A DNA stretch of 64,000 bases from the NCBI RefSeq assembly GCF_003144095.1, contig NZ_NSKH01000024.1:201198-265197 (forward strand). The letters are read 5' to 3'. Positions 1 through 64,000 of the stretch are shown in pieces. The translations under genes and the position numbers were made by a program. Each line of letters begins with the position of its first letter. Within the stretch, counting starts at the first letter, position 1. Source of the DNA: Streptomyces sp. ICBB 8177. Lineage in GTDB: Bacteria; Actinomycetota; Actinomycetes; Streptomycetales; Streptomycetaceae. The notes under the pieces are model-generated. The model was given only the letters and a program-made list of their open reading frames with translations. It did no database searches and was not told the origin of the DNA.

Positions 1-951
1 GGGCGAGGGCGGCGGGCAGGCACAGGGCGACGGAGGCGTTGACGATGGCCCGGCGGATGGGGTGGCCGTTCTCCCGTACGTCGTCCGAGACGTTGGGCTC
101 GACGATCATGCAGCTCCCGTCGGCCGCCAGCGTCTCCCCGACGTGCCGCAGGGCCTCGCCCGGGTCGCCCATGTCGTGCAGGCAGTCGAAGAAGGTGACC
201 AGGTCGTAGTCCTCGCCGGGGAAGTCCTGCGCCGTCGCCACGTCGAACTCCACCCGGTCCGCCAGCCCCTCCCGTACCGCGATCCCCCGGGCCGACTCGA
301 CGGAGGGGCGGTGGAAGTCGAAGCCGTGGAAGGAGGACGCGGGGTACTCGCGCGCCATCAGCATCGTCGAGTACCCGTATCCGCAGCCCACGTCGGCCAC
401 CTTGGCGCCGTCGGCCAGCCTGCGCCCGCCGTCCTCCAGCGCGGGCAGCCACTCGGGCACCAGCGCCGCGGTGTAGCCGGGCCGGAAGAACTTGGCGGTG
501 CCCGCGAACAGAGCCGGGCCGTGTGCCTCCCAGCCCACGCCGTCGCCGGTGCGGAACGCCTCCAGCAGCGCGTCCTCGGTGCCGTACAGCGCCTGCAGCA
601 TGGTGAAGAACCCGGCCGCGTAGGTGGGCACGCTCGCGTCGGCGAGCACGGCGGCGTGCTCGTCCGGCAGCGTGTAGGTGTCGTCCTCGGCGTCGTACGT
701 GACGTACTCGCCGGCCACCTGCGCCGCCAGCCATTCGCGTACGTAACGCTCCATCAGGCCCGCGCGGTCGGCGAGTTGGGCCGAGGTCAGCGGGCCCGCT
801 CCGGCCATCGCGGTGTAGAGCCCGAGCCGGTCGCCGATCGACGTGCACAGCCCCGACATCGCGGCGGCCCCGTCGGTGACCACCTGCTCCAGGAACTCCA
901 TCACCTTGTCTTCGTCCACGTGCCGCTCGGGCGCCGGCGTCCGCGTCGCCA
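1..951 (-). CDS. Class I SAM-dependent methyltransferase; 3' end runs off the window (partial)
   Basis: Reverse-strand translation gives MATRTPAPERHVDEDKVMEFLEQ...VADVGCGYGYSTMLMAREYP...LVTFFDCLHDMGDP, with a GxGxG SAM-binding motif. ATG at 949-951 (reverse complement). High GC3. Not in the ORF track because no stop lies inside the window. Confidence 0.6.
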
Positions 952-1111
952 TGGCGGTCCACCTCCCGGTGGTCGGGTCGTGCCCCTCCGCTCCAACGGC
1001 TTCCACTCCAGCAGGGCGCGGGGCGCGGGGCCATACGGGGTTTCCCGTACAGCGTGGGGCGGGGCGGCGCGTCGAGACTGGGGGTACGGAACAGGACCCG
1101 GGAGGTCCATC

Positions 1112-1303
1112 ATGCGCAAGACGATCGACTGCCGTGACTATCCCAGCGAGGTCAACTGCTCGCTGGCCATCTCCGGTGAGGAGGACGAGGTGGTGCGCGC
1201 CGCCGCGGAGCACGCCGCCTCCGTCCACAGCGAGCAGGACACCCCCGCCCTGCGCGAGGGCATCCGCTCGATGCTCAAGGACGAGGCGCCCCAGCACGTG
1301 TGA
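1112..1303 (+). CDS. DUF1059 family small protein
   Basis: MRKTIDCRDYPSEVNCSLAISGEEDEVVRAAAEHAASVHSEQD... matches the DUF1059 small-protein pattern. ATG at 1112 inside a longer spurious ORF. Confidence 0.65.
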   Translation: MRKTIDCRDYPSEVNCSLAISGEEDEVVRAAAEHAASVHSEQDTPALREGIRSMLKDEAPQHV

Positions 1304-1308
1304 CCCGG

Positions 1309-1448
1309 CACCTGTGACCCGGCACGGGTGATCCGGGGCGCGTGCTCCGGGACGAATGATCCGGCACGGGTGATCCGGCACGGGTGATCCGGGGCGCGTG
1401 CTCCGGCACGGGTGACTCGGCGTGTGTGCTCCGGCACGGGTGATCCGG
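1309..1448. repeat. Tandem array of ten 14-nt units (consensus CACGGGTGATCCGG / GGCGCGTGCTCCGG), with a higher-order 56-nt period
   Basis: Direct reading of the sequence. The array starts at the stop codon of the DUF1059 gene and ends in a small GC hairpin (GGCCGCTTCGGCC). Confidence 0.8.
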
Positions 1449-1537
1449 CCGCTTCGGCCTGTCCGGCGGGTGCGGGCCGCCCGCTCGGCCACGTCTGACC
1501 CGACGCAGCCTGCCCCGCTCGCGGCGGATCGGGTTTG

Positions 1538-3391
1538 ATGGACGGTATGAGTGATGTCTTGGCCGGCATGCCGGAGTGGGAGAAGCGGTTCCGGGCGCCG
1601 CGGGTGGGGCTACCGGAGTGGGCGCAGGACGCCCCTGACCGTTCGTTGTTCGTCTCCAACGCCACGGGGACGTACGAGCTGTACGCCTGGGACCGCGCGA
1701 CCGGCGCGCGACGGCAGGTGACCGACCGGCCGAACGGCACGACCGACGGCACGCTGACGCCGGACGGCGAGTGGGTGTGGTGGTTCTCCGACACCGACGG
1801 CGACGAGTTCGGCGTGTGGATGCGCCAGTCGTTCCACGGGGGCGAGGACGTCCCGGCCGCGCCCGGGGTGGCCGCCGCCTACCCCGCGGGCGTCGCGCTG
1901 GGCCGCGACGGGCTCGCGGTGGTCGGCTGCTCGACGGACGACGAGGGCACCACGGTGTACGTGCTGCGGCCGGGCGCCGAGCCGGTGGAGATCTACCGCC
2001 ACGAGCAGTCCGCGGGCGTCGGCGACCTCAGCGAGGACGGCACGCTGCTGGTGATCGAGCACACCGAGCACGGCGACGCGATGCACAGCGCGCTGCGCGT
2101 GGTCGACCTCGACGGCCGCACGGTCGCCGAGCTGGACGACACCGAGGGCGGCACCCGCGAACTCGGCCTGGAGTGCCTGGGGTTCGCCCCGGTCGCCGGG
2201 GACACCCGGCTGCTCGTCGGCCACCAGCGGCGCGGGCGCTGGGAGCCCGCGCTGTGGGACGTGGCGAGCGGCGCGCTGACGGAACTGGCGATCGACCTGC
2301 CCGGCGACATCAGCGCCGACTGGTACCCGGACGGCTCGGCCCTGCTGGTCGAGCACACCTACCGGGGCCGCAGCGAGCTGTGGCGCCACGAGCTGGCGAC
2401 CGGCGCGCTCACCCGCATCCCCACCGACCCCGGCACCATCGGCGGCGCCACCGCCCGCCCGGACGGCACGGTGGAGTTCCTGTGGTCGTCGGCCGCGCTG
2501 CCGCCGCAGGTGCGCTCCGACCGGGGCGGCCTCGTGCTGGAGGCGCCGGGCTTCACCGCTCCGGCGTCGGTTCCGGTCGAGGACGTCTGGGTGGAAGGTC
2601 CGGGCGGCCCGGTGCACGCGCTGGTGCAGCGGCCCGAGGGCGAGGGCCCGTTCCCGACCGTCTTCGACATCCACGGCGGCCCCGCCTGGCACGACAGCGA
2701 CGCCTTCGCGGCGGCCCCGGCGGCCTGGATCGACCACGGCTACGCGGTGGTGCGCGTCAACTACCGCGGCTCCACCGGTTACGGGCGCGAGTGGACGGAC
2801 GCGCTGAAGATCCGCGTGGGCCTGATCGAGCTGGAGGACATCGCGGCGGTACGCGCCTGGGCGGTGGACAGCGGGCTCGCCGACCCGTCGCGGCTGGTGC
2901 TGTCCGGCGGTTCGTGGGGCGGCTACCTGACGCTGCTGGGTCTGGGCACCCAGCCGGAGGCGTGGTCGGTGGGGCTCGCGGCGGTGCCGGTGGCGGACTA
3001 CCTGGCCAGCTACGAGGACGAGATGGAGCCGTTGAAGGCGCTGGACCGCACGATGTTCGGCGGCTCCCCGCAGGAGGTGCCCGAGCGCTACACCGCGTCG
3101 TCGCCGATCACCTACGTGGAGGCCGTGCGGGCGCCGGTCTTCATCTCGGCCGGCACCAACGACCCGCGCTGCCCGATACGGCAGATCGACAACTACGTGG
3201 GGCGGCTGGCGGAGCTGGGCAGGACCCACGAGGTCTACCGCTACGACGCCGGGCACGGCTCGCTCGTCGTCGAGGAACGGATCAAGCAGCTGCGGCTGGA
3301 GCTGGCGTTCGCCGAGAAGCACCTGGGCGGCGCCCCGGGCTCCGGCGAACGGCCCCCGCTGAGCGGCGTGGGCTCGGCACCGCAGTCCTGA
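1538..3391 (+). CDS. S9 family peptidase (prolyl oligopeptidase / acylaminoacyl-peptidase-like)
   Basis: GGSWGGYL nucleophile-elbow motif (GxSxGG). N-terminal beta-propeller-like region. C-terminal alpha/beta hydrolase with RCPIRQ and YDAGHG. Confidence 0.85.
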   Translation: MDGMSDVLAGMPEWEKRFRAPRVGLPEWAQDAPDRSLFVSNATGTYELYAWDRATGARRQVTDRPNGTTDGTLTPDGEWVWWFSDTDGDEFGVWMRQSFHGGEDVPAAPGVAAAYPAGVALGRDGLAVVGCSTDDEGTTVYVLRPGAEPVEIYRHEQSAGVGDLSEDGTLLVIEHTEHGDAMHSALRVVDLDGRTVAELDDTEGGTRELGLECLGFAPVAGDTRLLVGHQRRGRWEPALWDVASGALTELAIDLPGDISADWYPDGSALLVEHTYRGRSELWRHELATGALTRIPTDPGTIGGATARPDGTVEFLWSSAALPPQVRSDRGGLVLEAPGFTAPASVPVEDVWVEGPGGPVHALVQRPEGEGPFPTVFDIHGGPAWHDSDAFAAAPAAWIDHGYAVVRVNYRGSTGYGREWTDALKIRVGLIELEDIAAVRAWAVDSGLADPSRLVLSGGSWGGYLTLLGLGTQPEAWSVGLAAVPVADYLASYEDEMEPLKALDRTMFGGSPQEVPERYTASSPITYVEAVRAPVFISAGTNDPRCPIRQIDNYVGRLAELGRTHEVYRYDAGHGSLVVEERIKQLRLELAFAEKHLGGAPGSGERPPLSGVGSAPQS

Positions 3392-3401
3392 CGCGGGTGG
3401 C

Positions 3402-4301
3402 TCAAGGGGTGGCGGGGTGCGAGGCGGCGGCGTCCGCCTCCGCCTCGTCGCCCGCCTCCGCCCCGTCGTCCGCGCCCGCCTCGTCGGTCGGATCGCCGTC
3501 CGGCTTCGGCTCCGTGTCGTCCTCGTCCGGGATCAGGCCCAGCGCCCGGTCCCGGACGACCTCCGCCTCACGGCGGGCCAGCCGGACCCAGATGAAGACC
3601 ACGAAGCCCGCGAAGACGAACCACTCGCCGGTGTAGCCGAGGTTCTGGAACGCCTGCATGTCGAGCCCGGTGTTGGGCGGCGCGGCGGGCGGCACCGCCT
3701 TCATCGGCGCCGCGGCGTCGACCAGCGTGATCCACCCGTTGTAGACCGGGTACGGCACCAGGTTGACCAGCGAGGCGGCGCTGATCATGCCGACCTGTCC
3801 GGCGGGCAGCCCGCCGTCGGAGTCCACCCCGTCGTCGCCCGGTGCCTCCGAGGCCTGGAGGGTGCCGGTGACGGTGACCTGCCCCGCGGGGGGCGCCGGA
3901 ACGTGTCCGGGGTGGTCGGCGTCGCCGGGCAGCCAGCCGCGCACCACGGGCAGCGTGCCGCCGTCGGTGCGCAGCAGCCCGAGCACGTAGAAGCCGCTCC
4001 GGTTGTCGACGTAGCGGTCCGGCACGAGGTACTGGTGGGCGAGGTCGTAGTGCCCGGTCACGGTGACGTTCCGCCCCGAGGTGGCCTGGTCGACCGGGGT
4101 CTTCACGGTCGGCAGGGCCCGGTTCAGCGGGATGGCGGGGGCGGTGCCGGGGCGCGGTGCGTGCTCGGCGGTGCGGTGCTGGGCGACGCGGGCGTCGAAC
4201 CGGCTCAGCTGCCAGGTCCCCATGAAGACGCAGAAGGGGATGGCGAGGAGCGAGACAAGGGTGATCCCGAGCCAGCGGGGGGTCAGCAGGAACCGGTACA
4301 C
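3402..4301 (-). CDS. SURF1 family protein (cytochrome oxidase assembly)
   Basis: N-terminal TM helix, LSRFDARV...VTGHYD...YLVP pattern typical of SURF1, and a C-terminal TM helix. Convergent with the peptidase gene. Confidence 0.8.
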   Translation of the reverse strand: MYRFLLTPRWLGITLVSLLAIPFCVFMGTWQLSRFDARVAQHRTAEHAPRPGTAPAIPLNRALPTVKTPVDQATSGRNVTVTGHYDLAHQYLVPDRYVDNRSGFYVLGLLRTDGGTLPVVRGWLPGDADHPGHVPAPPAGQVTVTGTLQASEAPGDDGVDSDGGLPAGQVGMISAASLVNLVPYPVYNGWITLVDAAAPMKAVPPAAPPNTGLDMQAFQNLGYTGEWFVFAGFVVFIWVRLARREAEVVRDRALGLIPDEDDTEPKPDGDPTDEAGADDGAEAGDEAEADAAASHPATP

Positions 4302-4356
4302 GTCTCAACGGTAAGGGGGCACGGCAGGCCGCCCGGACCCGCCCCCCGGCTCCCGG

Positions 4357-5553
4357 CTACGGGACGGGCAGCGCCTCGGTGCGGTAGACGGTCCCGGCGC
4401 AGGCCGAGGGCAGGGTGACGGCGGGGGCGGGGCCGCCCTGGGTGGTCACGTCGGTCAGCGCGACGCCCTCGCCGGACGGTGTGCTGGTGGGCGCCGCACC
4501 CCCGCCGGCGTCCCCCGTGCCGTCGCCGGGGGCCGCGCCGGTGCCGTCGCCCGAGCCGCCGGACGCGCCGCCCGATCCGTCCGCGCCGCCCGAGGCGGGG
4601 GGCGGGTCGGTGGCGCAGCCCGAGGTGCCGCCGCCGGGGGCGGGGACGAAGGCGAAGCGGACCTGGTAGGCCTGGCCGGGCGGCACCACCACGGAGTCCG
4701 GCTCGGTCGCCGGGTCTGGCAGCGCGGTCGCCGGATCGCCCTCGGTGTGCTGGACGACCTGGATCCTGGAGGCGTCGGCCGCGCCCTGGGCGGTGACCGA
4801 CAGGGTGCCGCCGTCGCTCACCGTGCAGCTGGTGTGCGAGACGTTGACGACGCGGAACGAGCCGTAGACGCGGCCCTGCTGGTCGGGGGCGGCGGCCTGC
4901 GCGGTGCCGTCGCCGAGCTGGGTGCGCGAGCAGGCGGGCGAGGTGACGAAGGTGGCCGTGGGCAGCGCCGCGCCGGACGGGCTGTCGGAGGCGCCGGGCG
5001 ACGGTGAGCCGCCGGCGGAGCCCGAGGGGGACGCGGCCGGCCCGGCGGTGACGGTCGCGGGAACGCCGGGCAGGCCGCCGTCGGCGTCCGGGGTGCCGCC
5101 ACCGTCCACACCGGGGCTGCTGCCGTCGCCCTGGGCACCGGAGGCGCGCGCGACGCCCGCGTTGTCCATGCCGCCGCCGGAGGTGACGTGCAGCAGCGCG
5201 GGCACGGCGGCGCCGACCAGCAGCACGCTCGCCGCGGCGCCCACCACGGCCTGCCGCCGTCTCGCCCGCCGCGCGGGCACGCCACGGCGCAGCCGCTCCA
5301 GCGCCTCGGGGCACGGGTCGACGTCGCGCACGGCGTCGCGCATCAGGCGGCGCAGCTCGTCCTCCCCGAAGGGCGCGCCGAGGGCGTCACCGCAGGGCGA
5401 CTCGTCGCGCGGGGCTCGGGCGCCGTGGCCGGAGCCGTCGGGGCCGCTGCCCTCGTAGCCGGAGTCGTCGTGGGCGCGGTCGCCGTGCGCGGCTCTGTCG
5501 CGCGGGGTGTCGTCTTCCGCCATGCCTTCCTGGCCGAAGGGGTCTGTGGTCAT
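4357..5553 (-). CDS. Putative anti-sigma factor / membrane protein with a low-complexity extracellular region
   Basis: Start overlaps the sigma-factor stop (ATGA coupling). Acidic N-terminus, one TM helix (AVVGAAASVLLVGAAVPALL), and a Ser/Gly/Pro-rich region followed by a beta-rich domain. Confidence 0.55.
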   Translation of the reverse strand: MTTDPFGQEGMAEDDTPRDRAAHGDRAHDDSGYEGSGPDGSGHGARAPRDESPCGDALGAPFGEDELRRLMRDAVRDVDPCPEALERLRRGVPARRARRRQAVVGAAASVLLVGAAVPALLHVTSGGGMDNAGVARASGAQGDGSSPGVDGGGTPDADGGLPGVPATVTAGPAASPSGSAGGSPSPGASDSPSGAALPTATFVTSPACSRTQLGDGTAQAAAPDQQGRVYGSFRVVNVSHTSCTVSDGGTLSVTAQGAADASRIQVVQHTEGDPATALPDPATEPDSVVVPPGQAYQVRFAFVPAPGGGTSGCATDPPPASGGADGSGGASGGSGDGTGAAPGDGTGDAGGGAAPTSTPSGEGVALTDVTTQGGPAPAVTLPSACAGTVYRTEALPVP

Positions 5554-6051
5554 GCCGGGGTCTCCATGGCGACACGGAGGGCCGCGATGCCGCGGGACCC
5601 GTACGCCTTGACGGAGCCTACGGATATGCCCAGCGTCTCGGCCACCTGAGCCTCGGTCATGTCGGCGAAGTACCGCAGCACCAGCACCTCGCGCTGGCGC
5701 CGTTGCAGGCCGCGCATCGAGCGGATGAGCTGGTCGCGTTCCAGCTGCTCGTAGGCGCCCTCCTCGGCGCTGGCCATGTCCGGCATCGGCTTGGACAGCA
5801 GCTTCAGGCCCAGGATGCGGCGGCGCAGCGCGGAGCGGGAGAGGTTGACGACCGTCTGGCGCAGGTAGGCGAGGGTCTTCTCGGGCTCGCGGACCCGGCC
5901 GCGGGCGGAGTGCACCCGGATGAACGCCTCCTGGACGACGTCCTCGCAGGAGGCGGTGTCGTCCAGCAGCAGCGCGGCGAGGCCGAGCAGCGAACGGTAG
6001 TGGGCGCGGTAGGTCTCGGTGAGGTGGTCGACCGTGGTGCCCGCGGTCATC
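5550..6051 (-). CDS. ECF (sigma-70 family) RNA polymerase sigma factor
   Basis: Region 2 (YRAHYRSLLGLAALLL...DVVQEAFIRVH) and region 4 (REVLVLRYFADMTEAQVAETLGISVGSVKAYGSRG). Start chosen at MTAGTT; the ORF extends further upstream. Confidence 0.75.
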
Positions 6052-6367
6052 GCGTCGTCAGCGCCCGCCGCGGTGGCACTCACCGGGGCGTCCGCCGGCG
6101 CGTGCGCGACCGGCCAGGGCGCGATCACCGGCAGACCGCCCGAGGGACGGGACGCACGCAACGGCGCGGGAGCGCTCCCCGCCCGTCCCAGCGGCGCCGT
6201 GAAGGGCGTTGCCATGCCGAGTGCCTCTGCCACGACTGTTGGACTCCCGCCCACCCGCAAGGGTTGTACGAGATCCGCATGCGAACCAACTCATCCCCAC
6301 TGCCCCGGTCTGCGCCGACAACCCGATACGCCCCCGTTACCGCCGATACGAGGCCGCCGGTACGAAA

Positions 6368-6413
6368 AAACACGCTCCCCGCCCAACTGCCGTGGCAGCA
6401 GGGCGGGGAGCGT
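6368..6413 (-). terminator. Rho-independent terminator downstream of asd
   Basis: 13-bp perfect stem ACGCTCCCCGCCC/GGGCGGGGAGCGT followed on the minus strand by a T-run (plus-strand AAAAAAC). Confidence 0.7.
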
Positions 6414-6505
6414 CATTGTCGAACGTCCGAGCGGTCCGCTTCAAGCGGTACAGACCACAGACTTCGTCACAAGTCCTTCACAAGACCGGTCGTCCGGCAG
6501 GGCTT

Positions 6506-7627
6506 TCAGGCGCCGGTCAGTTCGGCGGCGACCAGCTCGGCGATTTGAGCGGTGTTCAGCGCGGCCCCCTTGCGGAGGTTGTCGCCGCACAGGAACAGCT
6601 CCAGCGCGTACGGGTCGTCGAGCGACCGGCGGACCCGGCCGACCCAGGTCGGGTCGGTGCCCACCGCGTCGGCGGGGGTGGGGAACTCGCCCTCGGCCGG
6701 GTTGTCGCAGACCACGACGCCCGGCGCGCTGCCCAGGATCTCGTGCGCCCGGGCCACCGACACCTCGTTCTCGAACCGCGCGTGGACGGTGAGCGAGTGC
6801 GTGGTGATGACGGGGACGCGCACACAGGTCGCGTTGACCCGCAGGTCGGGCAGGCCGAGGATCTTGCGGGACTCGTTGCGGACCTTCAGCTCCTCGCTGG
6901 ACCAGCCCTCGTCCTTCAGCGAGCCCGCCCACGGCACCACGTTGAGCGCCAGCGGCGCCGGGAACGGGCCGAAGTCACCGACGGCGCGCCGCACGTCGCC
7001 GGGCTGGGTGCCCAGGGAGGTGCCGCCCACCTTGGCGATCTGCTCGCGCAGGGTGTCGATGCCGGGCTGGCCCGCGCCGGACGCCGCCTGGTAGGAGGAG
7101 ACGACCAGCTCGGACAGGCCGAACTCGGCGTGCAGCGCGCCCAGCGCCACGATCATCGACAGCGTGGTGCAGTTGGGGTTGGAGATGATGCCGCGCGGAC
7201 GCACCCGCGCCGCGTGCGCGTTGACCTCCGGGACCACCAGCGGCACGTCGTCGTCCATGCGGAACGCGCCGGAGTTGTCCACCGCCACCGCGCCCTTGGA
7301 GGCCGCGATCGGCGCCCACTGCGCGGAGACCTCGTCCGGCACGTCGAACATCGCGACGTCGACGCCCTCGAACGCCTCCTCGCTCAGCGCGACGACCTCG
7401 ACCTCCTCGCCGCGCACGACGAGCCTGCGCCCGGCGGAGCGCGGGGAGGCGATCAGCCGGATCTCGCCCCAGACGTCCTCGCGCGAGGAGAGGATGCCCA
7501 GCATCACGGTCCCGACCGCGCCGGTGGCACCGACGACGGCCAAAGTGGGCTTCGGCACGGAGTGCCGTCCGTCAGGGGTGGCGGCCGGGTGACGGGTGGG
7601 CTTCCTGCCCTTGGGGAACGCGGTCAT
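6506..7627 (-). CDS. asd: Aspartate-semialdehyde dehydrogenase
   Basis: [11 protein letters not shown]...[11 protein letters not shown]...IISNPNCTT...[10 protein letters not shown]. Start overlaps the ask stop (ATGA). Confidence 0.9.
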
Positions 7628-8895
7628 CGGCCCGTCCCTCCGTAGACCACGGCCTCGTCGCTCTCGGTGTCGAGACCGAAGGCCGTGTGGACGGCGCGGA
7701 CCGCCTCGTTGACGTCGTCGGCGCGGGTGACCACCGAGATGCGGATCTCGGAGGTGGAGATCAGCTCGATGTTGACGCCCGCGTTGGACAGCGCCTCGAA
7801 GAACGTCGCGGTGACGCCGGGGTTGGTCTTCATGCCGGCGCCGACCAGCGAGATCTTGGCGATCTGGTCGTCGTAGCGCAGCGAGTCGAAGCCGACCTGG
7901 GGGCGGGTGCGCTCCAGGGCCTGGACCGCCTTGCGGCCGTCGGTCTTCGGCAGGGTGAAGGAGATGTCGGTCAGACCGGTCGAGGCGGCCGACACGTTCT
8001 GCACGACCATGTCGATGTTGATCTGCGCGTCGGCGATCGCGCGGAAGATCGTCGCGGCCTCGCCCGGCTTGTCCGGTACGCCGACGACCGTGACCTTCGC
8101 CTCGGACGTGTCGTGCGCGACCCCCGAAATGATCGCCTGCTCCATCGGGTGGCCCCCTAGCGGTTCGTTGCTGACCCAGGTCCCGCGCAGTCCGGAGAAG
8201 GACGAGCGCACGTGGATCGGGATGTTGTATCGGCGCGCGTATTCCACGCAGCGGTGCAGCAGCACCTTGGATCCGGACGAGGCCAGCTCCAGCATGTCCT
8301 CGAAGGAGATCCAGTCGATCTTGCGGGCCTTCTTCACCACCCGCGGGTCGGCGGTGAAGACGCCGTCGACGTCCGTGTAGATCTCGCACACCTCGGCGTC
8401 GAGCGCGGCGGCCAGCGCCACGGCCGTGGTGTCCGAGCCGCCCCGGCCGAGCGTGGTGATGTCCTTCTTGTCGTGGGACACCCCCTGGAAACCGGCGACG
8501 ATGGCGATGTTGCCCTCGTCCAGCGCGGTGCGGATGCGGCCCGGTGTGACGTCGATGATCCGGGCCTTGTTGTGGACCGAGTCGGTGATGACCCCGGCCT
8601 GGCTCCCGGTGAAGGACTGCGCCTCGTGACCGAGGTTTTTGATCGCCATCGCCAGCAGGGCCATGGAGATCCGCTCTCCGGCGGTCAGCAGCATGTCGAA
8701 CTCGCGTCCGGCAGGGATCGGAGATACCTGCTGGGCGAGATCGATCAACTCGTCCGTCGTGTCACCCATCGCCGACACCACGACGACCACCTGGTGGCCG
8801 CTCTTCTTGGCATCGACGATCCGCTTGGCGACGCGCTTGATGCCCTCGGCATCCGCAACGGATGAGCCGCCGTACTTCTGCACGACAAGGCCCAC
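7624..8895 (-). CDS. ask: Aspartate kinase
   Basis: [12 protein letters not shown]...[16 protein letters not shown]... plus two C-terminal ACT domains. GTG start with a GAGGAG RBS. An internal in-frame ATG with a GGGGG RBS at about 8145 matches the known Ask-beta subunit start. Confidence 0.9.
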
Positions 8896-9120
8896 GTGCG
8901 CTCCTCGCAACTGTGTTTTCTGGGGCATTCCCCCAGACCCCCGCGAGGGGGAATGCGTTCGGCTCAGTCTAACGAGCGGGCGCGATCCGCCCCGGGCGTA
9001 TCACATCGTGAGACTTGCCGCTCACTACATGATCACACCGGCGCGGGCGCGCACCGCTCGGCCGCTTCAGCTGCGGAGCATGCCCGCTCCTCGCGACGGC
9101 ACACGGAGACGTAAGACAGG

Positions 9121-9230
9121 TCACACGGGTGGGCGACGCGCTGTCCCCGTCACACGCCCGGGCGGACGCGTCACGTGCGTGGGCGACGCTTCACGCGCGT
9201 GGGCGGCGCGTCACACACGTGGGCGGCGCA
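9121..9230. repeat. Five tandem about 20-27-nt repeats (TCACRYRCGTGGGCGRCGC) containing CACGTG-like cores
   Basis: Direct reading. Located in the ask upstream region, overlapping the 3' end of the DUF5063 gene. Confidence 0.7.
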
Positions 9231-10044
9231 GGCCCAGCGGTTCGGCGATCTCGGCGGCCATCACCCGGCCCGCCTCCTCCGCCAGCGTCTCGTCGCCGGC
9301 CGAAGCGTCGGTGTCGGTGTCCAGGCCGTCCAGCTCGTCCAGCGGCGAGTCCAGCCGTACGTGCGCCACGAGCGACTGGAGCGCCCGCAGCGAGGCGCTG
9401 GCGGTCGGGCCCCAGTTGGACAGGTAGGAGAACTGCCACCACCACAGCGCCTCGCTGACCCGGCCCTCCCGGTAGTGGGCGAGGCCGTGCGACAGGTCGG
9501 TCACCACGTCCGCGAGGTCGTCGGAGATCCGGCAGGCCACCGGCATGCTGCGCGGCACGTACGGGTCGAAGACCTCGGAGTAGACGTCGATCGGCTCCAG
9601 CAGGCGGGCGAGGTTCTCCCGCAGCTGGTCGGCGTCCGGCTCCGGACCCGCGTCGGGCTCGTAGCGCTCGTCCGGGACGATGTCCTCGTGCGCGCCGAGC
9701 CGGCCGCCCGCCAGCATCAGCTGGGAGACCTCCAGCAACAGGAACGGCACCGCGCTGTCGGGCTCGTCGCCCTTGGCGACCTCCCGAACGGCCACGATGA
9801 AGCTCTCGATCTGGTCGGCGATCTGCACCGCGAAGTCGTCCGGGGCGCCGGAGCCGGCCCGTCCGCGCGAGGCGGCGTGCGCGGCGGCCGGGCGGCCGGA
9901 ACCCGCGCTCGGCGCGGCGTGTGCCGTGACGCGCGCCGTGTCGTTCGTCTTGCCGTTCGACTTGTCGTTCGCCGACGTGGCAGTCGTGGCGGGCGTCGGC
10001 CGGGGCTCGCCCGGGGCGTTGCCGCGGGCCGCTGTGTCAGACAT
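9211..10044 (-). CDS. DUF5063 domain protein (conserved actinobacterial protein next to recR)
   Basis: Sequence character ([20 protein letters not shown]...[10 protein letters not shown]...[14 protein letters not shown]) and conserved position between ask and recR. Confidence 0.65.
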
Positions 10045-10636
10045 CGAGCAGTCGTCTCCCTTCGAAGGCGCGTCCGAGCGTGACCTCGTCGGCGTACTCC
10101 AGGTCGCCCCCCACGGGCAGCCCGCTGGCCAGCCGCGTCACCTTCAGGCCCATGGGCTTCACCATGCGCGCGAGGTAGGTCGCGGTGGCCTCTCCCTCCA
10201 GATTGGGGTCCGTGGCCAGGATCAGCTCGGTGACCGTGCCGTCAGCGAGCCTGGCCAGCAGTTCCCGTATCCGCAGATCGTCCGGGCCGACGCCCTCGAT
10301 CGGGCTGATCGCCCCGCCCAGCACGTGGTAGCGGCCCCGGAACTCCCGGGTCCGCTCCACCGCCACGACGTCCTTCGGCTCCTCGACGACGCAGATCACC
10401 GAGGGGTCGCGGCGCGGGTCCTGGCAGACCCGGCACTGCTCGTCCTGCGCCACGTTGCCGCAGACACCGCAGAACCGCACCTTCTCCTTGACCTCGGCGA
10501 GCGCGTGCGCCAACCGCCGGACGTCGGCCGGGTCGGCCTGGAGGATGTGGAAGGCGATCCGCTGCGCGCTCTTGGGCCCGACGCCGGGCAGCCTGCCCAG
10601 TTCGTCGATGAGGTCCTGGACCACGCCTTCGTACAC
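10037..10636 (-). CDS. recR: Recombination protein RecR
   Basis: [31 protein letters not shown]4 zinc finger CGVCGN...CRVC, and a Toprim domain. Confidence 0.92.
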
Positions 10637-10710
10637 GAAAACGCCTTCTCTCTGTGCCTTCTGCGGTTCTGCGGTTCAGCTCGACGGGCTTCGGTCGTTG
10701 TCGGCCCGGG

Positions 10711-11055
10711 TCAGAACGGCAGGCCGGGGATGCCGCCCCCGCCGCCCAGACCCTGGGCCAGCGGGCCGAGCTTCTGCTGCTGGAGCGCCTGCGCCGCCGC
10801 GTTGCCGTCGCGCACCGCGGCGAGGATCAGGTCGGCCAGCGTCTCGGTGTCGTCCGGGTCCACCGCGTCGGGCGCGATCACCAGGCCGACCAGCTCGCCC
10901 GCCCCGCTGACGGTGGCCTTCACCAGCCCGCCGCCCGCGGTGCCCTCGACCTTCGCCTCGGCCAGCTCGGCCTGGGCGTCGGCGAGATCCTGCTGCATCT
11001 TCTGGGCCTGCTTGAGCAGCTGCTGCATGTTGGGCTGACCACCACCGGGGATCAC
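10711..11055 (-). CDS. ybaB: YbaB/EbfC family nucleoid-associated protein
   Basis: [24 protein letters not shown]... GTG start with an AGGAG RBS. The ORF track shows a longer N-terminal extension. Confidence 0.85.
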
Positions 11056-11347
11056 GGGTTCGCTCCTGCCGTACGACAACGTTCCAACGTATGCGGTAGG
11101 GCGAGCCTACGTGCTCCAACGGCGGAGCGCGCTACGCCGTGCGGAGGATCCAGCGCGGCGGAACGCGCGCCGTGCGCCCGCCCTTTCACCACCACTACCA
11201 GGAGTACGCCGACGGCATGGCGGCAGGGTCATCCCTTCGTCAACTTTCCCTTACCGACTGATGACGTTGACCGGCCGGCGGCTGATGGCGTTGACCGGGC
11301 GGGCACCGGCCGAGGGGTCGGCCGGGCGGGCGGGGCCCGGCCAGGGG

Positions 11348-13628
11348 TCACTCGTTGACGATCTCCTCGATCACCGTGGCGCCGAGCTCGCGGACGATCA
11401 GGTCGTGGCCGGTGAGCGCGGTGTCGTCGAGGTCGGGGTCGTCCTCCTCCGGGATGTCGTCCTCGATCGAGACGACCGGGGGCGGCTCCGGCGCGGAGGG
11501 CGCCGCGGAGCGCGACGGCTCGGGCCCGGACGACGGCTGCTGCGGCGGCTGCGGTCCCCGGGGCGGCCCGCTCGGGCCGGACTGCGCCGGGGGCGCGGAC
11601 GGCGCGAAGGAGGCGGAAGGGGCGGCGCCGGCCGGTCCCGCGGCGGACGGGCGCGACGGGCCGGGGAAGCCTCCGCCCTGCGGCCCGGAGGACCCGGACG
11701 GCCCGAAGCCTCCCTGGCCTCCCCCTCCCCCGCTGCCGCCAGACGGGTCGACCAGCGCCTCGATCTTCCACTCGACGTGCAGCAGGTCGTTGACCGCCTG
11801 GCGCAGGACGTCCTCGCTGCCGCCGCTGACGAAGCTGTCGCGGGCACCCGGGTTGGCGAACCCGAGCTGGAGCGTCGTCCCGTCGAACCCGACGACCTGC
11901 GCGTTCTGGCTCAGCAGGATCCAGGTGAAGCGGCGGCGGTTCTTGACCGCTTCGAGGATGTCGGGCCACATCTGGCGCACCCGGGACGGATCGCCCGCGA
12001 CAGCCCCGGCACCGCTCGGGGCAGGCGCCTGCCCGGACGCGGCCGTCGCGGGGGCGGGCGCCTGCGCGGGCGCCGCCGGGGACGACGGCGGCGCGGCCGG
12101 GGACGACGGCGGGGTGGCGGTGGGCCAGGCCCCCGGCGCGGGGCTCGGGGCGCCCCCGGAACCGGGCCGCGCGGCGGTCGGCCAGGCCCCGGGGACCCGG
12201 GCGGCGGAAGCGGCCGGGGCGTCCGCCGACGCCGTTGCGGCGGGAGCCGGAGGAGTGGGAGGAGCGTCGGCCGCCGGGACCGGGGCGGCCGGGGCGGCGG
12301 GCACGGCGGGCGCGGGAGGCGTGGCGGGGGCGGGCACCTGGCCCGGGCCGCCCGGAGCGGGCCGCACCGCCGCCCGGGCCTCCGCGGGGCCGTTCACCGA
12401 ACCGGTCGCCTGCGCGCCGCCGCCCGGCTCGGGCGCGTAACCCGTGGGCGCCGCGAGTCCACCCGCCAGGGCCTGCCGCTCCAGCCGGTCCAGCCGGGCG
12501 GCGACGGCGCGTTCGTCGCCGTAGGCGGCGGGCAGCAGCACGCGGGCGCAGATCAGCTCCAGTTGGAGGCGCGGCGAGGTGGCACCGCGCATCTCGGTCA
12601 GACCGGCGTTGACCAGGTCCGCGGCGCGGCTCAGCTCGGCGGCGCCGAAGACCGAGGCCTGGGCCGCCATCCGCTCGACCACGTCGGCCGGGGCGTCTAT
12701 CAACCCCTTCTCACCCGCGTCCGGGACGGCGGCCAGGATGACCAGGTCACGCAGCCGCTCCAGCAGGTCGGCGACGAAACGGCGCGGGTCGTGGCCGCCC
12801 TCGATGACGCGGTCGACGACCTCGAAGGCCGCCGCGCCGTCACCCGCGGCGAAGGCGTCCACCACGTCGTCCAGCAGCGCGCCGTCGGTGTAGCCGAGCA
12901 GCGCGGTGGCCATCGCGTACGTCACGCCGGACTCGCCCGCGCCGGCGAGCAGCTGGTCCATCACCGACATCGAGTCACGGACCGAGCCCGCACCGGCCCG
13001 GACGACCAGCGGGTACACGCCGTCCTCGACCGCGATGGCCTCCCGGGCGCAGACCTCGGCCAGGTAGTCGCGCAGCGTGCCCGGCGGGACCAGGCGGAAC
13101 GGGTAGTGGTGGGTGCGCGACCGGATCGTGCCGATGACCTTCTCCGGCTCGGTGGTCGCGAAGATGAACTTCAGGTGCTCCGGCGGCTCCTCGACGACCT
13201 TCAGCAGGGCGTTGAAGCCCGCCGAGGTGACCATGTGGGCCTCGTCGATGATGTAGATCTTGTACCGGCTGGACGCGGGCCCGAAGAAGGCCTTCTCCCG
13301 CAGGTCGCGCGCGTCGTCCACGCCGCCGTGCGACGCGGCGTCGATCTCGATGACGTCGATCGAGCCCGGCCCGTTGCGCGCCAGGTCGCGGCAGGAACGG
13401 CACTCGCCGCACGGCGTCGGCGTGGGCCCCTGCTCGCAGTTCAGGCACCGGGCGAGGATCCGCGCGCTGGTCGTCTTGCCGCAGCCGCGCGGACCGCTGA
13501 ACAGGTACGCGTGGTTGACCCGGTTGTTGCGCAGCGCCTGCGACAACGGGTCGGTGACGTGCTCCTGCCCGATGACCTCGGCGAAGGACTCGGGACGGTA
13601 GCGGCGGTACAGAGCGAGAGACACGCTT
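11348..13628 (-). CDS. dnaX: DNA polymerase III subunits gamma/tau
   Basis: VSLALYRRYRPESFAEVIGQEHV...GPRGCGKTTSARILA...C-x2-C-x-C zinc module. Long Pro/Ala-rich tau linker. GTG start chosen at the conserved N-terminus; the ORF track's extra 5' extension is probably not translated. Confidence 0.88.
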
Positions 13629-13767
13629 ACGACGATATCGGGGCCCACCGACAACCGGCGCCGTCCGAGGCGGCCACCCGTCCGGCCCGGGCCCGCTCCC
13701 CGTGCCGGACGCCCTGCCCTCACTCGGACGAGTGGTTGTTTGTATGACCATTGGCGACACGGAGTAA

Positions 13768-16746
<2,979 letters not shown>

Positions 16747-16762
16747 CGCCGCCCCGGCGCGC

Positions 16763-17380
16763 CTACTCGGCGGGCTCGGCGGACTTCGCGGGGCTCGCGG
16801 ACTTCGCCGCCTTGGCCGCGCGCTTGGCCTCCTGCTTGAAGGCGCGCACCTTGGCGAGCGACTCGGGTCCTGTGATGTCGGCGGCCGAGCGGTACGAGCC
16901 GTGCTCGCCGTAGGGTCCGGCCGCCTCGCGCCAGCCGGGCGGGGTCACGCCGTACTGCTTGCCCAGCAGCGCCAGGAAGATCTGCGCCTTCTGCCTGCCG
17001 AAGCCGGGCAGGGCGTTGAGCCTGGCGAGCAGGTCCCTGCCGGAGGCGGCGTCGCGCCAGACGGCGGCGGCGTCGCCGTCGTAGTGCTCGACGAGGTACT
17101 GGCACAGCTGCTGCACGCGCTTGGCCATCGAGCCCGGGTAGCGGTGCACCGCGGGCTTGGCGGAGAGCAGGGCGGCGAACGCCTCGGGGTCTTCGGCGGC
17201 GATGCGGTGCGCGTCCAGGTCGTCGTCGCCGAGCCGGCGGGCGATGGTGTACGGGCCGGAGAACGCCCACTCCATCGGCACCTGCTGGTCCAGCAGCATG
17301 CCGGTGAGCGCCGCCAGCGGGCTGCGGCCGAGCAGCGCGTCCGCGGCGGGGTCCTGGGCGAGGTGGATCGTGTGGTTCAT
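16763..17380 (-). CDS. HhH-GPD family base-excision DNA repair protein
   Basis: LNALPGFGRQKAQIFLALL helix-hairpin-helix/GPD signature. Lys-rich C-terminal tail. Confidence 0.7.
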   Translation of the reverse strand: MNHTIHLAQDPAADALLGRSPLAALTGMLLDQQVPMEWAFSGPYTIARRLGDDDLDAHRIAAEDPEAFAALLSAKPAVHRYPGSMAKRVQQLCQYLVEHYDGDAAAVWRDAASGRDLLARLNALPGFGRQKAQIFLALLGKQYGVTPPGWREAAGPYGEHGSYRSAADITGPESLAKVRAFKQEAKRAAKAAKSASPAKSAEPAE

Positions 17381-17440
17381 ACCGCCGATGATCCCCTCGC
17401 CCGGGCCCCGCCGCAGCCGCTGCGGCGGTCGGCGCGGCGG

Positions 17441-19069
17441 TCAGCCGACGTTCAGCGCGGTGTCGTCGATGACGAACGAGGTCTGCTTCTGCGAGTCCTC
17501 GGTGCCGGTGAACCTCACGGTGACCGTCTGGCCCGCGTAGCCGCTCAGGTCGAAGGTGCGCTGGGTGTAGCCGCTCGCCGCGTTCAGGTTCGAGTACGTG
17601 GCGAGGGTGCCCAGCACGCTGCCGGAGCTGTTGACCACCTGGGCCTTGAGGGTGTCGTACGCGGTCGAGGAGGTGGTCTCCGCGGTGTCGATGTGCAGCC
17701 AGAAGGACAGGCTCGCCGAGCAGCCGGACGGAATGGTGACCGTCTGCGCGAGCGTCGCGGTGTTGGCGTCGCCGTAGCCGTTGAGCCAGGCCTTGTAGGA
17801 GCCGGAGTGGGCGGGCTCCTTGCTGCTGTTGGTGATGACGCCGCTGGTGGCCGTCCAGCCCGTGTTGCCGGACTCGAAGCCGGGGTTGGCGAGCAGCTGG
17901 CCGGAGGAGCAGGTGCCCCCACCGCCGGTCGTGGTGCCGCCGGTCGTCGTCCCGCCCGTGGTCGTGCCACCGGTCGTGGTCCCGCCCGTGGTCGTGCCAC
18001 CGGTCGAGGTACCGCCGGTCGTCGTCCCGCCGCCGCCGGTCGCACCGGAGAGCCAGGCGGTGGCGTTCAGGGCCAGGGCGGCGTTGCTGGCGGTGTTCCA
18101 GCCGTCGTACAGCGTCTTGCCGGACTCGCCGGTTCCGTCGTCGATGGTCGAGCTGTCGCCCCAGATCGCCACCCGGCCGGAGCCGAAGGTGGAGGTGGCG
18201 AAGAACGCGCCGGTGTCACCGCTGTAACCGGTGCGGTAGACCAGGCCCTTGACCGAGGAGTTGTCGGACGGCTTGAGGGTGAAGGTCGTGCCGTCGTTGA
18301 TGGAGCTTCCGGCCACCGCGCCGAACGGGCCGTTGAGCACCGGGTCGCTGGGGTCGCTGATCGCCTTGGGGCTGTCGGAGCTGATGTCGAGCAGGTCGAC
18401 GGAGAACCCGAACGGGTCGGAGGAGTCGACGCTGTTGTTGGTCATCAGGTCGTTGATGATCTTCGGCGAGTCGGCGCCGTCGTTGTTGCGGTCGCTGCCG
18501 TTGTGGTCGGAGATCAGGAAGAGCCCGCCGCCGTTGCGCACGAACTCCATCAGCGCGGTCTTCTCCGCCGAGGTGAGCAGGATGTTGGGCTCGGGCAGGA
18601 CGAAGGCGTCGAAGTTCTTCAGGTCCAGCGCGCCGGAGGTGCCGTAGGTGATGCTGTCGCCGGACGGCAGGGTGTCGAGCGTGTAGTCGCCGGTCTTCTG
18701 GAGGGCGACGCCCCAGGAGGAGATGGCGCCGGTCCAGTCCGTCTCCTTGGTGGGGTCGGGGTTCTGGGCCGTCGGGTCCGGCTGGCTGGTGCTGATGATC
18801 CAGTCGGCGTTGCCGGCCGTCTCCGCCTTGGTGTCGTCGAACAGCACGCGGCGGGTGCCGCTGGAGGCGGCGGGCCTGGCGGCCGTGCCGTCCGTGTGGG
18901 CTCTCGACGCCGCCTGTGCCGCGAGGCTGGTGCGCGGGGTCGCCGCGTCGGCCTGCTGCACGGCCGCGCAGGCGGCGGCCACGGCCACGGCGGCCAGCGC
19001 GCCGACGACGCGCCGGGAGGGTCGAGCCGGTCGAGCCGGTCGGGCCGTGGGTCTGATGGGTCCGGGCAT
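17441..19069 (-). CDS. Secreted protein: signal peptide, unknown N-domain, (GGTTT)n linker, C-terminal CBM4/9-like carbohydrate-binding domain
   Basis: N-terminal Ala-rich signal peptide. [17 protein letters not shown] linker. C-terminal [11 protein letters not shown] motif typical of CBM_4_9-like beta-sandwich domains. Confidence 0.6.
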
Positions 19070-19310
19070 CCGTCATACCTTCCGTGTGGGGTGGTAGGTG
19101 GCGGTGCGGGTGCGAAGGGGATTCTTCGCGCGTAGAACGTGGGGTGGGCTGCCCCGCGTCGACGAGCGGGTGAAACGTACATGACAATCTGCCCACGGGA
19201 CAACGCTTCCGCACCCACCCCACAGGTTCGGCGGCAGGCCCCGCGGGGGCGAGGAGCGGCCCCCTCCGGGGCGAGGCGGGCCGGACGCGGCCGGACCCAC
19301 CCGGCCCGCG

Positions 19311-21053
19311 CTACGCCGTCGTCGGAGGGTCGGTCGCGGCGAGCGGGAGGCTGACCCGGAAGACCGCGCCGCTGCCCGGGGCGGTCTCCAGGTCCACCCG
19401 GCCGTGGTGGGCGGTGACCAGCGCGGAGACGATGGCCAGACCAAGACCCGCGCCGCCGCCCTCCTGGCGGCTGCGGGAGGCGTCGACCCGGTAGAAGCGC
19501 TCGAAGACCCGGGCCGCCTGTTGCGGCGTCAGCCCCGGCCCCTCGTCGGCGACCTCCAGCACGCCGCGGCCGGCCACCGTACCCACTCCGATCCGCACCG
19601 GCGTGCCCTTCGGGGTGTGCGCGACGGCGTTGCCGACCAGGTTGGCGATCACCTGCCGCAGCCGTGCCTCGTCGCCCAGCACGAGGGCGGGACCGGGCGG
19701 GGCGCCGTCGCCGCCGGGGCCGGTCAGGGCGACCGGGCGGGTCGCGTCCAGCGCGGTCGTGTCGTGCAGCGCGTCGGCGGCCAGGGTGCGCAGGTCCATC
19801 GGGGCCAGTTGCAGGGGGCGTTGCTCGTCCATCCGGGCCAGCGTCAGCAGGTCCTCGACCAGCCCGCCCATCCGCACCGCCTCGCTCTCGATGCGGGCCA
19901 TCGTGCGCTTGACGTCCGCCTCCTCGCTGAGCGCGCCCATGCGGTACAGCTCGGCGAAGCCGCGTATCCCGGCGAGCGGCGTGCGCAGCTCGTGGCTGGC
20001 GTCGGCGACGAACCGCCGCATCCGGTCCTCGGACTCGGCACGGGCGGCGAACGCGGACTCGATCTGCGCCAGCATCCCGTTCAGGGCGCTGGACAGGCGT
20101 CCGGCCTCGGTGCGCGGGGAGGCCTCGGGCATCCGGTGCGACAGCGGGCGCCCGGCGGCGATCTCGGCGGCCGTCGCCTCGATCCTGCGCAGCGGCCCGA
20201 GCCCCGCCCGTACCGCGAACCAGCCCGCGATCCCCAGCAGCGCCACGACGACCGCGCCGATCAGCAGGAACGCGGTGTGCAGACGCGAGGTCGTGGTGGT
20301 CACGTCGTCAAGTGAGGAGGCCACGACGACCCCGGCGGGCAGCCCGGTGGGTTCCTGCGCGGCGGCGGCCCCCACGGCGGCGTGACCCGACGCCTGAGGC
20401 GACGACGAGACCCCCGGCGACCCCGATGTCACCGCTGACGACGCCGACGCGTTCGACCCGTTCTCCGCCGCGCCGGAGGCCGCCGCGCCGAAGCCGGTCC
20501 CCCCTGAGGTGCCCGCGCCGCCGGGGGCCGTGGTCGCGTCCACCGGCAGGATCAGCACCCGCCAGCTGCCACCGCCGTGGTCGCTCGGCACGTCGAACGG
20601 CGCGTCCATGTGCGCCTTGAGCTGCGCCGCGTCCATCGTGGGCCACAGAGGGCGCGGGTCCCCGGCGGCGACCGGGTCGCGCAGTTGCTCGGCGATGCCG
20701 CCGTCCGCCGCGGCGAAGGCGACCACGTACTGGCTGGGCAGCCAGGCGCGCCCGCCGTCGCCGCGCACCCTCGGCTCGGGCACGCCCTCGACGGCGAGCC
20801 GGCGCGCAAGCGGCCGTCCGAAGCGCTCCAGCTGCTGGTCGACGCGCTGCACCAGCTTGCCCTGCACCGAGCCCAGCACCACCGTGTCGCTCACCGTCAG
20901 CCCCAGCGCGGCCAGCGCCAGCGACAGCAGCACCAACCGGGAACGCAGCGACAGCGCGGACGGCCGCGACGACGCGAGCAGCCGGCCCGCCTTCCGGCCG
21001 AGCAGCCCCAGCACGCCCGCCGAGCGGGGCGCCCGTACCGTTGACGCCGTCAC
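19311..21053 (-). CDS. Two-component sensor histidine kinase
   Basis: Two TM helices, HAMP, H-box [19 protein letters not shown], and HATPase_c motifs (GLGLAIV). Confidence 0.85.
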   Translation of the reverse strand: MTASTVRAPRSAGVLGLLGRKAGRLLASSRPSALSLRSRLVLLSLALAALGLTVSDTVVLGSVQGKLVQRVDQQLERFGRPLARRLAVEGVPEPRVRGDGGRAWLPSQYVVAFAAADGGIAEQLRDPVAAGDPRPLWPTMDAAQLKAHMDAPFDVPSDHGGGSWRVLILPVDATTAPGGAGTSGGTGFGAAASGAAENGSNASASSAVTSGSPGVSSSPQASGHAAVGAAAAQEPTGLPAGVVVASSLDDVTTTTSRLHTAFLLIGAVVVALLGIAGWFAVRAGLGPLRRIEATAAEIAAGRPLSHRMPEASPRTEAGRLSSALNGMLAQIESAFAARAESEDRMRRFVADASHELRTPLAGIRGFAELYRMGALSEEADVKRTMARIESEAVRMGGLVEDLLTLARMDEQRPLQLAPMDLRTLAADALHDTTALDATRPVALTGPGGDGAPPGPALVLGDEARLRQVIANLVGNAVAHTPKGTPVRIGVGTVAGRGVLEVADEGPGLTPQQAARVFERFYRVDASRSRQEGGGAGLGLAIVSALVTAHHGRVDLETAPGSGAVFRVSLPLAATDPPTTA

Positions 21054-21057
21054 CGCG

Positions 21058-21798
21058 TCAGCCCTGCGGCTTGCGCAGCACGTAGCCGATGCCGCGCACG
21101 GTGTGGATGAGCTTGGGCGCGCCGCCGTCGCCGGAGTCGACCTTGCGGCGCAGGTAGGAGATGTACGACTCGACGATGCTCAGGTCGCCGCCGAAGTCGT
21201 AGGCCCACACGTGGTCGAGGATCTGCGGCTTGGACACCACCCGGCCCGCGTTGGCCATCAGGTACTCCAGCAGCTTGAACTCGGTCGGCGACAGCGACAC
21301 CGGCCGGCCGCCGCGCAGCACCTGATGGCCCACCGGGTCCAGTTCCAGGTCGCCGACCACCAGCGTGCCGTCCTCCTCCGGCCCGCCGGTGCGGCGCAGG
21401 ATGGCCCGGATGCGGGCGATCAGCTCCTCCAGGCTGAACGGCTTGGTGACGTAGTCGTCGCCGCCCGCGGTCAGCCCGGAGACCTTGTCCTCCACGCCGT
21501 CCTTGGCGGTAAGGAAGATCACCGGGAGCCGGTCGCGGGCCGCCGCCGCGCTCCTGCCGTACGCGCCGGACTCCTCACGCAGCCGCCGCACCACCGCGAA
21601 GCCGTCCATGTCGGGCAGCATCACGTCCAGCACGACCAGGTCGGGCCGCTCCTTGGCGACCGCCGCGAGCGCCTCGTTCCCCGAGGCCGCCGAGGCGACC
21701 TTGAACCCGGCGAAGCGCAGGGAGGCGGAGAGCAGTTCCCTGATGTTGGGTTCGTCGTCCACGACCAGCAGGCTGGCCTCGGGTGCGGATGCGTCCAT
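21058..21798 (-). CDS. OmpR-family response regulator
   Basis: LLVVDDEPNIRELL receiver domain and a winged-helix output domain (LSPTEFKLLEYL...GYVLRKP). ATG chosen at MDASAPE. Confidence 0.85.
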   Translation of the reverse strand: MDASAPEASLLVVDDEPNIRELLSASLRFAGFKVASAASGNEALAAVAKERPDLVVLDVMLPDMDGFAVVRRLREESGAYGRSAAAARDRLPVIFLTAKDGVEDKVSGLTAGGDDYVTKPFSLEELIARIRAILRRTGGPEEDGTLVVGDLELDPVGHQVLRGGRPVSLSPTEFKLLEYLMANAGRVVSKPQILDHVWAYDFGGDLSIVESYISYLRRKVDSGDGGAPKLIHTVRGIGYVLRKPQG

Positions 21799-21934
21799 GG
21801 TCGTTGCGGCCCCTGGGGAGATTGCGGGCGTGGGTCGCGCGCGGTCGGTACGGGCGAGCGCACGGTACGCCCGCAGTCTTTGGAATCCCTGAGACGTCCT
21901 CGGTGCCTGCGACGTCCATACCTGAAACGTCGCG

Positions 21935-22753
21935 TCAGCCGTTGCCGCCGCCGGAGGCACCGGCGCCCGTGCCGCCCCCACCGCCGAAGCCGCCACCACC
22001 GAACCCACCACCGCCGAAGCCGGTGCTCGCGCCCTCGGTGACCGTCGTCGCCGCGATGTCGCCGGAGGAGTCCTGGGTGCCGCGCACGGTGACGGTCTGG
22101 CCGGGCTGGAGGTCGGACGTCCTGCCCGGCTTCGCCTCGGTCACCTGGGTGGACTTGCCGGTGGTGACCTTCACGATGTCGCCCTGGGCGTCGGTCACGT
22201 AGATCGTGCTGCCGTCGACCAGCTTCACCGTGCCCATGGTCAGGCCGGAGCCGGAACCGGAGCCGCTTCGGCCGGCGCCCGCGGAGGCACCGCTCCCGCC
22301 GAAGCGGCCCGCCGCACCGTAGGCACCCGTGCCGCTGCCGGTGCCCGTCGCTCCGCGCGCCCCGGCGGCGAACGTGCCGCCCGCGTGCCCGGAGCCGTTC
22401 AGATCGCTCTTCTCCACCAGCGCGCCGCCCGCGAACGCCAGCGCGGCGACCACCGCGCCGGACAGCGCCAGCGTCAGCCACGGCAGCTTGCGGCGCGGCG
22501 GCGCGGCCAGTTCGGCGGAGATGTCGCGGGCGTCCGGCGGCTCGGCGAGGACCGACTCCGGGTCGGTGACCGGCTCGACCGCGGTGGCGACCACGCCCGC
22601 GTCGTCCATCGTGGCGAGCACGGCGGTGGGCTCTCCCCCGGTTTCGTTCCTGGGTTCGTCCCTGGATTCGTCCCTGGGTTCGTCGAGCAAGGTGTCGGAC
22701 GGCGCCGGGTGGTGGGCGTCCGCCTTCACGAGATCGGTGCGGCGTCGGGCCAT
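21935..22753 (-). CDS. Membrane-anchored hypothetical protein with a DUF5666-like beta domain and Gly-rich repeats
   Basis: One TM helix, then TVKLVDGSTIYVTDAQGDIVKVTTGKSTQVT, flanked by GGFGGGG repeats. Sits upstream of the response regulator. Confidence 0.5.
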   Translation of the reverse strand: MARRRTDLVKADAHHPAPSDTLLDEPRDESRDEPRNETGGEPTAVLATMDDAGVVATAVEPVTDPESVLAEPPDARDISAELAAPPRRKLPWLTLALSGAVVAALAFAGGALVEKSDLNGSGHAGGTFAAGARGATGTGSGTGAYGAAGRFGGSGASAGAGRSGSGSGSGLTMGTVKLVDGSTIYVTDAQGDIVKVTTGKSTQVTEAKPGRTSDLQPGQTVTVRGTQDSSGDIAATTVTEGASTGFGGGGFGGGGFGGGGGTGAGASGGGNG

Positions 22754-22842
22754 GTCCGGTTCTCCTGTCCGTACGGGAGTCGAGTCGTCGAGTCGTGAGG
22801 AAGGGATGGAGGGGTGGTGGTCGCAGGCCTGCGGCGGCGCCG

Positions 22843-24054
22843 CTACTCGTGCCGCAGTGCCTCGATCGGCCGCAGGCTCGCCGCCCGGTTGGCGGGGTAG
22901 CTGCCGAAGAACAGCCCGATCGCGACGGCGATGGCGAACGCGCCGACCACCGACTCCGGGATGACCACCGGCGTGATGCCCACGATCTTGAAGCGGGAGC
23001 CGAGCAGGCCCACGGCCACACCGAGTCCGCCGCCGATCAGCGACAGCAGCGTCGACTCGGCGAGGAACTGGCCGAGGATGACGCCCTTGGGCGCGCCGAT
23101 CGCCTTGCGGATGCCGATCTCACGGGTCCGTTCTGCGACGGTGACCAGCATGATGTTGGTGATGCCGATGCCGCCGACCAGCAGCGAGATCGCGGCGACC
23201 GCGCCCAGCAGCACGGTGAACGTCTGGTTGGTGGACGCCTGCGTGGTCAGCAGCGACGCCTGGTTGCTGACCTGGAAGTCCAGCGCGGTCGGGTCGCTGA
23301 TGCCGTGCTGGCCCATCAGCACCGTGGTGATCTCGTTCTGCGCGGCGGTCGTCGCGGAGGCCGACTTCGCCTCGACCAGGATCTGGTTGAGCGAACCGAA
23401 GCCGGTGAACGCGTTCTGCACGGTCGGCAGCGGCGCGACCACCACGTCGTCCGGGTCCTGGAACCCGGTGCCGCCCTTGGTCTCCAGGACGCCGACCACG
23501 GTGAACGGCGTGCCGCCGAGCACCATCTGCTTGCCGACCGGGTTCACCGTGCCGAACACGTCGGTGGCCGTGGTCGAGCCGATCACCGCGACCTTGCGGG
23601 AGCCCAGCACGTCGTCGTCGCTGAAGTAGTCGCCCTTGGCGACCTTGCTGTTGGACGCCTCGAAGTAGGCCGGGTAGGTGCCGACGACCTGGCTGACGGT
23701 GTGCGAGGTGCCCTGGTAGACCGCGGTCTGCGAGGTGGTGACCTCGGGCGCGACCGACTCGATGTCCGGCGCCTGCTTCGGGTCGGCCAGCGCCTTGGCG
23801 TCGTCCACGGTCAGCGGCTTGATCGTGGTCGCGGTGGACTGGCCGCCGAAGCCGCCGCCGGAGGTGACGGTCAGCGAGTTGGTGCCCAGCTTCTCGATGG
23901 AGTCCTTGACCGCCTGCGACGAGCCGTTGCCCACCGCCAGCAGCAGGATGACCGCGGCGACACCGATGAGCACCCCGAGCATGGTCAGCGCGGAACGCAC
24001 CTTGTTCGCCGCCAGGCCCGCCACGGCGAACCGCAGCGTCTGCAACGGATTCAT
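22843..24054 (-). CDS. ABC transporter permease (FtsX/MacB family)
   Basis: N-terminal TM helix, large periplasmic domain, and C-terminal FtsX 3-TM bundle (TREIGIRKAIGA). Start overlaps the ATPase stop (ATGA). Confidence 0.85.
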   Translation of the reverse strand: MNPLQTLRFAVAGLAANKVRSALTMLGVLIGVAAVILLLAVGNGSSQAVKDSIEKLGTNSLTVTSGGGFGGQSTATTIKPLTVDDAKALADPKQAPDIESVAPEVTTSQTAVYQGTSHTVSQVVGTYPAYFEASNSKVAKGDYFSDDDVLGSRKVAVIGSTTATDVFGTVNPVGKQMVLGGTPFTVVGVLETKGGTGFQDPDDVVVAPLPTVQNAFTGFGSLNQILVEAKSASATTAAQNEITTVLMGQHGISDPTALDFQVSNQASLLTTQASTNQTFTVLLGAVAAISLLVGGIGITNIMLVTVAERTREIGIRKAIGAPKGVILGQFLAESTLLSLIGGGLGVAVGLLGSRFKIVGITPVVIPESVVGAFAIAVAIGLFFGSYPANRAASLRPIEALRHE

Positions 24055-24935
24055 CGCCCGCCTCCCGGGGCCGCCGCGAAGGCGGCGGGATCACGCAGCG
24101 CGGGCGGTGGTCCGTCCACCGGCGCCTGCCGTACGTCGTCCACCACGCGGCCGTCGACCAGCCGCAGCACCCGCTTGGCGTGCCGGGCCACCTCGTCCTC
24201 GTGGGTGATCAACACGACCGTGCGGCCGGACGCGTTGAGCCGGTCGATGATGGCCAGCACCTCCTCGGTGCTGCGGCTGTCGAGGTTGCCGGTCGGCTCG
24301 TCGGCCAGCAGCATCGCGGGCGCGGTGACCAGGGCGCGGGCGACCGCCACGCGCTGCTGCTGGCCGCCGGACAGCTCGTTGGGGCGGTGGTCCATCCGGT
24401 CGCCGAGACCCACCAGGGTCAGCGCCGCCTCGGCCCGCCGCCGGCGTTCCGCGGACCTCACCCCGGCGTACGCCAGCGGCAGTTCGACCTGGTCGAGCGC
24501 GGGAGTGCGCGGGATCAGGTTGAACGACTGGAAGACGAAGCCGATCTTTCGGTTGCGCACCAGCGACAACTGGTGCTCGTCCAGCCCGCCGACGTCGATG
24601 CCGTCCAGCAGGTAGCGGCCGTGGCTGGGCACGTCGAGACAGCCGAGGATGTTCATCAGCGTCGACTTGCCCGAGCCCGAACTTCCCATCACCGCCACGA
24701 AGTCGCCCTGCTCGACGGACAGGTCGACGCCGAGCGGCTCGCCGCCCTCCGGGTCGTCCGGGCCCTTCAGGGCGTGGACGGACGCCTCGCCGTGCCCGTA
24801 CACCTTGCGCAGCGCGCGTACCTCGATGACCGGCGGCGGGCCCCAAGGGCCTTGCGCGTCAAGGGAGTCGGGGACAGAGGCGGGCGCGGGCCCCGCGTCC
24901 GCGCCCCGGCGGCGCTGCCGCGCGGACCCGATCAT
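24051..24935 (-). CDS. ABC transporter ATP-binding protein (MacB-type)
   Basis: Walker A GSSGSGKST, signature LSGGQQQRVAVARAL, Walker B LLADEPTGNLD. Start overlaps the adaptor stop (ATGA). Has an approximately 9-aa insertion before the first conserved strand. Confidence 0.85.
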   Translation of the reverse strand: MIGSARQRRRGADAGPAPASVPDSLDAQGPWGPPPVIEVRALRKVYGHGEASVHALKGPDDPEGGEPLGVDLSVEQGDFVAVMGSSGSGKSTLMNILGCLDVPSHGRYLLDGIDVGGLDEHQLSLVRNRKIGFVFQSFNLIPRTPALDQVELPLAYAGVRSAERRRRAEAALTLVGLGDRMDHRPNELSGGQQQRVAVARALVTAPAMLLADEPTGNLDSRSTEEVLAIIDRLNASGRTVVLITHEDEVARHAKRVLRLVDGRVVDDVRQAPVDGPPPALRDPAAFAAAPGGGR

Positions 24936-26367
24936 CCGCGGCCCCCGCCACCGGACCGGATCCCGCCGCCGGTGCGCCCGCCACCGAAGCCGCCACGGCT
25001 GCCGCCACCGCCCAGACCGCCGGGGAACGAGCCGCTGGGGAAGCCGTTGCTGCCGGTCGAGGCGACCGAGGCGATCTGCACCGTCTCGCCCTGCGTCAGG
25101 CCGCTGGTGATCTGGTCGTCGGTGTCGCCCTCGACGCCCACGGTGACGTCGACCCGCTGCGTGGAGCCGTCCGCCTTGACGACGGTCACCGTGCGGTCGG
25201 TGCCGGTGCCGCTGACCGCGGCGGTCGGCACGTACAGGGCGCCGGACGCCTCGCCGGTGACGACCTGGACGGTCGCGCTCATGCCGGTGCGCAGGTTCGC
25301 GGTGGAGCTGGTGATGGCCAGGGTGGCCGCGTACTGGACGGCGCTGCCGGAGCTGCTGCCGCCCCCGCCGCCTCCCGAGCCGGAACCGCTGCTGACCGGG
25401 AGCGAACTGACCGACACCATTTTCGCGTTGAGGGTGGTGCCGGACTCCGCGTTGAGGCTGACGGTGGCCGCCTGGCCGGGCTTGACCTTGAGCGCGTCGG
25501 TCTCGGAGAAGTCCGCGGTGACCTCCATGCCGGTCGGGTTGGTGATGACCACGAAGCCGGTGGGGGCGGAGGACGAGGAGGAGCTGGAGGACGAGCCGCT
25601 GCTCGCGTTGCCGCTGCCTGAGCCGCTGGAGCCGCTTGAGCCGCTTGAGCCCGACACCGTGTCGCCGACCTTGCCGGCCACCGAGGCGACGGTGCCGCCG
25701 ACCGGGGCCGTGAGCACGGTGCCGTCCACGGCGCGCTGCGCGGCGTCCACCGCGTCCTGCGCCTGGGTGACGCTCGCCTCGGCCTGCGCGAGTTGCGCGG
25801 GGTCGACGGTGGTGGTCAAGGCGGCGTCGGTGGCGGTGGCGGTCGTGGTGCCGCTCGTCAGGTAGGAGGAGTCACGGGCCCCGCCGCCGTTCGAGCCACC
25901 GTTGGAGCCGCCGTTCGAACCACCGGAACCCGTTGAACCGGATCCGGACCCGGAGGTGGTTGTGGTGCTCTCCCCCTCCTCGACCTTGGTCAGATTGGCC
26001 TGGGCGGCGGTGAGGTTGGCCTCGTCCTCGCTGAGCGTCTCGTTCGCGGAGGTCGGGTCGACCTTGGCGAGCGTCTCGCCCTTGGTGACCTTGTCGCCGG
26101 GCTTGACGTCGACCTCGGTGAGCGTGCCGCCCGTGGTGAAGTCGACGCCCGCGTCGGTGGGCGACGTCAGCGATCCGGAACCGGAGACCGTGGCCAGCAC
26201 GGTCCCCTTGGCAACGGTCGCGGTACGCGTGCTCGTGTGCGCGGAACCGCCGCCGCCGCTGTTCACCGCCGCGTAGGAACCGGCGGCGGCAGCGAGGAGC
26301 ACCACGCCGAGCACCGAGTTCATCAGGACGGCCCTGCGCCGCCGTGGGAGCACCTTCATGCCGCGCA
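24932..26367 (-). CDS. Efflux periplasmic adaptor (HlyD/MacA family) with long Gly/Ser-rich regions
   Basis: Signal/TM segment, biotinyl-lipoyl-like and beta-barrel segments (VKPGDKVTKGETLAKVDP..., GTVLTAPVGGTV). Start chosen at MRGMKVLP; the ORF track extends further. Confidence 0.75.
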
Positions 26368-26621
26368 TCCTGACCGCCCGCTCCAGTGAACCCCTGGGAG
26401 CGATCTGGGAGTTCGCTGGCAGCGCGAGCGCGTGCGTGCGACACGAGGGCGGGGGCGGAACGGTTGATACAGGGAGCAACCCCACTCGACGAACCGGCGC
26501 CGCCCCGGCACGATTCCCAGGAAACTCCCAGGTCGTTCCCAGGGGTCCTCCATGCCGGTGCGGTTCAGTCGTGCGGAATCCGTTCCCGAGCCGTTTTCGA
26601 ACCCACGAGGAGACCGCGCCC

Positions 26622-27224
26622 ATGACGACCCGGACCATCCCGACGGCGCTGCGGGCCGCCGCGTCCGTAGCCGTCATCGCCTCGGGCGCGCTGCTGCTGA
26701 CCGCGTGCTCGTCGTCCTCGTCCTCCTCCGCGTCGTCGAACGCGTCGGCGTCGGCGTCCTCCTCCTCAGCGGGCGGGCGTCAGCAGATGGCCGCGTACAC
26801 GCAGTGCCTGTCGCAGCACGGTGTCAAGATCACCCGGCCCTCGGGCCGCCCGAGCGCGCGGCCGAGCGGCGGCTTCCGCCACGGTGGCGGTGGCGGCGGC
26901 GGGTTCGGCGGCTTCGGCTTCGGCGGCGGGGCGTCGGCGAACCCGGCGATGCAGAAGGCCGCGCAGGCCTGCGCGAGTCTGCGTCCGCAGTTCAAGGGCG
27001 GCGGCGGCAACAGTGCCTACGCGACGGCGTTCAAGGCGTTCACGGGGTGCCTGAAGGACCACGGCGTCAACCTCCCGTCCGCCTCCTCCGGCACGATGGG
27101 CGGCGGCACGCGCGGCCTCAACACCTCGGACCCGAAGACCGCGGCGGCCTACAAGACCTGCAAGCCCCTCCTCCCCCAGCGGGGCCCCGGCAACCCGACG
27201 GCTAGCGCAACCCCGTCGGCGTAG
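26622..27224 (+). CDS. Lipoprotein (Cys-containing repeats, Gly-rich)
   Basis: Lipobox LLLTAC after a signal peptide. Repeated QCLSQHGV / GCLKDHGV motifs. Confidence 0.6.
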   Translation: MTTRTIPTALRAAASVAVIASGALLLTACSSSSSSSASSNASASASSSSAGGRQQMAAYTQCLSQHGVKITRPSGRPSARPSGGFRHGGGGGGGFGGFGFGGGASANPAMQKAAQACASLRPQFKGGGGNSAYATAFKAFTGCLKDHGVNLPSASSGTMGGGTRGLNTSDPKTAAAYKTCKPLLPQRGPGNPTASATPSA

Positions 27225-27249
27225 CAGCCCGCCCCCTCGCCTTCCGCGA

Positions 27250-27333
27250 ATCAGTTGTCACCCCCTTGTCTCCGGCAACAACCTCAGGTTGACAATTCGT
27301 TGTCTCCGACAAGGGGGTGACAACTGATTCACG
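27250..27333. repeat. Long imperfect inverted repeat (about 25-bp arms) in the convergent intergenic region
   Basis: TGAATCAGTTGTCACCCCCTTGTC ... GACAAGGGGGTGACAACTGATTCA with a 35-nt spacer that has its own internal dyad symmetry. Confidence 0.75.
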
Positions 27334-27344
27334 GGGAACGAGGC

Positions 27345-27885
27345 GTGCCGCCGTCAGCTGCTCCGGATGTGGTGGAGCATCAGCAGGGCGGCGACGGCGT
27401 TGGCCGACCGGATCTCACCGCGGGTCACCAGGTCCGGCACGTCCTTGAGCGGCACCCACTCCCGGCGCTCCGACTCGAAGGCGTCCTCCGGGTCGCCGAC
27501 GTATTCGGCATCCTGGGCCCAGAAGACCTAGTGGCGGGCGTCGGTCAGCCCATGCTGCGGCTCGACCATCATCAACTCCCGCAACGGCCCCGGTCGCCAG
27601 CCCGTCTCCTCCAGCATCTCCCGCGCGGCGGCGTCCGCCGGCTCCTCCCCGTCCTCGACCACGCCGGCGGCCAGTTCGTAGCTCCACGTGCCGGTGATGA
27701 AGCGATGCCGCCACAGCAGGAGGACCTCGTCGGCGTCGTTGACGACGGTCGCCAGAGCCACCGGCCGCTGCCGGATGACGTAGTGGTCCAGGTGGCGGCC
27801 GTCAGGCAGTTCCACGTCAGCGAGGTTCACCCGAAGCCACGGGTTCTCGTACACGGTGTGCTCGCCGAGATTCGTCCACCGCACC
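27345..27885 (-). pseudogene. NUDIX hydrolase interrupted by an in-frame TAG (27528-27530)
   Basis: NUDIX box GVVEDGEEPADAAAREMLEETG upstream of the stop. The reading frame continues with homologous-looking sequence (VFWAQDAEYVGDP...VPLKDVPDLVTRGEIRSANAVAALLML) after the TAG. Confidence 0.65.
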
Positions 27886-27894
27886 GCGCGACCC

Positions 27895-28260
27895 TTAACG
27901 CGCCGACTTCTCGATTGCCTCGAAGATGTCCGCGTCGGTCTCCCTCTGCCACAGCGGGAGTTCTGGCCAGTCCGCCACGTAGCCCGGCTTCGGGTTTTCG
28001 AAGTGCTTGAACATCTGAGCGGTCCAGCAGGTGGCGACGAAGCGGCTCTTCTGCTCGCGGGACAGCCGGTCCGTCCTGGCGTCACTGACCTCGACGAACC
28101 GACGCACCTGCTCGTACACCGCTTGCGCCGCATCGCGTTCCCACTGCGGGGTGTCGTCCCACGGGGTCACGTATCCGGCCTTCGGCTCACCGGGAAAGTG
28201 CCGCCGCACGCCCTCGATCCAGGCCTCCCGGAACAGTCGTGCACCCTCGGTCTGCGACAT
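27895..28260 (-). CDS. Hypothetical protein
   Basis: High GC3. ATG with a GAGGTGG RBS (MSQTEGARLFREAWIEGV...). Directly upstream of, and co-oriented with, the NUDIX gene. Confidence 0.5.
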   Translation of the reverse strand: MSQTEGARLFREAWIEGVRRHFPGEPKAGYVTPWDDTPQWERDAAQAVYEQVRRFVEVSDARTDRLSREQKSRFVATCWTAQMFKHFENPKPGYVADWPELPLWQRETDADIFEAIEKSAR

Positions 28261-28285
28261 GCCCACCTCTTCCGTCACGGTGTCC

Positions 28286-29526
28286 TCAGCGAGGCGATCT
28301 CCGCCTCCAACTCGGCCAATCGCCGGTCCCGTTTGTGACGGGGCCGAACTCGGCGCACAGCTCTCGGAGTCTACGAGTCAGGTAGCCGGAAGACGAGGCG
28401 CGAGCGAGTTCGACGGCCTCCCGGCCATACGACACCGCTTGTTCCAGGTCGCACCGCTTCACGCCGACGGCGCGAGGTCTGTCAACACAGCACCCCTTCT
28501 GCGATATGACTGCCCAGCGGCCAGGGCAGTGTTCCCCAGAGCCAAACTGAGCGTCGTCTCCGCACTTTCCAAACGCTCTAGTCGCACGTACCTGGCACCG
28601 CGCTCCTCCGCGAGACGAGAGCCATCGAACCTGAGCCATCCGCCGTTGCTAACGACCGGAGTGAGGTCCCGGACCTTCTCCGCACGGTCCAACGCGTCTT
28701 CGCAGGCTCGAAGTTCGCCCATACCGGCGTACGCCTCCGCTTGGACCGACGCGACCCAATGACGGGTCGGGAGCGCGCTGTCCCCATGCTCAGCCAGCCT
28801 CTCAGCCACACCAAGCATCTGTGACGCCTGGCCATAGCGGTGCTCTGCCATGTCAACATAGGCATGCCGTACCAAGGCGCATGCCCACAAGTCATAGGCC
28901 CCGGCCTCCCTGCTGAGCGATGCTGCGAGGACGTAGGAGGCCGCGGCGTCGTCATAGCGGTTCGCGTCGAAGGCCACCTCACCGGCCAACTGGAGGAGGT
29001 CTGCCGCAGCGGTCATGAGCGGCGGAATGTTCCCACGGCCAGCGGTCATCGCCTCGTTGACCGCTACGAGTTGGTCGCGGGCGAACCGTGCGTACGGATT
29101 GCTTCGACCTCGCCAGTTGGTAGACCTGCCAGAGATGACTGTTCATCCGGCTGAATTCAGTGGGCGTCGCCCGTCGAACACCCGTAGCGAGGGCTTCGGT
29201 TTCTTCGGCGGGAAGAGCGGCAAGTGCTCCGCTGAGGGCGAGCGAGCGAAGAAACGCGGCGAATCATCTCGTCATGCTCTCCGGCATTCGGGCGAACTTC
29301 GGCTTCGTGCGTGGTTTCTGCCCCGTCTGCTGTTCGGGACGTCGACAGGAGTGCATCGAGTTCTTGGAGGCTGACGTCCAACGCGGCCGCCAAACGCCGT
29401 CGCTGCGGTGGTTGAGGGGCGATCCTCCCGGCCTCCCAGCGCCCGACCGTCGTACGGTCCACGCCGAGTAACTCGGCCAGCTTCTCCTGACTGTAGCCCA
29501 GCACCCTGCGCCTCTTCGCCAATCCC
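28286..29526 (-). pseudogene. XRE-family HTH regulator with C-terminal TPR-like domain, split across three frames (at least two frameshifts)
   Basis: HTH piece 29526-29157 (LGYSQEKLAELLGVDRTTVGRWEAG), middle TPR-like piece 29049-28459, and C-terminal piece 28639-28286, all on the minus strand but in different frames. Confidence 0.55.
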
Positions 29527-30006
29527 ATGGCCGAACCTTCCCACAACGCGAGGCTTTCGCAGACCGTGCGCGGGTCTGCGTCAAGTCTGCCGCACTGATG
29601 CCGTGGTTACCCACGTCTTCGCGCGCTTTCCTGATGCAGCGGAGGATGAGCACGGTGAGCCCGGGAGGAGTTGCCATGGCCACAGGAGATCCCGACCCAG
29701 AAGGCGAGTTGAACAGTTGTTCCCGAAGTCGAGAACGGCTCAGCGAACAGCGAGTCCTCATGACGTACAGAGTCTCTCGTGATTCCGGACGTACTTGGGA
29801 GCAGTCACCCAGGTGCTTGGGGACGACCACCTGCCGATCCTGGACAACCCACGTCGCTATCCACCCTGCGCGTGCCCACGTTGTTCAGGCGTGGCCGACG
29901 GCCCCGGTCGCGCAACGACAGTCTGGCCAGTTGCGGACCTGTAGGAGCGAGCCATCGTCTCCAGCGGGTCCAACCACACCGAAGGATCGAAACCAAAGGA
30001 GAAGCA

Positions 30007-30158
30007 TGCGAATCGCAGCGATCAGGCACATGGACACCAGCGGAGCGTTCGCGCAAGGCGACGAGGAGAAGGACAAGCTGCCGGGGCAGCCGTGGACGCC
30101 GCAGCCGCCCTCGCCGGACGGTGGTAGTCCTCAGGGTGACGGGAAGCACCGCAAGTGA
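30007..30158 (+). CDS. Small precursor-like peptide (50 aa) with a conserved Asp-Gly-rich C-terminus; candidate substrate of the downstream PIMT homolog
   Basis: ATG preceded by a perfect AAGGAG RBS at 5-nt spacing. Product is MRIAAIRHMDTSGAFAQGDEEKDKLPGQPWTPQPPSPDGGSPQGDGKHRK. Its stop TGA overlaps the GTG start of the next gene. A paralog is present at 34166. Confidence 0.7.
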
Positions 30159-31303
30159 CCGACACGGACACCGGCCGCCCCAGCGACGAGTTGGGGCGGT
30201 ACCTCCTTGATCGCGGTGACATGACATCGGACTGGGCCGTGCCTTTCGCCGCCGTGCCGCGTGCGGCGTTCCTGCCCGACCGGATGTGGGTCTGGGACAT
30301 GGAGACACAGGGGACTGAACTCCACGACAAGCAAGATGACTTGGCCGCTTGGACCCGTGCCGCCTACCGTGACGCGCCGATCGTCACCCAGTGGGACGAC
30401 GGCCGGCACGCCGGGTCCACGGCCGGGAGGCTCGCCACCAGCTCGGCGTCGATGCCCTCCGTGGTCCTGAGCATGCTGCGGGACCTCGACGTCGTGGACG
30501 GTGTGCGGGTACTGGAGATCGGCACCGGCACGGGCTGGAACGCGGGGCTCCTGTGTGCCCGCCGGGGCGAGGCGAACGTCGTCACCGTCGAGGTCGACGC
30601 CCAGGTGGCCGCCACCGCACGCACCGCGCTGGGCAGAGCCGGGCTGCGGCCCGCCGTCGTCTGCGGTGACGGCGCGGCCGGATACGGTGTCCGCGCACCG
30701 TACGACCGCGTGATCGCCACCGTGGGCGTGCGTAGCGTGCCGTACGCGTGGATCGAGCAGACCCGCCCCGGCGGAATCGTGCTCACCCCCTGGGGCACGC
30801 ACTACAGCAACCAGGAGGCCCTGGCCCGCCTCACGGTGGACGAGGACGGCACGGCGTCGGGTCCGTTCCTGCGGCCGGTCGAGTTCATGACCCTGCGCGG
30901 CCAGCGTCTCGACTGGGGGCGGTTCTCCGGCCACGTTCCGGAGGACTACGCGTCGATTCCTGCCGTGCGGAGAAGCTGCGTCACCTTGGCCGAACTGACC
31001 GGCACCGCCCAGCAGTTCGTGTGCGGGCTGCGGATGCACCGGTGCGCCCAGGTCGTCAACGGGCGCCGCGTCTGGCTCTTCGACATGGACTCGACGTCCT
31101 GGGTTCTGGCGGAGTTCCCGGAGGAAGACGGCCCACCGCTGGTGAGGCAGTTGGGGCCGCGACCCTTGTGGGACGAGTTGCTATGCGTCCTCGAATGGTG
31201 GAGACGGGGAGGCTCGCCGGGCCCCCGCCACTTCGGGCTGACGGTCACTCCCAACGGTCAGTCGGCATGGCTTCTCGACCGCGCCAACGCCTGGGTCGTG
31301 TGA
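30155..31303 (+). CDS. Protein-L-isoaspartate(D-aspartate) O-methyltransferase (PIMT/PCMT) family protein with an approximately 150-aa C-terminal extension
   Basis: VLEIGTGTGWNAGLL SAM motif I and overall PCMT-like N-terminal layout. GTGA overlap with the upstream peptide gene. The architecture resembles PIMT homologs found in RiPP clusters. Confidence 0.8.
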   Translation: MTDTDTGRPSDELGRYLLDRGDMTSDWAVPFAAVPRAAFLPDRMWVWDMETQGTELHDKQDDLAAWTRAAYRDAPIVTQWDDGRHAGSTAGRLATSSASMPSVVLSMLRDLDVVDGVRVLEIGTGTGWNAGLLCARRGEANVVTVEVDAQVAATARTALGRAGLRPAVVCGDGAAGYGVRAPYDRVIATVGVRSVPYAWIEQTRPGGIVLTPWGTHYSNQEALARLTVDEDGTASGPFLRPVEFMTLRGQRLDWGRFSGHVPEDYASIPAVRRSCVTLAELTGTAQQFVCGLRMHRCAQVVNGRRVWLFDMDSTSWVLAEFPEEDGPPLVRQLGPRPLWDELLCVLEWWRRGGSPGPRHFGLTVTPNGQSAWLLDRANAWVV

Positions 31304-31402
31304 CTACGCGGGACTCTTGTCTCCGGCCCGCGTGCCGAAGGCCCCCGTCGCGGTGGGCGCGCTGGGGGCCTTCGGGGTGAGGCGGCGTCAAAAGGGCTCG
31401 CC

Positions 31403-32599
31403 TCAGCGGATGTTCACCGGGCCGTCGTCGTCCGAAGTGCCGTCCTGCGGGCGGGTCTTGGCCGTGCCCAGGTAGCGCTGGAGCTGTGCGCCGGGGGCCG
31501 GAGAGGAAGACGCGCCGTCCGCGCCGCTGAGGTTGCGGCGGACCGAGTCCAGGATCGTCAGGCCCTGGCCGACCAGGCCCGCCGCGATCTCGCCCAGGCC
31601 GTCCGCGCCGTTGAGGACGTTGACGTTCGCGCCGGCCAGGCCCGCCGACGCCTCCTTGACGATCTGCGGCAGCTGGTCGATCAGCATGCGGTCGAGCGCG
31701 ACGCGGTCGTGCGAGGCGGCGGCCTCTGCCTGGATCTTCATCCGTTCGGCCTCGGCCAGCGCCAGCACCCGGATGCGCTCGGCCTCCGCCTGCGCGGGCT
31801 TGACCACCTCGGCGACCAGCTGCTGCTGCCGCAACTGGGCCGCGCGCTCTGCCAGTTCGGTCTGCGCCGCCAGCACCTCCTGCTGGGCGTGCGCCTGCGC
31901 CAGCGGTCCGGCCTGCGCGGCCTGCGCCTGGACGCGGTCCACCTCGGCGTTGTACTGCGCCTGCACGACCGCGGTCTGCCGGGCGTACTCGGCCTGGTTG
32001 CGGGCCGCCTCCTGCTGCGCCTCCACCGACTGCTGGGTGGCCTGCGCCTGCGCGATCTGCGCCTGCCGCTGGATGGCCGCCTTGTGCGGGGCGGACATCG
32101 CGTCGATGTAACCGGTGTCCCCGTCGTCGATCGACTGGATCTGCAACGAGTCCACGATCAGGCCGATCTTGGCCATCTCCGCCTTGGACGTCTCCAGCAC
32201 CTCGGTGGCGAGCTTCTGCCGTTCGGTGACGATCTCCTCGACCGTCATCGAGCCGATGATGGCCCGCAGGTGGCCCGCGAAGATGCGGCCGGTCAGGATC
32301 GACATCTGGTCCTGGTCGGACAGGAAGCGCTGACCGGCGTTGACGATGCTCTCGTTGTCGTTGCCGACCTTGAACGCGATCACGGCCTTCACCGTCAGCG
32401 CGATGCCCTGCTTGGTCACGCACTTCTCTGCGACCTCCGCCTCGCACATCGCGAGGGTGAGGAAGCGGACCTTGCGGAACACGGGGAGGACGAACTTGCC
32501 GTGCCCCGTCACCACCCGGAACGGAGCACCCCCCTGGCCCCGCCTGCCCCCCGAGATCAGCATCGCCTCGTCAGGGGCGGGAACGCGGTAACCGAACAT
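31403..32599 (-). CDS. Flotillin-like SPFH/band-7 domain protein
   Basis: SPFH domain (EAEVAEKCVTKQGIALTVKAVIAFKV...) followed by a long Ala/Gln-rich coiled coil. Confidence 0.85.
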   Translation of the reverse strand: MFGYRVPAPDEAMLISGGRRGQGGAPFRVVTGHGKFVLPVFRKVRFLTLAMCEAEVAEKCVTKQGIALTVKAVIAFKVGNDNESIVNAGQRFLSDQDQMSILTGRIFAGHLRAIIGSMTVEEIVTERQKLATEVLETSKAEMAKIGLIVDSLQIQSIDDGDTGYIDAMSAPHKAAIQRQAQIAQAQATQQSVEAQQEAARNQAEYARQTAVVQAQYNAEVDRVQAQAAQAGPLAQAHAQQEVLAAQTELAERAAQLRQQQLVAEVVKPAQAEAERIRVLALAEAERMKIQAEAAASHDRVALDRMLIDQLPQIVKEASAGLAGANVNVLNGADGLGEIAAGLVGQGLTILDSVRRNLSGADGASSSPAPGAQLQRYLGTAKTRPQDGTSDDDGPVNIR

Positions 32600-32613
32600 C
32601 CTTCGTCGTCTCC

Positions 32614-32864
32614 TCAACCAGCGTCGCCGGCGTCACCGGCCAACGCGTCCAACGGATCGGCCCATTCGATGACGTCGACCTGGCGGGTGCCCCGGGACTC
32701 GACCACCAGGACGTTCGCTCCCTTGGGCAGCGGCTCCGCGGACCAGGCGAGGAACGCCTCCGATCCGCCCCGGACCCGCACCAGCACCTCGCCGGGCCCG
32801 TCGGCCCCGCGAGTGCCGATGAGCAGCACCCCCGCGCAACCGACCACAGCCTCGTCCGACGCCA
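32614..32864 (-). CDS. NfeD-like OB-fold protein (flotillin-associated)
   Basis: GEVLVRVRGGSEAFLAWSAEPLPKGANVLVVESRGTRQVDV OB-fold pattern. Immediately upstream of the flotillin gene. Confidence 0.6.
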
Positions 32865-32990
32865 TTGACGGCCATCCCCCATCGTTCCTGGTCCTGGTTC
32901 CGACCTTAGCGCTCCGCGAGATCGACGCCCATGGTGGTGAGGTCACGAGTCGGGGGGCGCCCACCGCCAGCGGCCCGAGCCCGGACGGCC

Positions 32991-33719
32991 TCAGTGGCGC
33001 TCGTGCCCCAGCCCGATCTCGTACGCGATCTCCAGCCGCACGTCCGGCACCGTGATGTCGGCCGTCTCGACCGGGCGGCCGTCCGCCGCGTAGTACGTGC
33101 GCTCGATGTGCAGCAGCAGGTCACCGGGGGCGATGCCGAGCAGCGCCGCCTCCGCGGTGGTGGCCCGTCCGGGACGCGGCACCTCCACGGCCCTGGTGAT
33201 CTCGATGCCGATGCTGCGCATCCGCTCGACCACGCCCTTGCCCTTCATCGGGCCCAGCTCCGGCAGCACGATCGGGGTGCGGCCGGTGATCGCCATCGGC
33301 TCCCAGCTCTCCGCCAGGTGGACCGGCTGACGGTCGGTGAGGAACTCGTACCGCGTCCGTACGCACATGTCCCCCTCGGCGATGTCCAGCCTGCGGGCGA
33401 TGCGGGCCGGGGCCGGGGTGTGCGCCTCGCTGTGGAACTCGCGTGCGGCGCCGCCGCCCGGGGTGGCCTCACCACGCGAACGCACCATCCGGTGCCGCTC
33501 GCGCGGCTCGCGCACGTACGTGCCGGAGCCCGCCCGGCCCTCCAGCAGGCCCTCGACGATGAGCAGGTCGACCGCGCGCTGCGTCACGTTCCGCCCGACG
33601 CCGTACTCCTCGGCGAGGCGGGCGCGTGACGGCAGGCGTTCGCCGGTGGCCCACTCCCCGCCCCTGACCCGGGCGCGCAGGGCCTCGGCGACCTCGAGGT
33701 AGGGGGCCTCGCGTGCCAT
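32991..33719 (-). CDS. GntR/HutC-family transcriptional regulator (UTRA effector domain)
   Basis: N-terminal GntR wHTH (LPSRARLAEEYGVGRNVTQRAVDLLIVEGLLEGRAGSGTYV) plus a C-terminal UTRA-like domain. Confidence 0.85.
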   Translation of the reverse strand: MAREAPYLEVAEALRARVRGGEWATGERLPSRARLAEEYGVGRNVTQRAVDLLIVEGLLEGRAGSGTYVREPRERHRMVRSRGEATPGGGAAREFHSEAHTPAPARIARRLDIAEGDMCVRTRYEFLTDRQPVHLAESWEPMAITGRTPIVLPELGPMKGKGVVERMRSIGIEITRAVEVPRPGRATTAEAALLGIAPGDLLLHIERTYYAADGRPVETADITVPDVRLEIAYEIGLGHERH

Positions 33720-33810
33720 CCGCCGTCTCCCGACTGCCGTGTGCCGTCTACCGGTTGGTGCGCTCTTGGGTGCCTTTGCTCCGTTGACAAAGCTACTGCA
33801 TCAGGTACAA

Positions 33811-33824
33811 GCTGCTTAAGCAGC
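33811..33824. promoter_or_regulatory. Perfect 14-bp palindrome GCTGCTTAAGCAGC in the GntR divergent promoter region (candidate operator)
   Basis: Self-complementary sequence in an AT-richer stretch between the GntR start (33719) and the downstream operon. A TTGACA hexamer lies at 33784-33789. Confidence 0.5.
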
Positions 33825-33866
33825 ATTACCATGTGTGATCACCGGCCGCCTCACCTGGGGACATTC

Positions 33867-34166
33867 GTGCGTTCACCCGAAGCCCGCGCCCGCGAGGTCG
33901 CCGACCGGCTGGCGGCCGCGACCGGCACCGAGGCCCGCACCCTCGCGACCCCGGAGGCCATCCGGGTCGAGGTCTACGTCCCCGACGAGATCCCGGAGCC
34001 GCTGCACACCGCCCTCGTCGACGCCCTGCGCCGCGCCGACCGCTACGGGCACGCGCGCACGGCGGACGCGGCGGTGGCGTGGGCGGAGATCACCCGTACC
34101 GGCCGGGGCGACGTGCCCGGCGAAGAGCACGACCACCCACCCCAGCCCCAGGAGGGAACGCCATGA
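33867..34166 (+). CDS. Hypothetical protein (about 99 aa), translationally coupled to peptide copy 2
   Basis: Very high GC3. GTG with a GGGGA RBS; an alternative ATG lies at 33831. Stop TGA overlaps the ATG of the peptide gene (ATGA). Confidence 0.5.
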   Translation: MRSPEARAREVADRLAAATGTEARTLATPEAIRVEVYVPDEIPEPLHTALVDALRRADRYGHARTADAAVAWAEITRTGRGDVPGEEHDHPPQPQEGTP

Positions 34167-34297
34167 GGATCGAGATCCTGACGCACGCAGGCGGCGACGG
34201 CGGCGACAGCCTCCCCGGCCAGCCCTGGCAGCCCCCGCAGGAGCCGCCGAGCCCGGACGGCGGCAGCCCCGAGGGGGACGGGAAGCACCGCAGGTGA
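34166..34297 (+). CDS. Small precursor-like peptide, copy 2 (43 aa), paralog of the 30007 gene
   Basis: GGAGG RBS. Product is MRIEILTHAGGDGGDSLPGQPWQPPQEPPSPDGGSPEGDGKHRR. The C-terminal 27 aa are nearly identical to copy 1. Stop TGA overlaps a GTG start (GTGA), as in copy 1. Confidence 0.65.
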   Translation, partial: RIEILTHAGGDGGDSLPGQPWQPPQEPPSPDGGSPEGDGKHRR

Positions 34298-34689
34298 CCG
34301 TGCGCGACACGGCGCGAGCGCGGCCCACCCGGCAGGAGCTGGGCCGCGCCCTGCGCGCCTCGGGTGCGCTGGGTCAGGCCTGGGTGCCCGCTTTCGAAGC
34401 GGTCGACCGGGCCGCGTTCCTGCCCGACGTGATGTGGCCGTACGACATGGCGACCGGCGCCAGTGCCACGGTGGACCGGCGCACCGATCCGGACGCCTGG
34501 TTCGCCTGCGCCGACCGCGATGTACCGATCACCACGCAGTGGGACGACGGCGCGCACGAAGGACCGGCGCCGGGGAGGGTCGCCACCTCGTCGTCGTCCA
34601 TGCCGTCGGTCGTCTTCCGGATGCTGGACGACCTCGCGCTGGTCCTCGCCGTCGGAACGCCTTCACAAGAAGTTCGCGGGGAACACTGA
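34294..34689 (+). pseudogene. Truncated paralog of the PIMT-family methyltransferase (N-terminal about 130 aa only)
   Basis: ...VPAFEAVDRAAFLPDVMWPYDM...ITTQWDDGAHEGPAPGRVATSSSSMPSVVFRMLDDL aligns to residues of about 25-115 of the 30155 protein, then ends in a stop before the SAM-binding motif. A lower-GC junction follows (ATCCACACATATGTTTGTCTGCATGATTTCGG). Confidence 0.65.
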
Positions 34690-34787
34690 AGATCCACACA
34701 TATGTTTGTCTGCATGATTTCGGTCTCAGCCCCCGGTCTTTCCCGATTCATTGCCCTGACGCGCCGGGGGTTCCCCGGGTCAGACGT

Positions 34788-36671
34788 TCACGCGCCGGGG
34801 AAGACCAGCGACTGCTCGCCGCCCAGGGTGGCCGGGGTGGTGTCCTGGAAGAGGGAGGCCGAGCCGTCCGGCCAGCGGGCGAGGATGTCGTCGGCGGAGG
34901 CGTTCGCCGTGTAGGCGCCGACCGTCATCGCCGCCGCGGACTTCCAGCGGGCGTTGGCGTTCAGCAGGCGGTGCTCGGTGCCCAGGCGGGACTGCGAGGT
35001 GGCCGGGTAGACGTCGAGTTCGCCGTCGATCCAGCGCACGGCCACGTCCCAGTTGGCGCCCGCGCCGCCGAAGTGGCCGGCCGCCACCGACACCGCGTAC
35101 TTCCACGTGGCGTTGGGGGCCAGCAGCCGGTGCTTGGTGCCGAAGGTGTTCGCGCCCACGCCGGTGTAGACGTCGACCTCGCCGTTGCTCCAGCGCACCA
35201 GCAGGTCGCTGACGTAACTGCCGTTGTGGAACTGGCCACCCGTGATCTGCGCGGCGTTCTTCCACGCCGATCCCGGCTTCGCCATCACGACCTCGTGGCC
35301 GAGCCCGGACGAGCCGAGATCGGGGAAGAGGCTGACGTGCCCGTCCGCCCAGCGCACCATCAGGTCGTACTGACCGCTGCCCGCGAAGTCGCCGGCCGTG
35401 ATGGTGGCCGCCTGCTTCCACGCGGCGTTCGGCGCCTTGAGCTGCTTCTCCGGCAGGAAGCCGCCGTTGCCGTCGCCGGGGTAGAGGGTGACCTCGCCGT
35501 CGTCCCACACCACGACCAGGTCGCCGTGGTGGTCACCGGTGAAGTCGCCGGACGCCAGCAGCTTGGCGTGCTTCCACAGCGCCGCCCCGCCGGGCAGCTT
35601 GGGCTGGAGGCCGGTGTACGGGGGCAGCGGCGTGGGCGGCTGCTGCTGTCCCGCGACCGCCCGGGCGAGCAGCGCGGCGGCGTCGGAGCCGAAGTACGTG
35701 CCGTAGCTGATGTAGTTGACGTCCTGGTCGTTGCCGCCGCCGTTGTAGCCGCCGAGGTCGCCGATGACGTGGCCGGAGGTGGCGCCGTCCGCGTAGTCGG
35801 TGATCCAGGGACTGCCGGAGACGCCGCCGTAGTAGCCGCCGCAGGTCATCGACATCTGCCGGAAGCCGGGCAACTGGGTCGTCGGCACCGTGCACTTGAT
35901 GGCCGAGCCGTTCGGGTTGTGTCCGTAGGCGGGGTAGCCGACGACGGTCACGTGCGGGTTGTCGTACGTCGTGGGCTCGGTGAAGGTCAGCCCGCCGCCG
36001 ACCGCGTCCTGCACCTGCTGCCCCTTCTGGTTGGGCGCCAGCGTGGCGAACGCCGTGTCCAGGTCGGAGGTGGGGCCCTTGGTGGTGTGCGAGCCCGGAT
36101 CGGGGGTGTAGCGCGGGTCGATGTAGACCTGCTGCACGGGGAAGATGCCGTACGGCTGGCCGGCGGGCGCGGCGCCCATCACGAAGTCCGGCACGAAGAC
36201 GTAGTTGGCGTGGATGCCCAGGCCGCAGTGGGCGGCGGTGAGGATGACGTCGCGGGCCGGGGTGTCGATGACGCTGCCGGTGCAGGTCCAGTCGGTGCCG
36301 GTGGGGCCGTCGGAGCCGAAGAAGGTGCCGACCAGCGGCGTGCCGCGGAAGAACGTGCCCTGCGGGACGCCCGCCCCCTTCGGCGTCATCGGCCGCATGC
36401 CGCCGCCGGTCCGCGCGTCCAGCGGGCGGGCGTTCGCCATCCGCTGGGCCGTCCAGTACGAGGCGGCGGCGCGCGCCTTGGCCCCGGGGTCGGCGGCGGG
36501 ACGCCTTGAAGCAGCGGCACCGGAGGCGTGGTGGGCGGCGGACGGGGCGGCCGGTTCGTGGTGGGCCGGAGAGGCGGCGGAGGCCTGCGCCCCGGTGAGT
36601 CCGAGGACCGCCGCACAGACGGCGGCCAGCGCCGCCAGACGCGACGAGCGTCGCGAGTACCGCGAAGACAA
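34788..36671 (-). CDS. Secreted trypsin-like (S1 family) serine protease fused to a C-terminal FG-GAP/VCBS repeat domain
   Basis: Signal peptide, TAAHCG histidine motif, GDSGGP-like region (GGVSGSPW), then repeated FxGDxxGDG FG-GAP-type units. TTG start. Confidence 0.7.
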   Translation of the reverse strand: MSSRYSRRSSRLAALAAVCAAVLGLTGAQASAASPAHHEPAAPSAAHHASGAAASRRPAADPGAKARAAASYWTAQRMANARPLDARTGGGMRPMTPKGAGVPQGTFFRGTPLVGTFFGSDGPTGTDWTCTGSVIDTPARDVILTAAHCGLGIHANYVFVPDFVMGAAPAGQPYGIFPVQQVYIDPRYTPDPGSHTTKGPTSDLDTAFATLAPNQKGQQVQDAVGGGLTFTEPTTYDNPHVTVVGYPAYGHNPNGSAIKCTVPTTQLPGFRQMSMTCGGYYGGVSGSPWITDYADGATSGHVIGDLGGYNGGGNDQDVNYISYGTYFGSDAAALLARAVAGQQQPPTPLPPYTGLQPKLPGGAALWKHAKLLASGDFTGDHHGDLVVVWDDGEVTLYPGDGNGGFLPEKQLKAPNAAWKQAATITAGDFAGSGQYDLMVRWADGHVSLFPDLGSSGLGHEVVMAKPGSAWKNAAQITGGQFHNGSYVSDLLVRWSNGEVDVYTGVGANTFGTKHRLLAPNATWKYAVSVAAGHFGGAGANWDVAVRWIDGELDVYPATSQSRLGTEHRLLNANARWKSAAAMTVGAYTANASADDILARWPDGSASLFQDTTPATLGGEQSLVFPGA

Positions 36672-37052
36672 AGGAGTGTTCCCCCCAAGCGATGAAACGA
36701 TCCGCGCGGCAGTGGTCCCGCGCCGTCACATACGCCTGCCGCGGCCGTGGTGTTCAACCGGCGGAGGCGGTGCCTCCGCCGCTGTCACGCAGCGGACATC
36801 AGCGGCACAACGGCACCACACCGACATCTCACAGCCACTGAACAGGCAAATGTGATCGCCGGATTGTCGCACAAGGAAGTAGAGTGCCCAGGCTCGAACA
36901 CTCTCTTCACACACCGGACACGTTCTCCGCGTCGTCGTGGTGTCCGGCCGTGCGCGACAGCACCACACCACGCGCGCGGGTGCGCACCCCACCTCGCACC
37001 GTCCTCGTCGAAGACAGTCGCACCGTCCTTTTCAGAACAGAAGGGCACTTAC

Positions 37053-39167
37053 TTGCGCTCGACCGAAAGTCCCACGGGGGGACCCGGCGGCAGACGCGGA
37101 CGGCGGGTGGCCTCGGCCGCGACCGCCGCGCTGTCCACCGCCGCACTCGTCTCCGGCGGCCTGCTCGCTGCGACCCCGTCGCTCGCCGCCGCACCGGCCG
37201 CGCCCACCACGGCCCCGCACACCGCGACCGCGCACACCACGGCTCCGGCCGCGCGCACCGCGGCCACCCGCGCCGCGGCCCCGGCCGCCACGCACTCCAC
37301 CCCGGTCACGCACTCCGCCGTGGCCGTCAGGCACCTGTGCGCGCAGCCGACCAGGCCGGGCGAGATGGCCTGCCTCGCCGAGGCACGCACCGACGTCGTC
37401 CAGCGGATGAGCGTCGCCCCGAACGCCACGCCGTCCGGCTACGGCCCGGCGGACCTGCACAGCGCCTACAACCTGCCGTCCGGCAGCGCCGGCGCGGGCC
37501 AGACCGTGGCCATCGTGGACGCCCAGGACGACCCCAACGCCGAGGCCGACCTCGCCGCGTACCGCGCGCAGTACGGACTGCCGGCCTGCACCACCGCCGA
37601 CGGCTGCTTCCACAAGGTGGACCAGAACGGCGGCACCAGCTACCCGGCCGCCGACGCCGGCTGGGCCGGCGAGATCTCGCTCGACCTCGACATGGTCAGC
37701 GCGACCTGCCCGCAGTGCCACATCCTGCTGGTCGAGGCCAACTCGCCGTCGATGGACGACCTGGGCACCGCGGTCGACCGCGCCGTGGCCATGGGCGCCA
37801 AGTACGTCTCCAACTCCTACGGCGGCTCCGAGGACCCCAGCGAGGTCAAGGCCGACCTGGCGTACTTCGACCACCCGGGCGTGGCCATCACCGCCAGCGC
37901 CGGCGACACCGCCTACGGCGCGCAGTACCCGGCCGCCTCCCCGTTCGTCACCTCCGTGGGCGGCACGGCGCTCAGCCACGCCGCCAACTCCCGCGGCTGG
38001 AGCGAGTCGGTGTGGTCGACCAGCGCCGCCGAGGGCACCGGCTCCGGCTGCTCGGCGGACGAGGCCAAGCCGTCCTGGCAGAAGGACACCGGCTGCTCGC
38101 ACCGGACCATCTCGGACGTCTCCGCCGTCGCCGACCCGGCCACCGGCGTCGCCGTCTACGACACGTACCAGGCCTCCGGCTGGGACGTCTACGGCGGCAC
38201 CAGCGCCTCGTCGCCGATCATCGCCTCGGTCTACGCGCTGGCGGGCACGCCGGCCGCCGGCACCGTCCCGGCTTCGTACCCGTACGCGGACACCGCGGCC
38301 CTCAACGACGTGACCTCCGGCTCCAACGGCTCCTGCGGCGGCAGTTACCTGTGCACCGCGGGCACCGGCTACGACGGCCCGACCGGCCTCGGCACCCCCA
38401 ACGGCACCGCGGCCTTCACCGCCCCGGCGGGCAACGGCACCACCCTGGCCTCCGGCCAGGAGCTGCTGCCGGGCCAGAGCCTGAGCAACGCCGCGATGAC
38501 GCTGACCATGCAGACCGACGGCAACCTCGTCGCGTACCTGAAGACCGGCGCCAGCGGCAACGGCCCCGCGGTGTGGTCCAGCCACACCAACGGCAACACC
38601 GGCGCGTACGCGGTCATGCAGATGGACGGCAACTTCGTCGTCTACAAGAAGGGCGGCGGCCCCGCGAGCGGCGGCGCGCTGTGGTCCAGCGGCTCCTACG
38701 GCCACGGCGGCGCGTACGCCTCGCTCCAGTCGGACGGCAACCTCGTCGTCTACAAGGGCAGCAGCGCGCTGTGGTCGAGCGGCACCTGGCGCCGGTCGGC
38801 GACCATCGCCTCCAACACCAAGATGACCGCCGGCTGGTGGACGCAGAGCACCACCACCCGTCTGGTCGTGCAGGCGGACGGCAACCTGGTGCTGTACCGC
38901 AACAGTGACGGCGTGGCGCTGTGGTCGGCCAAGTCCAGCGGCAACGCGGGCGCGTACGCCTACATGCAGAGCGACGGCAACTTCGTCGTCTACAAGTCCA
39001 CCGGCGCCCCCGGCAAGGGCGGCGCGCTGTGGTCCAGCGGCACCTACGGCAACACCGGCGCGTACGCGATCGCCCAGAACGACGGCAACCTCGTCGTGTA
39101 CAAGAAGGGCGGCAGCGCCACCGCGGGCGGCCAGCTGTGGTCCACCGGCACCTCCGGCAAGGTCTGA
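37053..39167 (+). CDS. Secreted S53/sedolisin-like peptidase fused to C-terminal bulb-type (B-) lectin repeats
   Basis: Tat/Sec-like signal ([14 protein letters not shown]). Peptidase core with SGDTAYG...GGTSASSP. Six QxDGNxVxY lectin repeats ([27 protein letters not shown]...). TTG start is tentative. Confidence 0.65.
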
Positions 39168-39318
39168 CCGAAGGCCTTCCACCGCACCCAGCCCGCCCCG
39201 CCCGGCCTCGACCGCCGGGCGGGGCGGGCGTTTTCACGCATGGGTACGGCAGGCGCGGGCCGTGCGTCATCATGGCGGCCACCACATCGTTGACCGACGA
39301 GCGCAGCGGAGGCCTCAG

Positions 39319-40500
39319 ATGGGCCAGCCCTACGGCGGCTACCAGGACGAGATCTACCTCAACGGACTGGCCGGGATCGTCCCGTCCTATCCGCTCACGT
39401 TCGAGGGCCTTCAGGCCGGTGCGCGTGCCGCGTTGCCACCCTCGGTGTGGTCCTACGTGGCGGGCGGCGCCGGCGACGAGCACACCCAGCGCGCCAACGC
39501 GGCGGCCTTCACCCGCTGGGGCCTGGTGCCGCGGATGTTCGTCGGCGCCACCCGACGCGACCTGTCGGTCGAGCTGTTCGGCACGCGGTGGCCGTCGCCG
39601 GTGTTCATGGCGCCGATCGGTGTGATCGGGCTGTGCGCGCAGGACGGGCACGGCGACCTGGCGACCGCCGACGCCGCCGCCCGCACCGGCGTGCCGATGG
39701 TCGCCTCGACGCTGTCCGCCGATCCGCTGGAGGACGTGGCGGCGCGCTTCGGACAGACCCCCGGCTTCTTCCAGCTCTACACCCCGACCGACCGGGCGCT
39801 GGCCGAGAGCCTGGTGCACCGGGCGGAGCGCGCCGGGTTCCGCGGCATCGTGGTCACCCTCGACACCTGGATCACCGGCTGGCGCCCGCGCGACCTGTCC
39901 ACGGGCAACTTCCCCCAATTGCGCGGGAATTGTCTCGTCAACTACACCACCGACCCGGTATTCCGGGCGAGTCTGCCCCGGCCACCCGAGCAGGACCCGC
40001 AAGGGGCGGTGCTGCGCTGGACGCAGGTCTTCGGCAACCCGCTCACCTGGGACGACCTGCCCTGGCTGCGCTCGCTCACCCAACTGCCGCTGATCGTGAA
40101 GGGGTTGTGCCACCCGGAAGACGTGCGACGGGCGAAGGACCTCGGCGTGGACGGCGTCTACTGCTCCAACCACGGCGGCCGCCAGGCCAACGGCGGCCTC
40201 GCGGCGCTGGACGCGCTGCCCGGCGTGGTCGAGGCGGCGGACGGGCTGCCGGTGCTGTTCGACTCCGGGGTGCGCTCCGGCACGGACGTCGTCAAGGCGC
40301 TCGCCCTCGGCGCGAGCGCGGTGGGCATCGGCCGCCCCTACGCGTACGGGCTGGCGCTGGGCGGGACCGACGGCGTGGTCCACGTCCTGCGCTCGTTCCT
40401 GGCGGAGGCCGACCTGCTGATGGCGGTCGACGGCTATCCCACGCCGGACGCGCTCAGGCAGGACGGGGCGCTGCGTCCGGTGCCGGGAGGCGCAGGGTGA
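39319..40500 (+). CDS. FMN-dependent alpha-hydroxy-acid dehydrogenase/oxidase (lactate 2-monooxygenase-like)
   Basis: TIM-barrel FMN motifs (SNHGGRQ, GIGRPY) and overall family layout. Confidence 0.82.
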
Positions 40501-41683
40501 CCACGAGGCCGCCGGTGGACGGCGCCCGGAGCGTGACCCGGCCGCCGTGCGCCTCGGTGACGGCCCGCACGATGGACAGGCCCAGGCCCGTGCCGTCCGC
40601 GCGGCCCGAACGGGTGTGGCGGCCCCGGTGGAACGGCTCGAACAACTCCTCGGCCGTGCCGTCGTCCAGCACCGGGCCGTCGTTGCGCACGACCAGCTCC
40701 GCCTGACCGGATTCCGTGCGGCGGGTGGTGACGCTCAGCAGCCCGCCGTCGCGGTTGTACTTGACCGCGTTCTCCACGATGTTGCCGACCGCGATGCCCA
40801 GCAGCGCCACGTTGCCGCGCACCGGGGCCGCAGGCAGGTCGGCGGTCAGGCGCAGGCCGCGTTCCGCCCGCCGCAGCTCCACCTGGTCCAGCGCCTCGGC
40901 GGCGAGGTCGGCCAGGTCGTCCACCTCGTCCTCGGTCATCCGCTGCTCGGAGCGGGCGAGGACCAGCAGCGCGTCGGTGAGCCGCTGGGCGTGAAGGGTG
41001 GACTGGCTGACGTCCTGCGCCATCGTGCGCCACTGCTCCTCGGTGACGCTGGGCTTGGCGAGGGTGACCTCGACGGCGGCCCGGGTCAGCGCGAGCGGGG
41101 TGCGCAGCTCGTGGCTGGCGTTGGCGACGAAGCGGCGCTGCGCGGCGAACGCGGCGTCCAGCCGCTCCAGCATCCGGTCGAATGTGTCGCCCAGCTCCTT
41201 CAACTCGTCCGCCGGACCAGGCAGGTTGAGGCGTTCGTGCAGCGTGGTGCCGGTGGCCCGGCGGGCGGCTGCGGTGATCGCGGCGATCGGCCGCAGCATC
41301 CTTCCCGCGATCCACCAGCCCAGCAGCGCCGACACCGCGACCACCACCAGCAGCAGCACCAGCGCGATGCGCAGCAGGTGAGAGGCGGCGGCGTCGCGGA
41401 TCTGGTCGCTGAGCCCCACGAAGTGGTCGTGGTCGGGGTCGAGGCGGCTGGGGATCTCGCTGTCGGGCAGCGGCCTGAACAGCAGGTGGTAGAACGCGGT
41501 CGTCATCGCCAGCACCAGCACGCCGCCGCCGAGGGTGAACAGGCCCGCGTAGATCAGGGTGAGGCGCGTCCTGATGGTCAGCGCGGGCTTGGGCACCCGC
41601 TCCGCGAGGCGGCGCAGCCGAGCGCGCGAATTCGCCAGCGGGCCGGAGGGGGGCGCGGACGTGGTTTCCGGCGGGGGTGTCAT
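40454..41683 (-). CDS. Two-component sensor histidine kinase
   Basis: Two TM helices, HAMP, H-box [18 protein letters not shown], and HATPase_c ([12 protein letters not shown]). Start overlaps the response-regulator stop (ATGA). Confidence 0.85.
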
Positions 41684-42348
41684 GGCCGCGCGATCCGGTA
41701 CCCGGCGCCGACCACCGTCTCGATGGGATCGGGCGCGCCCAGCTTGCGCCGCAGCCGGTTGACGGTGACCCGGACGGTGTTGGTGAACGGGTCGGCGTGC
41801 TCGTCCCACGCCCGCTCCAGCAGTTGCTCCTGGCTGAGCACGGCGCCGTCGGCCGCCAGCAGCAGCCGCAGCACGGTGAACTCCTTCGCGGTCAGCGCGA
41901 CCGGCCGCCCGGCGCGCAGCACGACGCGGCGCAGGGTGTCCATGGTGATGTCACCGTCGCCCCAGGTCAGCACCGCGCTGTGGGAGCGGCCGCGGCGGCC
42001 CAGCGCCTGCACGCGCAGCACCAGTTCCGCGAACGAGAACGGCTTGCCCAGGTAGTCGTCGGCGCCCAGGGTCAGCCCGTCGACCCGGTCGTCGGTTCCG
42101 GACAGGGCGGTCAGCATGAGGATCATCGGCGCGTCGGCCCGCCCGGACAGCGCCCGGCACACGTCGTCGCCGGACAGCCCTGGCAGGTCGCGGTCGAGGA
42201 CGAGGACCTGGTAGCCCTCGTTGACGCCGAGCTTGTCCAGGGCGTCGGCGCCGTCGTGGCTGACGTCCACCGCCATGCCACGGTCGCGCAGCCCCTCGGC
42301 GATCCGGGCGGCCAGGCGTTCCTCGTCCTCCACGACAAGAATGCGCAT
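41680..42348 (-). CDS. OmpR-family response regulator
   Basis: MRILVVEDEERL receiver domain and wHTH output (LTAKEFTVLRLL...GYRIARP). Confidence 0.85.
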   Translation of the reverse strand: MRILVVEDEERLAARIAEGLRDRGMAVDVSHDGADALDKLGVNEGYQVLVLDRDLPGLSGDDVCRALSGRADAPMILMLTALSGTDDRVDGLTLGADDYLGKPFSFAELVLRVQALGRRGRSHSAVLTWGDGDITMDTLRRVVLRAGRPVALTAKEFTVLRLLLAADGAVLSQEQLLERAWDEHADPFTNTVRVTVNRLRRKLGAPDPIETVVGAGYRIARP

Positions 42349-42352
42349 GCTG

Positions 42353-43222
42353 TCATCCTCCGTCAGGACCGCGCGGGGCGGCAGCCGGGGCCACGTCACG
42401 CCGCGAACCGTCGAGGCCGTCGACCCGGCGCACCTGTCCGGCCGGGTCCACGGTGAGCGACCAGTACCCGTCGCGCCGGGCCAGCGCCTCCAGCCAGGCG
42501 TGGGCGTCGTCCACGCGGTCCGCGGTGGCCGCCCTCGCCATGGCCGCGGTCGCGTAGCCGTCGGCCAGCGCGAGATCGGGGCCGACGACGGTGACCTGCG
42601 CGAGCCCGGCGGCCGGGCGCCCGGTGCCGGGGTGCCACACGTGGAAGCCGCGTTCCGCCGTGCCCGAGGTGGCCACCGCGGCGTCACTCAGCGGGAGCAC
42701 CGCCAGCACGCCGCCGGGCCGGTGCGGATCGGTCACGCCCACCCGCCAGGGCCCGCCGCCCCACCCGCCGCGCACCCGTACGTCGCCTCCCGCGTTGAGG
42801 GCGAAGGCGGCCAGGCGTTCCGCGAGCAGGGCGGCGGCGCGTTCCGCGGCCCAGCCCTTGACGGCGCCGCACGGGTCGAAGCCCGGCGGGTCGCCGACCG
42901 CCCAGGCGTCGAACGCGCCGCCGCTGTCCGCGTGCAGCCGGTCGCACAACCGCAGGACCTCGGTCAGCAGCGGCCCTTCCGGGTGCCCGGGCAGGTCGGC
43001 GGTGCGCAGCCGGCCGTCCCTGATCCGGCTGACCGGGCTGTCCGGCCGGTACGGGGAGAAGACCTCGTCCAGCCGCCGCAGTTCGTCGAACGCCTCGCGC
43101 GCGGCGGCCCGGAACGCCTCCTCGCCGACCGCGCCGGGCGCCGCGAGGGAGACGACGGTGCCCATGACGTGGGTGACGGCTGTGCGCAGCGGGCCCGGCC
43201 GGCTCCGGACCGCGGAAGTCAT
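42353..43222 (-). CDS. FAD:protein FMN transferase (ApbE family)
   Basis: ApbE-like motifs (HVMGT, DAWAVGDP, GAVKGWAAE, TSGTAERG). Confidence 0.78.
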   Translation of the reverse strand: MTSAVRSRPGPLRTAVTHVMGTVVSLAAPGAVGEEAFRAAAREAFDELRRLDEVFSPYRPDSPVSRIRDGRLRTADLPGHPEGPLLTEVLRLCDRLHADSGGAFDAWAVGDPPGFDPCGAVKGWAAERAAALLAERLAAFALNAGGDVRVRGGWGGGPWRVGVTDPHRPGGVLAVLPLSDAAVATSGTAERGFHVWHPGTGRPAAGLAQVTVVGPDLALADGYATAAMARAATADRVDDAHAWLEALARRDGYWSLTVDPAGQVRRVDGLDGSRRDVAPAAAPRGPDGG

Positions 43223-43685
43223 CGGCGGGCCGCGTCCAGGGCGGCCTGGAGGGAGCGGGCGTACCCGCTGGAGGTGTAGGTGGCGCCGGAGACCACGTCG
43301 ATGTCGGCGCCCTGGGCGGTCAGCGCCTCCGACCTGAGCACCGGCAGCGCGTAGGCGTCGATCTGGTCGCTGCGACCGCCGTGCGTCTGCTGGAGCACGG
43401 TCACGTCGGTGAGCTTGCCGCCGCGCACGACGGCCTCGACCTGGACGGTGCCGTAGGGGGTCTGTTCGGCGGCACCGGTGAAGGTGCCGGTGGCGGCGGA
43501 CGTGGCCCGGGGGGCGGTCGTGGTCGTGGGGGCGGCCGGGGTGCCGGAGGCCGGTCCCGCGGCGCGGTCGGCGCCGGTCAGGGCGGAGCGGGGCCGGCCG
43601 CCCGTCTCTGCCCTGACCCCGATCAGCAGCGCGACCGAACAGCCGGTCAACGCGAGGGCGGCGGTGGTCGCACGCATGATGTCGT
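43219..43685 (-). CDS. FMN-binding domain lipoprotein
   Basis: Lipobox LTGCS. C-terminal FMN_bind pattern (VSGATYTSSGYARSLQAAL) whose Thr is the usual ApbE flavinylation target. Start overlaps the ApbE gene (ATGA). Confidence 0.7.
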
Positions 43686-43708
43686 CCCTCCTCAGGGATC
43701 GCCGGGTG

Positions 43709-45184
43709 TCAGAACGCGAACGCCTCGGTGCGGATGCGGCGCGCGGGCACGCCGGCCCGGCGCAGTTCGGCTCGTACGAACGCGGTCCAGCCGGCCGGAC
43801 CGCACAGGTAGACGTCGCGCTCGGCCAGAGCGGGGACCATCGCGCGCAGGCGGTCGGCGCGCAGCGGGTCGTCGGCGGGACCGCCGCGCGGACCGACGAC
43901 GGCGAGCAGGCCGAACCCGCGGGCCTGCGCGATCCGGCGCAGCTCGGCGTGGAGCACGAGGTCCTCGGGCCGGGAGGCGCGCTGGACCAGCAGCACGCCG
44001 CCGTCCCCGCTGCCGCTGTCGTGCCGACCGTCGTGGTGACCGGGGCCACCCCGGGCCGCCGCGGGCAGCGTCTCGTACAGCGCGCGCAGCGGTGTGACAC
44101 CCGCGCCCGCCGCCAGCAGCAGCACGGGCCGCGCGGGCCGCGCCGTCGCCCCCCAGCGCCGCCGCGCGGTGAACGCGCCGTACGGGCCCTCGAACCACAC
44201 CCGCGTGCCCGGCCGCAGCCGCGCCACGGCCCCGCTCGCGTCGCCGAGCGCCTTCACGGTGATCCGCAGGGCGTCCGGCGTGGGCGCGGCCGACAGCGAG
44301 TACGGGTGCGACTGCCACCACTGGCCGCGGGCGAGGAAGCGCCACCGCAGGAACTGCCCGGCTCGCGCCCCCAGCCGGTCCAGGTCGCGCCCGGTGAGGT
44401 GGACGGAGACCACGCCCGGCCCCTCGGCCACCACCGCGGCCACCCGCACGCCGTGCCGCAGCGAGCGGTACAGCGGCAGCCCGAGGCGGAAGACCACGAC
44501 GGCGGCGCCCACCACGACGTGCGCGGCCGACCACAGCAGGCGGTTGCGCGGGGAGGCGGAGAACTCCGTGCCGACCGCGAACTCGTGGGAGAACGCCAGC
44601 GCGATCGCCACGTACGCGAGCAGGTGGACGTGGTACCAGGACTCGTAGGCGACCCTGCGCCGTATCGCGCGCGCGGAGACCACGCCGATCAGGCCCAGCA
44701 GCCCGAGCGAGACCGCCGCGAGCCACACGTCGGTGTAGCCGGTCACGACCGCCCAGGTCTCGGTCAGCGGGTCGGTGTGCCCCTGCCAGGCGTAGCCGCA
44801 GACGATCAGGACGGCGTGCGCGAAGGCCAGGGCGACGGTGTACTCCCCGAGCGCGCGGTGCAGCCGGGCCACGGTGTCCGAGCCGATCCGGTTCTCCAGC
44901 CACGGCACGCGGGCCATCAGGGCGACCAGGACCAGCAGGAGGTAGGCGGCGAGCAGTCCGGCGATCCGCCCGGCGGCGCTCAGGTCGGCCGCCGGGGAGT
45001 CCAGCGAGCCGGGGATGGTGTTCTGCCACCACACGAACGCGACCGGCAGTGCCCCCGCGACGATCACGGCCGTCAGCACGACTGGCATGGGCTCGCGGTG
45101 CGGGGCGGGGCGCGAGGGTGCGGCCCGGCGCCGGGCGGGCCGGGGGGCCGGGCGAGGGCGCAGGACCGGCGGGTTGGCGCTCAT
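43709..45184 (-). CDS. Ferric reductase-like transmembrane protein with FAD/NAD-binding domains
   Basis: Six TM helices with conserved His pairs, then HPYSLS FAD-binding motif and a GAGVTP NAD(P)-binding motif. Confidence 0.75.
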   Translation of the reverse strand: MSANPPVLRPRPAPRPARRRAAPSRPAPHREPMPVVLTAVIVAGALPVAFVWWQNTIPGSLDSPAADLSAAGRIAGLLAAYLLLVLVALMARVPWLENRIGSDTVARLHRALGEYTVALAFAHAVLIVCGYAWQGHTDPLTETWAVVTGYTDVWLAAVSLGLLGLIGVVSARAIRRRVAYESWYHVHLLAYVAIALAFSHEFAVGTEFSASPRNRLLWSAAHVVVGAAVVVFRLGLPLYRSLRHGVRVAAVVAEGPGVVSVHLTGRDLDRLGARAGQFLRWRFLARGQWWQSHPYSLSAAPTPDALRITVKALGDASGAVARLRPGTRVWFEGPYGAFTARRRWGATARPARPVLLLAAGAGVTPLRALYETLPAAARGGPGHHDGRHDSGSGDGGVLLVQRASRPEDLVLHAELRRIAQARGFGLLAVVGPRGGPADDPLRADRLRAMVPALAERDVYLCGPAGWTAFVRAELRRAGVPARRIRTEAFAF

Positions 45185-45978
45185 CACGCCACCTCGGGCC
45201 GCGCCACGTCGGCGCGGGAGACGGCGAGGTGGACCACGAACGCGACGATCGCCACGGCCCAGGCGAGGCTCACCGGCCCGGTGCCCCAGCCCAGCCCGCC
45301 GCGTGAGGTGGACACCGCCATCCAGTCGGCGAACGAGGCGCCCAGCGGCCGGGTGACGACGTAGGCGGACCAGAAGGCGGCGACCGGGCCCAGCCCGAGC
45401 CGCCGGTGCGCGAGCGCGGGCACCGCGATGACGGCGGCGAACAGGACGCCGGAGGACAGGTAGCCCAGGTGCAGCGTGGTGGCGGTCAGGTCACCGGTGG
45501 CGGTGCCGAGCGCGAAGGTGGTGACGACGGTGGCCCAGTAGAACGCCTCCCGGCGCGGGGTGCGCACGCTGTGGACGGACAACGTGCGCTCGCTGGCGTA
45601 CCACAGCGCCAGGACACCGACGAGCACGAGGGCGAACCCGCAGGTCGACGCCGCGTACGGGACGCCGAGGGCGACGTGCAGGGTGTCGGCGGCCATGGTG
45701 CCGAAGACGCTGACCATGACGACGGCCGTCCAGTACACCGCCGCGATGTAGCGCCGCACGCGGAACTGCACCGCGAGCGCGACGGCGAACGCCACGCCCC
45801 CGATGCCGACGGCGAGCACGGGATCCATGTGCTGGGCGAGGAAGTCGGAGGTGGCCTCCCCCATGCCGGTGGTCAGCACCTTGGTCACCCAGAAGGCGAC
45901 GGTCACCTCGGGCACCTTGCTGAGCGCCCCGGCGGCCACGGCGCCACCACCCCGCAGCCGCGGTTCCTCCACCACCCG
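45184..45978 (-). CDS. COG4705-like uncharacterized membrane protein
   Basis: LSKVPEVTVAFWVTKVLTTGMGE... with multiple TM helices. GTG start is approximate. Stop overlaps the ferric reductase start. Confidence 0.5.
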   Translation of the reverse strand, partial: RVVEEPRLRGGGAVAAGALSKVPEVTVAFWVTKVLTTGMGEATSDFLAQHMDPVLAVGIGGVAFAVALAVQFRVRRYIAAVYWTAVVMVSVFGTMAADTLHVALGVPYAASTCGFALVLVGVLALWYASERTLSVHSVRTPRREAFYWATVVTTFALGTATGDLTATTLHLGYLSSGVLFAAVIAVPALAHRRLGLGPVAAFWSAYVVTRPLGASFADWMAVSTSRGGLGWGTGPVSLAWAVAIVAFVVHLAVSRADVARPEVA

Positions 45979-46335
45979 AGCACCCACGGTCCGCACCACC
46001 CTTTCCCACGACACATGGCACACGACAGTGGTGGGAGTCTGCCGACCCCGGCCTAACACCCGCGTAACGCGACATGAGCACGCCACGGGGGCGGCCTCCT
46101 TCAGGCGCGGGACGGGGATCGCCCTCAGCTCCCGTCCTCCGACTCCTCGACGATGGGCCGCAGGGCCTGTCGCACCGCGTCGAGTGCGCCCTCGGAGTCC
46201 CTGGTGACGGCCGTGCGGCCCGGGCCCGTTCCGCCCACCGCGAGCGGGGCGGCGTGGCGTCATCCCGTCATCGGTGGCGGTGCGTGCGGGGGGCGGTGAA
46301 CGTCGGGGGGCGTCAGCGGTTGGGAAGGGGTCACT

Positions 46336-46695
46336 TCACGAGCTGCCGCCGGAGTCATGGGCGATCTTCTGAGCGGCGAACGGCATGTTCGGCCCCTGCC
46401 TCCTGGTGTGCCACCACTCCATGACGTTTTCCCTGACCATGAGGGCGAACCACTCGAGCGCGGCACGCGGCGCCCCGTCGAGGGCCGACCGGTGGTCGGC
46501 CTCTTCGAAGGACAACGTCACCTTCCACGTCTCGTCACCCTTGGCCCGCGAGACGACCACGACCCCGACCAGCACGAGTCGTCCGTTCCTGAAGTCGAAC
46601 TCGATCTCACGAAAGCTGATCCTCGGATCCCCGAGGGTTCCTCCGAAGGGCTCTTCAAGGACGTCCCGCAACTCGGATGAGACTCCGATCGCCAT
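46336..46695 (-). CDS. Hypothetical protein
   Basis: Coherent, non-low-complexity translation (MAIGVSSELRDVLEEPFGGTLGDPRISFREIEFDF...) downstream of the GT2 gene. Confidence 0.4.
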   Translation of the reverse strand: MAIGVSSELRDVLEEPFGGTLGDPRISFREIEFDFRNGRLVLVGVVVVSRAKGDETWKVTLSFEEADHRSALDGAPRAALEWFALMVRENVMEWWHTRRQGPNMPFAAQKIAHDSGGSS

Positions 46696-46826
46696 GAGGG
46701 CCGCCTGGCGATCAGGTGCCGTACCGGAAGGTCGCGGTGACCGGCCAACTCCGGCCCGCACACGCGGGAGAGGCGGTCCGCACACCGAGGCCGGGGCTCC
46801 CGCCCGCGCGGCTGGCGCCGGTCTTC

Positions 46827-47669
46827 TCACCGCTCCCGCAGGGCCGATCGCCTCATGCCAGGGGAATCCTGGTCGGGGATCCGGCTCAGCGGCGTGAATG
46901 CGGCGGTGCCGGAGCGCACGAGGGCTTCCGTGCCCGTCCACATCCGCAGGGCCTCCGCGCGCTCCCTGATCAGCGACATCCGCGCTTCCCACTCCGTCCC
47001 GCCCGTGTGATCGGGGTGCGCGGTGATCTGACCGCCGTGCTTGCGGTACAGCAGTCCCGTCTCGCCGATGAACCAGCCGTCCGCCAGCGAGTCCAGACCC
47101 ATCAGCAGCCCCGTGTCGCCCGAGGCGGGCAGCGCCATCCACCCGCCCAGCAACGCCATCAGCGAGCGCCGCACGCACAACGTCGCCGGGTGCACCTGCG
47201 GGCGCCGGCGTTCCTTCCAGAAGCGGAAGGCGCTGCCTCGACGCAGCCGCCCGGGGTGCGGATCGCTCCCCTCGAACGAGACCGTGCTGCCGTCCTCGAG
47301 GAGGTCGACCACACGGCTGGTGGTCCAGCCCACCGACGGGTGCTCCCGGAGTACCGCGACATCGCGGGCCAGCGCTCCCGGGGTCAGGCGGTCGTCCGCG
47401 TCCAGCGTCTTCACGTACGAGCCGGCCGACCGCGCGAACGCCATCGTGCGCGCCACGTGCGGGCCACCGGCCCGCGACGCAGAGATCCGGATGCGCCCGT
47501 CGTCGGTGGGAAGCCGGACGGCCGCGCCCACGCCCGCGCCGTCCTCCTGGACACACCATTCCCACGACCACCCCTCGGGCAACTCCTGGGCGAGCAGGGA
47601 GGCGTAGGCCTCGGGAAGGAAGCGCACCGCGTCCGCGTGTACGGGCGTCACGACCGATATGACGTTCAT
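46827..47669 (-). CDS. Glycosyltransferase family 2
   Basis: ISVVTPV...N-terminal GT-A motif and DADD (DxD) motif. Confidence 0.7.
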   Translation of the reverse strand: MNVISVVTPVHADAVRFLPEAYASLLAQELPEGWSWEWCVQEDGAGVGAAVRLPTDDGRIRISASRAGGPHVARTMAFARSAGSYVKTLDADDRLTPGALARDVAVLREHPSVGWTTSRVVDLLEDGSTVSFEGSDPHPGRLRRGSAFRFWKERRRPQVHPATLCVRRSLMALLGGWMALPASGDTGLLMGLDSLADGWFIGETGLLYRKHGGQITAHPDHTGGTEWEARMSLIRERAEALRMWTGTEALVRSGTAAFTPLSRIPDQDSPGMRRSALRER

Positions 47670-47896
47670 GCAGACCTTTCGTGGCTGGTTCGGCGCCGCC
47701 GCCCCGATGCGAACCCACCCACGGCTCGGGGTGACCGCGGGAGACCGGACGGCGCGAGGGTCCCCTAGATCATCCAGGCCGAGGGGATCACATCGCACGG
47801 CAATAACGCCCAGCCGGCCGGCAGCCCCCGAAGCGGCCGCGGAGCGATCCCGGGAGCGTCCGCGCCGGCCCGCACCACCTCCGGGCCGGCGTTTCC

Positions 47897-48607
47897 TCAC
47901 TCCAACTCGCGCAAATAGGCTTCCAGTTCCGCGGCTCCCGCCAGCATCGCCCGCCCCCGGGCGGCCAGCCGTGCCCGCCAGTCGTTCAGCGCGGACCCCA
48001 GCGGCTCCAGGCCTCCGGCCGCGCGCACCTGGGCGATCAGCGGGGCGATCCGCCCCAACGGGTAACCACCGCGCCTGAGTTGGTGGGCCAGCATCGCGTC
48101 CCTTACGTCGGACGCGTCGTAGACGCGGTAACCGGTCGCGGGGTCGCGGCGCGGGGTGAGCAGGCCCGCGCGTTCCCACTTGCGGAGCGTCGCGGGACGG
48201 ATCCCCAGTCTTGCGGACAGCGGACCGATGAACGTGCGGCCGGGGTCCGGCGTCGCGGGCTCCAGGCCGCGGAGGGCGTGCTCCACGGCCCGGAGGGTCC
48301 CGCGGTCCTCCAGCAACTGCGCGTGGCTCTCGTCGATCAGGCGGAACGCCTCGTCGGCCTCGCCCTCGTTCACCGCCCGCATGACCGCCGTCGCCGCCCG
48401 GTGGCCGTGGCCCGGCAGCAGGGCGAGGAACGCCCGCAGCGCCGCCGCGTGCAGCGGCGTGTAGGTGCGGTAACCGTGGGATGTGCGCTCCGAGGCCGGA
48501 AGGATGCCGGACTCCTCGTAGTTCCTGACCGCCTGCGTGGACAGGCCGTGCCCGCGTGCCAGGTCGACCGGCCTGAGGCGACCGCCCCTTTGAGACTTTC
48601 GCTGCAT
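47897..48607 (-). CDS. MerR-family transcriptional regulator (two HTH_MerR-like repeats)
   Basis: LRPVDLARGHGLSTQAVRNYEESGIL and a second IRPATLRKWERAGLL HTH. Confidence 0.7.
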   Translation of the reverse strand: MQRKSQRGGRLRPVDLARGHGLSTQAVRNYEESGILPASERTSHGYRTYTPLHAAALRAFLALLPGHGHRAATAVMRAVNEGEADEAFRLIDESHAQLLEDRGTLRAVEHALRGLEPATPDPGRTFIGPLSARLGIRPATLRKWERAGLLTPRRDPATGYRVYDASDVRDAMLAHQLRRGGYPLGRIAPLIAQVRAAGGLEPLGSALNDWRARLAARGRAMLAGAAELEAYLRELE

Positions 48608-48666
48608 GTACCCGCTGATGTCGTGTGGAAGCTTCCACCGGAAGTTCAACGATACCGTTGACGGGC

Positions 48667-49875
48667 ATGGCGAACGACATCAAGCACACCCTTCACTCCG
48701 TCGAGGCCTCCGCCGTCATGGGACTGCTTCCGGCCCGTCCGCGGCTGCTCGCGCTCGGCGAGCCGACCCACGGCGAGGACGCGCTGCTCCGCCTGCGCAA
48801 CGAACTCTTCCGGGAACTGGTCGAGAAGGAGGGCTACCACACCATCGCGATCGAGACCGACTGCATGAGGGGCCTGGCCGTGGACGAGTACGTCACCTCG
48901 GGCACGGGCGGCGGCACCCTGGACGACGTCATGGAACGGGGCTTCAGCCACGACTGGGGCGCCCACGCGGCCAACCGCGAACTCGTGTGCTGGATGCGCG
49001 AGTACAACGACGGCCGACCCGCCGCCGAACGGCTCCACTTCGCCGGGTTCGACGGCCCGTTGGAGTTCACCGGCGCCGCGAGCCCCCGGCAGGCTCTCAC
49101 CGCGCTCCACGGCTACCTCGCGGCGCATGTGGACGCCGGCCTGCTGCCCTGCACCGCGGAAACGCTCGACGCCGTGACCGGAGCCGACGAACGGTGGACC
49201 GACCCCGCCGCGATGACGGACCCGGCGCGGTCCGTGGGGCGATCGGCGCAGGCCCGTGAACTGCGGTCGCTCGCTGACGACTTGACGGCGCTGCTCGAAA
49301 CGCAGGCGCCCCACCTGTGCGCGACGACGTCACCGGACGACGTGGACCGCGCCCGCCTGTACGGGCGCACCGCGACCGGCCTGCTGCGCTACCACCACGG
49401 GATGGCCGACACCTCACCATCCCGCATGAGCCGGCTGGGCGCGCTGCGGGACCTGATGATGGCCGGCAACCTCCTCGCCCTCGCCGAACGGGGACCGGTG
49501 CTGGCCCACGCCCACAACGCCCACCTCCAGCGGGAGAAGAGCACGGTGCGGATGTGGGAAGAGAGGGTGGAGTGGTGGGGCGCCGGCGCGCTGGTCAGCG
49601 GCCGACTCGGCGCGGACTACGCGTTCGTGGCCACAGCCCTCGGCACGATCCGGCACCGGGGCGTGGACGTCCCGCCCCCGGACACCGTCGAGGGCCTGCT
49701 GTACGCGCTCGCGGAGGACCGCTGCGTCGTGGACGTCCAGCGGCTGGCCGCCGCCCTCACCACCGCACCGCCCGCACCGCGCGTGTCGCCCTGGTTCGGC
49801 TACGCACCCCTCGACCCGGCCCACCTGGCCGGCAGCGACGGCCTGGTGTTCGTCAAGGACGTCCCGCTGGTCTGA
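48667..49875 (+). CDS. Erythromycin esterase family protein
   Basis: LLALGEPTHGE...HTIAIETD pattern typical of the erythromycin esterase / EreA-like family. Confidence 0.7.
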   Translation: MANDIKHTLHSVEASAVMGLLPARPRLLALGEPTHGEDALLRLRNELFRELVEKEGYHTIAIETDCMRGLAVDEYVTSGTGGGTLDDVMERGFSHDWGAHAANRELVCWMREYNDGRPAAERLHFAGFDGPLEFTGAASPRQALTALHGYLAAHVDAGLLPCTAETLDAVTGADERWTDPAAMTDPARSVGRSAQARELRSLADDLTALLETQAPHLCATTSPDDVDRARLYGRTATGLLRYHHGMADTSPSRMSRLGALRDLMMAGNLLALAERGPVLAHAHNAHLQREKSTVRMWEERVEWWGAGALVSGRLGADYAFVATALGTIRHRGVDVPPPDTVEGLLYALAEDRCVVDVQRLAAALTTAPPAPRVSPWFGYAPLDPAHLAGSDGLVFVKDVPLV

Positions 49876-49997
49876 ACGCCACGCGGGGCGACTCTCCCCA
49901 CCCGGCTGAAGGCCCCGGCCATCGAGCTCGGGTTCCAGTGGTCGGGGCGTTCACCGCACCGGACTTCCCGACGGTGTCGTCAACTGGGGCTGCCCGG

Positions 49998-50579
49998 TCA
50001 GTGCAACTGCGCGGCCGCCGCGCGCAGTTCCTCGAACGCGGCGCGCGTGTGGGGCGCCAGTTCGCCCGGGTCCTCGTCGCGGGCGGGGTCGGCCCAGCGG
50101 GCGTAGCCGAGCTTGAACGCGAGCACGCCCAGCTCCGCGGCCACCTGGGCCGTGGGTTCCGCGACGCCGCGCCGCCTCAGGGCGTCGACCATCGCCGCGG
50201 CCATGCCGATGCTCTTCAGTGCCTCGCGATTGCGCAGTTCCTCGTTCGCCTCGATCGCCGCGCGCAGCAGCGGCCCGAGGTCGCGGTTGAACGACGTCAT
50301 CTCACCCGACGCGCGCTCCAGGCCGGCCGCGACGGCCGTCATCGGCGACGCGTCCGCCGGAGCGTCGGCGATGCCCTCCGCCAGCAGGCGGCTGAGGACC
50401 TCCTGCCCGGCCGTGAGGATCTCCCGCTTGTCCGCGAAGTGGCGGAAGAACGTGCTGCGGGTCAGCCCGGCCCGCTCCGAGATCTGGGCGACCGTCGTGT
50501 CGTCGTAGCCCTGCTCGGCGAACAGGCCGAGCGCCGCCACGACCAGGCGCCGACGGGCATCCGGCTTCCATCTGGGCAT
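49998..50579 (-). CDS. TetR/AcrR-family transcriptional regulator
   Basis: N-terminal HTH TVAQISERAGLTRSTFFRHFADK. Divergent from the SDR gene. Confidence 0.85.
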   Translation of the reverse strand: MPRWKPDARRRLVVAALGLFAEQGYDDTTVAQISERAGLTRSTFFRHFADKREILTAGQEVLSRLLAEGIADAPADASPMTAVAAGLERASGEMTSFNRDLGPLLRAAIEANEELRNREALKSIGMAAAMVDALRRRGVAEPTAQVAAELGVLAFKLGYARWADPARDEDPGELAPHTRAAFEELRAAAAQLH

Positions 50580-50663
50580 ACGACCAGCCTATCCGATGCG
50601 ACATGTGTCCCATCGCGGTGTACGGTGATGAGACACATGTCGCATCAGTATGGGGAGTCCGTC

Positions 50664-51545
50664 ATGCGCGTCTTCATCACCGGCGGAACGGGCCTGATCG
50701 GCTCGGCCGTCGTCGCCGAACTGCTCACCGCGGGACATTCCGTCACCGCCCTCGCCCGTTCCGACACCTCCGCCGCACACGCCAGGGCCGCCGGCGCCGA
50801 CGTGCTGCGCGGCGGCCTCGCCGACCTCGCGGTCCTGCGCACCGGCGCGGAGCAGGCGGACGGCGTCATCCACCTCGCCTTCAGCAACGACTTCAGCTCA
50901 CCCGAGTCGCTCGCGCGCGGCATCGAGGAAGAGGGCGCCGCGCTGGCAGCGGTCGGCGAGGTCCTCGCCGGCACGGACCGGCCGCTCGTCACCGTGTCGG
51001 GCACGCCCTGGGTCGCGGGGCGCGCGTCGACCGAGGCCGACCCGCTGCCGACCGAGGGTCCCGTCGCGGGCCGCAGCCGTTCCGTGACCCGTACGCTCGA
51101 ACTCGCCGCGCGGGGCGTGCGCACCTGCGCCGTACGGATGCCGCGCACGGTCCACAACGAGGGCCGTGGCGGGTTCGCCGGGCTGCTCACCGACATCGCC
51201 CGCCGCACCGGCACCGCCGGCTACCCCGGCGACGGCACGCAGCGCTGGCCCGCCGTCCACGCGCTCGACGCCGCCGTGCTGTTCCGGCTCGCCCTGGAGA
51301 AGGCTCCGGCCGGAAGCGCGTGGCACGCCGTCGCCGACGAGGGGGACGCGGTGCGCGACATCGCCGCGGTCATCGGGCGGCGGCTCGGGCTGCCCGTCGC
51401 GTCGGTCCCGACGGAGAGCTTCGGCGCCCTCGGCCCGGTCTTCGCGGCCGACCAGCCCGCGTCCAGCGCCCACACACGCGCCGCGCTCGACTGGAAGCCG
51501 ACCCACCCGAGCCTGCTGGAGGACCTGGAGAAGATCGAGCCCTGA
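50664..51545 (+). CDS. NAD(P)-dependent oxidoreductase (SDR / NmrA-like family)
   Basis: MRVFITGGTGLIGSAVV Rossmann motif. GGGGAG RBS. Confidence 0.8.
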   Translation: MRVFITGGTGLIGSAVVAELLTAGHSVTALARSDTSAAHARAAGADVLRGGLADLAVLRTGAEQADGVIHLAFSNDFSSPESLARGIEEEGAALAAVGEVLAGTDRPLVTVSGTPWVAGRASTEADPLPTEGPVAGRSRSVTRTLELAARGVRTCAVRMPRTVHNEGRGGFAGLLTDIARRTGTAGYPGDGTQRWPAVHALDAAVLFRLALEKAPAGSAWHAVADEGDAVRDIAAVIGRRLGLPVASVPTESFGALGPVFAADQPASSAHTRAALDWKPTHPSLLEDLEKIEP

Positions 51546-51636
51546 GCGGCCGCGACGGGGGTCTGCCGACAGGACGTCGGTTGAACCGGGTGAGCGCTCC
51601 TCCCCGCCGGCCTCCAAGGCGTGCCGGTCATGCCGA

Positions 51637-51672
51637 ACGGCCCGGCGCGTGGGTGCGCGCCGGGCCGTTCAG
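51637..51672. terminator. Bidirectional hairpin terminator between convergent genes
   Basis: Perfect 15-bp stem GAACGGCCCGGCGCG/CGCGCCGGGCCGTTC with a 6-nt loop. Confidence 0.7.
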
Positions 51673-51703
51673 CGATTCAGCGTCTCCGGTGGGAGAACAC
51701 GGT

Positions 51704-53671
51704 TCAGTTGGTGATGTTCAGGTACTGCCAGGCACCGTTGTTGGTCGCGTTGACGTCGTCGCCGGACGAGCCCTGCACGTAGACGACGCGGATCCGGGCC
51801 TTGATGTTGGCCTGGCCCGCCGCGCCGAGGTTGATCTTCGCGTCCCCGGAGGGCGGAAGCGCGAAGTACTGGGAGTTCGTCGTCCGCCAGCTGCCCCCGG
51901 AGTAGACCTGGAAGTCCACGCGCTCCTTTCGGCCCGGGTAGTACATCATCGTGGTGTTGAAGACGGCGTCGCTGTTCTTGTGGAACCACGCGTACTCGGT
52001 GGAGCCGATCTTCGCGTTGCGGTACTGGCCGGACAGGCTGCCGGACTCCCACACGCGGGTGTAGACGGTGGACGTCACGGTGCGCGGCGCGGTGCGGTCG
52101 TCACCGGCGTAGACGGCGCTGAGGGTGGTGTTGCGGGTCAGCCGCAGGGACACCGACAGATTGCCGCTGGAGTTGACCGTGCCGGACTTCAGCTCCGTGT
52201 TCGGCTTGTCACCGCCGTACGGGTTGGCCCAGATCTGCACGACCTTGTTCTTGTACTCCGACCCCAGGTGCGCGGTGAACGTCACCGTGGTGCCGTAGCC
52301 GTACTGCTGGTTGTTGTCGTTGAGCGTCAGCGACGGCGTGGTGCGCGAGACGGCCACCTTCGCGGACGTGCTCACAGCGGCCAGCGCGCCGCTGCCCGCG
52401 TACGACACCGTGTAGGTGACGGTGCCGCCGGCGGGCGGGGTGTCCGTGAAGGAGTACGTGCCGTCCGAGTTGACGGTCACCGGGGCCAGCGCCTTGCCCT
52501 GCGGGCTGTCCAGGTCGGTGCGGGTGACCGCCAGTCGGGTCCCGGCGGGCAGGGCGGTGGCCGCCGAGAGCTTGCCCTTGACGGTCAGGGCCTTGCCGCG
52601 CGTGGCGGAGGAGGGCGCGGAGGCGGTCAGGGTCGGGACGGTCTTCGTCGGGTCGGTGAGCACGCGCAGGGTGAACGGGCCGCCCTCCTGGCCCTCCAGC
52701 GCGTAGATCCGCGACTCGTCCGGCGCCCAGGCCAGGGACGGGGTGACCGGCGAGGCGGCGTAGGAGCGCAGCGGCACGGACGCGGCCGGCCGGTAGACCG
52801 AGATCTCGCCGCCGGCGACCTGCGCGACCGTGCCGTCCGGCGCGACGGCGGCGGACTGCCCCTGCGGGTAGCTGCCGTCGGGGGTGAACTTCCCGTTCGC
52901 GTAGGCGTCCCGGTTCGTGCCGTTGATCAGGACCTGCGTGCCGCCGGGCACCAGCTGGATGTCGTCGATGCCGTTGTTGAGCGAGTAGTCGCCGAAGTGG
53001 AACGCGACCACCTTCGGGGTGCCGCTGGAGACGTCGAGGACGCCCTCGGAGTCCGTGGACATGCCGCTGTCGGCCATCGCGATCACGCCGGGCTCGGCCG
53101 GGTTGGTGCTCATCAGGGCCGGATTCCAGAACCCCTGGTTCGGGTACGGGTCCGTGAACTGGCCCATCGTCACGGCCGTCGGGTCCGACGGGTCCTTGGC
53201 CGGGTCGACAGACCCGAGGTTGCTGTCCCACTGGTCGCCGTAGGTGAACCACACCTTGCCACCGGAGAACGCCACGTACTGCGGTCCCTTGGTGGTGGGA
53301 ACGACGTACCGAGCGGTCACCGTCAGGGTCTTGGCGTCGATGGCCACGATCTCGTTGCCGCCGAACGCCGCGGCGTAGACCGTGGAGCCGTCGTCGGAGA
53401 CGGCCAGCGAGGTCACGCCGGTGATGCCGGGCACCGTGCCGATGAGGTTGCCCGAGGTGTCGGCCGCCTCGACGCTGTTGTTGGCCTCGTCGCCCACGAA
53501 GACCCGGCCCAGCGGCGCGTCGACCGCCAGACCGCCGTCCCGCGTGACCGTCACCGCGCTCGCCGCCGAGGCCGTGCCCGCGGCCGAGGCGGTCAGGACC
53601 GACGCGCCCATCGCGACCGCCACCATGGCAGCGGAGACCGTGCGTCTGCGCGCCCGTGTTGTGTTCTTCAT
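51704..53671 (-). CDS. Secreted protein with beta-propeller (YVTN/NHL-like) and Ig-like domains
   Basis: Signal peptide (MKNTTRARRRTVSAAMVAVAMGASVLTASAAG), repeated beta-strand-rich units, and a Thr/Ser-rich C-terminal beta-sandwich region. Confidence 0.6.
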   Translation of the reverse strand: MKNTTRARRRTVSAAMVAVAMGASVLTASAAGTASAASAVTVTRDGGLAVDAPLGRVFVGDEANNSVEAADTSGNLIGTVPGITGVTSLAVSDDGSTVYAAAFGGNEIVAIDAKTLTVTARYVVPTTKGPQYVAFSGGKVWFTYGDQWDSNLGSVDPAKDPSDPTAVTMGQFTDPYPNQGFWNPALMSTNPAEPGVIAMADSGMSTDSEGVLDVSSGTPKVVAFHFGDYSLNNGIDDIQLVPGGTQVLINGTNRDAYANGKFTPDGSYPQGQSAAVAPDGTVAQVAGGEISVYRPAASVPLRSYAASPVTPSLAWAPDESRIYALEGQEGGPFTLRVLTDPTKTVPTLTASAPSSATRGKALTVKGKLSAATALPAGTRLAVTRTDLDSPQGKALAPVTVNSDGTYSFTDTPPAGGTVTYTVSYAGSGALAAVSTSAKVAVSRTTPSLTLNDNNQQYGYGTTVTFTAHLGSEYKNKVVQIWANPYGGDKPNTELKSGTVNSSGNLSVSLRLTRNTTLSAVYAGDDRTAPRTVTSTVYTRVWESGSLSGQYRNAKIGSTEYAWFHKNSDAVFNTTMMYYPGRKERVDFQVYSGGSWRTTNSQYFALPPSGDAKINLGAAGQANIKARIRVVYVQGSSGDDVNATNNGAWQYLNITN

Positions 53672-54113
53672 GCTGTTGTCGAAACCCCCACATGGAATCC
53701 CGGTCTCCCGCCGGGAATCAGGGCTCCCACCTGCTCCGATCCGCGCCCGCCTCTTCGTCATGGCGTGGTCGCGATCCCCCCGGAACGGTGGTTGCTGACC
53801 GCAGCGTAGAACACGCCACGGACAGCGGACACACCGATATGCCACTGGAGCGGCGCCGCTCGTTCTCCCGGTGCGGAACACGGCGGCGAGGCGACGCGGC
53901 AGCGGTGAGGAACCGCCGCTGAAGGGGGAGGAGGAGGTCGAGCTCAGCCAAGGACGAGGGCGGGCGCGGGGGCGAGGGCGGGGGTCACGCAGCAGCGGGG
54001 TACTGGATTGCCCGGCGTCGGACGGGGCTGCGAAGCTCGGCCGCATGTTCTCACGCCGTCATCACCGCACGTCCTCCGCCCAGCCCGCCCGACCCGCCTT
54101 CGAAACCGCCGAA

Positions 54114-54800
54114 TGAGCGCTCCGCTCGGCGAGATCGTCGTGGTGGCCGGGCGGGCCGCGCGGGCGGCGGGCTTCGACGACCTGCGCGACGCGGCGACCC
54201 GCGGTCATCGAGGCCCCGGAGGACGGGCGCGCCCTCTACGACTTCGGCTACGCGTGCATCGAGCGGGGCGTCGGCTACCTCGCGATCCCGGCGCTGCGCG
54301 AGGTCGTGCTGGGCCTGCCGGCGGTGCCCTTCGAACCGGAGCGCGAGGCCACACTCGTCGTGGCCTACGACCTGAAGGAGTTGCTGGAGCCGGAGACGCG
54401 CGACGCGGGCGTTGAGGCGCTGCGGGCGCTCCAGGACCGCACCCCCGGCCAGATCCTCCACGAGCACGCCAGTTGCTGGACGGACACCCCGCCGGTCACC
54501 GCCGACTCGGTGGGCCTGCTGGCGCAGGCGGTCACTCCGCCGTGGGGCGAGCGGCTGCGGCCCCGCCCCGACCGCTCCGGTGTGGACCGGCTTCCGGTCG
54601 ACCCCCGCCCTGAGGCGGAGTTGGCCGCGGAGATCGTCATGGCGAGCGCCGAGTCCGACCCCGGTGACGGCGCCACCCCGCCCGACCCGGACGCGACGTT
54701 CACGGCCTTCGCCGCCGCCGTGGCCGGCACCTGGCTCCAGGGCCCCCGCGCCCGCGTCCACGCTGTGGGCCCGGTGCCCAGCTCCGCTTCAACTGACCGG
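54114..54800 (+). pseudogene. Hypothetical gene with a +1 frameshift near 54200
   Basis: MSAPLGEIVVVAGRAARAAGFDDLRDAATR reads through only if the frame shifts at about 54199-54205 into ...VIEAPEDGRALYDFGYACIERGVGYLAIPALREVVLGLPAVPFEPEREATLVVAYDL... Both pieces have high GC3. Confidence 0.5.
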
Positions 54801-54811
54801 GCCCACCCCGA

Positions 54812-54839
54812 GACGACGAAGGCCCGCACCGGTTTCCCG
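54812..54839. terminator. Hairpin terminator
   Basis: GGCCCGCACCGG-TTTC-CCGGTGCGGGCC perfect 12-bp stem, followed by TTTG. Confidence 0.65.
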
Positions 54840-54861
54840 GTGCGGGCCTTTGCCTGCGGCG

Positions 54862-54953
54862 GATACGGGATGCTGACTCGTGAGGGATCGCCCCCAGCAC
54901 GCTTTCCAACTCTCGTGATGGTGACGGTGTCCGGGGTGGTCACCCGACCAGTG
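54862..54953 (-). other. Degenerate tRNA-Ser-like sequence: 3' half conserved (anticodon loop to acceptor end), 5' half unrelated
   Basis: Reverse complement ...GAGAGTTGGAAAGCGTGCTGGGGGCGATCCCTCACGAGTCAGCATCCCGTATCCGCC aligns to the 3' approximately 55 nt of tRNA-Ser(GGA) at 55741-55831. The acceptor stem cannot form. Confidence 0.6.
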
Positions 54954-55680
54954 TCATGTGCCGCAAGTGCGTCCAGTGAGGCGCACAACACCTCCCACCA
55001 GCCGTCCGACAGCTCCGGGGGCTTCGCTCACGATGGCGCGTCCGACAGGAGCCCCCGGCAGAAGCTCAGTTTCATCGGCCCGCCACGTCACCGACTCGTC
55101 CGTGTCTCGCCAGACCACACACCCGGGCCACGCGGGCTTGGCAATGCCTTCCGGAGGCGCGGCACTGTCCGTGCCGTTCCACCCCTGAGCGGGGATCTTG
55201 TCGAACAAGCGCCGCTCGATCCGTACCCAGGTGTCGCGGACTGTTCCGGCCCCCACGGATCGGTGCTTGCGCACCACCGTGTCCGGGAGCAAGCGCGCTT
55301 GCAAAGACCGCTCGACTCGATCAAGAACCTCGTCAACAGGCTCTACCCGTAGATCAACAGCCTTGCCCGTGGAAACCGGGAGCGTCATGAACGCGACCGT
55401 AGCAGCGGTACAGCGTGAGGTACCCGGCGCCGAGGCACGGGCGGCAATGGCCGGCGAGAAGCGCGCGATGCCGGGTGATCAGCTCCAACACCGGCAACCC
55501 GTCCGGGGGGGCGACCACCTCTCCTCGGCAGATTGCACATCTCTGGTCGGCTTCAGCACAAACGATCTTGGGTGTCTTCTCCGGGCCAGCCATAAACGGC
55601 ACCCTCCCAGAGCGTTCGGCCGGGCGCGGCCGAGTCGGCCGGGCTCCTCCGGCCCCTGGGCACAGCAACTGCAACCCTCA

Positions 55681-55722
55681 ACGTCGAAGGGCCCCACCGC
55701 TCGCGGTGGGGCCCTTCGACGT
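55681..55722 (-). terminator. Perfect 19-bp-stem hairpin immediately 3' of tRNA-Ser(GGA)
   Basis: ACGTCGAAGGGCCCCACCG-CTCG-CGGTGGGGCCCTTCGACGT. Confidence 0.65.
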
Positions 55723-55740
55723 TGTGCCCGGTGAGAGCAC

Positions 55741-55831
55741 TGGCGGAGGATACGAGATTCGAACTCGTGAGGGGTTGCCCCCAACACGCTTTCCAAGCGT
55801 GCGCCCTAGGCCACTAGGCGAATCCTCCGCC
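55741..55831 (-). tRNA. tRNA-Ser (anticodon GGA)
   Basis: Reverse complement GGCGGAGGATTCGCC...CACGC-TTGGAAA-GCGTG...long variable arm...GAGTTCGAATCTC...CTCCGCCA folds as a cloverleaf. Acceptor 7/7, anticodon loop UUGGAAA, genomic CCA. Confidence 0.9.
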
Positions 55832-56395
55832 GCACACATTACAAGACCGCGGGGGGTGGTTGCGAACTCGATCCCGGGGCCGGGGATCGGGTAGGCTGGG
55901 CGCAGCCCCTCACGTGGCGCTATCTCGCTGAACTCCCCCAGGGCCGGAAGGCAGCAAGGGTAGGTGGGCTCTGGCGGGTGCGTGGGGGGTCTTCGCGTCT
56001 TTCGGCGCCTCACGAGCCTGGCGGGCCCTCCCGCGACGGAAGTGCCCGCGGCGACGTGCGCCGGCTCTCCGTCCGGCCACTTGCCGCCGACCCGCGCGGA
56101 GGTGTGACGAAGGCGACACCGTCGTCAGCGTTCCCCCGAGGCAAACGCCGGCGAGCCCCGGCACCTTCCGACTCGGACCACGAAATCCCGTCAGGACCGA
56201 ACCCGTCGCGCCGCCGCGCCCCGTACCTACCATTTCAAGCCATATCCGACGCCTCGGCCGGAGTGTCCCCGCCGCGGTGTCAAGGGCTCTACGGGCGCGT
56301 ACGGGGGCGGAAAGGGGTGCCGAGGGGTCCCCCATCGTGGGCGGGGGCCTTCGGCTGGGCTGCGGCCGCACAGCCTTGGCCGGTAGGCTTTCCGT

Positions 56396-56692
56396 GTGAT
56401 CTTCAAGCGCATCGGCAGCAGTCGGCCGTATCCCGACCACGGCCGTACGAGCACCCGCGAATGGGCGGACGTCGCGCCGCGCCCGGTACGCCTCGACCAA
56501 CTGGTGACCACCAAGGGCCAGCTCGACCTGGAGACACTGCTGGCCGAGGACTCCACGTTCTACGGAGACCTGTTCGCCCACGTCGTGAAGTGGCAGGGCG
56601 ACCTCTATCTGGAGGACGGCCTGCACCGGGCGGTCCGCGCCGCGCTCCAGCAGCGCCAGGTGCTGCACGCCCGCGTGCTGGAGATGGACTGA
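56396..56692 (+). CDS. Conserved hypothetical protein
   Basis: VIFKRIGSSRPYPDHGRTSTREWADVAPRPVRLDQLVTTKGQLDLETLLAEDSTFYGDLFAHVVKWQGDLYLEDGLHRAVRAAL is a coherent globular sequence with high GC3. Confidence 0.5.
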   Translation: MIFKRIGSSRPYPDHGRTSTREWADVAPRPVRLDQLVTTKGQLDLETLLAEDSTFYGDLFAHVVKWQGDLYLEDGLHRAVRAALQQRQVLHARVLEMD

Positions 56693-56857
56693 GGCGGCAG
56701 GCACCCGGCCCGGGCACGGCCGCCTACCCGCCCGGGCGCCCGCACGCCTGCCCCAACTGGTCCGACCGGCGTGTTCGTTGCCTCTTTCGGGTCGGGCGCT
56801 AGGCCATTCGTTGATCATCTAGTAGGCCTTGGCCGGATACCGCACTACGCTGCGGCT

Positions 56858-57520
56858 ATGAGCATGCTCACTCCCCCCGGCATGGGCGGGAAGTACCGCG
56901 TCACGGGCAAGCACTACCCGCGGATGCGGCGCCCCCGCGGTCATCGGCGACTCGTGCTGTCGGTCGTCTCCGCCGTCGTGGTGCTCGGGCTGATCGGCTG
57001 GGGGACGGTGCAGCTCATCCACGTCTTCGGCGGCACCTCGCACGACGCCGCCCAGGGCGGACGCTGCTCCGCCAGGCGCGGTCACGACGTGAGCACGCGT
57101 GCGGGCGGTGCTCCGGCAGACGCGCCCGTGCCCAAGCCGTCCACCATCACCGTCAACGTCTACAACGCGACGCCGCGCACCGGTCTCGCCAAGTCGACCG
57201 CCGACGAGCTGAAGAAGCGCGGCTTCGTCATCGGCAAGGTCGGCAACGCGTCGGCGCAGTACAACCAGAAGGTGCCGGGCCCGGCCATACTGCTCGGCGG
57301 CCCGCAGGCGCAGGCGGCGCTCAAGGTGCTGGGCACGCAGCTGTCGGGCTCCAGCATGAAGACGGACCCCTCGCGTGCCGGGGCGTCCAACGTCGATCTG
57401 ATCATCGGTTCGGGCTTCGGCTCGCTGACCCCGCAGCAGAACGCCGGCGCCGCCCTGGCCGCGCTCAGCCATCCGGCCCCGGCGGCCTCCGCCTCCGGCG
57501 CCGGCAAGAAGGGCTGCTGA
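56858..57520 (+). CDS. LytR_C (LytR/CpsA/Psr C-terminal) domain membrane protein
   Basis: One TM helix, then ITVNVYNATPRTGLAKSTADELKKRGFVIGKVGNA, typical of LytR_C. Confidence 0.65.
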   Translation: MSMLTPPGMGGKYRVTGKHYPRMRRPRGHRRLVLSVVSAVVVLGLIGWGTVQLIHVFGGTSHDAAQGGRCSARRGHDVSTRAGGAPADAPVPKPSTITVNVYNATPRTGLAKSTADELKKRGFVIGKVGNASAQYNQKVPGPAILLGGPQAQAALKVLGTQLSGSSMKTDPSRAGASNVDLIIGSGFGSLTPQQNAGAALAALSHPAPAASASGAGKKGC

Positions 57521-57616
57521 GCCCGGCGCGCGCCGCTGAGCCCGCCCCGAACGGCGAACGGGTCCGGCCGCCACGATCACCGTGGTGGCCGGACCCGTCA
57601 TCCGTCGAAGGGGCCG

Positions 57617-58251
57617 CTAGCCCGCCGTTCCGTACATCCGGTCGCCCGCGTCGCCCAGGCCCGGAACGATGTAGCCGTTCTCGTTGAGCCGCTCGTCGAC
57701 CGACGCGGTCACCACCGTGACCGGGGCGCCGCTCAGCTCGCGTTCCATCACCTCGACGCCCTCCGGCGCCGCCAGCAGGCAGATCGCGGTCACGTCGTCG
57801 GCGCCGCGCTCGATCAGGGTGTTGATCGCGGCCACCAGCGTGCCGCCGGTCGCCAGCATCGGGTCGAGCACGTAGACCTGGCGGCCGGACAGGTCCTCCG
57901 GCATGCGCGTGGCGTACGTGGACGCCTTCAGCGTGTCCTCGTCGCGGACCATGCCCAGGAAGCCGACCTCGGCGGTCGGCAGTAGCCTGACCATGCCGTC
58001 CAGCATGCCGAGACCGGCCCGCAGGATCGGCACGACCAGCGGACGCGGGTGCGACAGGCGTACGCCGGTGGTGCGCTGCACCGGGGTCGTGATGTCGACC
58101 TGCTCGGTGCGCACGTCGCGGGTGGCCTCGTACGCGAGCAGGGTGACCAGCTCGTCGGCGAGCCGCCGGAAGGTGGGCGAGTCGGTGCGCTCGTCGCGCA
58201 GCGTCGTGAGTTTGTGCGCCACCAGCGGGTGGTCGACGACATGGATCCGCA
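57617..58251 (-). CDS. upp: Uracil phosphoribosyltransferase
   Basis: [23 protein letters not shown]...ILRAGLGM...[12 protein letters not shown]...[12 protein letters not shown]. Confidence 0.9.
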
Positions 58252-58415
58252 TGCCCCCGACATTAACGGAGGTTCCCCGGTCCCCGGCCCGCCCCCGGCC
58301 ACACCGCGAAACCGGCCGGCACGGCCCCCTGCCCGCTCTGCCTCCCCGCATCATCCGCCGGTGCGGGGGAAGGAGTGACGTACGCCGAACGTAACCGTGC
58401 GTAGAGGTGGTAGCC

Positions 58416-58607
58416 ATGGCCGAGCGCCCAGCCCAGCCCGACGAGTCCTCGACCCCGTCCGCACGGGACGCGGAGCGCCGCCGCAGGCGCGCCCTCTTCC
58501 TGCGCGAGCTGAACGAGGCCAAGGAACTGCGGGCGCGGGTGCAGCCCCGGCGGGCCAGGGCGGCGCGGATGCGGGAGCAGATGCGGATGCGCACCTTCCG
58601 CTGGTAG
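58416..58607 (+). CDS. Small basic hypothetical protein (63 aa)
   Basis: ATG with a GAGGTGG RBS. Arg-rich product [42 protein letters not shown]... Coding status is uncertain. Confidence 0.35.
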
Positions 58608-58617
58608 GACGGGCTCA

Positions 58618-58722
58618 CTGCCGCTGGGCCCTCTACCGCTGGGCTTGCTGCCGCTGGGCTCGTTGCCCCTGGGCTCACTACCGCTGGGCTCGTTGCCCCT
58701 GGGCCGCTGCCGCGGGCAGGAC
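58618..58722. repeat. Six tandem 15-nt units (consensus CNCTRCCGCTGGGCT) ending in the palindrome GCTGCCGCGGGCAGG
   Basis: Direct reading. Located immediately after the small ORF. Confidence 0.7.
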
Positions 58723-59052
58723 GCGGAGCTTCCGCCGGCAAGACGGGCCGCCTCCGCTCGCAGGACCGGTCGCCTCCGCTGGTGGCGCAGGGGCTGCCGC
58801 GACGCCGGGGAACCAGCGGTGCAACCCACCCGCCTCACGGACCGTTCCGCCCGTCACCGTACGTAACGCTGTTGGCGGCACCGGTAGCGCTCCTGGCGGT
58901 GCGCCAGCCCAAAAAACCCGAAAAAACGTGCACAGCCTGGCACGACGCAGTGCGGAAGAGCCGCCGCAGAGCTTAGGTTTCTGCCACGATGCCGAGTGGG
59001 CGGGGCGCATCCCCGTCCGTCCCGGAACACTAAGACCAGTGGGAGAGTCACG

Positions 59053-59595
59053 GTGTATTTCGCCGCACTGCTCGCGCGCACCGAGGACGGGTGGGAAGCG
59101 AGCGACACGGAGCTTGACGATGTGGAGACCCTCGCGGACCTGGCCGATCTGGCCCGGGAGGCGACGGCCGACGACGAGACGGTGCTCGTACTGATCGAGC
59201 AGGAGGACGCCTGGTTCGGCGTCGTCCGGGTGGACGGCGAGGACGACCCCCGTATCTATGTGTCGGACGCTTCCGCCGCGGCCCGCAGCTCGTACGGGGA
59301 GATCCTGCTCACCGACGAACTGCTGGGGCGCGACCCCGACGACGAACTGGAGGACCTCGACGCCCTCGACCTGGACGGCACCGAGGACGGCGAGGGCGAG
59401 ACCGGGGAGGACGACGCTCCGCAGGACATCGAGCCGATCCCCTCGGGCCCGGTCGGCGAGGCCACGCTGCTGGCCGACTTCGGGGTGAGCGAGCAGGACC
59501 TGCGCTCGCTCAGCGGGGACGGCGTGCCCGGCGAGGCGCTCGGCGAGATCGCGGAGGCCCTCGGCTGCGGCGAACTGCTGGAGGCGGTCCGCTGA
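59053..59595 (+). CDS. tRNA adenosine deaminase-associated protein (acidic)
   Basis: VYFAALLARTEDGWEASDTELDDVETLADL... is highly acidic. Conserved position directly upstream of tadA. GTG with a GGGAGAG RBS. Confidence 0.65.
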   Translation: MYFAALLARTEDGWEASDTELDDVETLADLADLAREATADDETVLVLIEQEDAWFGVVRVDGEDDPRIYVSDASAAARSSYGEILLTDELLGRDPDDELEDLDALDLDGTEDGEGETGEDDAPQDIEPIPSGPVGEATLLADFGVSEQDLRSLSGDGVPGEALGEIAEALGCGELLEAVR

Positions 59596-59663
59596 GCCCT
59601 GACCCGTCCCGCCCCGACGACAGGCCGGCCGGCGACCCGCTGCGCGAGCCGTGGGTCCCGGCC

Positions 59664-60101
59664 ATGCGGCACGCCCTGGACGAGGCGGCGCTCGCCCCTC
59701 GCACCGGGGACGTGCCGGTGGGCGCGGTCGTGCTGGCGCCCGACGGCACGGTGATCGGGCGCGGCCACAACGAACGCGAGGCGACCGGCGACCCGACCGC
59801 CCACGCCGAGGTGCTGGCGATCCGCGAGGCGGCCCGCGCGGTCGGCGAGTGGCGGCTGACCGGCTGCACGCTCGTCGTCACGCTGGAGCCGTGCACGATG
59901 TGCGCGGGCGCGATCGTGCTGTCCCGGCTGGACCGGGTGGTCTACGGCGCCCGCGACGAGAAGGCGGGCGCGGCCGGCTCCCTGTGGGACGTCGTCCGCG
60001 ACCGCCGCCTCAACCACCGCCCCGAGGTGATCACGGGCGTCCTGGAACCGGAGTGCGCACGCGAGCTGACCGCGTTCTTCCGCGGGCCGCGGACGGCCTG
60101 A
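59664..60101 (+). CDS. tadA: tRNA adenosine(34) deaminase
   Basis: CMP/dCMP deaminase zinc motifs HAEVLAIREA and PCTMCAGAI. Confidence 0.85.
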   Translation: MRHALDEAALAPRTGDVPVGAVVLAPDGTVIGRGHNEREATGDPTAHAEVLAIREAARAVGEWRLTGCTLVVTLEPCTMCAGAIVLSRLDRVVYGARDEKAGAAGSLWDVVRDRRLNHRPEVITGVLEPECARELTAFFRGPRTA

Positions 60102-60171
60102 AGACGGTCCCGCGGCACCGGATCCGTATCCGATTTCGATGCGGGGCCCGGCGTCCGCTAAGCTCTCTCCC

Positions 60172-60261
60172 GGTAGCGTGTCCGAGCGGCCTAAGGAGCA
60201 CGCCTCGAAAGCGTGTGAGGGGGCAACTCCTCCGTGGGTTCAAATCCCACCGCTACCGCCA
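60172..60261 (+). tRNA. tRNA-Ser (anticodon CGA)
   Basis: GGTAGCG...CACGC-CTCGAAA-GCGTG...long variable arm...GTGGGTTCAAATCCCAC-CGCTACC-G-CCA. Acceptor 7/7. Confidence 0.9.
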
Positions 60262-60567
60262 TTGAACCGCCCGCGTCCCCCGGGATGCGGGCGGTTTCGT
60301 CATACGAGGGCCCCTGCGGCCAGGTCCGCGTACGCGCGCCGCACCCCGCCCCGCCCGCACGCCACTTCACCGCACCGCCTTCGCGGCCCCGCCGCCGCGT
60401 CGCGGCCCCACCGCCACGTCGGCGTTCCGCCCGCGCGGCAGGTCACCGCTTCGCCAAATCGCAACGCAACTGCACCCCTTGGCCCTGACATCACCGTGGT
60501 TAGACTCACCGCACTGGAGCGCGGGGGGCGGTCCGGAGTTCGAAGACGGTCGGGGAGGCGGACGGAC

Positions 60568-60732
60568 ATGGCTCAGGCAAGGAAGATCATGATGTACATC
60601 GTCGTGATCTTCGTCCTGTACACGATCATCACCTCCCCCGCGCGGGCCGCGCAGCTGGTCCAGATAGGCTTCGAGGGCATATCCAGCGCCGCGAAAGGCA
60701 TCGGGCAGTTCATGAGCCAGCTGGTGAAGTAG
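60568..60732 (+). CDS. Small membrane protein (54 aa)
   Basis: GGAGG RBS 8 nt upstream. One clear TM helix (MMYIVVIFVLYTIITSP). Confidence 0.5.
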   Translation: MAQARKIMMYIVVIFVLYTIITSPARAAQLVQIGFEGISSAAKGIGQFMSQLVK

Positions 60733-60763
60733 CCCGCCCCTGACGTCCCCCCGGGAGCACGCG

Positions 60764-61057
60764 ATGATCCGTCACCTCGTCCTGTTCAAGCTCAACGACG
60801 GCGTCTCGCGCGACGAGGAGCGCGTCACCGAGGGCGTACGCGCCTTCGAGGCCCTGGGCGGGCAGATCCCGGAGCTGGCCTCCTGGGAGTGCGCCTGGAA
60901 CATCACCGACCGCCCGATCGCCTACGACTACGCCATCAACTGCACGGTGGCCGACCGCGACGCGCTGGTCCGCTACCTGGAGCACCCGGCCCACCAGGCG
61001 GGCGTCGCCCTGTGGCAGCAGTTCGCCACGTGGGTGATCGCGGACTACGAGATCTGA
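60764..61057 (+). CDS. Dabb-family stress-responsive protein (A/B barrel)
   Basis: MIRHLVLFKLNDGVSRDEERVTEGVRAFEALGGQIPELASWECAWN matches the Dabb fold signature. Confidence 0.75.
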   Translation: MIRHLVLFKLNDGVSRDEERVTEGVRAFEALGGQIPELASWECAWNITDRPIAYDYAINCTVADRDALVRYLEHPAHQAGVALWQQFATWVIADYEI

Positions 61058-61068
61058 TCCCACCGGCA

Positions 61069-61300
61069 CACGAGCCGGAGCCGGGCCGGGGCCCCTGACT
61101 ACGCGAGCCGGAGCCGACCGGGGTCCCTGACAACGCGGGCGGACCCCGAGCCGGGGTCCCCTGACAACGCGGGCCGGGGCCCCGAGCCGGGTCCCGAACG
61201 ACGCGGGCACCGCCCTGATCAGGGTCCCCGAGCAGCGCGGGCCGTACCCGAGCCGTACCCCTGACGGCGCGGGCCGACCAACCACCCCGGAGCCCGAACC
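61069..61300. repeat. About seven degenerate tandem repeats of 32-34 nt (CGGGCCGGGGCCCCGAGCCGGGGTCCCCTGACAACG-like)
   Basis: Direct reading. Units are adjacent with no spacers. Confidence 0.7.
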
Positions 61301-61620
61301 CGGACAGCCCAGGCCGGCCCCCGCAGAACTCCCGTCGACACGAGGCCGGCGCCCGGCACCACCAACCGCCCGGCTCCAGGCCGCCCGGCACCAACCACCC
61401 GGCACTGCCTCCCGGACGCGGGCCGTCCTGCCCGCGCCGCCCTTCCGCGTTCGCCCGCCAGGGTCATCACCCCGTCCGCACGCACACGCCCCGCGTACGG
61501 CCCTGCCGCGTGCCTCGCGCGCGCTCCGCGCCCGCCCCTCCCGGTCCCTCGCGGCCGGGCCCGGCTCCCCTCCCGTCCCGCTCCGGTCAACTGACCGTCA
61601 ACACGGCTCTTTACGGTGCT

Positions 61621-61704
61621 TGCACACAGTGCACATGTCTTGTGATGCTATGACCGCTTTGACCGCTTTTGACGGGTAGTCGATCAATCGGTGAGGGGTG
61701 GTGT
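61621..61704 (+). promoter_or_regulatory. AT-richer promoter region with direct repeats (TGCACA x2; TTGACCGCTTT x2) and a GGGTAG -10-like element (SigB-type consensus GGGTAY)
   Basis: Local GC drop. Repeats and a GGGTAG lie about 20 nt upstream of the RBS of the sigma gene. Confidence 0.3.
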
Positions 61705-62772
61705 ATGTCGTTGACGGCCCGCTTCGCGCCCCCTTCCGCGCCCGCGCAGTCCGCCGCGCCCCCCGCGCCCCCTTCGGCCTCCGCGCCCCCCTCCACGTCG
61801 GCAACGCCCTCCGCCCCGGCAGCGGCCCCGGCGCAGACCCCGGCCCAGGCCTCGGCCTCGGACGCGACGCCGTCCATGACGCCTTCGGCGCCGCCGCCGG
61901 CCGCGGACGTCCCCGGCCCCGCGGCCACCTCCCGCGGCTCCACCCCGCCCAGGACCACCCCCTTCCCGCCGCGCGCCTCCGACTCGCCCGCGGACTCCGC
62001 GCGCCGCAGCCGGGCCGCCGACGCGCGGGCGCTGACGCAGGTGCTCTTCGAGGAGTTGTCGGGGCTGGAGCCGGGCACGCCGGAGCACGCCCGCGTACGC
62101 GCCGCGCTCATCGAGATCAACCTGCCGCTGGTGCGCTACGCCGCCGCCCGCTTCCGCAGCCGCAACGAGCCGATGGAAGACGTCGTACAGGTCGGCACGA
62201 TCGGGCTGATCAACGCCATCGACCGGTTCGATCCGCAGCGCGGGGTGCAGTTCCCGACGTTCGCGATGCCGACCGTCGTGGGGGAGATCAAACGTTACTT
62301 CAGGGACAACGTGCGCACCGTCCACGTCCCCCGGCGCCTGCACGAGCTGTGGGTCCAGGTGAGCGGGGCGATCGAGGACCTGACGGTGCTGCACGGCCGC
62401 TCGCCGACGACCGGCGAGATCGCCGAGCGCCTGAAGCTCACCGAGGAAGAGGTGCTGGCCTGCCTGGAGGCGGGGCGGGCCTACCACGCGACCTCGCTGG
62501 AGGCCGCGCAGGAGGGCGACGGCGCGCCCGGGCTGCTGGACCGCCTCGGCTACGAGGACCCGGAGCTGGCGGGCGTGGAGCACCGCGAACTGGTGCGCCA
62601 TCTGCTCGTGCAACTGCCCGAACGCGAGCGCCGGATCCTCCTGTTGCGGTACTTCGGCAACCTGACGCAGTCGCAGATCAGCGCCGAACTGGGGGTGTCG
62701 CAGATGCACGTCTCCCGGTTGCTGTCGCGCAGCTTCGCACGCCTGAGGTCCGCAAACCAGATCGAGGCGTAA
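61705..62772 (+). CDS. SigB/SigF-family (group 3) RNA polymerase sigma factor with a Pro/Ala-rich N-terminal extension
   Basis: Regions 2-4 ([37 protein letters not shown]..., [28 protein letters not shown]). ATG with a GAGGGGTGG RBS. Confidence 0.85.
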
Positions 62773-62867
62773 CCCACGGGAGCGACACCCGTTCGCCATC
62801 TCCGGTGCAAATAAGTCGACTTGGCGCTACAGCGTGTTGCCGACATGTGACATTCTGCGGATACCGC

Positions 62868-62895
62868 GTTTGTGGCGGCCCGGCCTGACGGTATT
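62868..62895 (+). promoter_or_regulatory. Candidate SigB-type promoter (GTTTGT-N16-GGTATT)
   Basis: Matches the GnnT-N14-16-GGGTAY pattern with one mismatch, about 50 nt upstream of the second sigma gene. Confidence 0.3.
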
Positions 62896-62945
62896 CAGGT
62901 GAAGGAACGTCACGCGCGACCCGTCCGCGACCTCGAGGGGGTGGC

Positions 62946-63926
62946 ATGTCCGTAGAAGTGGGCAGTCCGAAGGAGCTTCAGTTCGACGCGCCCGCCGACA
63001 CCGGCCACGGTGTGGACACCGGCGTGGGCCCCGGCAGCGGCAACGTCGTGGACTCCGGCACCGGCCATGGCGCGGTCGCCGACACCGGCCCCGCCGTGGA
63101 CATCGGCCCCGCCGCGGACGTCGCCACCGGCGACGGTGTGGACGCGGGCGTGGACACCGGCGAGGCCATCAACACGCGCACGCTGTCCCGTTCGCTGTTC
63201 CTGCGGCTCGCCGAGCTGCCGGACCACAGCCCCGAGCGCGGCTACGTGCGCGACACCCTCATCGAGCTCAACCTCCCCCTGGTGCGCTACGCGGCCGCCC
63301 GCTTCCGCAGTCGCAACGAGCCGATGGAGGACATCGTCCAGGTCGGCACGATCGGGCTGATCAAGGCGATCGACCGGTTCGACTGCAACCGCGGGGTGGA
63401 GTTCCCGACCTTCGCGATGCCCACGGTGGTCGGCGAGATCAAGCGCTTCTTCCGTGACACCTCCTGGTCGGTGCGGGTGCCGCGCAGGCTCCAGGAACTG
63501 CGGCTGGCGCTCACCAAGACCAGCGACGAGCTGTCGCAGCGCCTCGACCGCTCCCCCACCGTCTCCGAACTCGCCGCCGCCCTCGGGGTGTCGGAGGAGG
63601 ACGTGGTGGACGGCCTCGCGGTGGGCAACGCGTACACCGCCAGCTCCCTGGACTCCCCGCCGCCGGAGGACGAGTCCAACGAGGGCTCGCTCGCGGACCG
63701 GCTGGGCTACGAGGACACCGCGCTGGAGGGCGTGGAGTACCGCGAGTCGCTCAAGCCGCTGCTGGCCCAACTCCCGCCCCGGGAACGGCGGATCATCATG
63801 CTGCGGTTCTTCGCCAACATGACGCAGTCGCAGATCGGCGAGGAGGTCGGCATCTCGCAGATGCACGTCTCCCGGCTGCTCACGCGGACGCTGGCGCAGC
63901 TGCGGGAGGGTCTGACCGCCGAGTGA
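62946..63926 (+). CDS. SigB/SigF-family sigma factor (paralog of the 61705 gene) with a repetitive Asp/Thr/Gly-rich N-terminal region
   Basis: [37 protein letters not shown]...[41 protein letters not shown]. Confidence 0.85.
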   Translation: MSVEVGSPKELQFDAPADTGHGVDTGVGPGSGNVVDSGTGHGAVADTGPAVDIGPAADVATGDGVDAGVDTGEAINTRTLSRSLFLRLAELPDHSPERGYVRDTLIELNLPLVRYAAARFRSRNEPMEDIVQVGTIGLIKAIDRFDCNRGVEFPTFAMPTVVGEIKRFFRDTSWSVRVPRRLQELRLALTKTSDELSQRLDRSPTVSELAAALGVSEEDVVDGLAVGNAYTASSLDSPPPEDESNEGSLADRLGYEDTALEGVEYRESLKPLLAQLPPRERRIIMLRFFANMTQSQIGEEVGISQMHVSRLLTRTLAQLREGLTAE

Positions 63927-64000
63927 CGGACGGGCGGGAGACGCGGACATCCGGCCGCCGGGCGCGCACCCCACCGCCCCGGCGGCCCGCGTCCCGCATG

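What the first reader, a model, noticed from the sequence alone, without database searches (positions are those of the whole stretch)
54862..55831. tRNA-Ser(GGA) with a partial 3'-half direct repeat 0.9 kb away: probable att-site remnant of a decayed integrative element
The intact tRNA-Ser (55741-55831, minus strand) and a second minus-strand sequence at 54862-54953 share about 55 nt covering the anticodon loop, variable arm, T-arm and acceptor 3' end (TTGGAAAGCGTG.TGGGGGC.A.CCCTCACGAGT...GTATCC.GCC). The 5' halves are unrelated and the second copy cannot form an acceptor stem. A conserved 3' tRNA half as a direct repeat is the signature left by site-specific integration of actinomycete integrative elements (established knowledge). 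The 0.9 kb between the repeats holds only two unrecognisable small ORFs, so most of the element appears to have been deleted. Each tRNA-like copy is followed by its own strong hairpin terminator. A frameshifted gene lies just beyond the partial copy.
Basis: partly seen in the sequence, partly recalled or inferred. Interest (0 to 1): 0.55.

Follow-up and report, generated by a model that had tools for sequence, protein, structure and literature searches.

The report
Leftover scar of a mobile element
A serine tRNA gene is followed 0.9 kb away by a decayed copy of its own second half, which is the scar left by a mobile DNA element that once inserted here and was later almost entirely deleted; this is a common and well-understood kind of genomic relic.

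Summary
tRNA-Ser(GGA) lies at 55741-55828 (-). A 54-nt direct repeat of its 3' part lies at 54856-54909 (46/54 identical; simulated sequence never exceeded 32/54). The repeat starts exactly at the anticodon loop. Partial copies in three related genomes and the attP of the integrative plasmid pCM32 start at the same position.

Related genomes with this local arrangement (Streptantibioticus and allies) carry a ~12-kb integrative mobilisable element at this tRNA, with a tyrosine integrase, excisionase, DUF3631, DUF2637, NikA/MobC and a relaxase. One relative has a 9-kb island flanked by perfect 54-nt repeats. None of about 95 related loci has tandem tRNA-Ser(GGA) genes.

In the window no core element gene survives. 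What remains:
- about 105 nt of element-arm sequence after the tRNA, including a GGTTGCAGTT motif found in the fetched loci only at this site;
- about 260 nt with no homologue;
- a frameshifted gene fragment cut at codon 159 of 246, within 5 nt of the repeat edge;
- the decayed repeat with its own hairpin.

The flank of the partial copy resembles the tRNA flank of the closest relative, which has no integrase at this site, so it is probably the displaced native 3' end (attR).

The feature is an ordinary relic of low interest.

The parts
55741..55828 (-). Intact tRNA-Ser(GGA). It acts as attL: the 5' part is chromosomal and the 3' 54 nt are the identity segment.
   Evidence: ARAGORN. Rfam RF00005, 53.5 bits. 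98.9-100% identical to the tRNA-Ser(GGA) of the 13 related loci that carry it.
55743..55796 (-). Copy 1 of the 54-nt direct repeat (anticodon loop, variable arm, T-arm, 3' acceptor strand).
   Evidence: the repeat finder family D4; aligned.
55679..55740 (-). Small spacer hairpin plus a 22-bp perfect hairpin ('type E' flank) after the tRNA, following an encoded CCA.
   Evidence: Inverted repeat I18, 22 nt, 100%. Fold -52.3 kcal/mol, z -7.9. 87-93% identical to the flank in the element-bearing relatives L089/L090, L045 and L032.
55634..55678 (-). Remnant of the element's arm next to the tRNA (P' arm). It holds one exact GGTTGCAGTT at 55667-55676.
   Evidence: This is the only exact match in the window. 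In 1.87 Mb of fetched loci the exact 10-mer occurs only just after the tRNA-Ser(GGA) terminator or a partial copy. Four element-bearing genomes (L087, L088/L100, L089/L101, L090/L102) have it twice, 12 nt apart; L045 has it once, and L092 has one exact copy plus a one-mismatch second copy. Homology to the L088 element arm runs to 55634.
55409..55633 (.). Filler with no recognisable origin.
   Evidence: No nucleotide match in any fetched locus. ORF 55354-55674 has 0 hits among 1.84 billion representatives and none in Pfam or NCBIfam. Codon-position GC is flat.
54911..55388 (-). Cargo pseudogene: the 5' 159 codons of a ~246-aa hypothetical protein family, frameshifted near 55017-55027 and truncated within 5 nt of the repeat edge.
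   Evidence: 38 homologues, 71-73% identity, no Pfam domain. tblastn places aa 1-124 in frame -3 and aa 125-159 in frame -1. Junction sequence. Intact copies lie in accessory WhiJ-like and restriction-modification neighbourhoods. GC3 is only ~0.76.
54856..54909 (-). Copy 2 of the repeat: a decayed 3' half of tRNA-Ser(GGA), most likely the displaced native end (attR).
   Evidence: 46/54 identical, against at most 32/54 in simulations. T-loop TTCGAAT has become TCAGCAT and the acceptor strand has one mismatch. It ends CCGCA with no encoded CCA, like the tRNA flank of L091, L087 and L092.
54813..54855 (-). Hairpin directly after the partial copy; bidirectional with the convergent pseudogene.
   Evidence: Fold -40 kcal/mol, z -6.2. 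Resembles the 'type F' flank of L091 and L092 and the L030 terminator (same loop CCGGGAAACCGG, differences on both arms of the stem).
54045..54797 (+). Disrupted TPR-like gene that converges on the partial copy. It is the left flank of the scar and is shared with L091.
   Evidence: About 90% nt identity to L091 2497-3921, with ~0.5-kb and ~70-nt gaps. In-frame stop, frame changes and a 1-nt deletion that removes the stop codon.
55901..55997 (+). SRP RNA (ffs), divergent from the tRNA. It marks the conserved upstream side of attB.
   Evidence: Rfam RF00169, 60.8 bits. Adjacent to tRNA-Ser(GGA) in all relatives that show the tRNA.

Best explanation
This is the att scar of a tRNA-Ser(GGA)-specific integrative element. 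A tyrosine-integrase element of the family still present at this tRNA in Streptantibioticus and Streptomyces relatives recombined its attP with the tRNA gene at or near the anticodon loop. The element supplied a new 3' half, an encoded CCA, a hairpin terminator and its arm sequence, so the tRNA stayed intact (attL). The original 3' half and its own terminator were pushed to the far end of the element (attR). Later, deletion removed the whole backbone (integrase, excisionase, replication and relaxase genes) and the element arm next to attR. About 0.77 kb survives: ~105 nt of element arm, ~225 nt of unknown filler and a broken cargo gene fragment that now abuts the crossover point. The displaced tRNA half, no longer under selection, picked up 8 substitutions in 54 nt and cannot form a tRNA. 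The scar now has no function of its own; only the tRNA and the two hairpins are likely to act.

Shown: the repeat, its boundary, the element-arm homology, the absence of core genes, and the presence of full elements in relatives.
Inferred: which copy is native, the order of events, and that the last deletion used the integrase cleavage site.
For: - The repeat is real and far beyond chance.
- Its left edge is exactly at TTGGAAA of the anticodon loop. The partial copies of L045, L074 and L092 and the pCM32 attP share that edge.
- pCM32 has its integrase gene ~100 nt from that site. Its int plus attP are reported to give site-specific integration (PMC12002714, citing Chen et al. 2015).
- The integrases of L100, L087, L032 and pCM32 form one family, 47-83% identical.
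- L087-L090 and L100-L102 carry int, xis (HTH_17), HTH_3, DUF3631, DUF2637, NikA/MobC and a relaxase downstream of this tRNA. L032 has a convergent integrase right after the terminator.
- L092 has a 9-kb island between perfect 54-nt repeats.
- The DNA after the window's tRNA matches the element-side flank of these relatives down to 55634-55667. It includes GGTTGCAGTT, which is site-specific in 1.87 Mb of fetched loci.
- The partial copy's flank (CCGCA, no CCA, type-F-like hairpin) resembles the tRNA flank of L091, the closest relative, where no integrase is seen within the 9 kb downstream of the tRNA.
- The intervening gene fragment belongs to a sporadic accessory family and has low GC3.
- No tandem tRNA-Ser(GGA) occurs in any of about 95 related loci.
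- tRNA-targeted integration that leaves direct repeats, remnants between repeats and several elements stacked at one tRNA are described for Streptomyces (PMC2440964, PMC9513070).
Against: - No integrase or other core gene fragment survives in the window (tblastn, nothing at E <= 0.01). The link to the element family therefore rests on ~105 nt of arm homology and on the att boundary.
- Flank type is not a clean marker of origin. L087 carries the element with a type-F flank, and L029, L076 and L082 have a type-E flank without an integrase.
- No relative has the window's exact attR junction. The closest relative, L091, has neither a repeat nor a hairpin after the shared TPR-like gene.
- The element-bearing relatives L100-L102 and L032 show no attR within reach.
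- The canonical element arm seen next to attR in L092 and L074 (CGAACCCCCnGGCGAACA) is absent from the window.
Confidence: 0.8

Rival explanations
1. The event is the same, but the origins of the two copies are swapped. The intact tRNA with its type-E flank would be wholly native, and the decayed copy with its hairpin would come from the element's attP. This could arise from a crossover at the far 3' end of a long identity segment, or from a stacked older element.
For: The type-E flank is widespread and also follows the tRNA in genomes without an adjacent integrase (L029, L076, L082) and at the attR-like partial copies of L045 and L074. The partial copy shares ATCCCGT and GCAGG with the pCM32 attP.
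Against: The element-specific GGTTGCAGTT motif and the homology to the L088 arm lie next to the intact tRNA, not next to the partial copy. The partial copy's flank resembles that of L091, the closest relative, which shows no integrase at this site. An attP half with a broken T-loop could not have rebuilt a working tRNA.
Confidence: 0.1
2. An element integrated at a secondary (pseudo-attB) site inside the 246-aa cargo-type gene, which lay downstream of an untouched tRNA. The partial copy would then be the attP-derived left junction, and the DNA to its left would be the remains of that element.
For: The gene fragment ends within 5 nt of the crossover boundary. The gene's 3' part is nowhere in the window.
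Against: No integrase or other element gene lies to the left. The left neighbour is shared with L091. Intact homologues show no convincing core-like sequence at codon 159. This reading also does not explain the element-arm sequence next to the tRNA.
Confidence: 0.05
3. A tandem duplication of the tRNA gene followed by decay and loss of the 5' half of one copy, with no mobile element involved.
For: A direct repeat of tRNA sequence plus a hairpin could in principle arise by duplication.
Against: None of about 95 related loci has tandem tRNA-Ser(GGA) genes. The boundary matches the att boundary of four independent elements or attP sites. Foreign cargo and element-arm sequence lie between the copies.
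Confidence: 0.03
4. A chance similarity between GC-rich sequences.
For: None beyond the high G+C content of the window.
Against: 46/54 matches against a maximum of 32/54 in 200 simulations. BLAST E = 1e-8.
Confidence: 0.01

Closest known systems
Integrated tRNA-targeting elements of actinomycetes and their remnants (AICEs such as pSAM2, SLP1 and pMEA300; defective AICE/ICE remnants between direct repeats at tRNA sites where several elements stack up)
   Same: Tyrosine-integrase recombination with the 3' end of a tRNA gene keeps the tRNA intact and leaves a direct repeat of the tRNA 3' part. Remnants that lack transfer genes between repeats, and several elements at one tRNA, are described (PMC2440964, PMC9513070).
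   Different: Here nothing of the backbone survives. Only 0.77 kb lies between the repeats and the distal repeat is 85% identical rather than near-perfect. The full-length relatives carry a relaxase and NikA/MobC rather than the TraB/RepSA set of classical AICEs.
pCM32 of Saccharopolyspora endophytica (14.6-kb integrative plasmid, NZ_KM260754)
   Same: Its attP matches the same 3' half of tRNA-Ser(GGA) and starts at the anticodon loop. A hairpin follows, then two short direct repeats, then the end of a convergent integrase gene. Its integrase is 47-50% identical to those at this tRNA in Streptantibioticus and Streptomyces.
   Different: It comes from a different genus and has a different backbone (Zot-like NTPase, primase-polymerase). 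It is an intact, active element, whereas the window holds only a scar.
The ~12-kb element at tRNA-Ser(GGA) in Streptantibioticus parmotrematis and S. ferralitis (loci L088/L100, L089/L101)
   Same: Same tRNA, same local arrangement (tRNA divergent from ffs, next to the vapB-like gene), same type-E flank and same GGTTGCAGTT arm motif. Homology to the window extends ~105 nt past the tRNA.
   Different: These carry cargo, int, xis, DUF3631, DUF2637, NikA/MobC and a relaxase. The window has none of these. They show no detectable attR within 20 kb, whereas the window has one.
CIMEs (cis-mobilisable elements: att-flanked remnants of streptococcal ICEs that lack recombination and transfer genes; from my own knowledge, not checked in a paper here)
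   Same: A short segment flanked by attL and attR with no integrase or transfer genes.
   Different: The window's attR is decayed and lacks the canonical element arm, so mobilisation in trans is doubtful and untested.

Membership tests
att scar of a tRNA-targeting tyrosine-integrase element | Direct repeat made of the 3' part of a tRNA gene, downstream of the intact tRNA and in the same orientation | tested here: met
   54 nt, 46/54, both on the minus strand, 887 nt apart; far beyond chance.
att scar of a tRNA-targeting tyrosine-integrase element | The repeat boundary coincides with the att boundary used by intact elements of the family | tested here: met
   The left edge at TTGGAAA is shared with the L045, L074 and L092 partial copies and the pCM32 attP.
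att scar of a tRNA-targeting tyrosine-integrase element | Element-derived arm sequence next to one of the repeats | tested here: met
   Homology to the L088 and L089 element flank down to 55634-55667, and an exact GGTTGCAGTT at 55667-55676.
att scar of a tRNA-targeting tyrosine-integrase element | Related genomes carry a full-length element (integrase, excisionase, replication or transfer genes) at the same tRNA | tested here: met
   L087-L090 and L100-L102; L032 and L045.
att scar of a tRNA-targeting tyrosine-integrase element | A related genome shows the empty site (tRNA followed directly by the native flank) | tested here: inconclusive
   L091 has no integrase and no repeat within the 9 kb downstream of the tRNA, but 5.3 kb of other genes separate the tRNA from the shared TPR-like gene. 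The window's own species is not in the collection.
Functional integrative element (AICE / ICE / IME) | Integrase gene within the repeat-bounded segment | tested here: not met
   tblastn with four integrases and all other core proteins finds nothing in the window at E <= 0.01. Pfam finds nothing in the ORFs between the repeats.
Classical AICE (pSAM2/SLP1 type) | TraB/FtsK-like transfer protein and a Rep protein in the element | tested here: not met
   The full-length relatives encode a relaxase (PF03432) and NikA/MobC. No FtsK/TraB family appears in the gene tables. This fits an integrative mobilisable element better.
CIME-like cis-mobilisable remnant | Both att sites intact and recombinable by a related integrase | not testable with these tools
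   attR is 85% identical and lacks the canonical arm seen in L092 and L074. Activity would need an experiment.
Tandem tRNA gene duplication | Relatives with two full tRNA-Ser(GGA) genes side by side | tested here: not met
   ARAGORN on all fetched loci found none.

The most novel reading that the evidence does not exclude
The last deletion may not have been random. It could have been made by the element's integrase acting on the attR core and a secondary site inside the cargo gene, which would explain why the gene fragment ends within 5 nt of the crossover point and why the canonical element arm is gone. The resulting 0.9-kb att-flanked unit might then be a CIME-like passenger that incoming elements of the same family could still recognise or stack next to.
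Probability: 0.12. Interest if true: 0.3.

Novelty: new member of a known kind. Interest (0 to 1): 0.15.

Why it matters
The finding matters little beyond annotation.

- It marks tRNA-Ser(GGA), next to ffs, as an integration hot spot in Streptomycetaceae.
- It shows that this genome once hosted an element of a family that carries defence-type cargo in its relatives (Mrr/nSTAND, MC2).
- It gives a dated example of how such elements decay to a scar.
- It helps draw the boundary between core and accessory DNA in this region.
- It identifies pCM32-type integrases as candidates for site-specific integration tools that target tRNA-Ser in these genera.

Tried and rejected
- Searched the whole window for a third copy of the repeat, in case of a larger island bounded further away. 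None found.
- Annotated 17-54 kb, between the scar and the conserved genes, looking for integrase or transfer genes. Only ordinary accessory genes turned up: two-component systems, MacB, GntR, an FMN dehydrogenase, a ferric reductase, an erythromycin-esterase-like gene, TetR and MerR.
- Looked for the far end (attR) of the full elements in L100-L102 and L032, using exact words of 12 nt or more and ungapped 54-nt scoring. None found within reach.
- Looked for inverted repeats at the two breakpoints of the ~42-kb inversion. None found.
- Tried to find the window's own genome or a sister strain by exact protein look-up (TetR, Dabb). Not on record.
- Followed the TPR-like gene's homologues to see whether they mark a conserved native flank. 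Their contexts elsewhere are unrelated to the tRNA.
- Checked intact homologues of the cargo gene for a core-like secondary site at codon 159. Only a CACG(C) word is shared, which is not convincing.
- Weak similarity between the sequence upstream of the partial copy and the pCM32 arm was judged not significant.
- The paper that characterised pCM32 (Chen et al. 2015) is not held.

Full report
**What is in the sequence**

ARAGORN calls tRNA-Ser(GGA) at 55741-55828 on the minus strand and Rfam agrees (53.5 bits). Neither tool calls a tRNA 0.9 kb downstream. A repeat search finds one direct repeat: 54856-54909 against 55743-55796, 54 nt, ungapped, 46/54 identical. In 200 first-order Markov simulations of the window the best match to this 54-mer was 32/54, so chance is excluded. 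There is no third copy in the window.

The repeat covers the anticodon loop, variable arm, T-arm and 3' acceptor strand. The sequence 5' of it is unrelated to the tRNA. The T-loop reads TCAGCAT instead of TTCGAAT, and the stretch folds no better than shuffles (z +1.3). Each copy is followed by a strong hairpin: -52 kcal/mol (z -7.9) after the tRNA and -40 kcal/mol (z -6.2) after the partial copy. Neither has a T-tract, so the consensus terminator scan misses them. SRP RNA (ffs) lies divergently at 55901-55997, and a VapB-like gene follows at 56396-56692.

**Between and beside the repeats**

The stretch 54911-55388 (-) is the 5' 159 codons of a ~246-aa hypothetical protein family with no Pfam domain.
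- Residues 1-124 are in one frame and 125-159 in another.
- The gene stops within 5 nt of the first base of the repeat.
- Intact copies sit in accessory neighbourhoods next to WhiJ-like clusters and a type I restriction system, with no tRNA nearby.
- Its GC3 is ~0.76, against more than 0.9 for neighbouring genes.

The other ORF (55354-55674) has no homologue among 1.84 billion representatives and no family match. I treat it as non-coding.

To the left, 54045-54797 (+) is a multiply disrupted copy of a 455-aa TPR-like protein. It has an in-frame stop, frame changes, a ~0.5-kb internal gap and a 1-nt deletion that removes the stop codon.

**Related genomes**

A scan with the VapB-like protein returned 80 Streptomycetaceae loci. 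An exact-protein look-up then added closer relatives, L087-L096. These include Streptantibioticus parmotrematis (L088), S. ferralitis (L089) and Streptomyces sp. PTM05 (L091), named. The closest of them (L088, L091, L093) are about 90-91% identical to the window in the right flank; L087, L089, L090 and L092 are nearer 78-81%.

In this clade the tRNA has the same place and orientation as in the window.
- L087-L090, extended as L100-L102, carry downstream of the tRNA a terminator, 1-4 kb of cargo, a convergent tyrosine integrase, an HTH_17 excisionase, HTH_3, DUF3631, DUF2637, NikA/MobC and a relaxase. This is an integrative mobilisable element of about 12 kb.
- L032 (S. apricus) has a convergent integrase and DUF3631 directly after the terminator.
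- L045 has an integrase, an Mrr-nSTAND3 gene and then a 56-nt partial tRNA copy.
- L074 has a 56-nt partial copy.
- L092 has a 9-kb island without an integrase, between perfect 54-nt repeats.

No locus has tandem tRNA-Ser(GGA) genes.

**The att boundary and the integrase family**

In the window's partial copy, in the partial copies of L045, L074 and L092, and in the attP of plasmid pCM32 (Saccharopolyspora endophytica), homology to the tRNA begins at the same base, the first T of TTGGAAA in the anticodon loop.

pCM32 has its integrase gene ~100 nt from this site. Its int plus attP are reported to mediate site-specific integration (PMC12002714, citing Chen et al. 2015). The integrases of L100, L087, L032 and pCM32 are 47-83% identical. 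One integrase family therefore uses this 3' half of tRNA-Ser(GGA), and the window's repeat has that family's boundary.

**Which copy is native**

The DNA after the window's intact tRNA has an encoded CCA, a small hairpin, the 22-bp hairpin and then GGTTGCAGTT. It matches the element-side flank of L088-L090 down to 55634-55667.

The exact 10-mer GGTTGCAGTT occurs in 1.87 Mb of fetched loci only just after this tRNA's terminator or after a partial copy. In the element-bearing genomes L087-L090 it appears as two exact copies 12 nt apart. The window has one exact copy, at that position. pCM32 has an analogous pair (GTCTCAGT twice) at the same place. I read these as candidate arm-type integrase sites; this is an inference.

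The partial copy instead ends CCGCA with no CCA, followed by a hairpin of the type seen after the tRNA in L091. L091 is the closest relative and shows no integrase at this site. The same flank type occurs in L087 and L092. This fits the classical outcome: an attL built from the native 5' part plus the element's 3' part and arm, and an attR holding the displaced native 3' part with its own terminator.

The marker is not clean. L087 combines the element with the second flank type. L029, L076 and L082 have the first flank type without an integrase. I therefore give the reverse assignment about 10%.

**What was lost**

tblastn with every core protein of the element family finds nothing in the window at E <= 0.01. 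The canonical element arm next to attR in L092 and L074 (CGAACCCCCnGGCGAACA before TTGGAAA) is also absent. The broken cargo gene stands in its place.

Because the gene fragment ends at the family's crossover boundary, the final deletion may have used the integrase cleavage site. Intact homologues show no convincing core-like site at that codon, so this remains a minority reading.

tRNA-Ser(GGA) is 98.9-100% identical across the 13 related loci that carry it, and the 54-nt segment is 100% identical in all of them. The 8 differences in the partial copy are therefore best read as decay after displacement. That makes the event old compared with the perfect repeats seen in L045, L074 and L092.

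**Wider context**

In six more distant Streptomyces genomes the order is dnaX, ffs, tRNA-Ser(GGA), 3-9 kb of variable genes, then the vapB-like gene. In the window and its clade, the ffs-tRNA pair is inverted and sits next to the vapB-like gene. dnaX lies 42 kb away at 11348-14128. No inverted repeats mark the breakpoints.

The 37 kb between the scar and the conserved genes holds ordinary accessory genes and almost no nucleotide match in the relatives: apart from the tRNA-derived partial copy itself, only one 1.36-kb stretch (31529-32882, 85% identical to L068). The whole downstream side of this tRNA is a variable region.

**Comparison with what is known**

Integration of actinomycete elements into the 3' end of tRNA genes, the direct repeats it leaves, element remnants, and several elements stacked at one tRNA are all described (PMC2440964, PMC9513070). 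The window adds one more case, an extreme one in which only the att sites, a piece of arm and a cargo fragment remain.

The relatives' element is of the relaxase-bearing, mobilisable kind and not a classical TraB-type AICE.

**Verdict**

The feature is real, already explained by known biology, and of low interest (0.15).

Noticed in passing
window 13,700-56,350 (dnaX 11348-14128 -, ffs 55901-55997 +): Six more distant Streptomyces genomes have dnaX, ffs and tRNA-Ser(GGA) next to each other. In the window the segment holding ffs and the tRNA is inverted, so ffs lies 42 kb from dnaX. The same local arrangement (tRNA, ffs, vapB-like gene) is seen in L087-L092, so the inversion is clade-wide. No inverted repeats were found at the breakpoints. 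The order of the terpene synthase and HhH-GPD genes does not fit a single simple inversion.
   Followed up: partly
window 60172-60261 (tRNA-Ser CGA); L012, L020 and L046 around 13.8-15.5 kb: Integrases 61-64% identical to the tRNA-Ser(GGA) family, each with an excisionase, sit convergently right after tRNA-Ser(CGA) in three Kitasatospora/Streptomyces relatives. The distance from that tRNA to the Dabb gene varies by several kb among relatives. This makes it a second hot spot used by a sister integrase lineage. The window has no partial copy there.
   Followed up: partly
L100-L102 (1,700-14,000) and L032 (3,551-10,000): The full-length elements at tRNA-Ser(GGA) in these relatives have no detectable second att copy within 20 kb (no shared word of 12 nt or more, no ungapped match above 33/54). 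They may be locked in place, or may be larger than they appear.
   Followed up: partly
window 55667-55676; L087-L090, L092 and L045 just after the tRNA terminator; pCM32 (L001) near 7,900: Two copies of GGTTGCAGTT, 12 nt apart, follow the terminator in element-bearing genomes. pCM32 has GTCTCAGT twice at the same place. These are candidate arm-type integrase binding sites. The window keeps one copy.
   Followed up: partly
window 54045-54797 (+): A TPR-like gene is multiply disrupted relative to the 455-aa protein of Streptomyces sp. PTM05: an in-frame stop, frame changes, a ~0.5-kb internal gap and loss of the stop codon.
   Followed up: yes
window 13768-16746 (+): A long ORF with two Terpene_syn_C_2 domains (geosmin-synthase-like architecture) lies directly beside dnaX at one inversion breakpoint.
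   Followed up: no
window 27,000-30,000: A patch of lower G+C (0.64-0.69 against ~0.73) with weak coding signal. It contains a NUDIX-domain ORF and several ORFs with no family match. It may be foreign or decaying DNA.
   Followed up: no
window 58611-58715 and 61082-61244: Two tandem repeat arrays: 15-nt units (GGGCTCnnTGCCGCT) and ~33-nt units (CCGGGGTCCCTGACAACGCGGGC...). They probably encode repetitive peptide stretches or lie in a spacer.
   Followed up: no
window 50595-50646: A 25-nt-arm palindrome (88% complementary, 2-nt loop) just upstream of the TetR-family gene at 49998-50588. It is probably the operator.
   Followed up: no
L045 3765-3850: A ~23-nt stretch matching the 3' end of the L032-type integrase gene lies about 95 nt upstream of the partial tRNA copy, on the opposite side from where the integrase gene sits in L032. 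This is unexplained; it may be a trace of stacked elements.
   Followed up: no
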